IMG/VR virus record: IMGVR_UViG_3300030519_000020
Location: 1 to 57,262 of that record
Length of the DNA: 57,262 bases
Direction: 5' to 3' (one strand)
Origin: a virus
Lineage: Duplodnaviria > Caudoviricetes
Part shown: piece after piece, positions 1 to 57,262 of the stretch
Numbering within the stretch: position 1 is the first letter of the stretch
Layout of the letters: every line of letters starts with the position of its first letter
The notes under the pieces: model-generated
What the model saw: the letters and a program-made list of their open reading frames with translations, nothing else
Databases searched by the model: none
What the model was told of the DNA's origin: nothing
Made by a program: the position numbers and the translations under genes

Positions 1-317
1 TTCCTGACGGATCAGTTCCTCGTAAACGTGCCCCATGGCTAGCCTATTTCAATCTGGAAGGGTTCTTCCATGCCCCAGCCCTGGAGGACCGTGAGCATGT
101 TTTCCTCGTGGACGATGACGAAGGCCATCGCCCCGAAGGTCAGGAGCCATGCCAGGGTCACAAAGAGCTGGGCGGCGAAAAACTTGAGGGGGTTCAAGGG
201 TCCTCCTTTTGGACATGCGTTGAAGTGGTCGCGGGGCACGGAGTCGAAAACCGTGATTGCAGCACCGACTGGGCTGGCGTCCTGCCGTTGGACGACCCCG
301 CGTGATCCAGGACAAAC

Positions 318-560
318 TCAACTCGCGGCATGGGTCAGCATCAAAGCCGCCCGTAGCTGCCAGCCGATAAATTGGGTGTAGGCCGGCGGGATCGCCTGGG
401 CCATTTCGTCACGGTTCATCCAGTCGATATCCATGGCCCTCCTGGCGTAGGCCACCCCGGAGAAGTTCCCTATCACATGGATGAATTCGCCGTCCTTGGG
501 CTTGCGGCCCATCTTGGTCTGACGGGCGGCATGTTCCGGGTGCGCCGGCCCGGTAAATCG
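318..560 (-). pseudogene. C-terminal remnant of a phage DNA (cytosine) methyltransferase-like gene
   Basis: Frame reads PAHPEHAARQTKMGRKPKDGEFIHVIGNFSGVAYARRAMDIDWMNRDEMAQAIPPAYTQFIG, resembling the C-terminus of phage SAM-dependent DNA methylases. An in-frame TGA lies just upstream and no catalytic N-terminal part is present. Confidence 0.6.
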
Positions 561-835
561 GGCCTCTGGCCTCGTCCTGGCGCTGTCGCATCAGGGCGTC
601 AATATCGACCGGCGGGAACTGGTCGAAGGGTCCCTTCCCGCACCGATCACACCGGTTGCTGGCGTCGGGGCCGAGCGGGATGTAGCCACCACAGGTGCAG
701 GTCGATAGGCTCATGGGCTCCCCTTTCTGGACAGGTGCTATCGGAAGTCCCAGGGCATCGGTTTGCGGCGGCTGGGGATGATGAACGGAGCGCAGGTTAT
801 GGCGACGAACACCAGGACCAAAAGGCACCAATAGA

Positions 836-1132
836 TCATGGCTGTGGGTCCGGGGTTATCGCCCGGATGGCGATCTCATTCCCGATGGAATTTCCGTAGT
901 GGCCGCCGTTTCCGAGCCGCGCTAGTTTCTCCAGAGCCTCTCGGTAGCGCGAGAGAGTCCGGTCCTGCTGTTCGATCACCAGGGACAACGCACCGGTGTC
1001 AGCCTCCAGTTCCGCGACCCTGCGCTGGATCCGCTGAATTTCGGCCTCGCGCTTTCTGGCGATCTCCCGCCACGCGCTACCGGTCTGGGCAGCGTCATCG
1101 TCCTTCACTTCGACCTGAAATTTTTTGGGCAA
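836..1132 (-). CDS. hypothetical coiled-coil protein
   Basis: 98-aa ORF, GGAGG RBS, co-oriented with neighbours. Confidence 0.6.
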   Translation of the reverse strand: MPKKFQVEVKDDDAAQTGSAWREIARKREAEIQRIQRRVAELEADTGALSLVIEQQDRTLSRYREALEKLARLGNGGHYGNSIGNEIAIRAITPDPQP

Positions 1133-1263
1133 GGTTTCCTCCTTCCGAGGCTGGACAGATGTTGCATGTTAAATAATTCATTACCGTTGGTGCGCTCGGG
1201 TTTCGGTCGCGGACCGCACGGGCGCTGGGATCGTTGGGTGCGATCCGCGAAAAGCGCAGGAAC

Positions 1264-2391
1264 CTACGGGATTCGCAGGAGGTTTGCTTCGGCCTGGAGC
1301 GCATCGGCCAACATCATACGCCGTTCGTCCTGGGTTTCGTTTGGCATGGTCCCAAACTTGATTCCCTTCTTAACCTTGGCGATCATCTGCTTGGTGAGCC
1401 CCTGCGGGTCGGTTAGGTTCTGTGCCTTGTAGGCAGTCTCAAAGCGCAGCGCCGACGCCTGGAATTCCGCCCTTGCCTTATCGGCGTAGGGGGTGTCGCC
1501 AGTGTAGTCGGCCTCCCGCTGGAACGTGGACTTGTTCGCGGCCGGGGCGGGAGTAGGAGCAGGGGCGTCAACCGTCTTGGCCATGGCCTTGCGCAGTTTA
1601 TCGATCCTGGCTTCCAGACTGGGAAGCACCTTCTCTGCGGGGTCAGTGCGCTTCCGCCCTTCCCACTTTTCTTTCTCGGCATTGTAAAGGTCGGGCTGAC
1701 CGCCTGCCTTGAAGATGTTGTAGAGGTCGGTCTGCACCAGTGTAGCGAACCGGCCCTGGGCCTCGATGGTCCAGCCTTCCACGATGGGGTCCGGGTCTGG
1801 TTCGCGCCTGAGCTTGTCGTCCTGGTTGGCGCCCACGACCGGTTCGGCCGGCGGCGGTTGGGGTACCCCAACGGCAACTTTCTTGGCGGTAGCGGGATCC
1901 ACATCCCACGGTTTGTTGTTCAGGTATTTGTTCCCGTCGCACAACCCGTCATGGATGTCCCCACCTAGGCCGAGCCAGGAGCAGCACTTGGAGAATGCGT
2001 CAGTGTAGGCCTTTTTGAACGCTTCGTCGTCGCATTCCACGGTGTTGATCGTTCCGTCCGCATTCTTCCGCTGGCGCTCTGGCTTCACGGAGTCGAACGC
2101 CACGTCGCCGCCGTAGTGCGGTCCCACCTCGTTCCATTCCTTGTCCCCGGTCTCTTTGTAGAGCAGGGAGAGCAGCACGTAGACGGCCACCACCCCCGTC
2201 TGGGACTCGACAACGCGGGTGTCGTAGTGCTTGACCATCCATCCCTTGCCGCACAGGCCGAAGCGCTCGGTGAGCCGCTTGACCAGGTAGTAAGGAGATA
2301 CGGACTTTCCCTTGAACCCTCCGGGGCGACTGAACTCCTTGATCTCGTCTGCAGGAGTTGCAAAGAATGCGGTGAATGTATCGTTCTGCAT
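1264..2391 (-). CDS. Rad52/Sak-like single-strand annealing protein
   Basis: Motifs SPYYLVKRLTERFGLCGKGW and DDEAFKKAYTDAFSKCCSWLGLGGDI. Start moved to ATG 2391 behind a GGAGG RBS. Confidence 0.65.
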   Translation of the reverse strand: MQNDTFTAFFATPADEIKEFSRPGGFKGKSVSPYYLVKRLTERFGLCGKGWMVKHYDTRVVESQTGVVAVYVLLSLLYKETGDKEWNEVGPHYGGDVAFDSVKPERQRKNADGTINTVECDDEAFKKAYTDAFSKCCSWLGLGGDIHDGLCDGNKYLNNKPWDVDPATAKKVAVGVPQPPPAEPVVGANQDDKLRREPDPDPIVEGWTIEAQGRFATLVQTDLYNIFKAGGQPDLYNAEKEKWEGRKRTDPAEKVLPSLEARIDKLRKAMAKTVDAPAPTPAPAANKSTFQREADYTGDTPYADKARAEFQASALRFETAYKAQNLTDPQGLTKQMIAKVKKGIKFGTMPNETQDERRMMLADALQAEANLLRIP

Positions 2392-2393
2392 GG

Positions 2394-3368
2394 TTATCGT
2401 CCTCCGATACGGATCTGTTCTTTGATTGAAACCCCAGGGTAAGCACCCGGAGCCAATTTGGTGATGTCCGGGAAGTCCTTGCACAGCACTTTCATCAGCG
2501 CATTCAACAGAACCGGATCCGGACTGCACAAGTTGCGCGGGACTAGATTCGGGTCGATGATCTCCCAGACGAGCGGATAGCTGGTCTTCGTCCCTACGGC
2601 CGTGACGGGGGCGACATAGTTGGCCGGCAGAGATACGTTCTTGACCAGCGCGGCCGATTCGTGCAGGGCCTCACGGTAGCCGTCCTTGGCATCCTCCAGG
2701 TCGTCTTCCAAGATCGCGGCCAAGAATGGGTTAGGAGCGGAGACGACCGCTTGGGTAGCCTCTCGGAGTGTCGTAGCGGCCTCGTCCTTGATTCGCTGCG
2801 CTTCCGCCTCGGCCTCGTCCTTGATCCGCTGGGCTTCGGCTTCCTGCTTGCGCAGATCCTCCCGTTCCCGCGCCTTGAACGCGACCATCGGCAACTCATA
2901 GCGTTGAAGTTCGACCAGCAGGATCTTTTCTGCCGCTTTGAACCGGTCGTCAATGTTGCGCTTCACTTGGAGGATCGGGGCCGTGAGTTTCACCCGGTCC
3001 TTCTCGTTGTCGGCGAGCATCTTCTTGATCTTGGCGAACCCCAAGGACGCCTGCTCGTAGTCTTCGGCAGTCTTGACCACTACCGGCGCGGCTTGGGTTG
3101 CGAGTGTCTGAGCCTTGCGTTCGGCGGCCTCAGCGGAGGCTTCAGGACCAAGAATCTCGCCCTCTAAAGTAGGGTTCTCTTGGGCGACCTCCGGGGCCGA
3201 TTCTGGCTTCGGGGTGCCGAGGATGAGCGCGGCCTGATCTTTGATCTGCTCATCGGTCGGGTCCGACTTGAGAAAGTCCGGGATCACGAACAGAGAGTGC
3301 CGCAGCCCCTTGAATTCTTCACCCGGGAACAATGCCCGGATGCGTTCCCTTGCCTCATCGTTTGCCAT
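2394..3368 (-). CDS. coiled-coil phage protein of the recombination module
   Basis: 324 aa, long coiled coil, C-terminal WEIIDPNLVPR...PGV motif, AGGAGG RBS, next to the annealase. Confidence 0.7.
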   Translation of the reverse strand: MANDEARERIRALFPGEEFKGLRHSLFVIPDFLKSDPTDEQIKDQAALILGTPKPESAPEVAQENPTLEGEILGPEASAEAAERKAQTLATQAAPVVVKTAEDYEQASLGFAKIKKMLADNEKDRVKLTAPILQVKRNIDDRFKAAEKILLVELQRYELPMVAFKAREREDLRKQEAEAQRIKDEAEAEAQRIKDEAATTLREATQAVVSAPNPFLAAILEDDLEDAKDGYREALHESAALVKNVSLPANYVAPVTAVGTKTSYPLVWEIIDPNLVPRNLCSPDPVLLNALMKVLCKDFPDITKLAPGAYPGVSIKEQIRIGGR

Positions 3369-3412
3369 ATGATTCCTCCTTGATACAGATTAGATTGTAA
3401 ATTCGATTCACG

Positions 3413-3700
3413 CTAGCCAAGTTCAGGCCATTTTATTTTTTCTCGCCGGGTATGCTCCGCTTGCAAGGTTGACAGCCATTGGCGGGACCGTTCCAGCGCT
3501 TCTCCTAGGGTGAAAGCAGGGACCAAGTGCGCAACTTGTTTCTTCCACTCCCTCACCTTGGCCGGGTCCAGTCCGGCCAGCATCGCGCACAGGCCAGCCT
3601 CTTCCACCTGGAGTTTGGCGATGGCAGATTCCAGGTGCCGGTCCGCCATCGCCTCGATAGGGACGGATTTTCCGGAATGGCTCGGGTATGGTTTGCTCAT
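3413..3700 (-). CDS. hypothetical protein
   Basis: 95-aa ORF with a protein-like composition in the gene run. Confidence 0.6.
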   Translation of the reverse strand: MSKPYPSHSGKSVPIEAMADRHLESAIAKLQVEEAGLCAMLAGLDPAKVREWKKQVAHLVPAFTLGEALERSRQWLSTLQAEHTRREKIKWPELG

Positions 3701-3916
3701 GGGCAGGTGTTACTGATTGGGGAATTGATCGAACGAGGGGCAGTCGTAACCGGAATCCGGCTGGACCTGGGGATCGCCTCCCTGTGCCCAAAATGGGACC
3801 GAGCAATCACAGGTGTAGACCGTCCCATACAGGGATTTTGGTGGCTCGGTCACGTTGATGTGGACGCACTTGTCGCAGCGGTTCACGGCAGTCTCCTGGA
3901 CAGTTACTTGACAGAT

Positions 3917-4225
3917 TCATCCCGTGGTTTGGGCGGGCATCTTGCGATACCGCCGGTTGTTTTCTTCGCCGTTCTCCGCGCAATACCCGCATTTTGTTTG
4001 CCCGTCGATGGCTTCGGCCTTGCCGCAGATCACGCAAACCCCCAGTGCTTTCCATATCGGCCGGACCCTGGCAAGGTATTTGGCCGATGCCGCCCGCTTC
4101 TTGTCCCGGCACGGCCGGCAGTAGAGATCCGCGCACAGCGTCCCGCATTTCACGCATTGGCCGGCGGCCTTGCGCTTGGCGTAGAGCCGGCGCTTCTGTG
4201 CCCGGTCGGTCAAGATGTTGCTCAC
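3917..4225 (-). CDS. Cys-rich zinc-finger protein
   Basis: Four CxxC pairs (CVKC, CRPC, CVIC, CGYC). Confidence 0.7.
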   Translation of the reverse strand: MSNILTDRAQKRRLYAKRKAAGQCVKCGTLCADLYCRPCRDKKRAASAKYLARVRPIWKALGVCVICGKAEAIDGQTKCGYCAENGEENNRRYRKMPAQTTG

Positions 4226-4551
4226 GGACGCACCAGGAGGACAGCAAACGGCAGAGGTTCAGGTTGGACCAGGTTCTGTGCCAGCGCTCCATCAAGGAGC
4301 CTATCCAGTGCAGCCACCAACATCGGTGACCATATCCTTTCCCGGGACTGGTGGGTGTACCACTCCGTCCCCAGCCGCGAAGCTTTGGCGAGATAGGCAG
4401 TATGCCAACGGAACGGTCCGCGCCGGACCTGGACTCGATAACGGAAGTCGCCATAACACAGCCGCTCAGCTTTGATCAGTTCGACCTTCACTTGGATCCT
4501 CCAATCCGGTGGGCCATCCATGCGCCTGGGCTTCTTCGACCTCGGCCGCAC
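4222..4551 (-). CDS. hypothetical protein (start uncertain)
   Basis: 4-bp overlap with the downstream gene. Confidence 0.5.
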   Translation of the reverse strand: MRPRSKKPRRMDGPPDWRIQVKVELIKAERLCYGDFRYRVQVRRGPFRWHTAYLAKASRLGTEWYTHQSRERIWSPMLVAALDRLLDGALAQNLVQPEPLPFAVLLVRP

Positions 4552-4924
4552 TGGCTAGTATAAGCTCATCCAAACTCCCAAACCATTCAGAATTTATTTT
4601 ATATCCGTGGCCAAGAGTCCATACCTTCCACCCTTGGGCTGTCGAGGCAATGAACACTCCTTTGTGGTCTCGCCATTTGTTCCGATACAGGACATACGGG
4701 ATACCGTGCAATCGGCATAAGTGAGACAAAGTGAAGGCTTCCTCTTGGGTTATCGTCCTGCTCCCGGGATGGGTTGCCATAGCCTGCACCTGGTCTGTGG
4801 TCGTTCCCAGAATCTGGGCTATCCCTACCAGCGTGAAACGGCGCTCCAGTGCCTCAAATATCCCTGGCAGATATTTAGGAGGTTTCACGATTGGCCAGCG
4901 CCATCTTGATCCTGTCTGCCTCAA
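4466..4924 (-). CDS. hypothetical protein with a possible HTH (start uncertain)
   Basis: FTLVGIAQILGTTTDQVQAM helix-turn-helix-like segment. Confidence 0.5.
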   Translation of the reverse strand: MRQTGSRWRWPIVKPPKYLPGIFEALERRFTLVGIAQILGTTTDQVQAMATHPGSRTITQEEAFTLSHLCRLHGIPYVLYRNKWRDHKGVFIASTAQGWKVWTLGHGYKINSEWFGSLDELILASAAEVEEAQAHGWPTGLEDPSEGRTDQS

Positions 4925-5136
4925 ACTGGGATTCTAGGTATTCGACCAAATTGAACGGTCCCGATGCTTGGATTTTGTCAATCTCGGCCAACCTGTTTCG
5001 AAGCAGTTCTGGTTTTACTCTGGCGTTGATATCCATGGGGTCCCTTCTGCGATGGTTAGAAGCCACAATGCAACGGCGCAGTCCATCGTGAGGATCAGGC
5101 ATGCGCCGGGAGATAAAAAATAGATGGGGAGCATGC

Positions 5137-5859
5137 CTATTGGCGCGGAGTAGAAATGCCAAACTCTCGAGCCACACGGAACATTGCTATGGCTGCGTTG
5201 TATTCGGCAAGAAAGCGGGGATTGTCTGCGTGTTCCTGACTGACCCTGGCCACAAAATCCTCCAGGGATCCACCCTGGTAATCGTTCCAGCAGCCGCACA
5301 CCACGCGATCCTCGTCGATCCAGTAGGTGGTGGTCGCGCGCCGGCTGCCGATGGGGCCAATCTGGAGGACATTGATTCCGTCGGCACCGCTCAGGTTGGC
5401 ACCGCTCAGGTTGGCACGGCTCAGGTCGGCACCGCACAGGTCGGCACGGATCAGGTCGGCACGGATCAGGTAGGCACCGTTCAGGTTGGCACCGCTCAGG
5501 TCAGCACCGCACAGGTCGGCGCCGCACAGGTCGGCACCGCTCAGGTTGGCACCGTTCAGGTAGGCACGGTTCAGGTAGGCACGGTTCAGGTTGGCACGGT
5601 TCAGGTCGGCACCGCTCAGGTCGGCACCGCGCAGGTCGGCACCGCTCAGGTTGGCACGGCTCAGGTCGGCGCCGCTCAGGTGGGCACCGTTCAGGTAGGC
5701 ACCGTTCAGGTAGGCACGGTTCAGGTTGGCACGGTTCAGGTAGGCACCGCTCAGGTCGGCACCGCTCAGGTTGGCACGGACGCCGCCATTGGCATCAGCC
5801 AGCCACAGGGCATGCAGGCGGATGACCTCTTTCAGTTCGTCGGGGCTGTAGGTCTTCAT
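5137..5859 (-). CDS. pentapeptide-repeat protein 1
   Basis: About 25 A(D/N/Y)Lxx repeats; C-terminal domain IGPIGSRRATTTY...CGCW; AGGAG RBS before ATG 5859. Confidence 0.9.
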   Translation of the reverse strand: MKTYSPDELKEVIRLHALWLADANGGVRANLSGADLSGAYLNRANLNRAYLNGAYLNGAHLSGADLSRANLSGADLRGADLSGADLNRANLNRAYLNRAYLNGANLSGADLCGADLCGADLSGANLNGAYLIRADLIRADLCGADLSRANLSGANLSGADGINVLQIGPIGSRRATTTYWIDEDRVVCGCWNDYQGGSLEDFVARVSQEHADNPRFLAEYNAAIAMFRVAREFGISTPRQ

Positions 5860-5970
5860 GGTGGATCTCCTGGGGTCAAAACCCCATGTAATTGGGGATG
5901 GGTGAATTAGCGATGATGCCCCATGCGATGGCGGCACCTACGATGATCAGGATGATTCGGTGCCGGTCCA

Positions 5971-6255
5971 TTAGAACGGCTCCGGAGTTTGGCCGAGGAA
6001 CCTGGCGTCTTCGGCGCAGTCCCCTGGGACTATCGGTTCTGGGTTGGCGTTGTCACGGTATACGTGGTAGGCCAGCAGTTCCCGGCACTTCTCCGCGCCG
6101 GCCAAGAGTTCCTGATACGTTGCCTCAAGTTCCTCTCTGTCAGTGGTCCACACTCGGCCAGAACATTGGCAATCAGGGGAGGACATATTAGCCGAAAAGA
6201 TCGGCGGTTCCCCGTCCCGCATCAAGACAGTGAAACTGATGATTGGGTGTTTCAT
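5971..6255 (-). CDS. hypothetical protein
   Basis: 94 aa, ATGA-coupled to the upstream gene. Confidence 0.6.
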   Translation of the reverse strand: MKHPIISFTVLMRDGEPPIFSANMSSPDCQCSGRVWTTDREELEATYQELLAGAEKCRELLAYHVYRDNANPEPIVPGDCAEDARFLGQTPEPF

Positions 6256-6446
6256 AGTTCCCTCAGCCTGGTAATCCCATTGTTCGGATCAATATATAGT
6301 TCCGGGATCACGTTTTCCGGAACCTCGATGTAGCCCTCTGGAGAACCAGTTTCGGACTCCCATACTTCGTCCTCACTGGCGTTCCGGATGTATTCGCCTA
6401 CCTCCGTCAAGAGGTGGCCGTGGTCTACATAGACGCGCATGGTCAC
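6252..6446 (-). CDS. hypothetical protein
   Basis: 64 aa, 4-bp overlaps on both sides. Confidence 0.6.
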   Translation of the reverse strand: MTMRVYVDHGHLLTEVGEYIRNASEDEVWESETGSPEGYIEVPENVIPELYIDPNNGITRLREL

Positions 6447-7252
6447 AAGTTGTATGCCTCAGCCTCTTCCTTAGTCAGGAAGAAATTGATGCCATGGGAA
6501 CATGTATCCCACCTGTTGTCGTCCCAGGAATCAGCCGTGACGCGCTGGCCAGCTCGATAAATGGTTCTTGGTGTGTGGTCCGAGTAGCATTCTTCGGCTC
6601 CGATCACCTCTAGCACATTCACAAACTCGGCCCGACATTTCCGCTCTGCGCCATGGGATCGCCGGGCATCTTCCGGGACCAACAGTTTAACGATGACATC
6701 ACCACTGACGGAGTGACACTTCTTCCAGGCCCAGAACGGCCCGGTTGGCGGGATGTGCATCCTTATTGCTAGCGCGAGTTCCGCTCCCTTGGCACCGTTC
6801 AGGTCGGCACGGTTCAGGTTGGCCCCGCTCAGGTTGGCACCGATCAGGTTGGCGTCGCGCAGGTTGGCACCGCTCAGGTAGGCACCGTTCAGGTCGGCAC
6901 GGCTCAGGTAGGCACCGTTCAGGTAGGCCCGGCTCAGGTCGGCACCGTTCAGGTAGGCGTCGCGCAGGTTGGCACCGCTCAGGTAGGCCCCGCTCAGGTC
7001 GGCCCAGCTCAGGTTGGCCCCGCTCAGGTTGGCCCCGATCAGGTAGGCGTCGCGCAGTTCGGCCCGGCTCAGGTCGGCCCCGCTCAGGTAGGCACCGCGC
7101 AGGTTGGCCCCGCTCAGGTCGGCCCGGCTCAGGTTGGCACCGCTCAGGTCGGCACCGCGCAGGTCGGCACGGACGCCGCCATCAGCATCGGCCAGCCACA
7201 GGGCATGCAGGCGGATAACCTCTTTCAGTTCGTCGGGGCTGTAGGTCTTCAT
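6443..7252 (-). CDS. pentapeptide-repeat protein 2 with DUF5758-like C-terminal domain
   Basis: Pentapeptide repeats followed by WKKC..IVKLLVPEDARRS..RKCRAE..CSHGINFFLTKEEA. Confidence 0.9.
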   Translation of the reverse strand: MKTYSPDELKEVIRLHALWLADADGGVRADLRGADLSGANLSRADLSGANLRGAYLSGADLSRAELRDAYLIGANLSGANLSWADLSGAYLSGANLRDAYLNGADLSRAYLNGAYLSRADLNGAYLSGANLRDANLIGANLSGANLNRADLNGAKGAELALAIRMHIPPTGPFWAWKKCHSVSGDVIVKLLVPEDARRSHGAERKCRAEFVNVLEVIGAEECYSDHTPRTIYRAGQRVTADSWDDNRWDTCSHGINFFLTKEEAEAYNL

Positions 7253-7422
7253 TTCAGTTCTCCGTTCCCTTGGGGCTCAGGGTGAGCAGAGTTTGGTTGG
7301 CCAGGGCGACAAACGCCCGGTGAATAGCGATGGTCCGAGCCATGGCGTATAGGTGGTCATCCATGGCTAGCTGGTAGCCGATCTGTTTAATTTCTCGGGT
7401 GGAGTCCTTTTTTGCCATTGGG

Positions 7423-7710
7423 TCACGCATGGTGGCTCCTGGAATAGATATCATCGATAATGTTGCCGCAGGCGATCCAGAACAGCCGCACCAAGTTCAT
7501 GGCGTCGTCGGCTAGTTCGGTCGCGTCCCACGCGCCGTATTCTCCCAGCTCGTCGCGCACTGCGTCAGGATCCAGTTTGGCCAGCTGGCGCCGGTAGCGG
7601 AACTCATCCATTGCGGCCCGCACGTCCGCGTCACAGTCGCCGGGATGGCTGCACTGTTCGGCCGTGGTCCTGGTGATGTTCAACTCAAAGCGATTGAATA
7701 ATGCCCACAT
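7423..7710 (-). CDS. conserved-type phage hypothetical protein
   Basis: CSHPGDCDADV..ELGEYGAWD..LFWIACG; GGAGG RBS. Confidence 0.7.
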   Translation of the reverse strand: MWALFNRFELNITRTTAEQCSHPGDCDADVRAAMDEFRYRRQLAKLDPDAVRDELGEYGAWDATELADDAMNLVRLFWIACGNIIDDIYSRSHHA

Positions 7711-7926
7711 GGTGACCTCCGGTTAGATGACGTGTCCGAGCATGGCGCGGTCAGAGAGGAAGGCAATGGATTGAGCCAGCCATGGCAGTTTGGGATCCTG
7801 CGCGGCCAGGGATGCCAGATAGCGCAAAAGATGGTTGTTTGTATAGGGGCCTTTGTCCATGGTGTTCCTCCGGTGTTAGGTGATGAGTGGAACGGCACGG
7901 ATGCCGCTCCCGTCATAACCTAGCGA

Positions 7927-8238
7927 TTACAGCCAGCGCTGATTGAGCGCATACCCCAATGCGGATGACAACGCGTAGACAATGGCAAATCCCATATCCA
8001 TGCCGCACCCGGTGATCCGAATCGCATCGGAATGGCCGTTGATGGCATATCCCAGGACCCGGGCCGCGTGATAGGACAAATAGCGCGGGCCATCGCCCTC
8101 CAGCGTCAAGAGACGGATGTGTCGGCACATCCCAGAGCGGGACACGCTGTCTAGGATGGTGTATACGGTCATCCCGGGGGTAAGCCATCCCAAGAGGGCG
8201 GCTCGTGATTCGGCAATTTCAACTTTGGTATATTTCAT
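7927..8238 (-). CDS. conserved-type phage hypothetical protein
   Basis: VSRSGMCRHI..GCGMDMGFAIVYALS motif. Confidence 0.75.
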   Translation of the reverse strand: MKYTKVEIAESRAALLGWLTPGMTVYTILDSVSRSGMCRHIRLLTLEGDGPRYLSYHAARVLGYAINGHSDAIRITGCGMDMGFAIVYALSSALGYALNQRWL

Positions 8239-8324
8239 GGTATCCCCTATCGGCAGAAATGGACGGTGATGGTTGCGATTACGACGAAGGCAAGGAGAAA
8301 GCGGCCGAAGTGGTTCATATTTAT

Positions 8325-8492
8325 CTACCCTTCGCGGACATAGCAGCGGTGCCCACCCACCCGAATGACACCCTCATAGCCGCAGTCACGGACGGTCTGG
8401 GACATCTCATCCATGGCCGCCTGGAGGGTCTCTTGGGTAAATTCTACGCCAGCTTCGCTGAGGTTGGCGTTGATGTTGCGGATGGTGATCAT
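8325..8492 (-). CDS. hypothetical protein, first gene of the early operon
   Basis: AGGAG RBS before ATG 8492. Confidence 0.55.
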   Translation of the reverse strand: MITIRNINANLSEAGVEFTQETLQAAMDEMSQTVRDCGYEGVIRVGGHRCYVREG

Positions 8493-8695
8493 TTCTTCTC
8501 CTATGATTGGGTGGTGGTTATGCAGCGGGTCATGAGAGGCCCGCCGTATCTCCATCATGCGTTCCCAGGTCTACCGACGATGCACCAGCTCCATCTGATC
8601 CGGGCCTGTCCCCGTCTCTCCGTTCGGTAGTCATGTGCCAGGCTGACCCAAAGAGTGCTGCTGGCTTGTCAATGATCCGTTTCTTTGATACCCAT

Positions 8696-8724
8696 AGTTT
8701 ACTGCGTAGTGCATGACTCGTCAA
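8696..8724 (-). promoter_or_regulatory. sigma70-type early promoter
   Basis: TTGACG-17 nt-TAAACT on the minus strand. Confidence 0.7.
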
Positions 8725-8737
8725 GAGGTAGGGCGAA

Positions 8738-8953
8738 TTATTTTTTAAATTCTTTCGGCATAGCCAGCCGGTGCAGTCGGCAGTACTGCTCCAAGAGCTG
8801 CATCACCGCCATCCCTGGTCTGGTCTGCCCATGGGCGATGCGCCACAAAGACGTAGTGGCTCGCAGCCCGATCTCTGATGCCAGCTCCCGCACCGATCCA
8901 GCTACGTTGATCAGCGGTATCCACTCTGCCGGGAACGTTGTAGGTCTGGACAT
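8738..8953 (-). CDS. Cro/XRE-like HTH regulator
   Basis: GSVRELASEIGLRATTSLWRIAHGQTRPG; GGAG RBS; lies at the divergent control region. Confidence 0.7.
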   Translation of the reverse strand: MSRPTTFPAEWIPLINVAGSVRELASEIGLRATTSLWRIAHGQTRPGMAVMQLLEQYCRLHRLAMPKEFKK

Positions 8954-9383
8954 ATTTACTCCCCACACAGTATCATGCATCACGCACCCACACACAAGGG
9001 GCCATTGCATACCTATTTCACTCCGGATCAATACCAAGTGGTAGTCGCATCGCCTCCGAAGCAGGCAGTCAAGCGAGTGGACCGCGCCAGCGGGTAACGA
9101 CCTTGACGGCCGGCAATGCCGCACACACTTGCGACCGCAAGGGAGACTCGCAGAGGATCCCTTGGACACCGGGACTCACTGATCACCCACTTACCACGTC
9201 CGACTCCGCCTGGGCCCTCCCACCCCCTAGCAATCGCCATCCATCCGCCACCCCCTCGACCCCGCTGTTACCATTTGGGGGTAAGGGGGCAGGTTCAGTG
9301 GTCATGAGTAGAAACTTTCAGTCTATGGTAAAAACTTTTCATACCATTAATACCGACTGATTGATTAATCGGAGTGGATAGCT

Positions 9384-9472
9384 GATTCACTGCTGGGAGT
9401 TCTGCTGCCGGCCAGGTCTATGGATTCACCGAGTTGAGATCGGATTCACCGGGATACAAGGTGGATTCACCG
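9384..9472. repeat. phased direct repeats GGATTCACCG x3 (plus one partial)
   Basis: Copies at 9422, 9442 and 9463 (20-21 bp spacing); GATTCAC at 9384. Confidence 0.85.
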
Positions 9473-10071
9473 GTCCACCCATAATCTTTCCCCACCACAG
9501 CATTCTCAAGCGGGAGCGGGGGGGGATGGTCGCGCGCGTGTGCGGGGTGGATGTCGGGCCATCCGGGTCGCGGCCCGCCTCGCTGCAGGTGTACGGATGC
9601 TGCATTGAGCACGTCATGAAGACTAGATAGTCCCTGGGGAGGGGGGTCATGGGGGAATGACGGTGGTTGAGACGGTGTGTAGAATAAAGGGTCCAAATTA
9701 CATTCGGCGGTATTTCGCCATGGGGATTATTTTTCTCGTGGAGAAATAATTAATTCCATTGGGAGGGCGTTCACTCGCTCACGCGGTTCACTTTATTTTT
9801 TCAAGGGAAACAGAATTTCATCCCAAGAGAAAATATATACACTGTCGTTCGGATAAGCGCTCATCAGTTCAGAGCGCGTTCCGATAAGACCGCCCTACCG
9901 GCGTGAGGTTGCGAGCCGAAGGCGAGATGCCCTGAAGAGATGAGAACCGGTACATGGGAGGGGTTCGGAGTAGTCGCCATAGTAACAAGAAGCAGAAATA
10001 GTACGTAACTTTTCTGAGTGTTCATGCGGTTCCCGGATTCCTGTAAGAAAGGTAAGAAAGTCGATCTGTAG

Positions 10072-10109
10072 ATTTCCACTGTTGACATTGGAAATTCTGT
10101 GAGTATACT
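10072..10109 (+). promoter_or_regulatory. rightward promoter with an operator-like palindrome over the -35
   Basis: TTGACA(10082)-16 nt-TATACT(10104); ATTTCCAcTGTtgACAtTGGAAAT inverted repeat. Confidence 0.65.
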
Positions 10110-10127
10110 TTGTTGTAGGAGGGCACC

Positions 10128-10505
10128 ATGGCGAGCGCCGTAAGTATGCAAAAGCAACCCTGGATCAGGGTGGTCGATTGGGACCGTGTGATGGGGATCA
10201 GGTTCAAGGTTTCAGCCGAGGTTTGGACTGTCTTGATGAAAAGGATGGACGACCGCCAGTGCTCCCTGGTGGGAGTGGCTGAGTTCATCAAGGCGGGCTA
10301 TGACAGGTCTGCTATCTGGAAGGCCCTGAAAGATCTGGAGGGTCAGGGACTCATCCGCAAGAGGGGGTTCCACTGGGATGAGGTTTGGATCAACCCGGAG
10401 GTGGTTCGGTGCTGCTGGCTAGATAAGGCTCCGGAGAAACTGGTGAATATGATCGCTGGATTCAAGCAGGAAGCGTCGGCGTTCTATACGGTCAAGGAAA
10501 AGTGA
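10128..10505 (+). CDS. winged-helix protein, RepL-like
   Basis: YDRSAIWKALKDLEGQGLIRK..VWINP; AGGAGG RBS. Confidence 0.6.
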   Translation: MASAVSMQKQPWIRVVDWDRVMGIRFKVSAEVWTVLMKRMDDRQCSLVGVAEFIKAGYDRSAIWKALKDLEGQGLIRKRGFHWDEVWINPEVVRCCWLDKAPEKLVNMIAGFKQEASAFYTVKEK

Positions 10506-10807
10506 TGGGTGTCTGGTTTGACTTCTACATGGTGGAGTCCTCCCCTACCGTGCGCAAGGCGTGGTCCTACCTCGTGGCCCGGGCAGACACCTCTGGAGTC
10601 GCACCACGGGGCGTGGTTGAGGATGATACCGTCACCGAGCTGGAACACATGACCCTACTTATCCAGATGGGGAACGGCAACCTATGGCTAAACCCTACCC
10701 ACTCGGGTAAGGGTGATCCGTCCGCATGGGATGAAGCGTTCTTGGCCAAGGCAAGAGAATCTTTGAAGAAGGCCATTGTGTTCACCAGACCAAGACGTAG
10801 AATGTAA
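10502..10807 (+). CDS. wHTH-like paralog 2
   Basis: AWSYLVARAD..LWLNPTHSGKGD..WDEAFLAKAR. Confidence 0.7.
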   Translation: MMGVWFDFYMVESSPTVRKAWSYLVARADTSGVAPRGVVEDDTVTELEHMTLLIQMGNGNLWLNPTHSGKGDPSAWDEAFLAKARESLKKAIVFTRPRRRM

Positions 10808-10821
10808 CTTAGGGGGATGGA

Positions 10822-11121
10822 ATGGACGCAACGTTTGAACGCAACATGGGGCCCGGAGTGTTGCAGGCGTGGCGCTACCTCGTGTCCAGGTCGGACGAAC
10901 AGGGGTATGTCTTCTCTGGGCCCGTCAACGACGACATCATCCAGGAGCTCGAAAGCCTGAGCCTGCTGATCCCCATGGAGGATGGCGATGTGTGGCTCAA
11001 CCCTACCCACACGGGGAAGGGAGATCAGGCTTCCTGGGCTGACCGAACCTCAATCTGGGACGAGGCCTTCATCGCCAAGGCTCGGCTTGCCCTGAAGAAG
11101 AAGAACTGGGGGAAGGAATGA
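10822..11121 (+). CDS. wHTH-like paralog 3
   Basis: AWRYLVSRSD..VWLNPTHTGKGD..WDEAFIAKAR; clear paralog of the preceding gene. Confidence 0.7.
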   Translation: MDATFERNMGPGVLQAWRYLVSRSDEQGYVFSGPVNDDIIQELESLSLLIPMEDGDVWLNPTHTGKGDQASWADRTSIWDEAFIAKARLALKKKNWGKE

Positions 11122-11318
11122 GGATCGTCAAGCGGGGAGACTGGTCTGACACGCAACTCGAAGGCATCTGCCATAGGTGCTGGACTGCTGTCGAGTTTGG
11201 CCAGTCGGAAGGTGAGTCTACCCCTATCTCTGGTGGGGTAACGTCTGTCAAGGTCAGGTGCCCTGTATGCCGTGAATACATCTACGTCAAAGTCCCGACG
11301 GTGCCCCATGAAGGTTGA
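11118..11318 (+). CDS. small zinc-ribbon protein
   Basis: CHRC..CPVC; ATGA coupling. Confidence 0.65.
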   Translation: MRIVKRGDWSDTQLEGICHRCWTAVEFGQSEGESTPISGGVTSVKVRCPVCREYIYVKVPTVPHEG

Positions 11319-11529
11319 CATCACTGATGCGGCTGTCTGGAAGACAGTGAAGGATCTCGACACCTGCCGCCAGGCCCTCGAACTGATCGCTGTGCATTGC
11401 CCGGACGGCGGTGCGCTGTCCTGGGCCGGGAACTTGGCCCGCGAAGCGATCCGCACCGTGCGAGTCAATAACCTGGAATAATTAATTTCTACGTAACAAA
11501 ATAAATAAACCCAACCAATAGGAGACACA

Positions 11530-11901
11530 ATGTCTGATGCCGTTGACAAGGCCCTTGACACCATCACCGAGGCCGAAGCCCTGCCCTTCATCACTGAACT
11601 TCGATCCGACCTCGCCACGGCCAACGCCGCCCTGGTGACGGCCCAGGCCGCGCTGTCGGATGCCAACCAGTCCATCGCCACATCGGATGCCAAGGTCGCC
11701 TCCCTGACGGCATCCTTGGCCACGGCAGAGGCATCCCTGACTGCTGCGCAGGCGGAACTGGACTCTGCCAGCCACGAGACGGTGGTATCGGTCCCAGCAA
11801 AGATCCAGGTCATCCTGCACCAGATGAACGGCAACCGCCTGCTCACCACCTTGTCCACGGACGCTCCCGAGTCCGGGACCCTGACTGTTCATGTGAGCTA
11901 G
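11530..11901 (+). CDS. Ala-rich coiled-coil protein
   Basis: AGGAG RBS; heptad-like Ala/Leu pattern. Confidence 0.7.
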   Translation: MSDAVDKALDTITEAEALPFITELRSDLATANAALVTAQAALSDANQSIATSDAKVASLTASLATAEASLTAAQAELDSASHETVVSVPAKIQVILHQMNGNRLLTTLSTDAPESGTLTVHVS

Positions 11902-11911
11902 CCATATCCCT

Positions 11912-12058
11912 TCCCGCCTTCCCGACCGGCCGTTGCCGGCACCACACCCGGGACAATCCTAGAAACCACGAGGTTAACGGTTTCTATGAGTTGTGCTGGA
12001 ACCCGGTTCCCAAAGGGCACACCGTCTAGACGGGGTGGTGGTGGGGCGGGACTTTTTT
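11912..12058 (+). ncRNA. putative multibranch structured RNA ending in a U-tract
   Basis: Closing stem TCCCGCC/GGCGGGA, internal stems, T6 tail. Confidence 0.4.
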
Positions 12059-12106
12059 GTTGCATAGACATGTTGAGGCTGTAACCTAATCTAGAAGGAG
12101 ACAAAT

Positions 12107-12334
12107 ATGCCGATCCCGAGAGCCCCCGGAACCGCACCACTCTTCGATAGCGTCCCGCAGGTGGAGATGGTATCCATCAGCCGAGACCGATACGACTCCT
12201 TCATGCGTCTGGTGGTGACCAACGCTGAGTTGGAGGCCGAGATCGACCGACTCAGCTCGGAAATCAGCCGCCTGTCTAGGAAGACACCTAGTCGCCCTGT
12301 GGACGACGACGAGTTCATGGCGGGGGCAATCTGA
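12107..12334 (+). CDS. hypothetical protein
   Basis: AAGGAG RBS; short coiled coil. Confidence 0.65.
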   Translation: MPIPRAPGTAPLFDSVPQVEMVSISRDRYDSFMRLVVTNAELEAEIDRLSSEISRLSRKTPSRPVDDDEFMAGAI

Positions 12335-12627
12335 TGCAGGTTGTTCTAGATGCCCAATGCTGGGGGGGGGCTCTTGCTGGACTTCCCCAGTATGACGTGC
12401 GGGTGTTCCTGGCCCTAGTGTTCATGGCGAGGGGTTCCTACACTGTCGCGTTCAAGAACGAGCAACTGATATCCAAGTCTGGCGTGTGCAAGTCCCTGGT
12501 CCAAAGGGCCATCTGGGACATGAACAAGCGCGGGATGCTGAAGGTGATCCAGCGCATTGGAGGGGACTACAACCGCACCATTGTTGACTTATCTCCTGAC
12601 TGGGTAACTCTAGGGGAGAACCTATGA
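12334..12627 (+). CDS. winged-helix DNA-binding protein
   Basis: NEQLISKSGVCKSLVQRAIWDMNKRGMLKV HTH/wing pattern. Confidence 0.6.
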   Translation: MQVVLDAQCWGGALAGLPQYDVRVFLALVFMARGSYTVAFKNEQLISKSGVCKSLVQRAIWDMNKRGMLKVIQRIGGDYNRTIVDLSPDWVTLGENL

Positions 12628-13061
12628 CGTGTATCGCCTGGGATGGGAAGACTCTAGCTGCGGATAGGCAGGGAACCAATAATGGCCTCAAAATTTTATG
12701 CACCAAAATAAAGAGGCTCAAGGGTGGTGCCGTTGTTGCGTTCACTGGCGAACTTGAGATGGGGATTGAACTTGCCAAGTGGTGGGAAGATGGGGCAGAC
12801 CCTGAGAAATGGCCGTCATACCAAGCGACAGACGATTGGACCCGAATGATCATTGCCCAGGATGGTCATGTTTCCGTCTACGAGAAGCGTCCCATCCCCC
12901 AACCCGTGGAAGATCCATTTGCAGCATGGGGATCTGGACGCGACTTCGCTATCGGGGCCCTTGCCATGGGAGCAGACGCTCGAACGGCGGTCGGAATTGC
13001 TAGCAGATTCAACACTGGCAGTGGGATGGGGATTGATTCGTTTGAGGTAGGCAATGGGTAA
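12624..13061 (+). CDS. Ntn-hydrolase (HslV/proteasome-beta-like) phage protein
   Basis: N-terminal MT-CIAWDGKTLAAD, GSG..FAIGAL and SGMG motifs. Confidence 0.7.
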   Translation: MTCIAWDGKTLAADRQGTNNGLKILCTKIKRLKGGAVVAFTGELEMGIELAKWWEDGADPEKWPSYQATDDWTRMIIAQDGHVSVYEKRPIPQPVEDPFAAWGSGRDFAIGALAMGADARTAVGIASRFNTGSGMGIDSFEVGNG

Positions 13062-13857
13062 GCGGAGAGACTCAGACATCCCGGTTGATCCTGCCATCGA
13101 GGATGCCAGGGTGATGGCAAGCCGAGTCCCGTTGACGCTGGTTGACGCGATGGAGATGTTCTTCACTGAGAACCCGAGTTTGGGCGTGGGTGATCTCCGG
13201 GCGGACATCACCCTGGAAGCTTTGCAGCGCACCGAACACCAGGACCACTGGACGATATGCGGGCGGAAACTGGACCGCGCCTCTGTTATGGAAACCATCT
13301 TGGACCTGACGGCCCGGGGGTACTCGATCCCAGCCATCCTCCAGCAGCCTGGGATGCCGAAGCCTCGTACCTACATGGCTTGGGTAAATGACTACAAGGT
13401 TTTCGCGGACATGATGGCGGTGGCCGAGCAGATGCGGGCCATCATCCTTGCCGAGCAGGCATTGAATATCGTGGACCTCCCGGACCCAGACGGTAGCCAG
13501 ACTTTTAAGCATAAAATCCAGTCAGACCTTCGCGTTCGTCTAGCTGAAATATTCAATCCAAAGAAATACGGCAAGAAGCAGGTCATTGACATCAACCGCC
13601 ACGATGACGCCAACCCGGCCGAGATGTGGAGCCGGTTCATCAGCGTCCTGAGCGTCTACAAGCAAATGATCTTCGACAAGACGGGGATCAAGGTCATCAT
13701 GCCTGGGGAGAGTGAGGACATGGTGGCTACGGCAGACGCCGAAGTGGTTCCCGAGGAAGAAGAGATGGAAGCCATTGGGATGGAAGGCGCTACCGATCCG
13801 ACGACGCCCACGAACTACGATGATATGCTCACGTTCGATGACCTTCCAAAGGAGTAG
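13054..13857 (+). CDS. terS: terminase small subunit
   Basis: HTH-like GYSIPAILQQPGMPKPRTYMAW, EQALNIVD, NPKKYG; upstream of terL. Confidence 0.7.
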   Translation: MGKRRDSDIPVDPAIEDARVMASRVPLTLVDAMEMFFTENPSLGVGDLRADITLEALQRTEHQDHWTICGRKLDRASVMETILDLTARGYSIPAILQQPGMPKPRTYMAWVNDYKVFADMMAVAEQMRAIILAEQALNIVDLPDPDGSQTFKHKIQSDLRVRLAEIFNPKKYGKKQVIDINRHDDANPAEMWSRFISVLSVYKQMIFDKTGIKVIMPGESEDMVATADAEVVPEEEEMEAIGMEGATDPTTPTNYDDMLTFDDLPKE

Positions 13858-13860
13858 CCA

Positions 13861-14031
13861 ATGCCCATCGCCCCAATCTCACACCTGACCATCCTCCAGA
13901 ACGTGGAGGCATCCCTTGAGGACCCCGGGGAGAAGTTGACGGAGCAGACCAAGGCGGTTGTCACGGAACTGTGTGACGCCTTCAATGCGAAACTCGTGGC
14001 CCTTGAGCACAAGATTGTTCGGAGGGGTTGA
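13861..14031 (+). CDS. small hypothetical protein (56 aa, not in the ORF track)
   Basis: AAGGAG RBS; MPIAPISHLT...KIVRRG fills the gap. Confidence 0.55.
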   Translation: MPIAPISHLTILQNVEASLEDPGEKLTEQTKAVVTELCDAFNAKLVALEHKIVRRG

Positions 14032-14032
14032 G

Positions 14033-14206
14033 ATGCCGCTGTATTCGAGGAAGTGTGTCCTGTGCGCAAAGACGGAAGAAGTCATCCTGCCCGTGTCCCA
14101 GATGGACACCCCGGGGGTTTGCCCCTGCTGCGGTGAGACGATGAAGCGGGTGGAGTTCCCGGGATGCTCTGTCTACATCGAGCAGGTAAAGGAACTCTGG
14201 GAGTAG
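14033..14206 (+). CDS. FmdB-like zinc-ribbon protein
   Basis: MPLY..CVLC..CPCCGETMKRV. Confidence 0.7.
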   Translation: MPLYSRKCVLCAKTEEVILPVSQMDTPGVCPCCGETMKRVEFPGCSVYIEQVKELWE

Positions 14207-14208
14207 GG

Positions 14209-16182
14209 ATGCCGAAACACAACGACCTATTCGGCTTGGTCCAGGGACTCAGCGACTTTTCAACCCTGGTTGAGCAGGAAGCGGCTACGGCGTTCGTTGA
14301 CATTTGGACGAGGCGTCCACCCAACAAACCACAACTCGCCTTCTGGGAGTCGAAGCGGCACATCAAGGCCATCTCTGGGGCCAATCAGTGTCTTCGCGGA
14401 GACGCCGCCGTCCTGATGTGGTGCGGGGATGAGAAACGGATCGACTGTATCGAAGTCGGTGATGAAGTGGTGGCGTTCGACTTCACCACGGGCGAGTTTG
14501 TCCCGAGCCAAGTCAAGGCCATCTTCACCAATCCGGGTCGCATCCTGCACCGATTCAAGCACTCACAGGGCTGGCTGGAGTGCAGCCAGAAGCACAAGGT
14601 GGCCGTGCAATACCCCTCCGGCCGCATCGCCCTAGTTAGGGTCATGCGGGCCGTGAAGCACCAGCTTCCGGTGTGGGTGGACAAGGAAGGCCATGCGGAA
14701 CTGTCCGAGCTGACCTACGAGGGGAAGATTGGCTACGAGCCTACCTGGGACATCAACATCGACCACCATGACCACGCCTTCGTGTGTAATAATATTGTAG
14801 TTTCCAATAGTGGTAAAAGCTTGGCTGCGGCCGTAAACATTGCTTGGGATGCCACGGGCATCTACCCGGAGTGGTATCGGGGCCCGCGCACAGTCCGAGG
14901 CATCAACGCTTGGGTGGTCGGTGAAACTACCGAGTTGACCCGAGACTCGGCCCAGAAAAAGTTGTTTGGACCCAACATCGACAAGCCCGGGTGGACGGAC
15001 AAGCCGGGTGACGAGGCCCTGATCAACTCGAAATACATCATCGACAAGCCGACTCGTAAGTCTGTTTCCGGTGCCATTGACATGGTTCGGGTGAAGCACG
15101 TCCCGAGCGACACAACGTCCCTGATTGCCTTCAAGTCGCACGGCATGGAGACAGGGGCCCTCGCCTCCTGGACTGGTGATAGGGCGTGGATCGATGAGGA
15201 ATGCCCGTTGGAGATCCTGGACGAGATCCAGGCCCGCATGTCCACCACCAACGGCTACATCTACTGCTCGTATTGCCCACAGCACGGCCGGACTCCCTTC
15301 GTGAAATCCATGGAGGAAGAAGGCCCGGACGTGTTCCTAGCCTACATGACCTATGATGACATCAACCACATCTCAGAAGAGGTGAAGGCCCGCAATATCC
15401 GCCGCTGGTCACATGATCCGGCGATGCTTGCAGCCAGAACCCAGGGCCATGCAACCTCGAATTCTGGTCTTATCTTCCCGTTCCCTACCAAGGACATCCT
15501 TTACGACCCCGCCTTGATCTCCATTGGCAAGCGGTGGAAGTTCCTGGGGGGTATGGATGTTGGCTGGACCCATCCTACGGCCGCCGTAGGGCTCGCTCTA
15601 GACCCCATGGCCGATGTTGTCTACTGCTATGTGGACTACGAGCAGGACCGCCGGCCCCCGGTTTACCACTACGGCGAGCTGGACCGCTGGGGACGGTCGA
15701 TGACATTCATGATCGACCCTGCTTCGGACCAGGTGGCCCAGAAAGATGGAGAAAAGATCCTTGAAGAGTATTGGACTCTTGCACATGGGTCTGGATATGA
15801 AAATATTGACGAAGATAAACGCAAGTTTATCAAAGCAGACAACTCGTTTTTGACTGGTATGGGGAATCTGTGGCACAGATTCAGCACTAATCGCCTATTT
15901 ATTAGCAAGAATTTGAAAAAGTTGATCGACCAATACGCGAATTACGAGTGGAACAAGAAGGGCGATGGCCCAATGGAAGAAACTCCGAGCCGGAAATATG
16001 ATATCATCACGAGTTTGCGCTATGGAGTTGGTGGTATTAACCAGTATTCTCATATTCTGAACGACTTCCCCCCTTGGATGACGGCTGAATCGTTCGAGGA
16101 ACCGATTGAGATCAAGGAGTGGTCGAAATTCCGTGCTGGTGGATCCCCACCGATCACTGACCAGTTCGGTCACACCTACTGA
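14209..16182 (+). CDS. terL: terminase large subunit containing an intein
   Basis: Walker A GANQ|SGKS, Walker B AWIDEE, nuclease GMDVGWTHPTA. Confidence 0.92.
   Translation: MPKHNDLFGLVQGLSDFSTLVEQEAATAFVDIWTRRPPNKPQLAFWESKRHIKAISGANQCLRGDAAVLMWCGDEKRIDCIEVGDEVVAFDFTTGEFVPSQVKAIFTNPGRILHRFKHSQGWLECSQKHKVAVQYPSGRIALVRVMRAVKHQLPVWVDKEGHAELSELTYEGKIGYEPTWDINIDHHDHAFVCNNIVVSNSGKSLAAAVNIAWDATGIYPEWYRGPRTVRGINAWVVGETTELTRDSAQKKLFGPNIDKPGWTDKPGDEALINSKYIIDKPTRKSVSGAIDMVRVKHVPSDTTSLIAFKSHGMETGALASWTGDRAWIDEECPLEILDEIQARMSTTNGYIYCSYCPQHGRTPFVKSMEEEGPDVFLAYMTYDDINHISEEVKARNIRRWSHDPAMLAARTQGHATSNSGLIFPFPTKDILYDPALISIGKRWKFLGGMDVGWTHPTAAVGLALDPMADVVYCYVDYEQDRRPPVYHYGELDRWGRSMTFMIDPASDQVAQKDGEKILEEYWTLAHGSGYENIDEDKRKFIKADNSFLTGMGNLWHRFSTNRLFISKNLKKLIDQYANYEWNKKGDGPMEETPSRKYDIITSLRYGVGGINQYSHILNDFPPWMTAESFEEPIEIKEWSKFRAGGSPPITDQFGHTY
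14389..14808 (+). mobile_element. 140-aa mini-intein in the TerL Walker A motif
   Basis: Starts CLRGDAAV; block B WLECSQKHKV; ends TWDINI..HAFVCNNIVVSN followed by Ser; too short for a homing endonuclease. Confidence 0.9.
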
Positions 16183-16199
16183 TTACTATTGTTATCAGT

Positions 16200-16660
16200 A
16201 TTGTTGAACAACATCCTGGATGGTGAACGGCCGAGTGGGCACAGGCCCCCATTTCCAGGGAGCCAATGCAAAAACATCCTGGCGTGGAGCCACGGTGTCG
16301 TAAGCACTCATCCCGGCGACTCAAACGAGGCCCGGTCAGCTGTAACCTCTCGTCGCTATGCCCAAAAAGCCTGGCGGTTTCCCCTCTGCCGGGATGATGA
16401 CTCGGGGGATTCGTGTGGGTAGTTGGTCCAAGGCCACACGCCGGGATGGCAATTACCCCGGAATCGGAATTGTATTCTCTGGAAGGGATGCTAAGACGGG
16501 GTATGCCGCTCAAATTGCCCTACGCATTGCCCGCTGAGAAGTTTCGGGGTGCGTTCCAACTACAAGTGTAGGTTGATGGGGTGATGACGCAACAAAAAAA
16601 TCCCCCGCTTCTCAGTTCGGGGGACCCGACAGTGGCGGCGCTTGGCACGGCGACCATCTC
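16200..16660. ncRNA. large structured non-coding region between terL and portal
   Basis: At least six inverted-repeat stems and no credible ORF; strand uncertain. Confidence 0.5.
16591..16624 (-). terminator. intrinsic terminator-like hairpin
   Basis: TCCCCCG/CGGGGGA stem followed by a T7 run on the minus strand. Confidence 0.6.
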
Positions 16661-16667
16661 AAAAGGA

Positions 16668-16695
16668 AGTATACCTCCATGTGGCAACCGCGCAA
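16668..16695 (-). promoter_or_regulatory. leftward promoter facing into the structured region
   Basis: TTGCGC-16 nt-TATACT. Confidence 0.5.
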
Positions 16696-16717
16696 GAGGT
16701 AAAATTTAGTCTATGAC

Positions 16718-16779
16718 TAAAAAGTAGTCATGTGTAAAAAGTAGTCATGTGTAAAAAGTACCGTTATGGATAAAAAGTA
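16718..16779. repeat. TAAAAAGTA box x4
   Basis: Copies at 16718, 16735, 16752 and 16771; first two units are exact 17-mers; extended -10 TGcTATGAT at 16787. Confidence 0.85.
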
Positions 16780-16814
16780 TACACCCTGCTATGATGAGCC
16801 CTGGGAGAGTGGCT

Positions 16815-19157
16815 GTGGCTTATCCATCGGGTGTGGGATTGGGGTCAATGGCTGCGGCAAGGATGCCGAGCGCCCCGCAGGGCGGCGGGCTCATGTCCCT
16901 TCAGCCTCCCATGTCTGGCCCGAACAGCGCCCCGCCCGACGACAAGCCGATTGGAGAAGTGGCGCACGACAACCTGGACGAGGTTGAAGGCGCTAGCAAG
17001 CTCATCGGCCAGTTCGAGAACGAGATTCAGCTTTCCGATGACGCCCGCCGGGACAAAGAGTGGGCGTGGTGCAAGATCGAAAAGTATCTGCACGGCAAGG
17101 ATGTGAATGAGCCCCGCGAGGGCTACGAAGAGTCCACATTCTTCTACCGGCGTCTTCCTCGCATCGTCCAGATTGGACGTGCCAAGCTCTACAAGCAGGT
17201 CTGCCCCCTCCAGGGCCGTCCTTGGGAGATCAAGCCGAGCCCCCGACGCCGGACCCAGATGGACCCGAAGGAAGAAGAACGGCGCGTGTCTCGTCTGCGG
17301 GAAGAATTCGAGGACATTCACGAAGCCATGGAGTTGGAAAACTGCATGGACGAGATGTGTACCCAACTTTCCTCGCTAGGCAGTTCCGTGGTGATTGGAC
17401 CGACCCAGCTCCGCCAGCCAGCGCTCCGGTGGAATGATGGCGACGAGGAGATCGACAAGGAAGACGTGCGCAAGCCGATGTGGGAGTTCATCGACCCGAA
17501 GCGGGTCTACCCGGACCCCAACACCCGGTTCCAACAGGGCCTGGAATACGTCCATGTCCACCACGTCATGTCTGCCCACCAGATCCGGAGTCTTCAGGAC
17601 GATCCGACCTTCATCAACAGCGAACTGGCCGACCTGATCATCGACATGCCGGACGGCAACTGGGCCGGTAACCTCCGGAGATGGGAAATCTTCCCGTTCC
17701 CGACGAACATCAGCAATGCGATGCTGAATCGCTACATCGTGTGGCGGCGCATTGGTGTCCTGAACTGCCAGGCGATGGAAGACCTGGGCGAAGACATCCA
17801 GTCCCACATTAAAGAACTGGAGATCACCAACGACGAAGGTGTCGTCATTGGGCATCGGGACTTCAAGGGCCTCGACAAGGCCCAGAAGAACGCTCTGATA
17901 GACGGTATTTGGGAAATCTGGTGGTGCGGGAACCATATTCTGAAGGTGTCCAAGCGCAAGTTCCAGCCCAAACGGATGTACGTCCACTTCATTCCGTTCC
18001 GGGTTGACCCGGGCAGCATCTTTGGCGTCGGGGCCGGTGAGTCTGGCCTTGAAGTCTGCGAGATGCTGATCAACATCTGCCGTTCGATTGACGATGCTTT
18101 GGCCGATACCTCTGGGTTCCAGGCGATGATCGACGCAGGGGCCATCGAGAATAAGGACCTGACCATCCGTGGCCGCAAGACGTGGCTCTGGCGGGACAAG
18201 GGCGTGGGCAAGAAAATTGGGGCTACCGGGAAGCCGATTGAACTGTTCACCGTCCCGTCCAACCTGGACAAGCTTCTGGAGTGCGCCAAGTATTTTGAGT
18301 CTCTGATCCCGGTGGTGACCGGCTTTACCGAGAATGCGGATGGCAAGGCGCTTGGATCCGGTGTCCGCACGGACGATATGCTGGAACGGATCTGGGAGTC
18401 CCTGGAAGAATTCATCAAGGACGTGGTGGGGAATGTGGACCGTTATTGGTGGAAGCCGCACCTCCGGGACTGCTACCACTGGATCAAGACATACTACGAG
18501 AACAAGGACGAGTTCATGGTCGAAGCCGACCTTCAGGTCCAGGGCGTCAAGGGCGCTCTGCGGCGCGAGATTGTCGGCCGGAAGGCCAAGGAACTATTCA
18601 AGGATCTGCACCAATACGGTCTTCCCAAGTGGATGGATGAAGTGGAGTTCCTAAAGGCCATCTCCGAAGGGATGGGCCTGGACCAGGAACTTGCCGTCAA
18701 GACGGTGGACCAGTATGTGGAGGCCATGAAACTTGAACTTCAGCAGAAGATACTGAACGATGCACCGGCCAACGCTCAAAAGGACAAGGAGCGGGCCCAT
18801 GCTTCTGCTTTGGACACCATGGCTGAGATTTTCAAGGCCGGCATGACACAGGGTAAGGACGGTCTGCCGCCCCCCATCGTCATCCCTGCGGCCGAGCAGA
18901 TGTTCAAGCTCACCGGGAAGATGGACGAGAAGACCATCGCGGCATTCGCTGTCTGGTCCACGATGCTATCCCAGCAATACCTTGCGGCGGCATCGGCTAC
19001 GGCCGAGCAGGCCAAGGTTCTGAGCAGCCCCGTTCCGATTGATGGGCCGAACGAGTTGACCCCCGCCGCCAAACAGGCCCAGCAGCAGGCCCAGCAGCCA
19101 CCACAAGGCGTTCCGCAACCTCAGCCTGCCCAACCACCCCAGGGGATGCAGTCATGA
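16815..19157 (+). CDS. portal protein
   Basis: About 780 aa after terL; EFIDPKRVYPDP, PGSIFGVG and IRGRKTW portal-type motifs; start GTG 16815 inferred from GGGAGA (ORF open from 16791). Confidence 0.8.
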   Translation: MAYPSGVGLGSMAAARMPSAPQGGGLMSLQPPMSGPNSAPPDDKPIGEVAHDNLDEVEGASKLIGQFENEIQLSDDARRDKEWAWCKIEKYLHGKDVNEPREGYEESTFFYRRLPRIVQIGRAKLYKQVCPLQGRPWEIKPSPRRRTQMDPKEEERRVSRLREEFEDIHEAMELENCMDEMCTQLSSLGSSVVIGPTQLRQPALRWNDGDEEIDKEDVRKPMWEFIDPKRVYPDPNTRFQQGLEYVHVHHVMSAHQIRSLQDDPTFINSELADLIIDMPDGNWAGNLRRWEIFPFPTNISNAMLNRYIVWRRIGVLNCQAMEDLGEDIQSHIKELEITNDEGVVIGHRDFKGLDKAQKNALIDGIWEIWWCGNHILKVSKRKFQPKRMYVHFIPFRVDPGSIFGVGAGESGLEVCEMLINICRSIDDALADTSGFQAMIDAGAIENKDLTIRGRKTWLWRDKGVGKKIGATGKPIELFTVPSNLDKLLECAKYFESLIPVVTGFTENADGKALGSGVRTDDMLERIWESLEEFIKDVVGNVDRYWWKPHLRDCYHWIKTYYENKDEFMVEADLQVQGVKGALRREIVGRKAKELFKDLHQYGLPKWMDEVEFLKAISEGMGLDQELAVKTVDQYVEAMKLELQQKILNDAPANAQKDKERAHASALDTMAEIFKAGMTQGKDGLPPPIVIPAAEQMFKLTGKMDEKTIAAFAVWSTMLSQQYLAAASATAEQAKVLSSPVPIDGPNELTPAAKQAQQQAQQPPQGVPQPQPAQPPQGMQS

Positions 19158-19528
19158 GCAGCCAGCGCGATATTTTCGAGGCCAGGATCAAGTCGCTGAT
19201 GCCAGAGGTGGCTGAAGCGAATGAGCCAATGTCTGAGAAGTCCGATCTCTTGGCCAGAGACTTCCTGGATAAGTTCGGGATCACCCACGAGCAGGCATCG
19301 AGTCTGTTCCGGGACGGCAGCACCTTCCGGACGATGATCGAGCACATGTACCAGGACACGGTGGACCTCCTGCGGGACTGTGACATCACCACGGAAGGCC
19401 ATGCGATTCAGGCCCAGGCCCAATTGCTCAACCTATTCCTGTATATCCCAATCGAGATCGAAGAAATCAACGCTGCCCCAACACTGGGTCGTCAGCATTC
19501 CGCTGATCCCCAGGGGCCAGGAGCATGA
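19154..19528 (+). CDS. hypothetical head-module protein
   Basis: ATGA-coupled to portal. Confidence 0.7.
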   Translation: MSSQRDIFEARIKSLMPEVAEANEPMSEKSDLLARDFLDKFGITHEQASSLFRDGSTFRTMIEHMYQDTVDLLRDCDITTEGHAIQAQAQLLNLFLYIPIEIEEINAAPTLGRQHSADPQGPGA

Positions 19529-19529
19529 C

Positions 19530-20780
19530 ATGGCCGCACCGCAAGTGATCAACCCCCACAAGAAGGACTACAAAGCCCCCAAGCTTTCCCTGAATGACCA
19601 GGCAGCTCTGGACAAGCTCCATGAGACGCTGGGTATTCAGGTTGACCCGAATACCGGTGAACTGAGTTCCAGTTCCGGGTTCCAGGTCAGTGTGGACGCC
19701 GATGGCAAAGCCACGGTGTTCAAGGACGAAGCAGTTCAAGGAAGCAGTTTTGAAGGTGACACGGATCCCCTGGGCGGAGAAGAAACCGGCTTTGGCTCTA
19801 CTCTCCTTCAGACTGAGCATGAAGTGGTCGTCAACCCCTATGAGCGCGACAAGGTTGAGACTGGCGACGAGGCCCTTCCCCCGGAGGAATCCGAGGCAGA
19901 GCCCGAGCCGGAACCTGAACCCCAGCCCAAGCCCAAGGGACTCGACAAGCGGGAATCCGACGCCCGCAAAGCACAGTCGGAGATGATGAAGACGAAGACC
20001 AGCCTGGATAGGACTAAGCTGGAGGTGGAATCCAAGATCGCGGAGTTCCAGGATCTCATTCAGCAGGCAGAAGTGCTCAAGGCAACGGGGTCGGCTTTCG
20101 CCCCCCCGGACCTGAACCCTGCCGATGAAGCGACGATCCAAACTTACCGCGAGGACTTCCCCGAAGCCGTTTCCGTCATGGAAGCCCTGGTCGCCCCGGT
20201 TTACGCCGCGCTTGGCCAGATCAGGGAACAAACCAACGCAACCGCGCAGCGTGTGGGCGAGCATTTCGCCAAACAGCGTAGCGAAGCGGTGCAGGCCGAG
20301 ATTTACAAAGTGGTTCCGGCCGCCAAGCTTGAGCAGATCAAATCCAGCCCTGAGTTCCTGGACTGGATCACCGCTCTGCCCAAGAAGAAGCAGAACTACA
20401 TTTTCGCTGCCATGGACGGTCCTGCCAGCACTCTTGATCCGAACGATGTGATCGAAGTGCTGAACGATTTTTCCAGGGCCACCGGGACCAGCATCGGGCT
20501 CAACGCCCAGGCTGCGCCGGCCCCGAAGCGAGAACAGCGTCCTGCCATGGACACGGTGCCGAATCTGCGCACCGGTTCCGCTCTCCCGGATGTCCCTCGG
20601 GCACCCCGGAGCAACCAACCGACTCCGTTCACTCCGGAAGAAATGGCCCAGCCAGGGTTCCTCAAAGAGGGGCTTTCTGAAGGGTCGCTGGAGCAGCGGA
20701 ATCTCTTCCGCCAACGACTTGAACTGACCCAAAGTCTCAACTTCAACGGGCGCACCGCGTCCGCGTTGATGCGGGCCTAG
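19530..20780 (+). CDS. scaffolding protein
   Basis: Acidic, coiled-coil, SPEFLDWI motif; directly before the capsid gene. Confidence 0.7.
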   Translation: MAAPQVINPHKKDYKAPKLSLNDQAALDKLHETLGIQVDPNTGELSSSSGFQVSVDADGKATVFKDEAVQGSSFEGDTDPLGGEETGFGSTLLQTEHEVVVNPYERDKVETGDEALPPEESEAEPEPEPEPQPKPKGLDKRESDARKAQSEMMKTKTSLDRTKLEVESKIAEFQDLIQQAEVLKATGSAFAPPDLNPADEATIQTYREDFPEAVSVMEALVAPVYAALGQIREQTNATAQRVGEHFAKQRSEAVQAEIYKVVPAAKLEQIKSSPEFLDWITALPKKKQNYIFAAMDGPASTLDPNDVIEVLNDFSRATGTSIGLNAQAAPAPKREQRPAMDTVPNLRTGSALPDVPRAPRSNQPTPFTPEEMAQPGFLKEGLSEGSLEQRNLFRQRLELTQSLNFNGRTASALMRA

Positions 20781-20804
20781 TTCCTTTGAACAAAGGAATT
20801 CATC

Positions 20805-21770
20805 ATGGCTATTACCCGTGTTGTCCCTACCCAGAACACCGGCATTCCTGCCGCCTCCCAGGCGCTCCTCATTGAGGAGATCGTCGAAGGTCTGACCATG
20901 GACGTGATGCGCCGGGAATCGTATCTCGGCAAGATCGCCAACACTGAAGCTCTGAAGAAGCTCGAACAGTTCGGTGATCAGATCACCTTCCGCGTGCTGA
21001 ACCCTCCTCCGATCCAGCCGTACTACGCCAATATGGACCTGGTTCCGACCGTCACCACCGGGACCAACTTCACGGTCCAGGTCAACAACGCCTTCTACGC
21101 CTACCCCACCCTGGACATCGTGGACATCAAGGAAATCAACCTCCCGCTGATGTCCCAGATCGCCCGGATGATGGCCGACGCGATGGCCGAGAACGAATAC
21201 CTGGTGGTTGTGGCTGGCCTCATCACCACGGTCTACGGCGCCCCCACGATGGTCTATGAGGGCCAGGTCCCGGGCACCGTTGCCTACAACCCGGCTGTGC
21301 CGACCTACGTGTCCAGCACTGATCGGACCGACCCGGACTACATCATCAATCAGTTCCTCGCCGCCCGGAAGGCTTACAACCAGATGGGTATCCCCCGCAA
21401 GGGCCGGTATGCGATGGTCAACTCGGACGTGGAGCAGATCCTGCTCCAGAGCGACCAGTTCACCTACCAGATCAACGGCGAGCGCAACGCCAAGATGATC
21501 GAGGACGGCGACTTCTCCATGCGCGTGGCCGGGTTCGACATTATCGTCACCGATGCCATCCCCACCGCGACCTACGGTGGCGTCTCCAATATCTGCCAGG
21601 GCGTCCTTGGCCATGTGAATGGTCTCGGCTTCGTCCGCCAGATCATGGAAACGGACATCAACTTCAAGATGCAGACCAAGGCCGGGCGTGCTTGCCGGAC
21701 CTTCGATGTGTTCGGCTACGGGCTGTCCGATAGCCGTTACATGGGCGCCTTCCCCCTGAAGGTTGCCTAG
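20805..21770 (+). CDS. major capsid protein
   Basis: 321 aa; GDQITFR, MGIPRKGRYAMV, VAGFDIIVTDAIP, VFGYG; strong codon bias. Confidence 0.85.
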   Translation: MAITRVVPTQNTGIPAASQALLIEEIVEGLTMDVMRRESYLGKIANTEALKKLEQFGDQITFRVLNPPPIQPYYANMDLVPTVTTGTNFTVQVNNAFYAYPTLDIVDIKEINLPLMSQIARMMADAMAENEYLVVVAGLITTVYGAPTMVYEGQVPGTVAYNPAVPTYVSSTDRTDPDYIINQFLAARKAYNQMGIPRKGRYAMVNSDVEQILLQSDQFTYQINGERNAKMIEDGDFSMRVAGFDIIVTDAIPTATYGGVSNICQGVLGHVNGLGFVRQIMETDINFKMQTKAGRACRTFDVFGYGLSDSRYMGAFPLKVA

Positions 21771-21837
21771 CCTTTCCTGCGGTCGCCAGGGGGGGGGATA
21801 GCCTTCCCCCCGGTCCCGCCCTTTCAAGAGGTTTCAC

Positions 21838-22260
21838 ATGGCACTCAAAGACGGAATGGAAGACCACCGGGAAGAAGCGCGGAAGGCAGTCGCCATCCGA
21901 TACGATCCCTTCCCCTCTGGCCGGCGCGCCCCGGACATGATCCGGTCGAGCGGCGTGTCCGAGGAACAGTGGGTGTGGATGGTCCACCGGGCGATCACGG
22001 CCCCTGACATCCATTGCCGGCTGATCATGGCCGACAGTGAGGAAGGCAAGGCGATCATCAACGGGACCGACCTTTCCAACATCACCAACGAATTCCTGCT
22101 CGGTCTGGATCCCCCGGACGACGATACCAAACTCCGGGACATGGCCAAGCGGTTCAAGCTGGACGTGAAGCCCGGCACCAAGAAGAAGGTGACTGTTCTC
22201 CGGATCCTCACCGAGATTGAGAAGGGGGCCAAACCCTCCGAACCTGTCGCGGCCATTTAG
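21838..22260 (+). CDS. hypothetical protein
   Basis: GAGG RBS; follows capsid. Confidence 0.7.
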   Translation: MALKDGMEDHREEARKAVAIRYDPFPSGRRAPDMIRSSGVSEEQWVWMVHRAITAPDIHCRLIMADSEEGKAIINGTDLSNITNEFLLGLDPPDDDTKLRDMAKRFKLDVKPGTKKKVTVLRILTEIEKGAKPSEPVAAI

Positions 22261-22272
22261 CGGGGCAACACC

Positions 22273-22935
22273 ATGACCCAGTATGCCTACATCCGTGACC
22301 GGATCGAGCCGTTCCGCGACGACCTCAAACCTCGTGTGGCGCAACTCTCGTATCAGGTCGCGTGTAGGCAGGTGGCTCTGGAAACCCTCGCTCTACGAGA
22401 ATTTGTCGAGTTCACGATTCCGGCGGGGACTATCTCCCAACCGATCTACGACCCTACTTACGAGAGAGAGGCAATCTACATCTTTAGGGCGAAAATCAGC
22501 GGCCATCGGCATGACCTCCCGCTCTACAACCAAGACGCGCTGGAGGATCTTTACCACAATATAACCCCTTTCGAGGGGACGATTGCAGCCTATACCACTG
22601 ACCAGGGCCAGTTCTGGCCCAATCGCCCACCCGCATCAGACACCCAGGTCATCGCAGACGTTGCCTATAAACCAATCGGCGACTTCGATGAAGTCGGATT
22701 CGGGCCTGAATTCGAGGATGCCATTGTTCACGGTGCCCTCGCCCATTACCTCGCCCTGCCGGGCTCCGGACAAGACAAGTCCGAGGCCCGGCGGCTTGAG
22801 ACACAGTTCATTACCGAGTGCAGTTCGCTCCGTGGTGCTAATCTGGTTGGAGACGCAGGCTACAAACGCGCCTCTACTGCCCCAAGGCGGCACTATTTCG
22901 GTCAGGGTTTCCACTCCAACATGCTGAGGTATTAG
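22273..22935 (+). CDS. head-tail adaptor-like protein
   Basis: FEDAIVHGALAHYLALPG..A..LE..F adaptor-type C-terminus; position. Confidence 0.65.
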   Translation: MTQYAYIRDRIEPFRDDLKPRVAQLSYQVACRQVALETLALREFVEFTIPAGTISQPIYDPTYEREAIYIFRAKISGHRHDLPLYNQDALEDLYHNITPFEGTIAAYTTDQGQFWPNRPPASDTQVIADVAYKPIGDFDEVGFGPEFEDAIVHGALAHYLALPGSGQDKSEARRLETQFITECSSLRGANLVGDAGYKRASTAPRRHYFGQGFHSNMLRY

Positions 22936-24219
22936 ATGGCAAAGGGCCGGTCCATCCTGGTGGTTTCCCACTTTGGCGGGGTCGGAGAATTGTGCAAACG
23001 GTTCCTTGGCGAAGGGAACCGAGTCCGCTATTACATCAAGGACAAGCCCAGCCAGGACATCAACGATGGCCTGATCCAGAAGGTGAAGCACTGGGAACCC
23101 TATGTGGCGGAATCGGACCTGATAGTTTTCGACGACACGAATTTCGGCAAGGTGGCCGATGAACTGCGGTCCCAAGGCAAGGCGGTCGTCGGGCCCTGCC
23201 CCTACTCCGACAAACTGGAGATGGACCGTGGTTTCGGTTCCGAAGAGATGAAGAAGGCGGGGATGACGGTCATTCCGGACTGGAACTTCACCTCGTTCGA
23301 TGAGGCCATTGCCTTCGTGAAGCAGAACCCGGGGCGCTACGTGGCGAAGCCAAGCGGCAAGGCCCAGGATGAGAAGGCCCTGACCTATGTGGGCAAAGCC
23401 GATGATGGGTCTGATGTGCTTGCCATCCTGGAGAACTACAAAAAGAAGTGGGGCAAAAAGATCCACGAGATTCAGCTTCAGCAGTTCGTGAAGGGCGTGG
23501 AAATCGCGGTGACTGGATTCTTCAACGGAGAGAAGTTCATCCAGCCCATTTGGCTCAATTCTGAGTACAAGAAGTTCCTAAACGGTGATCTTGGCCCAAA
23601 TTGTGGAGAAAGCGGAACAACTTCATCGTGGGTTCGAGGTGGTCGTCTCTATGAGGAAACCCTGGCCAAGATGGAAGATCCTCTCCGGGCGGCGGGCTAT
23701 CATGGCCCGTTTGATGTCAACCTGATCGTTACTAAGGAGGCGGCCTATCCTTTGGAATTTACTCCGAGGCCCGGTTTTCCATCTATTTGGATTCAGATGG
23801 AAAGCATCAAGTCCAACCTGGGTGATTTCTTCGATGCGCTCGGGAACGGGAACAAGTTCAACCTCCAGGTGGAATCCGGTTTTCAGATGTGCGTGGTCTG
23901 CACCGTGGCCCCATATCCGTTTGAGGACCCCGAAGGGTTTAAGAAGTATGCCGAAGGGCGGAAACTGGAATTCAAAGATCCGACCCTCAGTGGCATCTAC
24001 CTCTCGGATGTGAAGCTGGTCGGTAACGAATGGGTCCTGGCCGGGAACAGTGGGTATGCTGTGATCTGCGTCGGGCTTGGGCAGACTATGGAGGAAGCCA
24101 AGGAGAACGTCTACGAACGGGTCAAGTCCGTGAGTATCCCGGACATGGCCTATCGGACTGACATCGGACATCATTGGAACAACGACCGCGACAAACTCCA
24201 GGCGTGGGGCTGGCTGTGA
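22936..24219 (+). CDS. PurD (phosphoribosylamine-glycine ligase)-like ATP-grasp enzyme
   Basis: LEMDR..G, YVAKPSG, LQQFVKGVEIAV, EYKKFLNGDLGPNCGESG, PLEFTPRPGFP, YRTDIG; lacks the GSGGREHA motif of true PurD. Confidence 0.85.
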   Translation: MAKGRSILVVSHFGGVGELCKRFLGEGNRVRYYIKDKPSQDINDGLIQKVKHWEPYVAESDLIVFDDTNFGKVADELRSQGKAVVGPCPYSDKLEMDRGFGSEEMKKAGMTVIPDWNFTSFDEAIAFVKQNPGRYVAKPSGKAQDEKALTYVGKADDGSDVLAILENYKKKWGKKIHEIQLQQFVKGVEIAVTGFFNGEKFIQPIWLNSEYKKFLNGDLGPNCGESGTTSSWVRGGRLYEETLAKMEDPLRAAGYHGPFDVNLIVTKEAAYPLEFTPRPGFPSIWIQMESIKSNLGDFFDALGNGNKFNLQVESGFQMCVVCTVAPYPFEDPEGFKKYAEGRKLEFKDPTLSGIYLSDVKLVGNEWVLAGNSGYAVICVGLGQTMEEAKENVYERVKSVSIPDMAYRTDIGHHWNNDRDKLQAWGWL

Positions 24220-24752
24220 ACCTCTCTGACCTGACCGCCGAAGTGCGGGACCTGATTGGCTACGGGGCCTACGACCGACTGTTCTCTCAGGACATGACGA
24301 CCGACGCCATCAACTTCGCCTGTGGGCAGGTAGCGGAGCTGCTGGGCGTGACCCGGGTCGATGCGATGCTGGTTGTGACCAGCAACAAGGCCACACTGCC
24401 TACCAGCACCAACCGGGTGATCGGGGTCCAGATCGGAACCGTTTCTACCTTGCCGGCCGGATCGTTCACTGCTGTCTGGGATGTTCCGGCTGAGGAAGGG
24501 TTCCTGAACCTACCTCTGCTGTGGGAGGTTGACGTGCTGCCCCTTGGCGGGCCTACCCCAGTGACCTACGCATGGACGATGACGCCATCCGGGAGTGGAT
24601 CGGTATCGTTCTCGCCTTCAAACGGGGAAGTTGTATCGGTGTCTGCTGCTAGCCTGAGTGCTGGGGAATATCTGAATGTGACGTGCGTAGTTACGGTCCC
24701 TGGGCAATCCACGCAAACCCTATCGCAAGTCGTCCAATACGTGGAGGCATAG
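24216..24752 (+). CDS. adaptor N-terminal half fused to an Ig/PKD-like domain
   Basis: MNLSDLTAEVRDLIG..DAINFAC..LPTSTNRVIGVQIG, then TYAWT..TCVVT beta-sandwich. Confidence 0.6.
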   Translation: MNLSDLTAEVRDLIGYGAYDRLFSQDMTTDAINFACGQVAELLGVTRVDAMLVVTSNKATLPTSTNRVIGVQIGTVSTLPAGSFTAVWDVPAEEGFLNLPLLWEVDVLPLGGPTPVTYAWTMTPSGSGSVSFSPSNGEVVSVSAASLSAGEYLNVTCVVTVPGQSTQTLSQVVQYVEA

Positions 24753-25130
24753 ATGGGCAAGGTGCTTTGGGAAAGCGAGATCATGACCGAGGACCAGAAG
24801 AACCCAAACTGGCGGGCAAGAACCGGTGAGCCTACCGTTTGGATCCAGTCGGATGGGCAGACGATTCTGCTGAACGGTCAGCCTTCCACGGGGTATGTCT
24901 TGGTGGGTTATATCCAGGAACCCACTGCCATGGTGAATCCGACCGATGCCCCTGACCCTCGGATCAAAACCTACCTACATCAGTATCTCAAGTTCGCAGC
25001 GGCGTCCTGGCTCCTGAAACAGTCCGGGCAGGGCCAGAACCTCAAGAAGTCCAGCGAGTATTACGCTGCTTTCGTGGCCGGTATCGGCATGGGGCCGATG
25101 GGGCAAGCCAGCAAGACAGTCAAGGGGTAG
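24753..25130 (+). CDS. adaptor C-terminal half
   Basis: NPNWRARTGEP..GYIQEP..HQYLKFAAASWLLKQ..YYAAF; own GGAGG RBS. Confidence 0.6.
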   Translation: MGKVLWESEIMTEDQKNPNWRARTGEPTVWIQSDGQTILLNGQPSTGYVLVGYIQEPTAMVNPTDAPDPRIKTYLHQYLKFAAASWLLKQSGQGQNLKKSSEYYAAFVAGIGMGPMGQASKTVKG

Positions 25131-25132
25131 AG

Positions 25133-26026
25133 ATGAATCTGGCGCAGATCCGACAGAAGACGCTCGAACTGCTCGGAGACGCGGCCGAGGGGTCTTCTAC
25201 GTTTGCGCCGAGTGGCGACTACACCAAACTGGATGCCGCGATCCAGTGGGCCCAGGAGCAGGCGGCTTCCACTCTGGGGTCTACTTTCTATTTCGAGTCA
25301 GCACTTCCCGTGGTCGCCCAGGCCCCACCAACGGGGATGCCGACGACCCCGGGAGCGTTCGGGGGGGTGGCAATACCTTCTGATTGCATTGAGTTGGTCA
25401 GGGTCGCGGTAGGAAAGACTACAATTACAGCGAGCCTTATCATGCCCATGCTTTTTGTCGATGGGATTGGAGGCATAGTTGTTCTCCTCAGCCCTTACAA
25501 CGCTTCCGACACTGGGGTATGGTCAAGCCCTGATTCAACGGCTACTTTCCTATCAACCAGCGGGACATGGGCGCTTGTTGACTCACCGAACGCTGGTGGG
25601 ACCAACGCAACAGTTAGGCTTACCGTCACATCTGGGACTTATATTGGGAATATTTATACGGCATCCGCTCCGTGCTGGAATGTCGAGAATGATTTCTCCA
25701 TGGAGTTTTCTGACACCAATCCCACTCCTGGGGAAACGGGGATCACTGTCACCGGCGAGAATTGTGGTTACCCAGGCGGGACTCTCAATGGAACGGAACC
25801 TGAATTCATGACATGGAGTGTATCTTCTAATTGCACAATAACGGATGGGCAAAATACAGATGTTTTGACTATTTCCGTCAATGAGGATGTCCTTCCAGGA
25901 GACACAATAAGTGTGGATCTGCTTTACAAAATATTCGTGCCTGACCCTGAGAACCCAGGAGGGAACTGGACTGTTTACATTGCGTCTACTTGGTCAGCCC
26001 CTACCGGGTCCATTTTTGTAACTTAG
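25133..26026 (+). CDS. second adaptor-like N-terminal half fused to beta-rich domains
   Basis: MNLAQIRQKTLELLGD..LDAAIQWAQ..IPSDCIELVRVAVG; lower-GC C-terminal part. Confidence 0.6.
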   Translation: MNLAQIRQKTLELLGDAAEGSSTFAPSGDYTKLDAAIQWAQEQAASTLGSTFYFESALPVVAQAPPTGMPTTPGAFGGVAIPSDCIELVRVAVGKTTITASLIMPMLFVDGIGGIVVLLSPYNASDTGVWSSPDSTATFLSTSGTWALVDSPNAGGTNATVRLTVTSGTYIGNIYTASAPCWNVENDFSMEFSDTNPTPGETGITVTGENCGYPGGTLNGTEPEFMTWSVSSNCTITDGQNTDVLTISVNEDVLPGDTISVDLLYKIFVPDPENPGGNWTVYIASTWSAPTGSIFVT

Positions 26027-26035
26027 GAGATAGCT

Positions 26036-26719
26036 ATGTCACTTAATGGCAATACATGGGTGCAGGACGTGGAGCCTACGACTGGTGTCCTTGCTTGCCA
26101 GCAATGGATTCAGCCAACCAGCGGAGCGATATCTTATCGGGATACGACCAACACTGTATGGACCCCATTTGGGAACGTGAACAACAATTTCGGCGGTGCT
26201 GTCATGGCGTCTGGGGATACCATGACCGGTCCTCTCTTGGATGCACCAAACCTGCCTCCGCTGGACAGCCCGAACTTCCTGGGGACGATTGACCAGGACG
26301 GGTTCCCGGTGGCGCTTCAAATCAATCTGTCTAATCTGCAAAAGCAACTTTATGACCAGATCAGCACCCAGGTCCGCCAGCAGTTCTTGAGCCAATTTCA
26401 GCAAAGCACCACAGCATCCGATATTGCCTTCCTGTGCAGCACCTTCCAGACCCTATTCTCATCCATCACTTCCGACACTGGGATTTCGTTCTTCACTATC
26501 CCGTATGCGACCTTCAAGTCTGACGGAGCCGTGGCCACACCAGACCAGGAATTGGGCTATGGTTGGGCTGTGGAATCCTGGTCCGGGGTGGGGACTTCAA
26601 CTGGCTGGACTAATATCGTGGAATCGGCTGCCGGGTCCAGATCGCTTATTTGGAACCAGAGCGACTGGGGTTACCAGGGGATTCTGGTTATCCGTTACTG
26701 GTCTCTCGCTGTGAGGTAG
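26036..26719 (+). CDS. putative tail/virion protein
   Basis: AGGAG RBS; Thr/Ser/Trp-rich; SGDTMTGPL fibre-like motif. Confidence 0.65.
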   Translation: MSLNGNTWVQDVEPTTGVLACQQWIQPTSGAISYRDTTNTVWTPFGNVNNNFGGAVMASGDTMTGPLLDAPNLPPLDSPNFLGTIDQDGFPVALQINLSNLQKQLYDQISTQVRQQFLSQFQQSTTASDIAFLCSTFQTLFSSITSDTGISFFTIPYATFKSDGAVATPDQELGYGWAVESWSGVGTSTGWTNIVESAAGSRSLIWNQSDWGYQGILVIRYWSLAVR

Positions 26720-26722
26720 GAT

Positions 26723-29700
26723 ATGCCGAAATCATTCAAGGTCAGTGTTGCGGGCGGCATCAGTGCAGTCGTGGACACTGCCTTCTCTGATGGTAAGCAT
26801 GTGGCGTACATGGAAAACCTGGATGTTCGCGGAGGTAAGGCGACACCCTACCAAATGCCTTTGGTGAACCCGAACATCTCAGTTCCGGATAATTCCGTCC
26901 AGGTGTTTTCCTATCGGCAACGTCTTCTTTTCAGCGATGCTCGCCGGTCCTATGCCGCCGAATATGAGGACAATCGGGAACGGATCTACTGGACGGAATA
27001 CGGTGGGAACCCCAAGAAAATGATCGATGGGACCATCGTCCCGCTTGGGACTGTTCGCCCCGATGTTCCCCCGGGGCTGAATACCGGGACGGCTGTCTCC
27101 CCGTCCAATATCCTGGCCACTGTGACAACTGGAGGTTCTCTGGCGAAGGGGACTGAAGTGACATTTCGGTTGGCCTATCAGACAGCTTTCGGCGTCCTCC
27201 CCCCTAGCGGAACCGTCCAACCCACGATCTCAACTGATGGTTCCTTGGTCACACTGACCTGGAATAACCCGATCATGGATACGCCAGCCACGCAGATACT
27301 CTTATTTATGGGCGTCGTCGGTGGGGATGAAAAGCTCCTGGCCAACCTTATGCCCAAGGTAACGTCCTATTCCTACCCTGATCCCCTGACTGCGAGCGGG
27401 GAACTGGCGTCAGACTATGACCAGTCGGTGAGTTATGAATACTGCACTACCTATACCCGGAATGTGAATGGTGTTGTGGATGAAAGCGGGCCGTCTTCTC
27501 CGTCTCCGTCCGTGCTGGCTAAGTCGTCTCGCCAGGTCACAGTTTCCCCTTGGGCGGAAGGAATCTTGGCTTCCGAAAATACGATCACTTGGACGATACC
27601 ATTCCATCTACAGACAATCACCAGCCTGCTTGGATATTCTTCCGATGGTGGATCCACAAATAAGATCGGCGTCAATTCCATCGCCCTAGAGACTGGAACC
27701 AATCGGGTTCTCGTAACCTTCGCTGCCAACCACAATTTCTACAATGGACAACACCTTTTCTTCACGGGGCTGACGCCGAACCCGTTCTCAGATACAGTGA
27801 CGACCTTGGCCGGGAGTTTCGTCACTGGTACGGTTTACACCATTTCTAGCGTTGGGACGACTGATTTCACAGCCATTGGCGCGACTAGCAATACAGTCGG
27901 GGTAGTGTTCACGGCTACGGGGACCGGATACGGGACCGGACAGGCCACCTACACGGAGAATATCCCGGCTGAGATCCAGGTTCTCTCTCCTACCGTAGAA
28001 GACACCTCTAGTGCCCCGATGTTGAACACATGCTACCTGCTCATGGGGACTGATTTCGTTTGCCCCGGATCGGGCCTGTCCGGGGTATATGCCTATGCGG
28101 TCCCCCAGGTTGGGATTGCCTCGTTCAACTACAATGCGCAGGCTGGGACGTTGGCCATGCAAACGGCAGTCCCGCATTCATTCAATGCTGAGAAGGTGTT
28201 GTTCACCGGGTTTACTGACTCAAGTTGGAATAGCCAGTTGATCAATGTGATGTGCGACCCGAACAACGTTAACCAGCTTTTCGTTGATGGCCGTTCGATC
28301 CCATCTGACCTGAACTTTAGCCTTGAGGCCGCCTCGTTGGTTTCTGGGACGACCTACCAGATTGTGACTACCGGGACCACCGATTTCACGGCCATTGGCG
28401 CGGCCAATAGCAATTTGGGAACTTTCTTTGTGGCCACTGGGGCCGGAACTGGTTCTGGACTTGCCACGGCCCATTTCGCGAACCTTGCCATCACGGCAGT
28501 CGTGCTTGATGTGGGTGGAGTATCGACGACTGGGACGACCCTGGCTAGCGATATCGTTGCCCGGACATCCTACATGATTGCATCGGTTGGGAATACCGAT
28601 TTCACGGCCATCGGGGCTCCTAACAATGCGGTAGGAGTCACATTCTTCGCTACAGCGGCGGGGGCTGGGACTGGAACGGTAACCCCCTGTCCGATTATTG
28701 GCGATGTGCTTTACTTCGATATGGTCATCAACAGCATCACGACTCAAGATGCCCACGCTGTCCTTGCCTCACCACAAAATTCATTCCTCTTGAATGCGTA
28801 TATGGCTGGTGTGACCAGTAGTCCGGGGACGGCCTACCAACCTGGGGTAGATGGAGTTTCCTCCACCGCCTTGCAGTTTGTTCCATTCAACGACTACTTG
28901 GTCTATCGCAACATCTACCGTGCTGGTGGCACCACCAGTTTCCAGTTGTGTAAGCAACTGGAGATGGACGATCTCACCTTCCTTGACGCGGTGCCAGACC
29001 AGGGGCTTGGTGTCGTTCTGCCTACCCTATTTACCTACAACGGGGTCGATGTTGTCTATGAGCCAGCCTCATTTGGCCTTTCTGGACTAACCCAGCACAA
29101 TGGGATGGGATTTGCCTTCGACCCCGGGAGTAACCGGGTCGTCTGGACCCCCCTGAACAACATGGACGCCTGGGTTCCTGAGTTCTATAAGGATTTCGAC
29201 TATCGGGTCCTGGCATTGGCGTCCTACAACCAGGCTCTTTGCGTGTTCTGCGAGTCAGGGATCTACCGGGCAGATGGATCTGACCCTACAAACCTGGTTT
29301 GGTCTCCGACCAAGGCCGCACCGTGCCGTGCAGGCGGAAGCGTACAGATGTTGAACAACCGGATCCTGTATTTGTCGGACCAGGGGATCATGAGATTCAA
29401 TGGGCAGGAATCTGAGTGCCTTACTGACCTCCAGATCCCCGGGGACTTCTGGTTGGCCAACTCCCGCTACCTTGGATCTACTGACCCTGGCCAATATCTG
29501 GTCCCCCCGCTCCAAAATGCCGCCTATGAGCGGCTGAGGGGGGCGGATCTTCCTGGGGTAACCCCTCGCGATCTCATGCCCTACACCGTTGCGCGGTTTA
29601 TCCAGCAAGACGGGCTCCGATCCTTCATCAAATACGGGAAATACTACCTGTATTGGGGCGGTGACTACCCTGAATTCGCAGCTCAGACAATGCTTTGCAT

Positions 29701-29929
29701 TGATTTCGGGGCACCTGGATATCCAATTACTGTCATCGGGATCAAACCGATGGATGCTTTTGTGGACGAACTGGAACGAGTTCACATGATTCTGACTTGT
29801 CCGCTATTTGTGCAGGGTCCGATTGATGGCGGAGCGCCTGATACGACCGTGTGGGGGGAACCCCTTGATGGTGGTGTCCCTGGAACGAATTTCCGTGGAA
29901 ACCTTTTGGACCTTGGAGGCGTGTCATGA
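26723..29929 (+). CDS. tail nozzle/tubular-B-like protein with inserted domains
   Basis: 1068 aa; N-terminal ENLDVRGG; YCTTY..ESGPS; C-terminal propeller-like motifs (DAWVPEF, LYLSDQGI). Confidence 0.7.
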   Translation: MPKSFKVSVAGGISAVVDTAFSDGKHVAYMENLDVRGGKATPYQMPLVNPNISVPDNSVQVFSYRQRLLFSDARRSYAAEYEDNRERIYWTEYGGNPKKMIDGTIVPLGTVRPDVPPGLNTGTAVSPSNILATVTTGGSLAKGTEVTFRLAYQTAFGVLPPSGTVQPTISTDGSLVTLTWNNPIMDTPATQILLFMGVVGGDEKLLANLMPKVTSYSYPDPLTASGELASDYDQSVSYEYCTTYTRNVNGVVDESGPSSPSPSVLAKSSRQVTVSPWAEGILASENTITWTIPFHLQTITSLLGYSSDGGSTNKIGVNSIALETGTNRVLVTFAANHNFYNGQHLFFTGLTPNPFSDTVTTLAGSFVTGTVYTISSVGTTDFTAIGATSNTVGVVFTATGTGYGTGQATYTENIPAEIQVLSPTVEDTSSAPMLNTCYLLMGTDFVCPGSGLSGVYAYAVPQVGIASFNYNAQAGTLAMQTAVPHSFNAEKVLFTGFTDSSWNSQLINVMCDPNNVNQLFVDGRSIPSDLNFSLEAASLVSGTTYQIVTTGTTDFTAIGAANSNLGTFFVATGAGTGSGLATAHFANLAITAVVLDVGGVSTTGTTLASDIVARTSYMIASVGNTDFTAIGAPNNAVGVTFFATAAGAGTGTVTPCPIIGDVLYFDMVINSITTQDAHAVLASPQNSFLLNAYMAGVTSSPGTAYQPGVDGVSSTALQFVPFNDYLVYRNIYRAGGTTSFQLCKQLEMDDLTFLDAVPDQGLGVVLPTLFTYNGVDVVYEPASFGLSGLTQHNGMGFAFDPGSNRVVWTPLNNMDAWVPEFYKDFDYRVLALASYNQALCVFCESGIYRADGSDPTNLVWSPTKAAPCRAGGSVQMLNNRILYLSDQGIMRFNGQESECLTDLQIPGDFWLANSRYLGSTDPGQYLVPPLQNAAYERLRGADLPGVTPRDLMPYTVARFIQQDGLRSFIKYGKYYLYWGGDYPEFAAQTMLCIDFGAPGYPITVIGIKPMDAFVDELERVHMILTCPLFVQGPIDGGAPDTTVWGEPLDGGVPGTNFRGNLLDLGGVS

Positions 29930-30855
29930 CCTTTACGCAGACCCAGTGGCGTCGTGGAACAGCCGCCTTGTGGACTTCAGTGAACCCGATCCTGGCTATG
30001 GCAGAATGGGGGGTGGAAACCGATACCGGGTTGGCAAAACTCGGAGACGGGGCCACCAATTGGGTATCCCTGGCCTATTTTCAGAGGGGTCCGCAGGGTA
30101 TTCAGGGTATTCAAGGCCCGACTGGTGCCACCGGTCCGGCAGGGGCCAATGGGACGAACGGGACCAATGGCGCTACCGGGGCGACCGGTGCCACTGGATC
30201 TGTGTCTGCTGCTACCAAGCTGACATTCACGCCAACCACCAATGCGAGCCCCACCCAAGGCGATACTTGGGTGGACCCGACCCAGCAAACGCTGTGCGCA
30301 TCGGAAGGTGCTAGCGGAACGCCGGTAACGGTCTACAAGAGCGGTGTCATTGCCAAGGGGTCAGGTGTCGGGACCACTGTCACCTTCACCACCGCTACCA
30401 CCTACTACTCCGTCCTGTCCGGGAATGTCTCCCTCGGGTCGCTGACCCTGCCGGCCAATTTCTTCGTGGCGAAGAAGTCCGTCAAAGTGGAGTTGTGGCT
30501 GACCATCCCTACGACTTCGGCTGCCAACCTAACATTTAAGCCGCTGTTCAATGGTGTGTCGCTCGGGACGCTGGCTTCTGGGACTACCCTGGCGGCTGGG
30601 GCAACCACCAGCATGAAGGTGGAACTGGTCATCAGTTGCTCCGCTGCTGGGGCGTCCGGAGCCTTCTCCTGGAGCCTGTCCTACTGGGGATCTAACGCAT
30701 CTGGGGCAGTATTCGCGGGGGCTACGCCAGAGACGGCTAGCACTACGGCTATCAGCACTCTGACCAGTGGAGTTATCGACCTCCAGGCCACCCTTAGCGC
30801 GAATTCCTCCGTGTCTGTGGGCGTTCAGAATATAGTGGTAACCGAGATGGGCTAA
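29926..30855 (+). CDS. tail fibre with Mtd_N/hyaluronidase-N-like domain and collagen repeat
   Basis: QWRRGTAALWTSVNPILAMAEWGVETDTGLAKLGDG; GXY triplets. Confidence 0.85.
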   Translation: MTFTQTQWRRGTAALWTSVNPILAMAEWGVETDTGLAKLGDGATNWVSLAYFQRGPQGIQGIQGPTGATGPAGANGTNGTNGATGATGATGSVSAATKLTFTPTTNASPTQGDTWVDPTQQTLCASEGASGTPVTVYKSGVIAKGSGVGTTVTFTTATTYYSVLSGNVSLGSLTLPANFFVAKKSVKVELWLTIPTTSAANLTFKPLFNGVSLGTLASGTTLAAGATTSMKVELVISCSAAGASGAFSWSLSYWGSNASGAVFAGATPETASTTAISTLTSGVIDLQATLSANSSVSVGVQNIVVTEMG

Positions 30856-30858
30856 ACT

Positions 30859-32382
30859 ATGGCTGATTCGCATATCCCGTTTCCTGTTCCACCCGACAAC
30901 TCGGTCGAGTCTCTGCGCATCGCATTCCAACAGCTTGCGCAAAGTACAGAGAAACACGTGGGGACGGTTACCTCAACAGTCACGTCTAGTGGGGGCGTGG
31001 GTTCGGCAGCAGGGTCAGCCGGTTCTGCCGGGGTGCAGGGGGCCAAGGGCACTGCTGCTACCATTGAGATAGGGACCGTAACGACAGGACTCCCTGGAAC
31101 GTCTGCTGTGGTAAGCAATTCTGGGACGGACTACGCCGCAATATTCGACTTCACCATTCCCCAGGGAGACACTGGGGCGACCGGGGCGACAGGCGATACT
31201 GGTCCTACGGGAGCCACTGGGCCACAGGGGATTACGGGTCCGCAGGGCCCAACCGGGCCTTCGGGCGGTGGCGGTGGGACGACTGGCCCTACTGGGCCAA
31301 CCGGCCCTCAAGGCCCAACAGGTCCGCAGGGGCCAACAGGTCCTGTTGGTTCGACTGGTCCCCAAGGGCCAACTGGAGCAACTGGTCTAACCGGTGCCAC
31401 AGGTCCGCAAGGTCCCATCGGCCTTACGGGACCAGCTGGCCCTGCTGGGACTACCGGACCCACAGGGTTAACTGGGGCAACAGGACCACAGGGGACGACT
31501 GGCCCTACTGGGCCGGCCGGCGCAACGGGCGCCACGGCCTTTAACGCCGCTGGAACCGCCCCTGCCTACACCCTGACCCCGTCCCCGGCGCTCACGGCCC
31601 TGGCCACAAACGACTGCTACAACGTGACCTTCAGCGCGGCCGGAACCACCGGCTCGAACACCCTGAACGTGTCGGGCCTGGGCGCCAAAGCCCTCATGCA
31701 ATACGACCTCAACGGCGCCCTGGTGGCCGCGGTGATCACCTCCGGGCTGATCGCCGTCTGCCAGTACAACGGCACCTACTGGGTGGTGCTGGACGCCCTG
31801 CCGTCCTCGACGATCAGCAGCACGCAGCAGACCCTCGTAGCCAATGAGGGGGCGGTCGCGAACCCTGTTCCCATCTTCAAGGCGGGGGTACTATCGGCAC
31901 TCAAAAATACTAATTTAATCACCCACACGGCTGGCGGCACCTTCTCGACACTGGTTGCCGCAAATTTCCTGAACACACTGGTAATCCCAGCTAATTTCTT
32001 TGTTCCCGGGAAAACTGTAAAAGTTGACATGTTCTTGGCCGAGGCGATAACGACTGCGGGCAATCTCACCATCTATGGTTCGGTGGGGTTAGCCAACTAC
32101 TTATCCGCTGTCGTTGCGCTTCCTATTGGAGCCAGCAATATTAAGGTAGAGCTGTGGCTTACCTGCCTGACTGCGGGGAGCTCTGGCGTGGCGTCGTTCG
32201 AGGCCGCGATGTTCACGTTCGTGGCTTTCGGATCGGGGCTCCCAACTTTCACTTCAACAATCCTCAAAATTACTAGCGGAATCTCAACTCTCGTCCCCAA
32301 CACGATTGATCTGCCGCTCTACACTCCTGCCGCCATCGGCACGTCCCTCGTCAGCGTTGCCGCAGTGAGCGTCATCGGATAA
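30859..32382 (+). CDS. collagen-like tail fibre
   Basis: Long GPT/GPQ/GAT repeats; [12 protein letters not shown] fibre motif. Confidence 0.85.
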
Positions 32383-32391
32383 GGAGATAAA

Positions 32392-32787
32392 ATGTTTGCC
32401 TACAACAAAAACGGACTAAACTGCTATCCGGTAGACCCTGGCTCGACGATCGTTCCCGGCGAGGTGTGGTTCCCCGTCGCCCATGCCTCACCAACCGATC
32501 TAACCGCCGCATTCCCGGGCTACCCGGCCGCCGTCCAGGTCCAGACCCTGACCGCCCAGATCTCGGCGCTGCAACTCCGGATCGATGCGCTGGACGGGGG
32601 CACCCAGGCCCGCTCGGTCCGTGCCGGCCTGCTCGCCGTCCTTCCGGCCGGCAATGCTGATCTGGCCCGGCTCCAGGCCCTGGAGACGTCCATCGTGCCA
32701 CTGAGGGCGGAGATCGCCCCGCTGCAAACCCAGCTCGCGGCGACCCAGGCGGCCCTGACGGCGGCGACCACCCCGGCGGCGTCATGA
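32392..32787 (+). CDS. tail-fibre chaperone-like protein
   Basis: Follows the fibre; C-terminal ARSVR..LQALETSI..LRAE coiled coil. Confidence 0.6.
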   Translation: MFAYNKNGLNCYPVDPGSTIVPGEVWFPVAHASPTDLTAAFPGYPAAVQVQTLTAQISALQLRIDALDGGTQARSVRAGLLAVLPAGNADLARLQALETSIVPLRAEIAPLQTQLAATQAALTAATTPAAS

Positions 32788-33338
32788 GTAGCCGCTGGAA
32801 CATCCTCTGGGTGGCTCCCTGGGGTCTGGCCTCCTGGCTCCTGGTGGAGGTGGCCGTATTCATCCCTCTGTTTCTGCTTGGACTCGCACTGCTCCCTGTG
32901 TTGCTCAAATGGGCGCCCATCGTTCATACAGAAAGCCGGGTCAACGCCGGCCAGCAGATCGAGATGTTCCGTTGGAGGTGGGCACAGACGATATGGGGGA
33001 ACTGGGAGGACGGGCTGTTGCCGGCGTGGTGGGCGCAGCAGGGCGGTTCTCGCTATTCATGGTTTATTCGGAACCCCGTGTGCAACATGCGGTTCTGGCC
33101 TATCGTTTCCACTATGCCGTCCACAGGTGTCCGCTGGTGTGGCAACGTATCCGCTATCCCCCCTGACGGTTCACCTGGATGGTTTGTTGCATGGCAGGGC
33201 GGGTATGTTGGAATACGATGGCAGTGTAAATCATGGGGTATATGGGTAGGGTGGAAATTGAACCCTGCGGATCGGAATGGGTGTGACGATTACCGCCGCT
33301 TCGGGATAGGTACAGCCTGTCAAATCATGAGGTTCTAA
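32784..33338 (+). CDS. Trp-rich membrane protein typical of post-fibre position
   Basis: N-terminal TM; WFIRNP and GWKL motifs. Confidence 0.65.
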   Translation: MSSRWNILWVAPWGLASWLLVEVAVFIPLFLLGLALLPVLLKWAPIVHTESRVNAGQQIEMFRWRWAQTIWGNWEDGLLPAWWAQQGGSRYSWFIRNPVCNMRFWPIVSTMPSTGVRWCGNVSAIPPDGSPGWFVAWQGGYVGIRWQCKSWGIWVGWKLNPADRNGCDDYRRFGIGTACQIMRF

Positions 33339-33372
33339 GAGGCTTGTGCTAAAATGGCGCATGGAGGGCCGG

Positions 33373-33774
33373 ATGTCACCTGACTTTGAGGCGTGGTTGA
33401 TGCGGGGGTTGGTGGTCGTCCTCCTGACCGTGATCGGGTATCTACTCATAGCGCTGAAGAATGGCCAAGACGAGAGAATCGACAAGATTGAATCCAAGCG
33501 CGATGAAGACAAAGTCCAATTCGGCGAGTCGTTGCGCCGTATCGTTGATAATTTCACATCAGAGAACAAGGAAACCAGAAGCGAGTTCAAGGCGGCAATC
33601 GAAGTTTTGACGAACAACCTTGAGAAGAACACGACAGCCCTGACCGAAATGAAAGTCGCCCTTGCCGCGAACTACTCGGATTTTGTGGCGGCCGATGTCT
33701 ACCGGCAGGACCAGAAGGAAATCTGGAATTCTTTTCGTGAATGCCAGGAAGCCCATAGTTGTCACCCCAAGTGA
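33373..33774 (+). CDS. single-TM coiled-coil protein (holin/antiholin-like)
   Basis: GLVVVLLTVIGYLLI TM; GGAGG RBS; extended -10 TGcTAAAAT upstream. Confidence 0.6.
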   Translation: MSPDFEAWLMRGLVVVLLTVIGYLLIALKNGQDERIDKIESKRDEDKVQFGESLRRIVDNFTSENKETRSEFKAAIEVLTNNLEKNTTALTEMKVALAANYSDFVAADVYRQDQKEIWNSFRECQEAHSCHPK

Positions 33775-33861
33775 TGCCCTTGCCACGCCACTTGGTCTAC
33801 ACGTTTTGGCAACCCACCCACCCGCCCGCCGGAGCCACCGGCCATCTCCTAGGAGAACATC

Positions 33862-34695
33862 ATGGCTAAGACCCACGTTTTCAAGTTCCCGTTCTCGAAC
33901 CTCGTGTTCGTCGGGACCATCCAGAACAAGGCCGCGAATGGCCCCGGTTCCACCCTCTATGCCAATACCTCCACGGGTTACGGCAACCAGGGCTCGGTGC
34001 TGGTCGTCTCCAGCGTGACTTCGGGCGGCAACAACATCATCTACACGCCTCCCACCGCCCCGATTGCGGCCACGGCCATGGTCGCCGGCCTGACCTACAT
34101 CATCCAGACGCTGGGCACCACGAACTACCTGCTGTGCGGCTCCCCGTCCAATTCCCCCGGGCAGGCGTTCACCGCGACCGTGGCTGGCATCGGGACCGGA
34201 ACCGTCCTGCTGTCCATGGACTCTCTGCTCCTGAACGCTCCTGGCGTTCCGGCTGGCGTCCACATTGTCGGCTGTGACGGCACTGGCACCCCGGGGGGTG
34301 CGAGCAACTACTACCTGGACAACGTGACCCCGATCTATATCCCGGGTGGCATCAGCATGACCCAGGGCCGTCACTTCCGGAACCAGGTTTCGGCTATCGC
34401 TTCGTTCCCTGAGTCGGTTACTGAGCCCCTTCAGACCGTGGTGATCAGCCAGTTCTCGGCTGATACCGGCAGTGTGGCCAGCACCTACGTCCAGGGCAGT
34501 GTGGATGGCGGGCAGAACTGGGTTGCTGTCTCCAGCGCCCTGGCCCTCACCACCGCTGCCCCGACCAATACCTGGCAGTCTTCGGCTTCGGCTACCTATG
34601 CAGCCTACGACACGTTCCGCATCCTCAACGGGACCGTGACGGGCCTCGCCAGCGTCGGCGGAACCATCCGCGCCTTGAATATGTTTACCCGGTAG
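33862..34695 (+). CDS. putative virion decoration protein
   Basis: AGGAG RBS; capsid-like codon bias; VQGSVDGGQNWV motif. Confidence 0.7.
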   Translation: MAKTHVFKFPFSNLVFVGTIQNKAANGPGSTLYANTSTGYGNQGSVLVVSSVTSGGNNIIYTPPTAPIAATAMVAGLTYIIQTLGTTNYLLCGSPSNSPGQAFTATVAGIGTGTVLLSMDSLLLNAPGVPAGVHIVGCDGTGTPGGASNYYLDNVTPIYIPGGISMTQGRHFRNQVSAIASFPESVTEPLQTVVISQFSADTGSVASTYVQGSVDGGQNWVAVSSALALTTAAPTNTWQSSASATYAAYDTFRILNGTVTGLASVGGTIRALNMFTR

Positions 34696-34736
34696 GACCA
34701 CGGGGGGAGCGATCCCCCCAACTATCTGAGGGCCAG

Positions 34737-35777
34737 ATGATCCTAGCCACGATTACCATGACTTCGAACCGCGAGAACATCATTGGTGATGCTCTGCGGA
34801 GCGTGGTGGGATTTGCTGACCTTTGTATTCTGGTTGACCTTGGGATTACCGACAACACCGTGCAGGTGGCACGGGAGATCGTTGGGGACAAACTCCGGGT
34901 CGTCAAATATCAGGAAGTTCCCAGTCCTCGCAATTTCGGGCTGGATGCGGCGGCTGAGATGGGCGCGGATTGGGCCTGCACCTTGGACACCGATGAGCGG
35001 ATGCACTTTGATGGCGTTGACATCAAAGATGCGCTAGAGAAGATCGGGGCCGGGACTGTCCTAGTCCCTCACGATTCTGGGTGCTACTGCAAGGAACGGT
35101 TCTTCAAACTCCCGGCGCTGGACAAGTTCATCGGCTACGTCCATGAATGCGTTCCCCCTGTCAATACTCCCCAGGTCTACATGAATGGGGTATGCTTTTC
35201 TGAACTGCCGAAGTCTGCGGAACTGGCTCATGAAAAGGCTGAGTCCATCGTGGATTCCCTCACAAAAAGCACAGAGGAAGATCCGGGTAACCCCAGGTGG
35301 TGGTATTACCTGGGCGACACCCTATCCACCCTGGGGCGACTCGATGAGGCGCTACACGCCTTCCAGGCATGCGCGGAGTTGAATGGTTGGGACGAGGAAT
35401 CGGCCTGGGCATGTTTCCGAGCGGCCACCATTCTAGCCGAGCAGCACCAGCCGTTCGAGGCTATCGAGACGTGCGCCAAGGGCCTTGCCAGATACCCTGC
35501 CATGGCAGAACTCGCTTGGCTGGCCGGGGAAATTGCTTTCGCTGGTGCGCAGTATGGTAAGGCTATCTACTGGGCCAGAATGGCTGTGGCAAACGGGATC
35601 AATGATGGCGAACATACGATCCGCCCTCGTATCGGGTACCGACATGTGTTCGGGCTTACGGCGGGTCCGTATTGCCTGATGGTCAAGGCATACAATGCCC
35701 TTGGCATGACCGCAGAAAAGGAAAGTTGTGAGAAGGTTCTCAACAGGTTGAATGCCAAGGAGGCTGATCATGCCTAA
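34737..35777 (+). CDS. GT2 glycosyltransferase with TPR repeats
   Basis: RNFGLD..WACTLDTDE (DXD), GYVHE, DPGNPRWWYYLGDT and further TPR helices. Confidence 0.85.
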   Translation: MILATITMTSNRENIIGDALRSVVGFADLCILVDLGITDNTVQVAREIVGDKLRVVKYQEVPSPRNFGLDAAAEMGADWACTLDTDERMHFDGVDIKDALEKIGAGTVLVPHDSGCYCKERFFKLPALDKFIGYVHECVPPVNTPQVYMNGVCFSELPKSAELAHEKAESIVDSLTKSTEEDPGNPRWWYYLGDTLSTLGRLDEALHAFQACAELNGWDEESAWACFRAATILAEQHQPFEAIETCAKGLARYPAMAELAWLAGEIAFAGAQYGKAIYWARMAVANGINDGEHTIRPRIGYRHVFGLTAGPYCLMVKAYNALGMTAEKESCEKVLNRLNAKEADHA

Positions 35778-36597
35778 GACCACATACCAGTATTCCAATA
35801 ACAATGTGTCAGCGGTTTCTACCAACTACTGCATGGGCATCATTGAGGCTGGGCCCACGAAGAAGTTGCAACTCCAGAGACTTTCCCTTTGGAACCCTGG
35901 CATGATGACGACCGCGCAGTTGACGACCATCACCATTTACCAGCAGACGACCGTTGGATCCGGGACAACTGGAACGGCCCCCCCCCGGGATCCCAACAAC
36001 CCGGCATTCAGTGGCACCATTCGCGTGGCGGGGGCTACCGCTGGGACGTTAGGGGTTGCGCTCGGGTCGTTCGTTGTGTGGGTCCCCGCTGCGCTCGGGC
36101 CATTCGCTTCTGCCATCCTGGACCTCACCAATGAGGGCCTAGTCCAGCCTCCTACGATTGACCCGGGTCTTGTTGCCGCGCTTGCGGCATCGGCCATGGC
36201 CGGGACAAATTACTACATGATCGCGTCCCTCGGGAATACGGTCTGGAATACCTACGCGACGAACGGACTTGCCAGCCCTGTGGTGGGATCGATCTTCCAG
36301 GCTAGCGGCGCCGGGACCGGGACCGGGACCGTGACGCCTCTGGTCCTGGCCACTGCCCTTTCGGCTGGAGTCACTTATCAGATCGCGTCCATGGGGACGA
36401 CAACCCCGGCGCAGTGGATCGCGGTGGGGGCATCCGGATATGTGGCAGTAGGGACTACATTCAAGGCGACTGGAGCAGCCGTTGGAACCGGTTTGTGTGT
36501 GGCTATGACCTCTGGAGCCGGTATTGCGCTTGTGGTAACCAATGGGGCAGCGGGCGCTAATAACCTATCCTTCTCTTGCGAGATCACCGAAAGCTAG
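35770..36597 (+). CDS. putative virion protein with two copies of the ~50-aa inserted module
   Basis: AAGGAGG RBS; Thr/Gly/Ala-rich. Confidence 0.7.
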   Translation: MPKTTYQYSNNNVSAVSTNYCMGIIEAGPTKKLQLQRLSLWNPGMMTTAQLTTITIYQQTTVGSGTTGTAPPRDPNNPAFSGTIRVAGATAGTLGVALGSFVVWVPAALGPFASAILDLTNEGLVQPPTIDPGLVAALAASAMAGTNYYMIASLGNTVWNTYATNGLASPVVGSIFQASGAGTGTGTVTPLVLATALSAGVTYQIASMGTTTPAQWIAVGASGYVAVGTTFKATGAAVGTGLCVAMTSGAGIALVVTNGAAGANNLSFSCEITES

Positions 36598-36600
36598 GAC

Positions 36601-37029
36601 ATGAAACTCGTTGATGCCTATCCGGACTACCTGACCGCTGGGACCACGTTCCAGCGGTTGGCTCCGCCTAGCGCAACGACCGTCCTGGCTTATGCGACTT
36701 TCAATGAGGACCCCCACCGGCAACTGCTACCCTTCGTAGATACCGACCTGATCTATCCTGGACCGAATGGGGTGATAGGCGACCCGTCCGTGCTGCGCCG
36801 ATTCTACGGGGTGCGTTTCGGAGGCGGCGGGAAACTGTTCGTTCGGGCACTGGTCGATGCAACAGAAGTTGCACGTGGCTACGTTACCCTGGCAGAAGAT
36901 CCGAATCAGGCGTCCATCTTCCACCTCCCGAACGGGACATCCGGCTACGGGCTGAGGCTCCAGATCATCGGCCTAGCTTGGTGGCGCTTCTTCTACATCG
37001 ACTGGGATGCTGTGGGGGACGAGGAATGA
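36601..37029 (+). CDS. putative detached C-terminal domain of the tail nozzle
   Basis: GDPSVLRRFYGVRF..VRALVD..IFHLPNGTSGYGLRLQIIG. Confidence 0.5.
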   Translation: MKLVDAYPDYLTAGTTFQRLAPPSATTVLAYATFNEDPHRQLLPFVDTDLIYPGPNGVIGDPSVLRRFYGVRFGGGGKLFVRALVDATEVARGYVTLAEDPNQASIFHLPNGTSGYGLRLQIIGLAWWRFFYIDWDAVGDEE

Positions 37030-37505
37030 TTACGCATCAGATGGGCGCAAGCGGGTGGGGCGTGGTTGAGGCCAACCCTGATCTGTTGCGCTCGTTTGTC
37101 TACACGCTTGAGGAAGCGATCCTTGGGCGCGAACAGATTCTTGTTCCGGTGGTCCACAAGTTCGCTCACGGGCTGTATGTGCGGGAGATCGTGCTGAAGA
37201 AGGGGACGGCCCTGACCGGCCGGATCCACAAACAGGATGACTTCCAGGTGGTCTACTGGGGGGACATCTCCATCCTGACCGAGAACGGATTGCAGCGGTT
37301 CACGGGCCCGAACGGGTTCACTTCCAAGGCTGGCGTCAAACCGTATGCATTCGCTCATGAGGACACGTTCTACAGCACGATCCATCACACCCATTCGACT
37401 GACCTGAAAGAGATCGAACGGGAATTGTTCGAGGATGAGCCGCAGCATGCGCTGGACTTTGAAACCGGAGAGATTCTCCAGGGGGTGCTTCCATGTCGGC
37501 AATGA
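37026..37505 (+). CDS. cupin-like phage protein
   Basis: HKFAHGLYVREI..LTGRIHK..SKAGVK..AHEDT..TIH. Confidence 0.75.
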   Translation: MITHQMGASGWGVVEANPDLLRSFVYTLEEAILGREQILVPVVHKFAHGLYVREIVLKKGTALTGRIHKQDDFQVVYWGDISILTENGLQRFTGPNGFTSKAGVKPYAFAHEDTFYSTIHHTHSTDLKEIERELFEDEPQHALDFETGEILQGVLPCRQ

Positions 37506-38155
37506 TCGGTGTCGCGGCAGTTGGAGTAGGGGCAAGCATCTTCTCTGGGATCAGCAGCGGCAACGCAGCGAAGCGGGAGCGTGCAGCGGCGGAGCAGCAG
37601 TACCAGGAGAACCAGCAGATTGCCCAGGAAGTCAAACAGCAGGAAGCCGTGCCCCAGGCCGCTGAAGAAAACCTGCTCGGGGAATACCAGTCCAAGAACC
37701 TGACCCCAGAGGCGCAGATTGCCACGGATCGATTCAAGGCTGACTCGGCACAGACCCAGCGGAACATCCAGGGCAATGCTGGGATGACCGGGCAGGGTGT
37801 GGCCGGCGCCCGGGCCCTGACCACTTCGTTCAATACGGATGAGGGGTTGGCTGGTATCAGTCTCCAGGATGCCGTGGCGAAACGCCAGGGCACCTTGCAG
37901 ACGGCCCAGGCGCTCAAACAGACTCCAGGTTGGGCTAGCCTTGCCACCGGAGCGAATACCCAGATGGGGAATGCGCAGAATCAGTGGGCTAGTCAGGATT
38001 CCGACAAGTCCCAGAGCGCCTACGGGCAAGCGGCTACTGGGCTGGGGAATCTGGCTAAACTGTATCAGCCCCAGCAACAGCAGGGTGGGACCGTAGATGA
38101 CCAGACAGCAGAAAACTTGGCGACTCCGGCCGCTGGCACTGGAAGTTTTTTCTAG
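37493..38155 (+). CDS. ejection (internal virion) protein 1
   Basis: Gly/Ala hydrophobic N-terminus; Gln/Ala-rich. Confidence 0.7.
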   Translation: MSAMIGVAAVGVGASIFSGISSGNAAKRERAAAEQQYQENQQIAQEVKQQEAVPQAAEENLLGEYQSKNLTPEAQIATDRFKADSAQTQRNIQGNAGMTGQGVAGARALTTSFNTDEGLAGISLQDAVAKRQGTLQTAQALKQTPGWASLATGANTQMGNAQNQWASQDSDKSQSAYGQAATGLGNLAKLYQPQQQQGGTVDDQTAENLATPAAGTGSFF

Positions 38156-38164
38156 GAGGGGATC

Positions 38165-39706
38165 ATGGCTGGACTGGGCGATATTACATCGGCACTGGGC
38201 GGGATCGGGGAGGCCATCAACGGGGGCGTCTCTGGATACATCGAGGCCAAGAAAGAGAAGCGGGTCACTGATCGCCAGGATCAACTGTGGAATGAGCAGC
38301 AGGACGAGAAGGCGGTCCAGGATGTAACGGATGCTGGGAACGTAGCCAATTTTAGGTCCAAGGACATCAACCCGATCTATCAGGTTGACCAGCATTGGGG
38401 AGGGCTAGAAAATCCTGCGCCGCAGGGTGCAGGGACCACGCAAACGGGATCCTCCCCACAGGTGCCCGCCCGGACGGTAAAGGCTGCTCCTGCGGCTCCC
38501 CAGGGCAGTTTGGCCCAGGCTGTGGCGCAGCGGCAGACGCAAACGGCAGGGGCACAACCCCAGGCAATGGCTACTGCCCAGCCTGTCGCCCAACCCCAGC
38601 AGGAAGCTCCGGCCGTGCCTCCCCCGGGGTGGGAACCTTCCGACCCGGCCCTGAAGGGTCTGAATACCAAATACGAGAAGGCGCGGCAGCAGGCGGATGA
38701 AGACTTGGCTAAGATCGATGCCATGGCCGGGAACGATCCTGCACGGAAGCAGCGGTTGTATGCAGCCTATTACCGGTTGAACAAGCCGAAGTTTGATGAC
38801 CTTCAACAGGAATTGATCGACTACAACAAAACAAGGGCCCAGGCTTATCAGAAGAAACGGGCCATCGACGGGATGGAGAAATGGTTCTCTGATGAGGGGT
38901 TGGGTAATACCTTCGGGCAGGGAGCCAGAAAAGAGGGGAATACACTAGTCCTACCTGATGGCAAGACGGGGATGATCCTCCAAACTCCACTTATCTGGGC
39001 TGCCTACAAGCAGGGGATTGCCACAGAGAAAGAAGTTATGGATGCATGGGGGAAGGACACCAAGAATGCCGAAGACCTGATGTCCAAGAGCAAGGAAACG
39101 GCTGTTGAAATTGAGAAGATGAGAGAGCAGAACAGACTTCAACTTGCCCAGTTGCGGGCACAGCGAGATCCCAAGGCAGACATGGCCCAGAGGGTGTATG
39201 CGCTACATCGGCACATGGGCGAAGACGACGCTACCGCAACCAGGGCTGAGGCAAGTTTCATCGAACATGGAGATAAGACCGACCTGGACAAGCTCAAGGA
39301 AGATGATATGGAACAGACTCGGGCTGGAAAACGGGTTGACAGTGTTATGAAACAGTTCGCAGACATCGATGGTGGCTATGACGAGAAGAAGATGACGCCT
39401 TCAAGGACATTAGCCATTTACAATTCGATGATCAAGACGGACAAACCTGGAGCGGCGGCCTTGTACCTTAGGCTTCCGGACCCCAATCGTGCCGCCATCG
39501 ACGCGCAGAACGCACAGGATGCCGGTGCCAACCGCCCTGGCTCCGGGCAGTCTCCGACTGCCAAGCCTAGTCAGGTCAAGAGCCCGTTCCAGAAGCCATC
39601 GACTGGGCCAACCGTAGGATCGTCTACGAAACTCAAGGACGGTGCATACACCGTCAACGGGAAAACGGTCACGGTGGCTGGTGGCAAAGTGGTTAAAATT
39701 AGCTAG
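38165..39706 (+). CDS. ejection (internal virion) protein 2
   Basis: Gly-rich N-terminus, helical, Q/A/P linkers; position. Confidence 0.7.
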   Translation: MAGLGDITSALGGIGEAINGGVSGYIEAKKEKRVTDRQDQLWNEQQDEKAVQDVTDAGNVANFRSKDINPIYQVDQHWGGLENPAPQGAGTTQTGSSPQVPARTVKAAPAAPQGSLAQAVAQRQTQTAGAQPQAMATAQPVAQPQQEAPAVPPPGWEPSDPALKGLNTKYEKARQQADEDLAKIDAMAGNDPARKQRLYAAYYRLNKPKFDDLQQELIDYNKTRAQAYQKKRAIDGMEKWFSDEGLGNTFGQGARKEGNTLVLPDGKTGMILQTPLIWAAYKQGIATEKEVMDAWGKDTKNAEDLMSKSKETAVEIEKMREQNRLQLAQLRAQRDPKADMAQRVYALHRHMGEDDATATRAEASFIEHGDKTDLDKLKEDDMEQTRAGKRVDSVMKQFADIDGGYDEKKMTPSRTLAIYNSMIKTDKPGAAALYLRLPDPNRAAIDAQNAQDAGANRPGSGQSPTAKPSQVKSPFQKPSTGPTVGSSTKLKDGAYTVNGKTVTVAGGKVVKIS

Positions 39707-39718
39707 ACCGGAGGAATC

Positions 39719-42700
39719 ATGGCCGATAATTGGGAAGATCAGGCCGTGCCGATTCAGCCGGACGCAGGTTGGGAGTCTCAGGCGGTCCCAGTCAAAGCCC
39801 CCACCACACAGCCGGTCACTCCTCGCCCACCCGCTCCGCAAGGGACGGGTACCGTTTCTGCCCTATCTCCAGAGGAATACCAGAAGGTGGAGTCCCAGGC
39901 GGAACGTGCTGGTACTCCCCTCGAACGGGCGCAGGGGCAGGGTGGGTCGATAAAGACGCTCCCGAGGCGGGCCCAGGAAGCAGCAGCCTATGGGGTTGGC
40001 GCATCACTAGCGGCGGCCGCTGGTCTACCGGCTGGGATTCTTCACTACTCGGCGTTGCCAGCCTATGCGCTTGGCCTAACCAAGACTGGTGATGCGATCA
40101 ACAAGGTAGCCGATGCCATCACTCCTAGCAGCGCCCAGACCGAACTAGCGAAACAGGCCCCGAAGACGCCAGAAGGAAAGGTCATTGCGGCTGGGACGAA
40201 GTTCGCTACGGATGTGATCACGCTGGGAGCAGGCGGCAAGGTGGTCGCCAATACCGGGAAGATCCCCAAGTGGGCCATCCCTTCGTATTTCGCTGTCCAG
40301 ACGGCCGGGAATTCGGCATCCATGGCCCATGCTAGCGGCAAGGATGCCAGCCAGCCGATCCGGACGACCGTAGGCGCCACCTCTGAGGCGGCACTAGCCT
40401 ACCTCGCGGGTATGACTATTGGGAGGACCGTACCGGGACCCGAGTTCTCCAACCCACTGGCCACGGCCGGCGCACAGGTTGCCGGTGCTGGCGGGGTTGG
40501 GGCTGCGCTCCAGACAGGACAGAACCTCGTGGCCAAGGGGACGTATGATCCGGATCGTCCGCTCATGGCCAATGTCTGGGAGTCAGCAGCCATGTTCGGG
40601 GCTGCGTCTCTGGCTAACACACTGTCCCAGACGAGCAACCAGCGGGCAACGATGTTGGAGCATCCCCAGGGTCCTGAAGCCTACATGAAGGACTTCAAGA
40701 CGGCCATGGACAGCGCCGATGCTGCTCACGAGGAAGGACATTTGAAGAACGCGCCCTATCAGGGGATGAAGCGAGCCTATTCCAGATCCCAGGCCGTGTA
40801 CAACCAGTTGATGAAGACTGCGGCCGGTAAGGAGGCCCAGGCCAAGGCGGCGGCAGCGGAGGAGTTCCCTACCGTCAAACAGTTATTCCCAGAAGGCAAG
40901 GGCCCCACACCCGAGCAGGAGGTACAAGATGCCCTACAAGAGCAAGGCCCAGCAGAGACTGTTCCACGCGAAGGAAGCGAGGGGGGGAATATCCCCAAAG
41001 GTCGTGAAGGAGTGGGACAAGGCCAGCAAGGGGAAGAAACTCCCAGAGAAAAAGAAGAAGCCCAAAAAGAGGTAGCTAAGCCTCCCGTCAAGATCGTTGA
41101 CCAGACTTCATACAAGGGGGTCCGCCAGGGCTCGCTCATGGGGCCGGATGATGAAATGATGGTGGCCAAGGACGCCAAGGGCAACGACATTGGCAAGCTC
41201 TGGGTCACGAAGAAACCGGATGGGTTCGAGGTTCGGAAGGTAGAAGTGGACCCGAAGAGCCGTCGCCAGGGCGTGGCTGAGCAGCTTTACGTGGAGGCAC
41301 ACAACCGGTATGGCGCCTACAAGGGCGCAACCGATCAGACCCCGGACGGGAAGGCGATGAACACCCGTTTGCGCGAGACGCATCCTGAGATTTTCGAGAC
41401 GACTCCAAAGGCATCGGAAGATACGATGGACATCAAGGCCGAGTTTGACAAGCCATTCCCGGACTTCGACAAGAAGGGAGATGACTACGGCTACCCGGAG
41501 AATCTAAAAGATGCTCACGATACTGCGCACCTAATGGCCCCGGAAGAATTAGACAAGTCCATCGAAGACCTAAAGGCATTTGAGGCGAATCAGGTAGATG
41601 CAACGGCTATCCCCGAAGCCACAAAGGGGAAGCTCAAAGAAGCCATCAACAAAGGGGATATGGCCCGGTATGACCGTATCCTGGAACATACCGACATGAG
41701 CACAGAAGACGATGCCCGCCTTGGGCTAGCCTATTTCCCCGGGAACCCTCTCACCCTCGAAGATGCAATCAAACTACGGAGGGAGATGGGGAACGATTAT
41801 GCTTCGGATGCTACCGATACAGAATTGAAGCGAAGTATTGGCGCTCATGTCTTTGCCCATGTCTCAGGTAGCGTTGGGTCTGATCCTGCCACCACGTATG
41901 CCATCGTCAACGATTTGAAGGAATACATAAAAAGGGGTGGTGATCTTAATTCTCTCAAGAGTGATCTGATCGCCCAAGCAAGGGGTAGGCATCTCGATCC
42001 CGAACAGGCTGAAGTCATGATCAATAAGTTCAGTGAGAATCTTGGGAAGGTTGGCATTTCGATAACCCCACAAGAGCGAGTGGACCTAGCGTCTCTAGAG
42101 AAGAAGGGCGATGCCTACATGGTTCCCCCTGACCAGATTGCCACCGATCCCGAACGTCTCCAGTTCCGCGACACGAAGGAGCCCGATCCTGGGCTAGTAA
42201 AGAAAGACGGGGATTATCTCGGCTGGGTGGATGAGTCTGGGAAACTGGTTGTCGTGGACGGGCACCACAGTCTCCCAGGCGCTATCGAGGATGGGAAGGA
42301 TATTCCCGTTAGGATGATCGAGGCGAAGGACTCCGAAACCGCTAGAGCCATCGGCGCTATGAAGAACATCGCGGAAGGAGATGCGAGCGGGCGGGATGCC
42401 CAGCGCTTGTTTGAAGAGACGGGGATCACTCCGGAAGAAGTGAAGGCGGCTGGGATCAAAGTGAAGACCCCTAAGATCGAAGCCAAGGATGAAGTCCCGC
42501 TCCCCAAGGAACCGCTCTACCGCCCTTTGGATGAAACCGAGCGTAAGGACGTGCTAGCTCAGGTGAAGGATGCTCTCCCGGAAGCGAAGCCGGCGAAGTA
42601 TGCTCCCAAAGTAAGCCAAGAGTCTACTGCCAAACGGAGAGAGATGGTCAAGGCCATCGAACCAGATCCGATGGTCCGGGCCAAAATGTATCGAATCAGT

Positions 42701-45265
42701 GGCATCCTGAACGGGGACGTAGACCCTACCGATGAGCAGATCAAAGCTGCTCAGAAACAGGTCCGCAGGAGCATCAAGGGCGTCCCCGCTCCACTCCAAG
42801 GCATCATTGACCGCGACCCTGAACGCGGGGCCATCCGGGTCGTGCTGCCCAAGGGCGAAGGGCTAGGGCCGGTGTTCGAGAAACTGGGGCGATTCTTTGG
42901 CAAGCAGGGCCCCCAGCGGCAAGGGCCGGTCCAGAAGGGGAGCGCCGTTGTTGCGCTAGCTAGGTCGCTGGACGCCAAGGGGATGCTGCAATTGCCCTAC
43001 GACCCGTCTAATAGGGTGATGCCCACAATCGCCAAATCGATGGTCACTGGTGATGTGCCTGCTCCCCTGAAGAACGGATCGGGTGCGAACCGTGACATAC
43101 CGGACATGGACACCCGAGCCAACCAGTTAGCTCACGGGCTCCGATCCCCGCACAAGATCATCGAGTCGATGTTCTCCCCTGGTGAAGGTCCGAACATTGA
43201 CCAGGAGTTTGTCTCGAACCACTACATCGTCCTTCAGAAAGCACTGACTGACTACGTGAATGGCGTCCATAAGCGGTATCAGATCCCTGACCATAGCGCC
43301 AGGATCGGGGCCGTTATGGACCCCTATCGGACTCAGATCCGCGACACTGAGCAGTGGTTGGTCCCGCTCATCAACACTCGCAAAGAGATGGAGACGATGC
43401 TTGACCAAGCCGAACGGCCAGGAACTTTGGCCAAGCGGCTTGAAGAATTTGACGAAGAAAACTCGGAGCGGATAGAAGAAGGCCGTAGCGCACTTCAGAA
43501 TCTCTACCGAGAGGCCAAGTTGAAGATCCAGGACTTGGCGCAGACGACCCCAGAGGTCCGCGTTGCCATGTATATGGAACCTCCCAAGAAGCGCCCGGCT
43601 TGGCTGGCTGATATCATCAAACCGAACGAGGTTGAAGCAGCGAAGGCGTTGCTCCGATTCACCAGCGAGGCCCGGGTTGCCGGTTCTCAGTTGGGTATCC
43701 CCATGCGCCAGGATGAATACATCACCCATCTATTCGCTCCGCAGGGGGCAAGCCGATTCACCAGGGACATGACCGGCGAGCAGGAACGCGTAGCGCGGGA
43801 CATCCTCGCCTTCCACCGTCGCCAGCCGGACAGCGTGAACCTGATGCCAAGCACTCATGCCGCGATGGCCTATTACGTCCCGACGATCAGTCGCAAGATC
43901 GCCACTCAACCCTTCCTGAACAAGTGGTATCAGGGCGGGAAGAATGTCTACCTGGACCAGAACGACTCCACCCACTATGCCCCCAATTTCGGCAAGTGGC
44001 TCCAGCAGCGCATCACTGAGATCGAACATCCGCCCCAGGAAACCGTGTGGGAGAAGGGATTTCAGGCGATCAAGAGCGCGGAGATTACAAAGGACATGGC
44101 GTTCAACCAGCGCGTCACGATCAAACACCTGGTCGGCAAGGTCACGGGCCTAGTTGCTTTGCACCACGCCTATCTGCTCCCGGCATCCAAGGATTTCGTG
44201 CTGCGCTTGGCCAGGAAGCCCGAGAACCTGCCGTTGGTCCGTAGCGCCTACGAGCGTATCACCGGCAAACCATTCGAGGTGGACAAGGACGCGAAGCTGG
44301 TCCAGGCGCTCACCACGAACCTGATATCTTCCCGACAGATTCGCAATGCGCTGATGGAAGATCCCCTGGTAGCTGAATACAACCAACCCATCCTGAACGC
44401 CTTCTTCGGGCGGTCAGTGCGCGGCATGGTCCAGCCGGTTCTGAACGTAGCGCAGAAGACCCGCAACATTCTGGGCCAGCCCCTGACGGCTGTGGAGGCG
44501 TTTGAGAACGAGTTGAACTTCCTGGCATCCGTCCACCAGGGGCAGAAGGCAAGGCTCACGCCAGAGGAAGACGTTCGCGGGGCTGTCCTAAACCTCCTGG
44601 ACTACTCGTTCCGGGGTGGGCATGACGCTTCCGCCTTCCTCAAGAGCCCTATGGGACGGATGACGGCGTTCTCCCAGACACCTACCAAGATGCTGGAGAA
44701 CTACGTTGACATCATCCGCAAGGGTTTCAACGGAGAACCGGACATCTACGGTTCGGCCGGTGGGGCTACCTTGATCCGTGCCATTGTGGCGGCGGGTGCC
44801 GTGTCTTGGCTCGGGGAACAATACGGCAAGAAGGCCGGGTTGAAACTCTGGAGGATGCTGCTCCATGTCCCGGTAGTGAACGAGGACTATGCATCGGATG
44901 CCCTTAGCTATGCTTACCACACTCTCATGGCGGATGCATCCAATGACCCGAAGCACAGGCGATCTGCGCTACTGGCCCACCGCCGGATGCAGGGCAACCA
45001 ACAGGGTGCGATGAACCTTTCCCCGGCCGGGGACATCCTGGAGGATCTGACCCGCCTCACCAATAATCCCAAGGCGTTCGTCAAGTCGTTCCCTGCCGTC
45101 AAGCAGATTGATTCAGAAGTGGGCAAGGTGCCCAAGGGCTACGAAGACACCTTGCACTATCTCTCCAATGCCCCAACCCCAGAGGCAGAGAAAAAGTGGG
45201 AACACATGCGGGAGCAAAAGGGCAAGGCCATGATGCGCAAAGACGAAAAGAGGAGCCGCCAGTGA
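39719..45265 (+). CDS. large ejection/polyvalent protein with GNAT-like and ParB-like domains
   Basis: 1848 aa, last gene of the virion module; VEVDPKSRRQGVAEQLY (GNAT); VVVDGHHSL..IPVRMI (ParB/Srx-like). Confidence 0.8.
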   Translation: MADNWEDQAVPIQPDAGWESQAVPVKAPTTQPVTPRPPAPQGTGTVSALSPEEYQKVESQAERAGTPLERAQGQGGSIKTLPRRAQEAAAYGVGASLAAAAGLPAGILHYSALPAYALGLTKTGDAINKVADAITPSSAQTELAKQAPKTPEGKVIAAGTKFATDVITLGAGGKVVANTGKIPKWAIPSYFAVQTAGNSASMAHASGKDASQPIRTTVGATSEAALAYLAGMTIGRTVPGPEFSNPLATAGAQVAGAGGVGAALQTGQNLVAKGTYDPDRPLMANVWESAAMFGAASLANTLSQTSNQRATMLEHPQGPEAYMKDFKTAMDSADAAHEEGHLKNAPYQGMKRAYSRSQAVYNQLMKTAAGKEAQAKAAAAEEFPTVKQLFPEGKGPTPEQEVQDALQEQGPAETVPREGSEGGNIPKGREGVGQGQQGEETPREKEEAQKEVAKPPVKIVDQTSYKGVRQGSLMGPDDEMMVAKDAKGNDIGKLWVTKKPDGFEVRKVEVDPKSRRQGVAEQLYVEAHNRYGAYKGATDQTPDGKAMNTRLRETHPEIFETTPKASEDTMDIKAEFDKPFPDFDKKGDDYGYPENLKDAHDTAHLMAPEELDKSIEDLKAFEANQVDATAIPEATKGKLKEAINKGDMARYDRILEHTDMSTEDDARLGLAYFPGNPLTLEDAIKLRREMGNDYASDATDTELKRSIGAHVFAHVSGSVGSDPATTYAIVNDLKEYIKRGGDLNSLKSDLIAQARGRHLDPEQAEVMINKFSENLGKVGISITPQERVDLASLEKKGDAYMVPPDQIATDPERLQFRDTKEPDPGLVKKDGDYLGWVDESGKLVVVDGHHSLPGAIEDGKDIPVRMIEAKDSETARAIGAMKNIAEGDASGRDAQRLFEETGITPEEVKAAGIKVKTPKIEAKDEVPLPKEPLYRPLDETERKDVLAQVKDALPEAKPAKYAPKVSQESTAKRREMVKAIEPDPMVRAKMYRISGILNGDVDPTDEQIKAAQKQVRRSIKGVPAPLQGIIDRDPERGAIRVVLPKGEGLGPVFEKLGRFFGKQGPQRQGPVQKGSAVVALARSLDAKGMLQLPYDPSNRVMPTIAKSMVTGDVPAPLKNGSGANRDIPDMDTRANQLAHGLRSPHKIIESMFSPGEGPNIDQEFVSNHYIVLQKALTDYVNGVHKRYQIPDHSARIGAVMDPYRTQIRDTEQWLVPLINTRKEMETMLDQAERPGTLAKRLEEFDEENSERIEEGRSALQNLYREAKLKIQDLAQTTPEVRVAMYMEPPKKRPAWLADIIKPNEVEAAKALLRFTSEARVAGSQLGIPMRQDEYITHLFAPQGASRFTRDMTGEQERVARDILAFHRRQPDSVNLMPSTHAAMAYYVPTISRKIATQPFLNKWYQGGKNVYLDQNDSTHYAPNFGKWLQQRITEIEHPPQETVWEKGFQAIKSAEITKDMAFNQRVTIKHLVGKVTGLVALHHAYLLPASKDFVLRLARKPENLPLVRSAYERITGKPFEVDKDAKLVQALTTNLISSRQIRNALMEDPLVAEYNQPILNAFFGRSVRGMVQPVLNVAQKTRNILGQPLTAVEAFENELNFLASVHQGQKARLTPEEDVRGAVLNLLDYSFRGGHDASAFLKSPMGRMTAFSQTPTKMLENYVDIIRKGFNGEPDIYGSAGGATLIRAIVAAGAVSWLGEQYGKKAGLKLWRMLLHVPVVNEDYASDALSYAYHTLMADASNDPKHRRSALLAHRRMQGNQQGAMNLSPAGDILEDLTRLTNNPKAFVKSFPAVKQIDSEVGKVPKGYEDTLHYLSNAPTPEAEKKWEHMREQKGKAMMRKDEKRSRQ
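40929..41075 (+). CDS. nested out-of-frame 48-aa basic protein MPYKSKAQQRLFHAKEARGGISPKVVKEWDKASKGKKLPEKKKKPKKR
   Basis: AGGAGGT RBS 5 nt before the ATG; +1 frame relative to the host gene; resembles the MP(F/Y)KSKAQ small phage proteins. Confidence 0.65.
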   Translation: MPYKSKAQQRLFHAKEARGGISPKVVKEWDKASKGKKLPEKKKKPKKR

Positions 45266-45461
45266 CCTGGACATCGTTCGCAGATTCCCCCCATGTTCCA
45301 CGGGCCGGGCTCTACCAATTGGCTATCCTTTCTGAAAACGGGGAAATTATCCCTGACCCTCGCCAGTTCTCTCTTGGTACGGGGTATTCAGTCCGATCCG
45401 TCCCCACCTTTTCAGCCTTCACCCACTGGCAACCGTGGTTTGACGAATAGCGAGGTCCGAC

Positions 45462-45767
45462 ATGCTCAGAGCGTTGACCCTTTCCGTAGTCGCCGTGATC
45501 GGTCACGCTCAGCAGCCAGACCAAGCGCAGAAGGCCCTGGACCAGATTTGCGCCACCATCGACCAAGCCATCTCTCTGGCCAAACAGCACGGGGATAGCG
45601 CGGTCATTGTGCAGATGGAAGACCCGCAATACGAGGGAGGTTTCAGCGACGGGTTCAAGGCGCTTGTGATCCTGCTCTGCCGGCGCTTTACATCTGAGGG
45701 TTACCAGATCGGCATCACCACAACCGGTCCCAAGGTCCAGATCCGAATATCCTGGACGGATGTGTAG
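45462..45767 (+). CDS. secreted hypothetical protein
   Basis: Signal-peptide-like N-terminus; GAGG RBS. Confidence 0.6.
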   Translation: MLRALTLSVVAVIGHAQQPDQAQKALDQICATIDQAISLAKQHGDSAVIVQMEDPQYEGGFSDGFKALVILLCRRFTSEGYQIGITTTGPKVQIRISWTDV

Positions 45768-45776
45768 ACAAGAAAA

Positions 45777-45798
45777 CGGGCCTCCAGATGGAGGCCCG
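45777..45798. terminator. terminator between the convergent arms
   Basis: CGGGCCTCC/GGAGGCCCG 9-bp stem; TTTTCTT tail on the minus strand. Confidence 0.8.
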
Positions 45799-45826
45799 CC
45801 CTTCGTCTATGTTTAGGAGGGATCGC

Positions 45827-46249
45827 CTAAGCCGAAGTAGCACTGTCCGCCGAGGCAGCGGAAGTGGTTGTAGCGGCCGCAATCTTCGCGGCGATGGTAG
45901 TGGTGCTCGTGGACGCGGCGAGTGCGGCAGCAGCAGCGGTAGCGGCGGCATCAGCCTTGACCCTGGCGGCAACAGCAGCGGCCAGTTCGGTCTTCCAGCC
46001 AGAGATCAGGCTGGAAACCTCGTCCCACCCGATTTCAGCGACCGCCTTGACATCCGCTTCGACGACCTTGGCATTTGCATTGACGGCCGTTTCGACCTTG
46101 GTGATATCGGTCTTCGCAGCGGCCTCGAACTTGGCCAGGTCAGCCTTGATGTTCTTCCGATCAATGATCAGCCAGACGATCAGGGCAACGATCAGCGCCG
46201 TGACGAATCCGGGGATCTGAGAAGATGCGGTTTGGACGATGGGTTCCAT
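45827..46249 (-). CDS. single-TM Ala-rich protein, moron-like
   Basis: GGAGG RBS; TM FVTALIVALIVWLII; own promoter and terminator. Confidence 0.7.
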   Translation of the reverse strand: MEPIVQTASSQIPGFVTALIVALIVWLIIDRKNIKADLAKFEAAAKTDITKVETAVNANAKVVEADVKAVAEIGWDEVSSLISGWKTELAAAVAARVKADAAATAAAAALAASTSTTTIAAKIAAATTTSAASADSATSA

Positions 46250-46389
46250 GTGTTCCTCCATGGGGATGATCCCCGGATGTATTGTAGCGCATTTGGGGAG
46301 ATAACCCCTGAACCTCACACTGTCAGGGGCCGCTTAGCGGGGCTAAACTGGAGAGGTTGATCCCAGGCGAACCATCCTGTCCTGCCCTG

Positions 46390-46418
46390 AATATACTCTC
46401 ACAGGCTGGCATGGTCAA
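46390..46418 (-). promoter_or_regulatory. sigma70 promoter
   Basis: TTGACC-17 nt-TATATT. Confidence 0.7.
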
Positions 46419-46447
46419 TATTTGGCTGAATTATTTTCTGGTTTTAG

Positions 46448-46515
46448 TGGAGCCGCCGGGGTTGGTTTGAACCCCCGACCTGGTCCTTCCCTTGGACATG
46501 TTCAGTTGACGCGGC
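46448..46515 (-). pseudogene. degenerate tRNA-like sequence
   Basis: GCCGC/GCGGC acceptor pairing, GTCC-7 nt loop-GGAC, AGGTC variable loop, GGTTCAAA, 3' CCA; D-arm missing. Confidence 0.5.
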
Positions 46516-46693
46516 GCTTCGCCCACTGGGCGAAGGTGTCCTTGAAGACCAGATTGGTGATCCCACATCTCGAAACGCGACCGGCGACCACCTCGTATTT
46601 TAGTTCCGAAGTGAACAGGGACTTAATGACCTTGCGCCGCTCTCCGGTCTGGCCTTCGTAGATGCCATCGAGTTCAATTTCATCGCGCTTCAT
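46502..46693 (-). CDS. hypothetical protein
   Basis: AAGGAGG RBS; TFAQWAKRRV ending. Confidence 0.6.
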   Translation of the reverse strand: MKRDEIELDGIYEGQTGERRKVIKSLFTSELKYEVVAGRVSRCGITNLVFKDTFAQWAKRRVN

Positions 46694-46715
46694 CGGGCCT
46701 CCTTGTCCTTGGCGT

Positions 46716-47483
46716 TCACAGCAGTAGGTGGAGTAGAACCCCAAACGCGGTTCCCGCAGCAGCCCCGATAGCCCCCCAGGTGATGCGCTGTTTCTTGGCG
46801 TCCTTGATCTGCGCCTTGTCTGCGGCGATCACGATGTCCTTCTGCGCCCCAGCCTGTTCGCAGTCGGATTCGGCGGCCTTGGAATCAGTCAGAGCCGTGT
46901 CCAGAGAGTCGCCCCGCTTGGTCTGGTCGGTAACAGCCGTGGTCAGGTCGGATTCCTTCTGTTCGTGCAGGGTAACTTCCTGGCCCAGCGCATCGATTCG
47001 GGTCAGCGCTTCGGGATACTGCTTACCGTCCTGGATGAGCCCGAGCATGGACGGGGCCATCGTCAGCGGCCATCCCATCGTCGCCCCTATCTCACTGGGC
47101 GGGAACCCCTCGGTGGTGAAGTCTGCGGCAAGACTCTGGGCATCGGTTGGCAGACTGGACGGGTTGGTCACAGGTTTCTGCGCTCCCATCGCTGCGATCT
47201 TGGCCTTGAGTGTGGCGATAGTGGCGTCTTTGGCATGGGACAGGGCCAGGAAGTTCTCCGCGTCGGATTTGTAGCCATCAGCATCGGATTTGGCGATATC
47301 CCGGTCCTTGTCGGCGGAAACCTTCTGCGCCTCGAACTGAGCCGCCTTCTGCGTGGCAAGGGCGGCGATACCGGCCTGCTTCGCAGCGTCCACGGAGGCG
47401 TCGTGGCCTCGCACCAGCGCCCACATCAAGAGCAGGGCAAACACCCCGGCGATGACAGCGATTATCTTTTCACGACTTGTCAT
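46716..47483 (-). CDS. spanin-like membrane-anchored coiled-coil protein
   Basis: N-terminal TM, long coiled coil, C-terminal hydrophobic segment; downstream of the endolysin. Confidence 0.55.
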   Translation of the reverse strand: MTSREKIIAVIAGVFALLLMWALVRGHDASVDAAKQAGIAALATQKAAQFEAQKVSADKDRDIAKSDADGYKSDAENFLALSHAKDATIATLKAKIAAMGAQKPVTNPSSLPTDAQSLAADFTTEGFPPSEIGATMGWPLTMAPSMLGLIQDGKQYPEALTRIDALGQEVTLHEQKESDLTTAVTDQTKRGDSLDTALTDSKAAESDCEQAGAQKDIVIAADKAQIKDAKKQRITWGAIGAAAGTAFGVLLHLLL

Positions 47484-47694
47484 GATGGTCCTCCAGTTCT
47501 GGCAACCTGTTCACATACCCACAGTAGCTGCACCATCCTTGCCGGATTCCTTCCGCCTTTTGGATACCGCCATCTGCGGCTGGGCTCACATTGAACACCC
47601 TATCCTCCTTGCAGTTCCAGCAGCGGTGAAGGATTTGGGGTTCCCCATGGTTCTTCTGGACGCGAGGGTCCGGCTCCTTTAGTCTGTGGATCAA
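47470..47694 (-). CDS. small zinc-ribbon protein
   Basis: CWNC..CSYC. Confidence 0.55.
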   Translation of the reverse strand: MIHRLKEPDPRVQKNHGEPQILHRCWNCKEDRVFNVSPAADGGIQKAEGIRQGWCSYCGYVNRLPELEDHHDKS

Positions 47695-48236
47695 GGTCGG
47701 CCCCCCAGTGCGCGGATCCGCGCTCTGTTCGTTCTGTTATGGATGATATAGCTCTGGGATTCCGCCGGGCAATAGCGGATCCAGGCATTCGCCCCGGGTT
47801 CCCCCAGAGCCGACACCCGACGCTGGACCTTGAGGACGTTTCCGAGCCCCCAGTTGAACGAAACCAAGGCTGGGTCAAGTTGCCCCCCTACCCTGGGCTC
47901 CAACCAGTTCATGTAGTTGCACCCGCCCTGGATGGCCGGGCTCGGGTCGAACGGATCGGCCCCCTTCGGCACCCACCCGTTGCGCTGGTAGTCGCTCCAT
48001 GTCCCTGGCATCGCCTGCATCAACCCCTTGGCTCCGGCTGAGGACCTAGCCATGGGGTCGAAACCAGACTCCGCCTGGGCCTGTGCCGCTCTGTCCACCC
48101 AGCGAATTCCGGAGAACTTCATGAACATGGATTGGAACGGCACGATCTCCCCAGGCCCAGGCTTGGTCGGAGCGGCAACCAGCACCGCTCCGACCGAAAG
48201 CGCAGCCAGCATCAGATACCGGATCACCGGAGGCAA
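47691..48236 (-). CDS. SLT lytic transglycosylase endolysin with N-terminal signal/SAR segment
   Basis: AESGFDPMARSSAGAKGLMQAMPGTW, SFNWGLGNV, ESQSY. Confidence 0.9.
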   Translation of the reverse strand: MPPVIRYLMLAALSVGAVLVAAPTKPGPGEIVPFQSMFMKFSGIRWVDRAAQAQAESGFDPMARSSAGAKGLMQAMPGTWSDYQRNGWVPKGADPFDPSPAIQGGCNYMNWLEPRVGGQLDPALVSFNWGLGNVLKVQRRVSALGEPGANAWIRYCPAESQSYIIHNRTNRARIRALGGRP

Positions 48237-48643
48237 CCACTGAGCAGGCCGCCAATGCAGGCCAACATGAGGAGGGCCAGTATGAACCCTCCATTTGAAG
48301 TCTTGTAGCCGTGCATGTTAGCCCCGTCCGTGTCGTTCGCCTTCCATACCACCAGGGAACGCCCGATGGCTGTCTTGGTAAACACGTGATACAAGGTCAG
48401 CGCGGAATAGAACCCGATGGCCATGATCGCAGCGGCCAGTACCAGCCTGACCAGGACCAGCCTCGCCTGGAGCACGGCGTCCCACCACGCGGAGTCGGTC
48501 CCGACTGTTGTTCTGGCGGCATCTGCGGCCAGGGCCACGATGAGCAGAACAGCGGCCCCGGCAATGGACCCGGCCCATCGGGTTACGGACTTACGCTCGG
48601 CAAGGTCCATCGTGTGCGCAGCGTTAAACAGTTTGCTCAGCAT
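48224..48643 (-). CDS. putative holin (3 TM)
   Basis: Three hydrophobic segments; overlaps the endolysin start; AAGGAG RBS. Confidence 0.6.
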   Translation of the reverse strand: MLSKLFNAAHTMDLAERKSVTRWAGSIAGAAVLLIVALAADAARTTVGTDSAWWDAVLQARLVLVRLVLAAAIMAIGFYSALTLYHVFTKTAIGRSLVVWKANDTDGANMHGYKTSNGGFILALLMLACIGGLLSGCLR

Positions 48644-48653
48644 GTGTTTCTCC

Positions 48654-48965
48654 TTATCGGTCAGTGCGGACTTCGGCGTCCGGGTTGGCAATGCAGGCAT
48701 CGAGTAGACGCTCCAGCCAGGGCAGGAAGTTCTCGTAGGTTCCCCAGCCATTCGGGGAGTTCATGGCTTTGAACCGCTTGGGGGTTGCCTCCATCTTGGC
48801 GATGCCTTTAGTAAGAGGTTCGACCAACTGGCTGGCGAGGGTAAACCCATTTTCGGGGGCTCTCCACAGGCAATCGTAGATTCCGGCGGCTTTTGCCATG
48901 GTCCCGAGGTTGTGTGTGATGTTCGCCTCGTAGACTCGGGTGTAGAGATCGATGTCTAGGCTCAT
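48654..48965 (-). CDS. conserved-type phage hypothetical protein
   Basis: MSLDIDL..ANITHNLG..NGWGTYE..AC..NPDA. Confidence 0.75.
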   Translation of the reverse strand: MSLDIDLYTRVYEANITHNLGTMAKAAGIYDCLWRAPENGFTLASQLVEPLTKGIAKMEATPKRFKAMNSPNGWGTYENFLPWLERLLDACIANPDAEVRTDR

Positions 48966-48966
48966 A

Positions 48967-49299
48967 TCACACCCCCGGGGGGAGGATGAGCCGTTTGGCC
49001 GGCGGGAGTGCCAGCCCGTGGCCGTTCTTTTTGAGCATGACGCTGGCATGGTGCTGCATGAGCGTGACAACCTGCCAGCAGGCCACATGGAATTGCATGC
49101 ATGGGGTCTGCCCATCCACCGGGCGGGCATGGGGCACGGGGACGCGCACGGTCGGCAGCGGGGCCCGGGTGCCACAGGTTGGGCACGGCATCCCGGCCTG
49201 ATCGAAGTCGGGAAAGATCGGGCTCGGGTATTTCACTTCAAATCGGACCTGGTTCCCAGGTTCGGGTTGTTTGGTGTTCAGCGGTTCGGGTTCACTCAT
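48967..49299 (-). CDS. hypothetical protein
   Basis: 110 aa; CPTC. Confidence 0.55.
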   Translation of the reverse strand: MSEPEPLNTKQPEPGNQVRFEVKYPSPIFPDFDQAGMPCPTCGTRAPLPTVRVPVPHARPVDGQTPCMQFHVACWQVVTLMQHHASVMLKKNGHGLALPPAKRLILPPGV

Positions 49300-49608
49300 C
49301 GTCTTCTCCGTCTGCGGTCTGGTTGGCTTCGTCGCTCACGTCTATGATGCGCTCGCAGCCACCCAGCTCATCATCGTCATCCCAATCCCCGGGAAGGTAT
49401 TCAGGGGGCGTTGGCATCGGGGACCTCCACCATAGCAGCCGCTTTGACACGCTTCAGAGACTCCTGGAGTTGGTGGGGCGTCCGCGCTTTGAACGGGATG
49501 CCGAACAGGGCCGCCCAGTTGGCATACTCCTGGACCGAGTTGGGCGGGGCCGGAGCGGTGAACGTTCCGGAAACGATCAGGTCGCGGGTTCTGGTCACGT
49601 AGGACTCC

Positions 49609-49992
49609 TCAAAAGGGAATGTCGTCTTCTTCGTAGCCACCGGCCTGGGGTGCCGGGGATGGCCTCGGGGTCGCATCCTCTCGGGGTCCGATCATCTTGA
49701 AGTCGTCCACGTCAAGGTCGTTGGCCTGTCGTTTCACTCCGTCCTTCTCGTATTCGCGCAGGTTCAGGGAGCCGACCACCTGGATCTGCTTGCCTTTGGC
49801 CAGCAACTTCTCTGCCCGCTCGGCAGACTTTCCGAAGATGGTGCAGCTAAACCACATGGTCGTTTTTTTGTCACCCCAGCCGTGGTCCACGGCGAGCGAG
49901 AACTTGCATAGAACAGTCCCAGTGGGAGTGACCTTCAGTTCGGGGTCTCTCCCAACCCGGCCAGTGCAGTGGTAGCAGTTGTTAACGTCCAA
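49609..49992 (-). CDS. ssb: single-stranded DNA-binding protein
   Basis: GRVGRDPELK..FSLAVD..KGKQIQVVGSL; acidic tail EEDDIPF. Confidence 0.95.
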   Translation of the reverse strand: MDVNNCYHCTGRVGRDPELKVTPTGTVLCKFSLAVDHGWGDKKTTMWFSCTIFGKSAERAEKLLAKGKQIQVVGSLNLREYEKDGVKRQANDLDVDDFKMIGPREDATPRPSPAPQAGGYEEDDIPF

Positions 49993-50477
49993 CGGATTCC
50001 TCCTTGTGTTGTGGTTTCGGGGCCTTGATCCATGATGGAAGTGGCCCCGTCTTCTGCGCTTTGATGGCGTCTTGCACTTTCGCCGCTATCTCCCTGAGCT
50101 TGGCGGGGGAGAACGGGTCGTCCAGATCGAGGTCATCGTTGTAGTCGGTGGTCATTAGTTGGCGATCCTGGACAACTTCAGTTGTGGATACGGCCGCCGC
50201 AGTGGTCACACTTGAGCCAGGGGGTGCCGGGAAATTCGGGAACCAGATGGCCCCGACTACAGGCGGGGCAGTCACGGCCGGGCAGCGCGTTGGGATCTGG
50301 TTCTCCCTTGGCCTTGCGGATCTCGTCCTTGATCCATTCGGCCTGCCGGGTGAGGTCGCGGTGCTGGATCTCCAGACTGCGCTGCGCTTCCTCCAGCGCG
50401 AGGACGGATCGTTGGACCATGCCCAAGACCATCTGCATTTCTATCACGGGATCGTTCATGGTCATCCTCCTGGACAT

Positions 50478-50657
50478 TCACTTCTGGTTGAGTTCGTCTT
50501 TCAGATCGGCTTCGGCATGGGCCTTGTCGCGGATCGGGCCGAACCCCTGGTGTAGGACTTCCGGCTTCCTCTTGCTCCAGCCGTTCATCTTGTTCGGCTT
50601 GCACATGAGGCACCCGGCCCGCTGGTTCTTGGCCTTCTTACGCTTGTGGTGGGCCAT
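50478..50657 (-). CDS. small basic CxxC protein (MAHHKRKK..AGCLMCKPNK)
   Basis: AGGAG RBS; preceded by a structured leader. Confidence 0.65.
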   Translation of the reverse strand: MAHHKRKKAKNQRAGCLMCKPNKMNGWSKRKPEVLHQGFGPIRDKAHAEADLKDELNQK

Positions 50658-50965
50658 GGGATGCTCCTGGACAATAGCAATCCAAAGTCCTGGCCACTTC
50701 GCTTCGGTCGTGCCCCGCATAGCGGGCGAAGCGAACAATGGCCAGGATAGCGAGAAGGGGGAGCTGACGGGCACGACCCCGACACCCTCAGTTTAATCCT
50801 TCTTCAGTTTGGCGCCAACCTTTTTGCCCATACCCCCCTCTTCTCCCCGCGAGGGGTAGACCACAGGTTTTGCCCAACCTTCAGTAGCGTGCCTGTGTGC
50901 CATGTATTCTTCGGGGTGTTCAGGGTCAAACGGCGGCTCGAACTTTTGTTCACACATGTCAGCTC

Positions 50966-51106
50966 CTACTTGGCCCCGCGCTTGGGCATGGCCTTCTTCT
51001 TCCCCTTGGCCTTGTGGACCTTCTTCGGCTTACTGCCCGGGGTTGGCATATCGTTGAGGGGCTTGCCGGCCGCGCCCATGATAAACCCTGCGTTCTTCTT
51101 CGCCAT
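50966..51106 (-). CDS. small Lys-rich protein (46 aa)
   Basis: AAGGAG RBS; MAKKNAGFIMG..KKKAMPKRGAK. Confidence 0.55.
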   Translation of the reverse strand: MAKKNAGFIMGAAGKPLNDMPTPGSKPKKVHKAKGKKKAMPKRGAK

Positions 51107-51186
51107 CGGATCGCTCCTTGAGGTGGGCCGGGGACCGCCGGCACGGGTGAAACATCTGCCTGTATTTTAGGGCAGAACTGACATAA

Positions 51187-51603
51187 TCACGCGAATTTCC
51201 TTAATGCATCTTGCAGCCATCGCAAGGCTTGCCCTGAGTTGATCTGGTTGGAAGTTACCGACAGGATATGCCACCCCGCCAGTGTGGCGATGTTGGCCTT
51301 CTCGGTGTCACGGTTTACCCCGACCCCGCTGGTATGCCCGCCCTTGGCCCAGATCCCCCCCTGGATTTCTACGAGGATTCTCCCCCTTCTGGGCCAAGCA
51401 AAATCCCATCGCAACTTGCGCCCAGGAATGGCGCAGTATTCGGCCTCCATGCCATCCTGGAGTCCCGCAAGTTCGATCTGTTGCCGTAGCTTGATCTCAA
51501 GCTTACTGGTCCCCTTGGTGGTCTTGCGCTTCGCGGGTGAAGCCTTTCCTTTGGCCGGATGCTGGGCCACGCGGACCAACTGGGCGAAGCGGGATAGGGT
51601 CAT
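51187..51603 (-). CDS. PD-(D/E)XK endonuclease (Vsr/DUF559-like)
   Basis: RWDFAWP..LVEIQGGIW..GGH..RDTEK.N.A.LAGW. Confidence 0.8.
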   Translation of the reverse strand: MTLSRFAQLVRVAQHPAKGKASPAKRKTTKGTSKLEIKLRQQIELAGLQDGMEAEYCAIPGRKLRWDFAWPRRGRILVEIQGGIWAKGGHTSGVGVNRDTEKANIATLAGWHILSVTSNQINSGQALRWLQDALRKFA

Positions 51604-52538
51604 GACTGCGGTGCCCCCGGCTGCGAGAGAAGCGTTTCAACGGCGTCAGCAAGGGTTCGCGCCGCCTTAAGCGCACCAGAGAACTGCGTCCAGGACTCCA
51701 CCTTGTTGGGTCCGAGGGTCAGATCATTGAGCGCATTGTTCGTCAGCAGAGTAACGTTCGCCACCGTCAGGTCGATGTCCAAGACGTTCCCCACCACAGC
51801 GACGGACGGGGGCGGCGTGGGGCGTTCTTTGCGGGGCCTCCCCACGGGGCGTTTGGCCGGCTTCGGGGGCTCAACCGGCTGGTCATCTTGGACCGGATCG
51901 GCATCCGGGCTCGGAGCCGGTTCGACCATAGGCGGATCTTCCAGCCCATCGTCGTAGCCGTCAGGATCGCTGGGCAGAACCACTGACTCAGCCTCCGCGT
52001 CCATCGCCGCCTCTTGGTCCAGGTCGGCCTGCATCCTGGAGGAGTAGGACTCCCGCTGCGCGTCCATGAGGTTCGTGAATCCCTTCCACGTTGCCAGGAA
52101 TTCTGCCCACCGGTCGTCCTCAACCAGTTCCGGGAAGACGACCCCAAGATCCAGTCGGCTTCCCTCAATGTCCCTGGGCCACTGGAACAGCCAGGTAATC
52201 GTGTCGTCGTCGCGTTCCACATCAGTTAGCCAGGGGTTCCCCAGGATCACTTGTCGCTGGGCCAGGGCGCACGTCTTACTGTGGCGTTCATCGTTCACCA
52301 GGGCCGTCTTGAGCCCGGCAGTAGTGGCGCAGGTGCAGGTATTGGGGAAGTCCACGGTCTGGACCAGGATGTCCTCCGCGTCCCACGACAGGTGAATCGG
52401 GTTCGGGAAAGCCTTGGGGGTGATCCCCAGCATTGCCAGGACGTGTTTCTGGGACTTCGTGCTGTTCTCGTCTTCCTTGGTGAGCAGGAGAACCTGTTTG
52501 AGGCTCTTGTAGAGGCTGTTGCTGACTTCGATATCCAT
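51600..52538 (-). CDS. hypothetical protein with an AT-hook-like RPVGRPRK motif
   Basis: 312 aa; AAGGA RBS. Confidence 0.7.
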   Translation of the reverse strand: MDIEVSNSLYKSLKQVLLLTKEDENSTKSQKHVLAMLGITPKAFPNPIHLSWDAEDILVQTVDFPNTCTCATTAGLKTALVNDERHSKTCALAQRQVILGNPWLTDVERDDDTITWLFQWPRDIEGSRLDLGVVFPELVEDDRWAEFLATWKGFTNLMDAQRESYSSRMQADLDQEAAMDAEAESVVLPSDPDGYDDGLEDPPMVEPAPSPDADPVQDDQPVEPPKPAKRPVGRPRKERPTPPPSVAVVGNVLDIDLTVANVTLLTNNALNDLTLGPNKVESWTQFSGALKAARTLADAVETLLSQPGAPQS

Positions 52539-52563
52539 CGGGATCCTTTCGTAGCAGTGGTGG

Positions 52564-52779
52564 TTACGGACGCCGCATCGCAGCGAGTGCGCGGGTAAGA
52601 TCGAGAGATGCCCGGCGCATGGCACCGGATTCTGCGGGAGCGCTAGGGTAGATTTTGTGGATTACACCATCGTATTCATATTCCCCATCTGGGTTCTTGG
52701 TGGCCTCTCGGTAGTCATTTACCCGGTCCAAGAACCGCTTCGCTTCTGCGACAGCTCGGTAAAGATCATCCTTTTGCAT
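52564..52779 (-). CDS. conserved-type phage hypothetical protein
   Basis: AVAEAKRFL..GAMRRASLDLTRALAAMRR. Confidence 0.7.
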   Translation of the reverse strand: MQKDDLYRAVAEAKRFLDRVNDYREATKNPDGEYEYDGVIHKIYPSAPAESGAMRRASLDLTRALAAMRRP

Positions 52780-52911
52780 GGTTCTCCTTTAATGGTTTGT
52801 CTTGTCCGGTTCCGCCGCAGTAATCGCAGCGCACTTCTACACCATTGTTGTCCCCTATATCCACGTAACGGACGCCACTCCCATTGCACCAGACGCATTC
52901 GTTCCCGTTCA

Positions 52912-53313
52912 TTAGTCTTCCTCCTTGTACCACGGTCTGGCTGGTATCGGTTTGGGCGGGGACTCGTCCACCTCCCGCATGGGGGTCATCCGTGTCTGGC
53001 CCCCCTTCCACTTCGGATGGTCAGCATAGAACCTTGCTCTGGTCTCTTCAACCTCTGGCAGGTTTCCCCACACCGCCTGCTCGCGTTTCTGTTCGACTTT
53101 CATGCAGTAGTCGTCGCCGCACGTCATGACCGGGACGTTCTGCTCCTTGGTCAGGATGGTGTTGGGATCGGGCGGGACAACCGGGACGTGGTTGTAGGTC
53201 TCGAACTCCCGGCCGCACACATAACAGAATGCTTTGGTGCGCCCCAGATGGGCCGCTACGGCGTCCCAGTCCTTGTGACCCTGCAATGGGTGGATGGCTG
53301 GATCAGAGCGCAT
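52912..53313 (-). CDS. hypothetical protein
   Basis: GGAGG RBS; CYVC..CGDDYC. Confidence 0.6.
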   Translation of the reverse strand: MRSDPAIHPLQGHKDWDAVAAHLGRTKAFCYVCGREFETYNHVPVVPPDPNTILTKEQNVPVMTCGDDYCMKVEQKREQAVWGNLPEVEETRARFYADHPKWKGGQTRMTPMREVDESPPKPIPARPWYKEED

Positions 53314-53388
53314 GGATGCACCTCCACATCTCCTCCAAGCATACTGCGCCGACAGAGAACCAGATGATCTTGACTATCGTCGTGATCT

Positions 53389-54204
53389 TCATTCCGCCCG
53401 CCTCGTCCTCAGATCCGGCAGTGGTGGCAGTATGGCATCCGGGCTAAGCCCGATCAGCCGAGACACAAGGCGGGGACCGTAGATCGCAGGGTTGGCCAGC
53501 CCAAACACCTTGTTCCCCTCCGTTTCTGTATCAGTCACGGACTTGTTGCTGGTCCAGAACAAGCGGGCCTCATAGCCGTAGGCCGCGTCCACCAGAAGTT
53601 CCAACTGCTCGTTTGAGTATCCACCTCCTTTCACGTTCTCCATCCCAAGATCGTCCAGGATGAGGACCCGGTGATGGTCCTGGTCAGCCTGAATCCACTG
53701 GATCAGCCCTTCGGTTGACGCCCCGGGCATAGCCCACTCCCGCCTCGCAGCAAGGTTCTTCATGCGACTTGCATACGCCGGCCAGCCAACCCACCTAAAT
53801 TCAGTGACGGGGTTCCCTCCAACGCACTGTTCCGAGTCGTCCGTCCAACGTGACGGACCAGCCGCCGTGATCTCGTCCCGAAGCACTCTCTGGATCTGAG
53901 CTACCAACGCGCAGGATTTCCCACACCCTGCGTTCCCAATGAGCCCGAACCCGTAGGCCGGGAAGGCGTTCCAGCACTTCAGGCTAGAGATAGCGGTAGG
54001 AATCACTTCACGCTTGGCCTTCTGGTCACGGGGCGGGGCCCCGATGGCCAGAAGCGTCCGCCGGATCCGCTCCGCGAAGCCAGTGGCTTTCTCCGCCTCG
54101 TAGACTGCCTCCAACCGTTCGTTTTTGTCGAACACTTGGTTCGGGTGGGGCGTGGGCATGAACTTACTCAGCGGTCCTGCGGTCGTTGAACTGGGCTGTG
54201 GCAT
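53389..54204 (-). CDS. DnaC/IstB-like AAA+ helicase loader (start uncertain)
   Basis: Walker A GNAGCGKS, Walker B LILDDLG, WTSN, RLVSRL. Confidence 0.85.
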   Translation of the reverse strand: MPQPSSTTAGPLSKFMPTPHPNQVFDKNERLEAVYEAEKATGFAERIRRTLLAIGAPPRDQKAKREVIPTAISSLKCWNAFPAYGFGLIGNAGCGKSCALVAQIQRVLRDEITAAGPSRWTDDSEQCVGGNPVTEFRWVGWPAYASRMKNLAARREWAMPGASTEGLIQWIQADQDHHRVLILDDLGMENVKGGGYSNEQLELLVDAAYGYEARLFWTSNKSVTDTETEGNKVFGLANPAIYGPRLVSRLIGLSPDAILPPLPDLRTRRAE

Positions 54205-54613
54205 CGGCACTCCTGGGCAGTGTGGTTTCGGCTGCGACCGTGAAGTCCTCACCGTTCAACCAGTTTACAAACTGTTTCAGGTATTGGGGTTCAGTAAACC
54301 TCCGGTAGGCTTCTGCCGACTTGAGGATCTGGGCATCCGTAGCCCCTGCCTTGATGTGCTGCATGTAGGCCATAGCCGATGCCATCGGGGCGAAGTTTTT
54401 ACCTTTCCCGAACAGGCTAGCAACAGCCCAGTAGGGGTCAAAGTGATCCTCCAGGACATCCTTCAACCCAAGCTTGGGGGGCAAAGCCGGGTCTGGAGGC
54501 GGTTTCTTCATGGACGGTTTGGTCCCCCTGACGATGGTTTTGGACCCAGCCCCCGTGACGGGGATCATGATCCCGCAATGCGGGCACTGGATAAATTGTT
54601 CTGCTCTAGTCAT
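54164..54613 (-). CDS. replication-initiator C-terminal-like protein with an N-terminal CxxC
   Basis: GATDAQILKSAEAY..PQYLKQFVNWLNGEDF; directly upstream of the loader. Confidence 0.6.
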   Translation of the reverse strand: MTRAEQFIQCPHCGIMIPVTGAGSKTIVRGTKPSMKKPPPDPALPPKLGLKDVLEDHFDPYWAVASLFGKGKNFAPMASAMAYMQHIKAGATDAQILKSAEAYRRFTEPQYLKQFVNWLNGEDFTVAAETTLPRSADATAQFNDRRTAE

Positions 54614-54950
54614 GTCCTCCCTCTCCGACGATCTGGAATGTGTGGGCCAGCGTCACGAATCCGCTGACCTTCCTAGAATTGGGCACTACGTCCTCCGAAC
54701 TAACAACCTGCCCCCTGGCGTAGATCACCATACCTGGGCGCAGACGGTCCTTGTATGCGTTGACCGTAGCCGTTCCCTGTAGGACCACACGCATGGGTAT
54801 AGGCTTGCGGACCTCCTTACCAAACCGATCCCGGAGGATTGTGATTGTCTTGACCCGGATTAAGAGCCACGGGTATGGGTCGCGTCCATGAAGTACCTCA
54901 CCAGTGACGATGCCGCCAACCCCGCTGTCATTGAGAACAAATGTTGTCAT
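54606..54950 (-). CDS. SSB/PriB-like OB-fold protein
   Basis: Beta-rich; RLRPGMVIYARGQV. Confidence 0.5.
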   Translation of the reverse strand: MTTFVLNDSGVGGIVTGEVLHGRDPYPWLLIRVKTITILRDRFGKEVRKPIPMRVVLQGTATVNAYKDRLRPGMVIYARGQVVSSEDVVPNSRKVSGFVTLAHTFQIVGEGGHD

Positions 54951-55077
54951 GTTAGATGTTTGCTCCTTTTATCCCGCGTTGCGCGGGGCTCCCCGCGGGG
55001 TTATCGATCAGGTGGGGCGAAGCAGGGGCGCTGGGCGATACCGGGTGCGATATGGCGCGGGCAGCGCCTGGACATGC

Positions 55078-55446
55078 TCAAGCCCGGCGGCGGGCGTCAG
55101 CGAAATTGGGATCGGTGAGAAACTGCTTGAAGGTCAGGTCCGGGCAGCAGTCCGTTAGGTCCATGAAGGCGGCGTAGCGCCGCCGGTTCCGGGACACCTT
55201 GGGTGGCTTCGGGCTGTTCGTTGCCACGAAGTCGATCCCGGCAGGCGTCACGTAGAACACCGAATCCCCGACTGGCAGGAGTGCATGCCCTTTGTTCTCG
55301 GTCATGAGCCCAGCATCGGTGAGGGCGCGGCAGGCATCCCAATCCTTGGACCCGGGGCCGGTGACAAAGTGATTGCGGTACTGGCGGCCCTGACCATATT
55401 CGTCAAGGCCGAGGGAATGCTGGAGGATGTGGAGGTGTTCTTTCAT
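55078..55446 (-). CDS. conserved-type phage hypothetical protein
   Basis: HSLGLD..YRNHFVTG..FYVTPAG. Confidence 0.75.
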   Translation of the reverse strand: MKEHLHILQHSLGLDEYGQGRQYRNHFVTGPGSKDWDACRALTDAGLMTENKGHALLPVGDSVFYVTPAGIDFVATNSPKPPKVSRNRRRYAAFMDLTDCCPDLTFKQFLTDPNFADARRRA

Positions 55447-55474
55447 GCGCCCTCCGGGCGGGAAATGGACAAGA

Positions 55475-56575
55475 TCAACCGGCGAGGTCGTCTTGGTCGA
55501 ATAGAAGTTGATGGGATGCCTCGGTGGATGGCTTGAGGCAGTAGGGGCTAAACCAGATCCGTTCCTTGCTGGCGTTCTCGCGACCCCGGGTATCGCCCTG
55601 GGAACCGTAACCGCCCCGTGCCTTCCATTTCAGGCAGGTCCAGCCTTCGGGAAGTTCGTGTTCCCCCTGGTAGCCACAGAGGGCGATGCGGAGCAACGGG
55701 TTGTCCCCGTTGGCAATGGCCCACTTCCGAACGTCATGGGCCACAGTGGACGAATCGACGGAGTAGAGGTCTTCCTGCCGGTCAGCGGTATCCGCATAGG
55801 GCGGGTCGAGAAAAACGCCCGTGATGCCATGTTGGAACGTCACTGAATCGCCCATGACCCGCGTCCAGTCGCCGCTGCACACCCGAACATTGCGGAGCCG
55901 TTCCGCCAGTTCCATGAAGGTTGCGAGAATGAAATCGCCCCTCCCAGCGTCCCCCAGGTGGGGAAGCTGGCGGTTCACGCCCATCCCAGCGTTACCCAGG
56001 TGGGGAAGCTGGCGGTTCACGCCCCTCCCAGCGTTACCCAGGTGGGGAAGCTGGCGGTTCACGCCCATCCCAGCGTTACCCAGGTGGGGACGCTTGCGGG
56101 CATCGGTCAACTGCCCCTCCTCGATGGACCAGGGTCCGTTCCCTGAACACCAGCCGGACCCGATCCATGAGCAGACTCCCCAAACCCACCACCCGGCGAT
56201 CTTGGGATCAAAGAAGTCCGGGTCGCCCTCAAGCCTTGCGGTGAGAGTTTCACGCTGCTGGACGAGCCAGATGTGCCGGGCGTGGAGGTCGTTCTCGTTT
56301 ACCGGCCAGTCGGCAAAGTTCGCGGTCGCCTCCGGGTCTGCCTGGATGGCCCTCCAGAAGTTCGCCAGGAAACCGTCCTTGTCGTTGACGGACTCGGAAC
56401 CGGTGAAGGGCTGGGGCCGGAGCAGCAGGACCGCGCCGGATCCAAAGAACGGCTCAACGTAGTTCCGAACGTCCCCAAAGGCGTCCCAGACTTCCTGGGC
56501 CACCGTGGACTTGCCTCCGAACCATGGGAAAGGGGATTTCAAGACGGACTCCTGAAGGGTGCTGAATTTGGACAT
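55475..56575 (-). CDS. DNA adenine methyltransferase (Dam/D12-like) with an internal tandem repeat
   Basis: FPWFGGKS, YVEPFFGSGAV, FLDPPY. Confidence 0.92.
   Translation of the reverse strand: MSKFSTLQESVLKSPFPWFGGKSTVAQEVWDAFGDVRNYVEPFFGSGAVLLLRPQPFTGSESVNDKDGFLANFWRAIQADPEATANFADWPVNENDLHARHIWLVQQRETLTARLEGDPDFFDPKIAGWWVWGVCSWIGSGWCSGNGPWSIEEGQLTDARKRPHLGNAGMGVNRQLPHLGNAGRGVNRQLPHLGNAGMGVNRQLPHLGDAGRGDFILATFMELAERLRNVRVCSGDWTRVMGDSVTFQHGITGVFLDPPYADTADRQEDLYSVDSSTVAHDVRKWAIANGDNPLLRIALCGYQGEHELPEGWTCLKWKARGGYGSQGDTRGRENASKERIWFSPYCLKPSTEASHQLLFDQDDLAG
55936..56090. repeat. 42-bp in-frame tandem repeat, about 3.7 copies
   Basis: Encodes RQLPHLGNAG(M/R)GVN. Confidence 0.95.
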
Positions 56576-56580
56576 GCGCG

Positions 56581-56829
56581 TTATTTGACGGTGTTGGGGT
56601 CGATCCAAGAAATCCCGGTGGGGGTACCTTGGGCGTCCCGCGAGTCGATGGTCAGCAGCCCCATGTCATCCCCGGCGTTGACGGCGGCGATCTCGGCGGG
56701 TGAGAGAGGGGCGTCACCTCGGGTTGCGTTGATGATGGCCTTGAGGTGGTCCTGAACCACGCTGGCCCGGATGGATCTTCCGCAAAGGATCAAGGTATCC
56801 TTCTTTCTGGCGCGGCTGCGCCTGGACAA
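56581..56829 (-). CDS. hypothetical protein
   Basis: 82 aa in the gene run. Confidence 0.5.
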   Translation of the reverse strand: MSRRSRARKKDTLILCGRSIRASVVQDHLKAIINATRGDAPLSPAEIAAVNAGDDMGLLTIDSRDAQGTPTGISWIDPNTVK

Positions 56830-56834
56830 GAGAT

Positions 56835-57032
56835 TCAGTTGGAGCCGATGTAGAGGGAATTGAGGACGGTTTCACCCGGATCCGGAGCGGCGGCGGCCAG
56901 GGCATCACCCAGGTCGGCATCATCTGGCATGACCTGTGCCCTGACCCAGATCGTTTCGTGCCCAGTCTGGATGGGCTGGTGCTTCGGGGTGAGCTGGCAT
57001 TCAGCGGCGTAGAGGTTGACGGCTCGCATCAT
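56835..57032 (-). CDS. hypothetical protein
   Basis: 65 aa in the gene run. Confidence 0.5.
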   Translation of the reverse strand: MMRAVNLYAAECQLTPKHQPIQTGHETIWVRAQVMPDDADLGDALAAAAPDPGETVLNSLYIGSN

Positions 57033-57075
57033 GGCGTTCTACTTTCTGGCGCGGGCTGCGCCTGGACAGGTGCGG

Positions 57076-57262
57076 TTACTGACGACGGGGAGCGCCGTGC
57101 TCCTCCATGCAGGCGACGGCAACGGCGGCGATCTGCCGGACTTCAGCCAGCGCCCCTTTGTCTCCGGTTTTGCCCACCCATGCCAGGCGGGCATCCTGGA
57201 CCAGCTTTTCGAGGATGAGGATCCAAGAACCTACCTCATGCGGGTGATCCTCGATCTCGCCC
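57076..57262 (-). CDS. partial MazG-like helical protein (5' part at window positions 36-1)
   Basis: GEIEDHPHEVGSWILIL..ALAEVRQIAAVAVACMEEHG; open to the window edge. Confidence 0.6.
   Translation of the reverse strand, partial: GEIEDHPHEVGSWILILEKLVQDARLAWVGKTGDKGALAEVRQIAAVAVACMEEHGAPRRQ

Follow-up and report, generated by a model that had tools for sequence, protein, structure and literature searches.

The window analysed here is the whole 57,262-nt stretch of DNA from an uncultivated peat phage. Between its terminase large subunit gene (terL) and a portal-like gene lies an accessory element of about 515-520 nt (Table 1). The first-pass annotation had named the two flanking genes terL and portal. 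The former is confirmed by Pfam and PHROG, and the latter name is upheld in part, through position and size, with a connector class supplied by phrog_332; the 788-aa protein has no Pfam match and no PDB sequence match. At the terL stop codon, the related locus L004 has a different hairpin in the same spot (GTTCTAG / CTAGAAC). Just beyond the right edge of the element are four copies of TAAAAAGTA, the only exact copies in the genome, where 8 matches occur with at most one mismatch against 1.97 expected. An additional segment of ~1 kb with a LAGLIDADG domain is found in the related loci L186 and L006.

Table 1. Features at the terL-portal junction, in order of position in the window
Feature	Position	Strand	Basis and remarks
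Terminase large subunit gene, 672 aa, left flank, with Hint (intein) module	14164-16182	+	Pfam Terminase_6N E 7e-6, Hint E 7e-5; PHROG terminase large subunit matches
Hairpin over terL stop codon, TACTGAT / ATCAGTA	16177-16200		Sequence reading; helix scan 16187-16191 / 16196-16200, 2 double changes
Whole accessory non-coding element	16183-16700	-	Presence/absence polymorphism among relatives
Predicted long ncRNA, ~350 nt, with highly conserved core	16205-16557	-	Divergence, alignment folding, RNA-library contigs
Direct repeat AACATCCTGG	16210-16219, 16273-16282		Both copies alter alike in L004 (AACAGCTTGG / ATCAGCTTGG)
Hairpin of 11-12 bp, 16239-16250 / 16258-16269	16239-16269	-	Window vs L004: 3 double changes, 3 one-sided changes through G-U
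Hairpin CGTGTGG / CCACACG	16412-16440		Invariant in 3/3 types, hence evidence neither way
Hairpin CCGGGAU / ACCCCGG (plus-strand letters)	16441-16461	-	G-U on minus, A-C mismatch on plus; U-A to C-G in L020
Hairpin H5, first of the predicted long RNA: stem ACGCA..TGCGT + CCCG..CGGG, loop 16534-16544	16522-16554	-	Both sides changed in L020, G-C to A-U
H5 loop segment complementary to T1 loop 16608-16615, candidate kissing-loop partner	16534-16541		Watson-Crick complement
Tentative P2 -10 hexamer TACACT / TAAACT / TATCTT	16565-16570	-	Position kept in 3/3 types
Tentative P2 -35 hexamer TTGCGT (L020 TTGCCA)	16587-16592	-	Directly after U-run; promoter scan
Predicted 67-nt sRNA1: 5' GAGAUGGU, hairpin 1, T1, U7	16594-16660	-	Ends from P1 and T1
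Intrinsic terminator hairpin T1, 7-bp G/C stem, 10-nt loop 16608-16617, U7 16600-16594	16601-16624	-	Sequence reading
P1 -10 hexamer TATACT	16668-16673	-	Invariant in 3/3 types
P1 -35 hexamer TTGCGC (L004 TTGCCA, L020 TTGATC)	16690-16695	-	Same aligned position in 3/3 types
Four TAAAAAGTA copies, spacing 17, 17 and 19 nt	16718-16779		Just outside element, upstream of portal-like gene
Portal-like gene, 788 aa, right flank	16791-19157	+	phrog_332 'head-tail adaptor', connector class, E 5e-10

The element is present in some close relatives and missing from others. Four of seven portal-related loci carry it (L002, L008, L004 and L005), two (L003 and L006) lack about 570 nt at this place and have a portal gene that is 99-100% identical, and one (L007) begins at the portal gene and is not scorable. 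The terL stop and the portal start are about 65 nt apart in L003 and L006. Identity to these two loci is 94-97% on the left side of the element and about 99% on the right side, a recombination joint. The element is dispensable, being absent from near-identical sister phages. It occurs in three sequence types (the window type, the L004/L005 type and L020) in a family of nine contigs. The L020 type is cut at 16391, and with only three sequence types the covariation statistics given below are thin.

An nhmmer search with the element retained 10 matches among 182 loci, all from six contigs, and none among 45 further loci obtained from pattern scans. Exact-pattern scans gave chance matches for most 15- and 16-mers. 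Pattern scans of a genome collection returned 0 stretches and then 37 chance stretches, with no prophage copy and no host among them; a metagenome scan for the element returned 3 stretches and no further sequence type, and all 6 stretches from a gapped-pattern scan were known already. There was no blastn match of the terL-portal gap to phage GenBank records. Matches between the element and the remainder of the window extend over 10-21 nt only (E values of at least 0.42) and were taken as chance. A portal-protein profile added one more distant phage, L193 (53% identity), which has another gene upstream and lacks the element. A full-text literature search, which was not exhaustive, yielded no description of an RNA element between terL and portal.

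As the first-pass annotation had proposed, the stretch is non-coding, with no open reading frame kept between types. It had also been recognized that a conserved protein encoded by the 119-aa minus-strand frame would overturn this view. That frame is 67 aa long in L004, where it shifts after 20 residues, and it matches no Pfam or PHROG family; in a protein-database search restricted to lengths of 65-209 aa, none of 8 candidates had E <= 0.001. A 102-aa plus-strand frame of L004 is likewise spread over three frames in the window. It is nevertheless conceivable that a short protein (MSGIPRLSIPS... on the minus strand or MPLKLPYALPA... on the plus strand) is the product, with the predicted RNAs of Table 1 forming a type I toxin-antitoxin-like pair. 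The short frames do start alike in all types, sharing their first 11-20 residues, and type I systems are usually laid out with a small RNA beside a longer, structured one. Past those residues, however, the frames diverge through indels (-1, -2, +1 and +1), the most conserved nucleotides fall in a reading frame that differs from type to type, no hydrophobic peptide is conserved, and neither Pfam, PHROG nor a homologue search provides a match. We consider a short protein extremely improbable.

Covariance models of Rfam 15, which we take to include pRNA, RNAI, C4, group I and II introns, GOLLD, ROOL, HEARO, tmRNA and RNase P, gave no match at gathering score anywhere in the window. With the limit relaxed to E <= 10, four matches were returned on 16000-16900, with scores of 13.8, 13.3, 10.5 and 8.6 against gathering scores of 70, 49, 45 and 50, respectively, and two of the four fit the terminator hairpin alone. 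The Infernal comparison recommended at the outset therefore places the element in no family. ARAGORN detected no tRNA or tmRNA gene in the window. Group I and II introns, self-cleaving ribozymes, riboswitches, tmRNA and RNase P were considered and set aside, with no support from Rfam or ARAGORN. Two roles had been suggested for the stretch, a packaging RNA resembling phi29 pRNA and an RNA-primed origin resembling that of ColE1. Neither has an Rfam match, and because the element is absent beside a 99-100% identical portal gene, it is not essential for packaging and is not the sole origin.

Nucleotide constraint in the element is five to six times that of neutral sites. The core (16391-16560) diverges by 0.065 from L004 and by 0.108 from L020, and the longer segment 16301-16560 by 0.089 and 0.108; at four-fold degenerate sites, divergence from L004 is 0.395 in portal and 0.485 in terL, and that from L020 is 0.590 in portal. 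The spacer of the tentative promoter P2 (16561-16593) diverges by 0.30 and 0.645, near neutral. The portal of L020 is only 67% identical, yet its core is 89% identical, and invariant blocks between the window and L004 are up to 49 nt long. Judged by these comparisons, the element is a real, constrained, non-coding element under strong purifying selection. The same data bear on whether it might instead be the decaying, functionless remnant of a selfish element that spread recently (a free-standing homing-endonuclease gene, for example, or an intron devoid of an ORF). Such an origin would suit the presence/absence pattern at a recombination joint (94-97% on the left, about 99% on the right versus L003/L006), the neighborhood rich in selfish elements (Hint in terL, the ~1-kb LAGLIDADG segment in L186 and L006) and the ORF fragments that are alike for their first 11-20 residues. 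Recent spread predicts uniform divergence, though, whereas that observed is very uneven, at 0.065 for the core and 0.30-0.65 for the P2 spacer, and L020 has kept its core despite the distance of its portal. Moreover, no Rfam intron matches at E <= 10 and the longest open reading frame is without a protein homologue. A remnant is thus very improbable.

The putative transcription signals of the element are those of its minus strand. A promoter and a terminator had been noted there in the first-pass annotation, and both are in place and conserved in relatives: the promoter-like site (P1) with its -10 hexamer TATACT at 16673-16668 and its -35 hexamer TTGCGC at 16695-16690, and the terminator (T1) with its stem at 16601-16607 / 16618-16624 and an A7 run at 16594-16600 that is U7 on the minus strand. 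Promoter-like sites were called where TTGnnn and TAnnnT were separated by 16-18 nt with at least 7 of 12 matches to the sigma70 hexamers. By this rule the plus strand of the element has 0 sites, and on the minus strand the only sites aligned in all three types are P1 and P2. P1 matches at 8, 10 and 9 of 12 positions in the three types, and its 16-nt spacer varies in sequence between types. P2 matches at 7, 7 and 9 of 12 positions and is a weak match in the window and in L004 (7/12 in each). Neither was listed by a stricter promoter scan of the window. T1 has the features of an intrinsic terminator, and its stem and U-run are kept in all three types while its loop varies; a simple terminator scan missed it, as the scan covered loops of 3-8 nt and that of T1 has 10. 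On the minus strand, the sRNA1 region folds with z-scores of -2.08 (window), -3.89 (L004) and -3.81 (L020), compared with -0.14 and -1.82 on the plus strand. The element most likely makes a small RNA and a longer, highly conserved RNA, both opposite to the strand of the flanking genes.

The claim that the stretch is densely base-paired fails for single sequences. Against shuffles, 16183-16700 folds with z-scores of -0.76 (plus) and -0.51 (minus), and the predicted long RNA (16205-16557), for which no 3' terminator was found, with -0.53 (plus) and -0.03 (minus), no better than shuffles on either strand. When alignments were folded, z <= -2.3 was reached in 5/10 alignment windows on the minus strand and in 1/10 on the plus strand. 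The individual stems that had been listed are all in place in the window, and some are not kept beyond it. CCTGGA 16215 / TCCAGG 16254, CGTGTGG 16412 / CCACACG 16434 and TACCCCG / CGGGGTA are present, as is the repeat AACATCCTGG at 16210 and 16273. The TCATCCCGGC segment at 16308 and its two possible partners, GCCGGGATGA at 16388 and GCCGGGATG at 16440, are also there, but in relatives TCATCCCGGC is replaced by TCATCCCCGC and the change is uncompensated. Likewise, GGCAATT 16448 and AATTGCC 16513 are complementary in the window, but relatives have GG-ACTT or GG-AATT opposite an unchanged AATTGCC and the pairing is lost. The recommended check of covariation gave 7 pairs with changes on both sides under either strand model, a count reached in 0/500 shuffles for each model. 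A column-wise scan for co-varying helices served as a pointer only, being noisy for helices of 4-5 bp. The hairpin at 16239-16269 has 12 pairs and is 100% paired, and on the plus strand it would need A-C mismatches.

The loop of H5 varies between types in both sequence and length. Its segment CTGAGAAG at 16534 and the T1 loop segment CTTCTCAG at 16608, a pairing reported in the first-pass annotation, are complementary in 3/3 types despite differing letters, over 8 nt in the window, 7 nt in L004 and 6 nt in L020. Complementarity of this extent was equalled in 1 (window), 116 (L004) and 65 (L020) of 20000 shuffles. The pattern suggests that the H5 and T1 loops are a co-varying kissing-loop pair. 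These loops sit in mutually inverted hairpin copies, and their complementarity could also be maintained at the DNA level, by a process such as templated correction of one inverted repeat from the other, with no selection acting on RNA. The pairing had been thought to compete with the terminator, as in attenuation. On the minus strand, however, transcription reaches the competing segment only some 60 nt past T1, and therefore this segment does not act in cis. Prediction of duplexes between the small and the long RNA, when run without intramolecular structure, produced long, meaningless duplexes and was dropped.

Evidence on the functional strand comes from RNA libraries and from the type of pairing. 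Sequence of the core occurs in peat and bioreactor metatranscriptomes. RNA-library contigs map to 16356-16503 and 16405-16541, and the latter carries adapter remnants at its flanks that, read as Illumina adapters, would put read 1 on the plus strand. This contig would represent minus-strand RNA if the library was dUTP-stranded; a portal contig from another run has the opposite orientation, as portal mRNA would give. The basis is a handful of short, low-depth contigs, with strandedness assumed, DNA carry-over possible and no small-RNA library seen; the contigs leave the small RNA and most of the element uncovered and speak neither for nor against these parts. Three hairpins require G-U pairs on the minus strand where the plus strand would have A-C. 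Pairings that favor the plus strand are, on the one hand, CCUGGA/UCCAGG and GGCC/GGCC (U-G in L004) and, on the other, UACCCCG/CGGGGUA (G-U in L020). The minus strand is favored for the core and is not proven.

On the contrary assumption that the plus strand is functional, the stretch would be a structured part of the late terL-portal mRNA with a cis role in processing, stability or portal translation, the H5/T1 kiss would form within it, and the minus-strand small RNA would be a true antisense regulator like lambda OOP. The late operon must transcribe the stretch unless terminated, double changes are equally numerous in the consensus of either strand (7 pairs, 0/500 shuffles), and several one-sided changes yield G-U on the plus strand only. 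The AACATCCTGG copies add to this, changing alike while either can pair with CCAGG 16255-16259 by way of G-U on the plus strand only; the loop-loop complement, made up of Watson-Crick pairs throughout, is compatible with either strand. Alignment folding is nevertheless weaker on this strand (1/10 alignment windows at z <= -2.3), the hairpin at 16239-16269 is mismatched there, and the adapter-flanked contig indicates minus-strand RNA, if dUTP-stranded. Furthermore, nothing would lead a cis-acting spacer to keep opposite-strand promoter-like hexamers and a U-tract terminator while the sequence between them drifts. We regard a plus-strand function as unlikely.

Constraint could also act on the DNA itself, through a cluster of protein sites and inverted repeats, including the TAAAAAGTA motifs, that would function in auxiliary replication initiation, in packaging or recombination, or in regulation. 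The invariant blocks of up to 49 nt between the window and L004 exceed what helices alone demand, direct repeats alter in step alongside inverted repeats, the four phased TAAAAAGTA copies are found only here, and covariation counts are equal on both strands, as DNA hairpins would give. Many kept pairs, however, are of the G-U type on one or the other strand, which is poor in DNA, and the arrangement of terminator and promoter is a transcription signal. G+C is 0.54-0.59 throughout the element, which contains no A+T-rich stretch for unwinding, the element is dispensable, and L020 has kept the core with the TAAAAAGTA copies absent. Purely DNA-level constraint is accordingly improbable.

The reading that we prefer, and to which we give about an even chance, is that 16183-16700 is a moron-like non-coding RNA cassette of the minus strand in which a small RNA gates a long RNA through kissing loops. 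The cassette would be read against the late operon. P1 would direct a 67-nt small RNA from 16660 to 16594, comprising a 5' hairpin, the T1 hairpin and a U7 tail, and either P2, which is weaker and lies right after the U-run, or read-through of T1 would give a long RNA of ~350 nt from 16557 to about 16205. The T1 loop of the small RNA and the H5 loop of the long RNA may then form a kissing complex, by which the small RNA would control the stability or activity of the long one, with the lineage-specific loop letters as putative specificity determinants. The effector role would fall to the long RNA, which would most likely be a trans-acting scaffold for protein or RNA binding and is not needed for virion production. 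More tentatively, and with less confidence than even chance, we propose an undescribed, self-contained two-RNA phage module that moves as a unit between phage genomes and whose terminator-loop small RNA and almost invariant long RNA of ~350 nt recognize each other through a lineage-specific kissing loop, the long RNA being a new structured class with a trans role in phage-host or phage-phage competition.

Non-coding cargo of phages is much less charted than protein morons. With its on/off polymorphism, its constraint, its own transcription signals and its co-varying loops, the element lends itself to experiment as a candidate accessory module made of RNA alone. Confirmation would bring a new RNA family, from peat phages that are abundant and uncultivated, and would place another kind of same-strand RNA-RNA specificity system beside P1 c4 and P4 CI. 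Should the plus-strand or the DNA reading prove right, the terminase-portal junction would still hold a conserved element acting in cis. The family is small, and its immediate reach is limited.

Among known systems, phi29 pRNA, which binds the connector and is needed for packaging, is likewise a phage non-coding RNA in a phage with terminase-driven packaging, and the element adjoins packaging genes. The element differs in having no Rfam match, in its absence from sister phages with the same portal and in a favored strand that is antisense to the packaging genes. The RNAI/RNAII pair of ColE1 shares with the predicted RNAs the combination of a short hairpin RNA with a structured long one, the two able to kiss by their loops. 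RNAI and RNAII, of which the latter primes replication, overlap on opposite strands over the 5' part of RNAII, however, and their loops are complementary by construction, whereas the predicted units of the element appear in tandem on one strand, with complementarity confined to one loop pair; the predicted small RNA is not an overlapping antisense RNA of the ColE1 type, and Rfam gives no match. Lambda OOP has the size and layout of the short antisense RNA type, which the element resembles in its predicted transcript of ~70 nt, constitutive-looking promoter, intrinsic terminator and antisense orientation to phage mRNA. Unlike OOP, the predicted small RNA overlaps no coding sequence and is accompanied by a conserved long non-coding region with a co-varying loop partner.

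Like phage morons, the element is dispensable, is inserted between two genes that lie next to each other in the close relatives lacking it (L003 and L006) and holds its own promoter-like sites and intrinsic terminator. Described morons are usually protein-coding; the element has no conserved open reading frame and is antisense to the late operon. The c4 RNA of P1/P7 and the CI RNA of P4 have a same-strand layout and loop-target pairs, and the P1/P7 RNA shows specificity. A hairpin small RNA whose loop matches a same-strand downstream site would be common to these systems and to the predicted RNAs of the element, in which the complement co-varies in 3/3 types. The target in the element would be the hairpin loop of a non-coding RNA, as opposed to the ribosome-binding region that precedes an antirepressor gene. 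According to PMC8201110, ant of P1 is under c4 regulation. The element also lies in the late structural region and not in an immunity region, gives no sign that its small RNA is processed from a longer transcript and matches no c4 or CI model of Rfam at gathering score or at E <= 10. Its working mode would be akin to that of the same-strand antisense RNAs of P1 (c4) and P4 (CI), outside their family.

Between the terminase large subunit gene (terL) and a portal-like gene, in a gap of 608 nt, a virus record that looks complete (99%) and spans 57,262 bases carries a non-coding element. The neighboring 788-aa protein had no Pfam and no PDB sequence match, and the label portal is therefore given from size and position alone. 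A portal-protein search of IMG/VR returned seven related loci, and exact-pattern scans followed by nhmmer across all collected loci added L009, L020, L185 and L186. The element is present in four of the seven portal loci, at ~100% identity in L002 and L008 and ~82% in L004 and L005. L009 and the metagenome contigs L185 and L186 are of the window type; L020 is a third, more distant type, in which the element again sits immediately before the portal homologue and is cut by the contig end at window position 16391. Scans of genome collections, an extra IMG/VR 16-mer scan, a gapped pattern, phage GenBank records and a portal profile search gave no further copy, so the family is counted as nine contigs, with the window among them, that fall into three sequence types.

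L003 and L006 lack ~570 nt and have ~65 nt from terL stop to portal start, with portals 99-100% identical to that of the window; L007 starts at the portal gene and is uninformative on the element. The existence of such element-less sister phages disfavors the packaging RNA and the replication origin proposed in the first-pass annotation. Alignment of the short L006 spacer to the window places the indel limits at ~16183 and ~16700. L003 and L006 match the window at 94-97% identity on the left of the site and at ~99% on the right, which makes the site a recombination joint as well. Every one of the 15 DNA runs in which the stretch is nearly complete carries a peat metagenome label. A contig from metatranscriptome X19 joins window 16000-16182 to an element-less terL-portal junction with an L006-type spacer; both phage forms are therefore represented in peat samples. 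L193, which has the most divergent of the related portals (53% identity), has no element, and a 540-aa ORF (1835-3457) ends 31 nt before its portal.

Features of the terL-portal region and of the element. Divergence is the fraction of differing sites, window versus L004 and versus L020; folding z is relative to dinucleotide shuffles; loops are given as plus strand, with the number of 20000 shuffles of the two loops that reach the same pairing.
Feature	Position	Strand	Detail
Sf6-type small terminase	13054-13857		Pfam
terL, 672 aa	14164-16182		Pfam Terminase_6N and PHROG terminase families
Hint (intein) module in terL	14380-14520		terL residues 73-119; weak Pfam match
Extra terL segment	L186 3838-4894; L006 1520-2576		
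Portal-like gene, 788 aa	16791-19157		sole match PHROG 332 'head-tail adaptor', connector class, E 5e-10
P22-like coat match	20805-21770		Pfam
P1	-35 16695-16690, -10 16673-16668	-	window TTGCGC-16-TATACT; L004 TTGCCA-16-TATACT; L020 TTGATC-16-TATACT
Terminator hairpin T1	between P1 and P2	-	7-10-bp G/C stem, then U7; stem and U-run kept, loop variable
P2	-35 16592-16587, -10 16570-16565	-	window TTGCGT-16-TACACT; L004 TTGCGT-16-TAAACT; L020 TTGCCA-17-TATCTT
H5 hairpin	16522-16554		first hairpin after P2; stem G-C to A-U double change in L020
H5/T1 loops, window			CUGAGAAG / CUUCUCAG; 8 nt; 1/20000
H5/T1 loops, L004			GUGAGAG / CUCUCAC; 7 nt; 116/20000
H5/T1 loops, L020			AUGCCC / GGGCAU; 6 nt; 65/20000
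Folding z	16183-16700		-0.76 (+); -0.51 (-)
Folding z	16205-16557		-0.53 (+); -0.03 (-)
Divergence, portal four-fold degenerate sites			0.395 (L004); 0.590 (L020)
Divergence, terL four-fold degenerate sites			0.485 (L004 only)
Divergence	16205-16300		0.229 (L004 only)
Divergence	16301-16560		0.089 (L004); 0.108 (L020)
Divergence, core	16391-16560		0.065 (L004); 0.108 (L020)
Divergence	16561-16593		0.303 (L004); 0.645 (L020)
Divergence, small-RNA region	16594-16660		0.239 (L004); 0.453 (L020)
RNA-library contig, core	16356-16503		X16
RNA-library contig, core	16405-16541		X17
RNA-library contigs, portal pieces			X17, X18

The surroundings were also inspected. In L186 and L006, terL is ~1,057 nt longer than in the window, the extra sequence falling between window positions 14807 and 14824; in L186, terL is a single open frame of 1019 aa whose residues 435-475 match a LAGLIDADG domain, which points to a second, endonuclease-bearing intein absent from the window. 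G+C drops to 0.41-0.45 at 15700-16100 in the 3' part of terL (surroundings ~0.58), possibly a mosaic segment adjoining the recombination joint. A hairpin spans the terL stop in the window (16177-16200, TACTGAT/ATCAGTA) and, with different letters, in L004 (~3409-3428, GTTCTAG/CTAGAAC). Four exact copies of TAAAAAGTA lie at 16718-16779, spaced by 17, 17 and 19 nt, with no other exact copy in the genome; three similar copies are present in L004 and L005, only degenerate ones in L003 and L006, and none in L020. A regulator of P1, a promoter-like site, or of the portal gene may bind at these copies. Elsewhere, the minus strand encodes two pentapeptide-repeat proteins (5137-5937, E 3.9e-45; 6443-7252, E 2.8e-73, the latter also with a DUF5758 domain) and a D12-class N6-adenine DNA methyltransferase domain (55475-56608, E 5.3e-8). 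Because pentapeptide-repeat proteins can mimic DNA, those of the window may have an anti-defense role.

A short peptide is one rival explanation for the element. The 119-aa minus-strand ORF, which the first-pass annotation had allowed might prove a conserved protein, shifts frame after 20 residues and is 67 aa long in L004; L004's 102-aa plus-strand ORF falls into three frames in the window, and window-L004 indels are +1, +1, -2 and -1. The 119-aa ORF matched no Pfam or PHROG family, and in a protein search covering lengths of 65-209 aa none of eight word-sharing candidates reached E <= 0.001, so that neither a kept frame nor a homologue was found. A decayed selfish element is another rival. 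Divergence is uneven along the element, the 33 nt at 16561-16593 changing at a roughly neutral rate, a pattern that fits selection better than recent spread.

The stems, the AACATCCTGG repeat and the minus-strand terminator and promoter were all read from the sequence where the first-pass annotation had placed them. Its description of the element as densely base-paired failed the thermodynamic test it had itself suggested, folding being no better than that of shuffled sequence. Rfam gave no match at gathering score across the whole window and, at E <= 10 on 16000-16900, four matches, all far below threshold; ARAGORN predicted no gene in the window.

Promoters were sought on both strands of the three aligned types as TTGnnn, a 16-18 nt spacer and TAnnnT with at least 7/12 consensus matches. 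The plus strand had no site; on the minus strand the same two aligned sites, P1 and P2, occur in all three types, with one additional overlapping P1 variant in L020. A generic scan had missed the promoters and terminator because its limits were stricter. Invariant sequence begins at the start points expected from the -10 hexamers, GAGATGGT at 16660 and GGAAC at 16557. As P2 is weak, the long RNA might instead arise by read-through from P1. The minus-strand stretch from 16660 to 16594 is predicted to form a hairpin at its 5' end plus the terminator hairpin, with z of -2.08 (window), -3.89 (L004) and -3.81 (L020); plus-strand values were -0.14 and -1.82. Between window and L004, hairpin 1 changes at three positions, each lying in the loop or a bulge or replacing U-G by U-A; in L020 the 5' arm GAUGGU is conserved and finds its partner in a different 3' arm.

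The H5 loop is complementary to the T1 loop in every type, with differing letters. This was the last stem of the first-pass annotation and is the best-supported long-range pairing; the competition with the terminator ascribed to it cannot be cis attenuation on the minus strand, where H5 is transcribed after the terminator. We read the loop pair as a putative kissing contact, either joining the small RNA to the long RNA's 5' hairpin or formed inside a read-through RNA. Being all Watson-Crick, it is silent on strand. H5 and T1 are inverted copies of each other, so a DNA-level templated process could also have produced the complementarity. A DNA-level site is a further rival for the element.

Formal pair counts do not decide the strand: the consensus models of both strands had seven pairs changed on both sides (reached by 0/500 shuffles) and ~97% of cells paired, each structure being derived from the very sequences scored. 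In favor of the minus strand, alignment-fold z was -2.3 or lower in 5/10 windows (best -3.95), against 1/10 on the plus strand (best -2.52), with column shuffles that did not keep dinucleotides. The 16239-16269 hairpin (three double and three one-sided changes) keeps 100% pairing as minus-strand RNA and has A-C mismatches on the plus strand, as do CGUGG/CCACG (16283-16294) and CCGGGAU/ACCCCGG (16441-16461), both paired on the minus strand, the latter with U-A to C-G in L020. All transcription signals are likewise on the minus strand. A plus-strand cis element is the remaining rival. In favor of the plus strand, CCUGGA/UCCAGG, GGCC/GGCC and UACCCCG/CGGGGUA stay paired by way of G-U on that strand only, and both AACATCCTGG copies alter alike and could each pair with CCAGG there only. 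Both strands may matter; late mRNA must cross the element.

Five metatranscriptome runs contained a small share of the stretch, and contigs were taken from four. The X17 core contig has adapter remnants on both sides; judged by the Illumina adapter sequences, read 1 appears to be the plus strand, which would mean minus-strand RNA if the library is, as assumed, dUTP-stranded. Orientation is reversed in the X18 portal contig, which is what portal mRNA should give. Together they give a weak hint of minus-strand core RNA, from single short contigs at low depth with DNA carry-over possible.

The best-supported account, drawn from three sequence types with L020 incomplete, is that of a moron-like cassette that is non-coding, dispensable and transcribed from the minus strand. 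P1 would yield a 67-nt terminator-ended small RNA, and P2 or read-through a highly constrained RNA of ~350 nt, for which no terminator was found; a lineage-specific loop-loop contact would link the two. Such an element would work most like c4 of P1/P7 and CI of P4, which are same-strand antisense RNAs. C4 is described as controlling ant (PMC8201110). The element differs in belonging neither to c4 or CI nor to any other Rfam family, and its near-invariant core suggests less a plain antisense RNA than a scaffold to which a protein or a second RNA binds.

Follow-up and report, generated by a model that had tools for sequence, protein, structure and literature searches.

A conserved small gene, probably expressed, lies out of frame within a giant virion-type gene of an uncultured phage

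In phage lambda, the Rz1 reading frame is +1 relative to that of Rz. Rz1 is embedded in Rz, and the pair are described as the genes of a two-component spanin (PMC5295617, PMC6139136). Another article describes an insertion in a phage methylase, the ShiLan domain, which conceals an HNH endonuclease lying out of frame (PMC11855218). Polyvalent proteins of phages and conjugative elements, as presented in the main text of Iyer et al. (2017, PMC5512222), are giant, multidomain proteins found in a late or structural gene setting and predicted to be packaged in the capsid; their domains include DdrB-like ParB and GNAT. The words "overlapping," "linker," and "low-complexity" occur 0 times each in that main text.

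We analyzed a stretch of phage DNA of 57,262 nucleotides (IMG/VR record IMGVR_UViG_3300030519_000020; referred to here as the window). P0001, an ORF that has a start and a stop codon of its own, lies complete in this window inside a larger ORF (P0002), on the same strand and in another frame. The features of the locus are as follows.

39719 to 45265, + strand: host gene P0002, a continuous 1848-codon ORF (ORF listing) for a giant multidomain virion-type (polyvalent-like) protein
40900 to 40930, + strand: mosaic (recombination) junction bounding the cassette on its 5' side, where DNA similarity between the window and its nearest relative (L007) starts abruptly, just upstream of AGGAGGT
40917 to 40923, + strand: Shine-Dalgarno-like AGGAGGT, 5 nt before the ATG of the small ORF (spacer, acaag)
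40928 to 41077, + strand: "shadow" linker, host-frame residues 404 to 453 (DALQEQ...KEVA), read from the bases that also make up the small gene
40929 to 41075, + strand: nested 48-codon gene P0001 of the unnamed "MPYKS" family (ORF listing, homology, and frame test)
41081 to 41455, + strand: conserved host-frame module, weakly GNAT-like, directly after the cassette (PF13508 match and identity with L007)
42119 to 42469, + strand: ParB-like stretch of P0002, residues 801 to 917 (phrog_21; E value, 1.7e-8)

In the preliminary description of this DNA, AGGAGGT-acaag-ATG was reported to start an ORF of 48 codons lying in frame +1 within a giant gene, and the sequence and the ORF listing confirmed this arrangement [(40929 - 39719) mod 3 = 1]. 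The product, P0001 (MPYKSKAQQRLFHAKEARGGISPKVVKEWDKASKGKKLPEKKKKPKKR; 48 aa; stop codon TAG), is the sole MPYKS-family copy in a virus record that is 99% complete. The host frame reads the AGGAGGT as part of EQEVQ and the overlapped residues 404 to 453 as DALQEQGPAETVPREGSEGGNIPKGREGVGQGQQGEETPREKEEAQKEVA. The length of the small ORF alone is not unusual for this GC-rich window, as 59 ORFs of at least 40 aa are present in the 7 kb around the locus; the ORF stands above chance because of its homology and frame-specific conservation, both described below. The + strand of the window contains AGGAGG 12 times, and 4 of these occurrences, that of P0001 included, lie 5 to 6 nt upstream of an ATG that begins an ORF of 48 aa or more. 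For P0001, the Shine-Dalgarno motif hence counts as support but does not settle the matter. It is absent from the AT-rich nested copies. No sigma-70-like promoter was found within positions 39500 to 42000. Six RNA-labelled runs hold parts of the stretch; in the contigs of the two that were examined, pieces of the giant gene were covered, possibly by DNA carry-over, and positions 40929 to 41075 were in none.

The architecture resembles that of Rz1/Rz, as described in the sources above, in that a complete small gene lies out of frame in a larger same-strand phage gene and both are meant for expression. The likeness ends there: Rz1 is a lipoprotein that pairs with Rz, whereas P0001 has neither a cysteine nor a hydrophobic signal sequence. 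Also unlike Rz, the host here is a giant virion-type protein, its overlapped part is a passive linker, and the cassette recurs in unrelated hosts. The ShiLan insertion, according to the account cited above, is like the present cassette an insert in a phage gene that has no stop in the host frame and conceals a gene in a different one. However, the gene hidden there is a homing endonuclease, whereas P0001 is a basic protein of 48 aa and two helices that lacks a nuclease motif, and empty sites were not found in our searches.

P0002 may resemble the polyvalent proteins, insofar as the cited text describes them, in its ParB-like stretch and its weak GNAT match (PF13508; residues 477 to 531; E value, 0.0082, below the cutoff); packaging of P0002 is putative. 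Other giant hosts extend this possible likeness, namely the DarB-like host protein at locus L122 and the proteins P0452 and P0459, which have the precomputed Pfam domains PF18760 and PF18762. The homologue of P0002 at L007 (P0435) carries the source label "ParB-like chromosome segregation protein Spo0J," and the host-frame module that follows the cassette is 86% identical there. Upstream, the neighbors of P0002 are an internal-virion-protein gene and tail-fiber genes. P0002 had no match among PDB sequences, nor did megablast of the giant gene against deposited phages return one. The earlier identification of the host gene product as an ejection protein is plausible but indirect, being suggested by the ParB-like stretch, the weak GNAT match, and the polyvalent-protein-like relatives.

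P0001 belongs to a large protein family. Of 293 candidate small proteins (26 to 84 aa), 278 matched P0001 with E values of ≤0.01 and identities of 65 to 89%; the closest non-self match had an E value of 9.5e-16 (89% identity). The wider family includes at least 551 cluster representatives (clusters at 50% identity; E value, ≤1e-3), and at least 399 IMG/VR stretches encode a relative of P0001. The resemblance to stand-alone MP(F/Y)KSKAQ proteins, which had been proposed earlier, is thus borne out by these homologues. Members share the pattern MPYKSxAQ..FH...G.IS...V.E.D.ASKGKKLP, followed by a Lys-rich tail. The invariant or nearly invariant residues (M1, P2, Y3, K4, S5, Q8, F12, H13, G19, I21, V26, E28, D30, A32, S33, K34, G35, K36, K37, L38, and P39) are all present in P0001. 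Residue 20 of P0001 is G and the majority residue is E, in a column that is not invariant.

The AlphaFold2 model of P0001 (40-sequence alignment; mean pLDDT, 81.6) predicts helices at residues 6 to 18 and 23 to 33, and then a disordered coil, the Lys-rich tail. Searches of Pfam, NCBIfam, and PHROGs with the small protein gave no significant match, and the family has no Pfam or NCBIfam model. A PDB sequence search and a Foldseek search with the model also returned no match; a hairpin of two helices falls below the size that a fold search needs. Neither the family searches nor the fold searches found a nuclease or recombinase signature. Membership in the Lsr2 DNA-binding domain family (PF23359) was considered and rejected: P0001 had no match, and its relatives gave only subthreshold ones (8 of 40 and 3 of 65 members; best E value, 0.017). 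No published description of the family was found in the main texts of the literature searched.

The substitution pattern indicates which of the two frames carries the constraint. Among six AT-rich nested loci (15 pairs), the differences upstream of the ATG fell on small-frame codon positions 1, 2, and 3 in the ratio 34/155/85, which is therefore host-frame wobble. Inside the overlap the counts were 45/43/160, and hence the wobble there is that of the small frame; the periodicity shifts into the small frame precisely over the overlap. For the window's own lineage, a single DNA relative was found, L007, from which it differs at 8 sites in 39 codons of the overlap (1/2/5 by small-frame codon position). 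In the 360 nt after the small ORF, the differences between the two were 15/11/43 on host-frame codon positions 1, 2, and 3. At the protein level, the mean identity of nested pairs was 0.75 in the small frame versus 0.44 in the host frame, and small-frame identity was the higher in 78 of 78 pairs. Frame-specific conservation had been suggested as a check of the nested gene, and the substitutions do follow the small frame.

The host frame is also constrained, in its openness. We resampled each locus 20000 times, with the small protein fixed and local codon usage applied, and obtained a stop-free host frame with a probability of 0.0001 to 0.0008 at AT-rich loci and 0.02 to 0.05 at GC-rich loci. 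Both frames are therefore held open by selection. Among the stand-alone copies, the frame that hosts use in nested copies was open in 1 of 54 and the other frame in 15 of 54; all 15 nested copies thus use the frame that is more rarely open when the gene stands alone. The giant ORF appears to be really translated across the overlap: it has no stop there, and its N-terminal parts are conserved in the host frame.

The preliminary description had proposed counting nested against stand-alone copies, and it had named two outcomes that would speak against a real gene, namely, the lack of a homologous family or conservation of the main frame only, with loss of the ribosome-binding site, the ATG, and the open +1 frame. 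The count gave 76 distinct loci (54 stand-alone, 15 nested, and 7 fused in frame), nearly all of which were reached through the small protein, so that giant-gene relatives that have lost the cassette would mostly be missed. The exception is L146, which was reached through its giant body alone and yet is nested too. A homologous family exists, the nested relatives keep the ATG and the open +1 frame (with start, stop, and Shine-Dalgarno motif all kept in L007), and substitutions follow the small frame; neither of the two adverse outcomes was therefore observed. In all 15 nested copies, the relative frame of the giant ORF is identical, the ATG and the N-terminal MPYKS are kept, and the small ORF has its own stop. 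The neighbors of stand-alone copies are mixed (terminase, DNA polymerase, tail fiber, and structural proteins), and this heterogeneity led us to reject conserved synteny around them.

Elsewhere the module occurs as in-frame fusions to long proteins (259 proteins). P0189, for example, combines the module with a T7-like scaffolding C terminus, and in P0287 and P0310 it is attached to PF14550 and NUDIX. Partners include scaffolding-like, prohead-protease-type, and virion structural proteins. These fusion partners point to head or virion biology for the family.

The host-frame reading of the overlap, a linker of the form DA(I/L/V)Q.., is the shadow of the small gene. In unrelated giant proteins, the shadow is the sole similarity, together with ~12 residues upstream. 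A profile of the shadow matched 97 clusters of long proteins, which are known as proteins, so that the count does not extend to the intactness of a small ORF beneath them. It had been suggested that other giant proteins carry, in their A(I/L)QEQ linkers, shadows of this hidden gene, and the common shadow and its matches bear this out. Mosaic patterns locate the cassette at recombination junctions. In addition to the abrupt onset of similarity at positions 40900 to 40930, the protein P0421 is L007-like before residue ~347 (57 to 100% per 30-column window) and 100% identical to the protein encoded in the present window from residue ~377 on; its shadow begins at residue 369. At L146, the giant body is 80% identical to that of L097, and the small-protein subtype differs.

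We consider it probable that the 48-codon ORF is a genuine gene under purifying selection, a member of a large unnamed phage family carried as a cassette inside a giant virion-type gene, and that its product is made by internal initiation, serves a head or virion role, and was captured rather than born de novo. Both the homology (278 small relatives and 551 representatives) and the small-frame substitution pattern argue for a real nested gene, as had been proposed. The proposal had left "overprinted or captured" undecided; of these, capture is favored, and an origin de novo in the linker is not, because the small frame is ordered, better conserved, and mostly stand-alone elsewhere. The same bases would be read twice, the host frame giving a hydrophilic, poorly conserved linker, for which the main constraint is the absence of stop codons, and the +1 frame giving a two-helix protein. 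Translation of the small protein would begin at the AGGAGGT/ATG that belongs to it, on the giant gene's late mRNA. Its fusion partners and composition suggest a module that serves the head or virion, being packaged or associated with assembly, and its lysine-rich tail may bind nucleic acid. Probably a giant ORF captured the gene, or recombination carried it from one giant ORF to another; birth de novo would play no part.

Other explanations were weighed against this reading. To the view that the frame is open merely by chance, or is the silent, decaying relic of a captured gene, with only the giant protein mattering, we give next to no credence, and we regard it as strongly disfavored. The abundance of ORFs of ≥40 aa in the GC-rich window and the G20 of P0001 in place of the usual E would suit it, but HMMER E values down to 1e-15 across hundreds of homologues, a substitution pattern that follows the small frame, the start, stop, and Shine-Dalgarno motif retained in L007, and the status of P0001 as the single family copy in a 99%-complete genome all contradict it. 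Programmed frameshifting that joins the small ORF to the giant ORF, leaving no free-standing product, is very unlikely. One version posits a -1 shift out of the small frame near the Lys-rich tail, yielding an MPYKS-headed protein with the C-terminal 1400 residues of the giant protein; the other posits that ribosomes leave the host frame for the small one by a +1 shift. The frame relation, constant in 15 of 15 nested loci, is the one in which a -1 shift would connect the small frame to the host frame, and elsewhere the module is often joined in frame to long proteins. Stretches of the AAA_AAG type do occur in the last 10 codons of 6 of the 15 nested loci, including the window and L007, but such A-runs are expected from the Lys-rich composition of the tail alone. 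No slippery heptamer (X_XXY_YYZ) is conserved in position across the 15 loci; the tail heptamer is missing in 9 of them, and L028, L098, and L026 lack any. Moreover, every nested copy keeps its ATG and MPYKS start and every small ORF its own stop, and the constant frame can be explained otherwise, as the genetic code implies that Lys and Glu codons would be read in that frame as E/Q/K/G/R, a benign linker.

The cassette might also be primarily a selfish or mobile insertion that is tolerated inside giant genes, its protein serving the element and not the phage. Several observations suit such an insertion: unrelated giant proteins have only the shadow and ~12 upstream residues in common, the cassette edges match mosaic junctions, a different small-protein subtype occupies the L097-like body of L146, the stand-alone copies have heterogeneous neighbors, and the out-of-frame HNH element in the ShiLan domain provides a precedent (PMC11855218). 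We nevertheless judge this explanation unlikely. The 48-aa two-helix protein has no nuclease or recombinase signature, and the very strong conservation of the protein, together with its frequent in-frame fusions to head proteins, suggests a phage function. Nor did a pair of filled and empty sites emerge from the giant-body searches, which returned 1, 3, and 3 loci, all cassette-bearing relatives. The downstream-module search found only L007 in IMG/VR, to which metagenomes added L083, a cassette-less locus at a contig end that is too distant for comparison.

If the ORF is a gene expressed as set out above, annotation routinely misses a real gene that many uncultured phages carry in one constant frame. 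To our knowledge, standard gene callers omit a gene when it is nested in a longer one on the same strand, so that a widely conserved phage protein is missing from exactly those genomes in which it is nested. The shadow similarity between unrelated giant proteins could also pass for a shared domain. The arrangement offers a clear case of dual coding held by selection, in which the small frame carries information and the host frame need only stay open; it persists even at 31 to 35% GC, where chance openness is <0.001. The position of the cassette at mosaic junctions would connect gene overlap with the way in which injected phage proteins evolve by modules.

A further idea, which we put forward tentatively and hold to be possible though rather doubtful, is that the MPYKS cassette, as a module coding in two frames, has moved into otherwise unrelated giant virion (polyvalent-type) proteins and has kept one register throughout. 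The same DNA would act as the gene of a highly conserved small protein, as a flexible linker supplied ready-made to the host frame, and as a conserved homology stretch at which phages recombine, swapping N- and C-terminal bodies. If this were true, a portable linker gene would drive the domain shuffling of injected proteins, and behind an entire class of low-complexity linkers annotated in giant phage proteins there would be a hidden gene.

So far, the biology of the family is reachable through metagenomes only. A close copy of P0001 is absent from 50,697 deposited phage records: tblastn with P0001 and P0113 against deposited phages gave no match, and the small protein of L013 gave only noise (E value, ≥4). 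In the ESM Atlas, the closest cluster that bears a name is "putative DUF3008 domain-containing protein" (score, 0.89; 187 shared features), which is a lead only. DUF3008 (PF11450) members presumably have a similar MP.KS..Q start. The PF11450 model had no match in P0001 or in any of the sets of 40, 65, and 5 proteins searched at E values up to 1 to 10, and DUF3008 was not mentioned in the literature searched. Remote relatives were found in jumbo phages by hhalign of the family profile, namely, the N terminus of an Asteriusvirus "virion structural protein" (EcMJ_403; phrog_25121; E value, 7e-8) and gp383 of Pseudomonas phage 201phi2-1 (E value, 1.3e-10); P0001 alone matched phrog_25121 with an E value of 0.1. 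Both share the pattern MP.KS..Q.......GI......EF/W......KLP.. with the family, at ~44 to 48% identity over aligned columns and with insertions, and both are in-frame N-terminal or stand-alone versions of the module rather than nested ones.

The window carries a small ORF that lies entirely within a giant virion-type (polyvalent-like) gene; both are read from one strand, with the small ORF shifted by one base from the host register (frame +1):

40917-40923, + strand: Shine-Dalgarno-like AGGAGGT, followed by the spacer acaag and the ATG at 40929
40929-41075, + strand: small ORF of 48 residues, from the ATG at 40929 to the TAG at 41073-41075
39719-45265, + strand: host ORF (protein P0002), stop-free, 1848 codons

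The translation of the small ORF (P0001) is MPYKSKAQQRLFHAKEARGGISPKVVKEWDKASKGKKLPEKKKKPKKR; host residues 404-453, which overlap it, are of low complexity (DALQEQGPAETVPREGSEGG...). The length of the small ORF is unremarkable in a window with 58% GC (59 ORFs of ≥40 aa in 7 kb), and the case for a gene therefore rests on homology and frame-specific conservation. The whole virus record (CheckV, 99% complete) contains one copy of the family.

The preliminary description had likened the peptide to stand-alone small phage proteins, and such a family was recovered. Among proteins of 26 to 84 aa, 278 of 293 candidates matched at an E value of ≤0.01 (best relatives, 65 to 89% identity), and when 1.84 billion cluster representatives were scanned exhaustively with HMMER, 551 matched at ≤1e-3. 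The family consensus is MPYKSxAQRRxFHAxExRGEISPKVVKEFDKASKGKKLPEKVKKKK, with 10 invariant columns in a 40-sequence alignment. An AlphaFold2 model built with this alignment (pLDDT 81.6) placed helices at residues 6-18 and 23-33, ahead of a basic tail that is disordered. The family had no match among Pfam or NCBIfam models, the best PHROGs (phrog_16759 and phrog_25121) reached only an E value of about 0.1, a PDB sequence search and Foldseek returned no match, and no close copy was present among 50,697 deposited phage records. The family profile reached two remote relatives, namely, gp383 of Pseudomonas phage 201phi2-1 (hhalign E value, 1.3e-10) and, at its N-terminus, an Asteriusvirus protein that carries the annotation "virion structural protein" (7e-8). 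The nearest named ESM Atlas neighbor was a DUF3008 cluster (score, 0.89), a lead only; PF11450 (DUF3008) matched 0 of 110 scanned proteins. Judged by these sequence matches, the family is real, large, and unnamed.

Two IMG/VR scans gave at least 399 and at least 359 relatives, of which the best 80 of each were taken. With one extra locus from a search with a giant-protein body and with the window itself, and with rows identical over a 180-nt key merged before counting, this set comprised 76 distinct loci. Both nested and stand-alone copies exist: 54 loci had stand-alone copies, 7 had the module as the N-terminal part of a longer protein in the same frame, and 15 had it nested inside a long ORF, the second scan being enriched for nested copies because its query came from the nested AT-rich clade. 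The register of the long ORF relative to the small ORF was identical in all 15 nested loci.

Positions of nested copies in their host proteins
Window: residue 404 of 1848
L007 (nearest DNA relative of the window): residue 422 of 1859
AT-rich clade (L013, L028, L048, L091, L097-L099, L138, and L146): about 42-55 residues from the host start
L026: residue 818 of 1173, deep within the host
L120: residue 550 of 1207, deep within the host
L067: residue 1319 of more than 3357, deep within the host
L122: residue 521 of 2137, deep within the host

The substitution pattern changes at the nested start. In 15 pairwise comparisons of six AT-rich members, the 105 nt 5' of the ATG held differences that numbered 34/155/85 on small-frame positions 1/2/3 and were most frequent at the host-frame wobble position, whereas over the first 38 small-ORF codons they numbered 45/43/160 and peaked at the small-frame wobble position; the periodicity therefore switches frame where the nested ORF begins. 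Between the window and L007, the overlap contained 1/2/5 differences on these positions, including a double substitution (CAG AGA to CAA CGA) that kept Gln-Arg and changed the host Glu to Thr, and the 360 nt 3' of the small ORF contained 15/11/43 by host-frame position. For 13 nested loci, the mean identity was 0.75 in the small frame versus 0.44 in the host frame, and the small frame was the more conserved in all 78 pairs. The frame comparison thus bears out the earlier proposal of a real nested gene.

The host frame is truly read as well. Host ORFs contained no stops across the cassette (i.e., the small-gene segment), and host-frame conservation was seen in their parts upstream of it. When synonymous codons were resampled for each small protein with local codon usage, a stop-free host frame arose in 0.0001 to 0.0008 of trials for AT-rich loci and in 0.02 to 0.05 for the GC-rich window, L007, and L122. 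Among the 54 stand-alone copies, the nested-type host frame was open in 1 and the other frame in 15; nested copies use the harder of the two frames to keep open. Given the rarity of openness in both comparisons, nesting is not an accident of composition, and the openness of the host frame is maintained by selection. From the genetic code, Lys (AAR) and Glu (GAR) codons in the nested register are read as E/Q/K and G/R, which likely gives a soluble, flexible linker and likely explains the constant use of the harder frame.

This host-frame linker, or shadow, sits at mosaic junctions. The window and L007 become similar at the DNA level abruptly, about 20 nt 5' of the nested ATG, and their N-terminal segments (P0002 versus L007:4737-10313; about 14-33% identity) resemble two alleles. 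P0421 (1813 aa; 7 member sequences; shadow start, residue 369) was, in 30-column windows before residue ~347, 57-100% identical to L007 (mostly ≥80%) and 14-33% identical to the window protein, to which it was 100% identical from residue ~377 on. By its sequence, P0421 is a naturally recombined version of the window-type giant protein, with ~365 N-terminal residues that are L007-like and the rest window-identical. The AT-rich clade has a conserved host-frame head of 41 residues, which together with the cassette precedes one of at least three distinct bodies, and the L146 body is 80% identical to that of L097 with a different small-protein subtype. The head (MA.NPCKY.IEIKPGEFKE.TE.ELKDYLL.QDLS.LK; no family assignment) lies 5' of the cassette in L013, L048, L091, and L097-L099 (at about 5877-5999) and also occurs in P0381, P0391-P0393, P0396, P0403, and P0425. 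The small-protein tree, poorly resolved with 46 columns only, required five changes of nested state, at least three of them forced by well-supported branches.

Among 11 giant proteins of nested loci, between-lineage BLASTP similarity was confined to the overlap and the roughly 12 residues that precede it. When proteins of 106-2000 aa were searched with a profile built from 15 shadows, 97 clusters among 7999 scored candidates matched at an E value of ≤1e-3, these being protein records matched on the host-frame shadow alone and not on the +1 ORF. Most were 1084-1953 aa, in several length classes, and many contained tens of members; among the 20 sequences examined, the shadow lay near the N-terminus or deep within architectures of unrelated appearance. 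Some shadow- or module-bearing phage proteins (P0393, P0417, P0426, and P0335) have apparently spurious automatic source names, including "nitrate reductase NapAB chaperone NapD," "flagellar hook-basal body complex protein FliE," and "RNA polymerase subunit RPC12/RpoP."

Regarding expression, a strong, well-spaced Shine-Dalgarno motif precedes the copies in the window and L007, and none was found at AT-rich nested copies. No sigma-70-like promoter was found near the small ORF in the window, and we infer that the small protein would be translated by internal initiation on the giant gene's mRNA. Coupling of the two ORFs by frameshifting is unlikely, since no slippery heptamer is conserved among nested loci. 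RNA-library contigs cover pieces of the giant gene, none spanning the small ORF, and are uninformative either way on its expression. A 663-nt contig (record 3, run X14, same sample kind) matches only the small ORF's conserved core (window 40980-41046), with 9 differences in 67 nt and unlike sequence beyond; a second phage with another family copy appears to co-occur in this kind of sample.

At least 259 longer proteins also contain the module in frame, mostly N-terminally. Among its partners are a C-terminus of the T7-like scaffolding (capsid assembly) type (P0189), PF14550 and NUDIX (P0287 and P0310), DnaJ and SprT-like domains, and many long Ala/Gly/Pro-rich proteins without family assignment. 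Some host proteins of nested copies carry PF18760 and PF18762 (precomputed Pfam domains), that of L122 is DarB-like, and P0002 combines a ParB-like stretch with a weak GNAT match; these features fit the capsid-packaged polyvalent proteins described by Iyer et al. 2017 (PMC5512222). The small protein may be head or virion associated, possibly binding nucleic acids via its Lys-rich tail, our best but tentative guess, which we regard as somewhat doubtful; the heterogeneous neighbors of stand-alone copies count against a single fixed role. A separate group of 350-530 aa (P0293, P0296, P0302, P0317, and P0319) has an internal or C-terminal module (..KPY(A/V)S.AQR.KFHAME.RGEISH..) and repeated KPNLPKSE motifs, on very long contigs (up to 186 kb), possibly of jumbo phages.

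Nested out-of-frame phage genes are known (e.g., Rz1 in Rz). Unlike Rz1, the nested small protein is not a lipoprotein. The ShiLan insertion (PMC11855218) similarly combines a hidden out-of-frame gene with host-frame read-through, but that gene encodes an HNH endonuclease, and the small protein is not a nuclease. In contrast to both systems, the small gene keeps a single register in the unrelated giant virion-type genes where it recurs, its host-frame reading serves as a linker at mosaic junctions, and its protein family is new. A limited literature search found no published description of the family.

Elsewhere in the window, an unusually long 786-codon ORF (19467-21827, − strand), antisense to + strand ORFs at 19380-20780 and 20805-21770, is probably a GC-rich shadow ORF. 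A 346-aa ORF (34737-35777, + strand) matches the beta-1,4-glycosyltransferase PHROG phrog_13126 (E value, 2.5e-18) and sits in the late/structural region, where a capsid-type gene might be expected.
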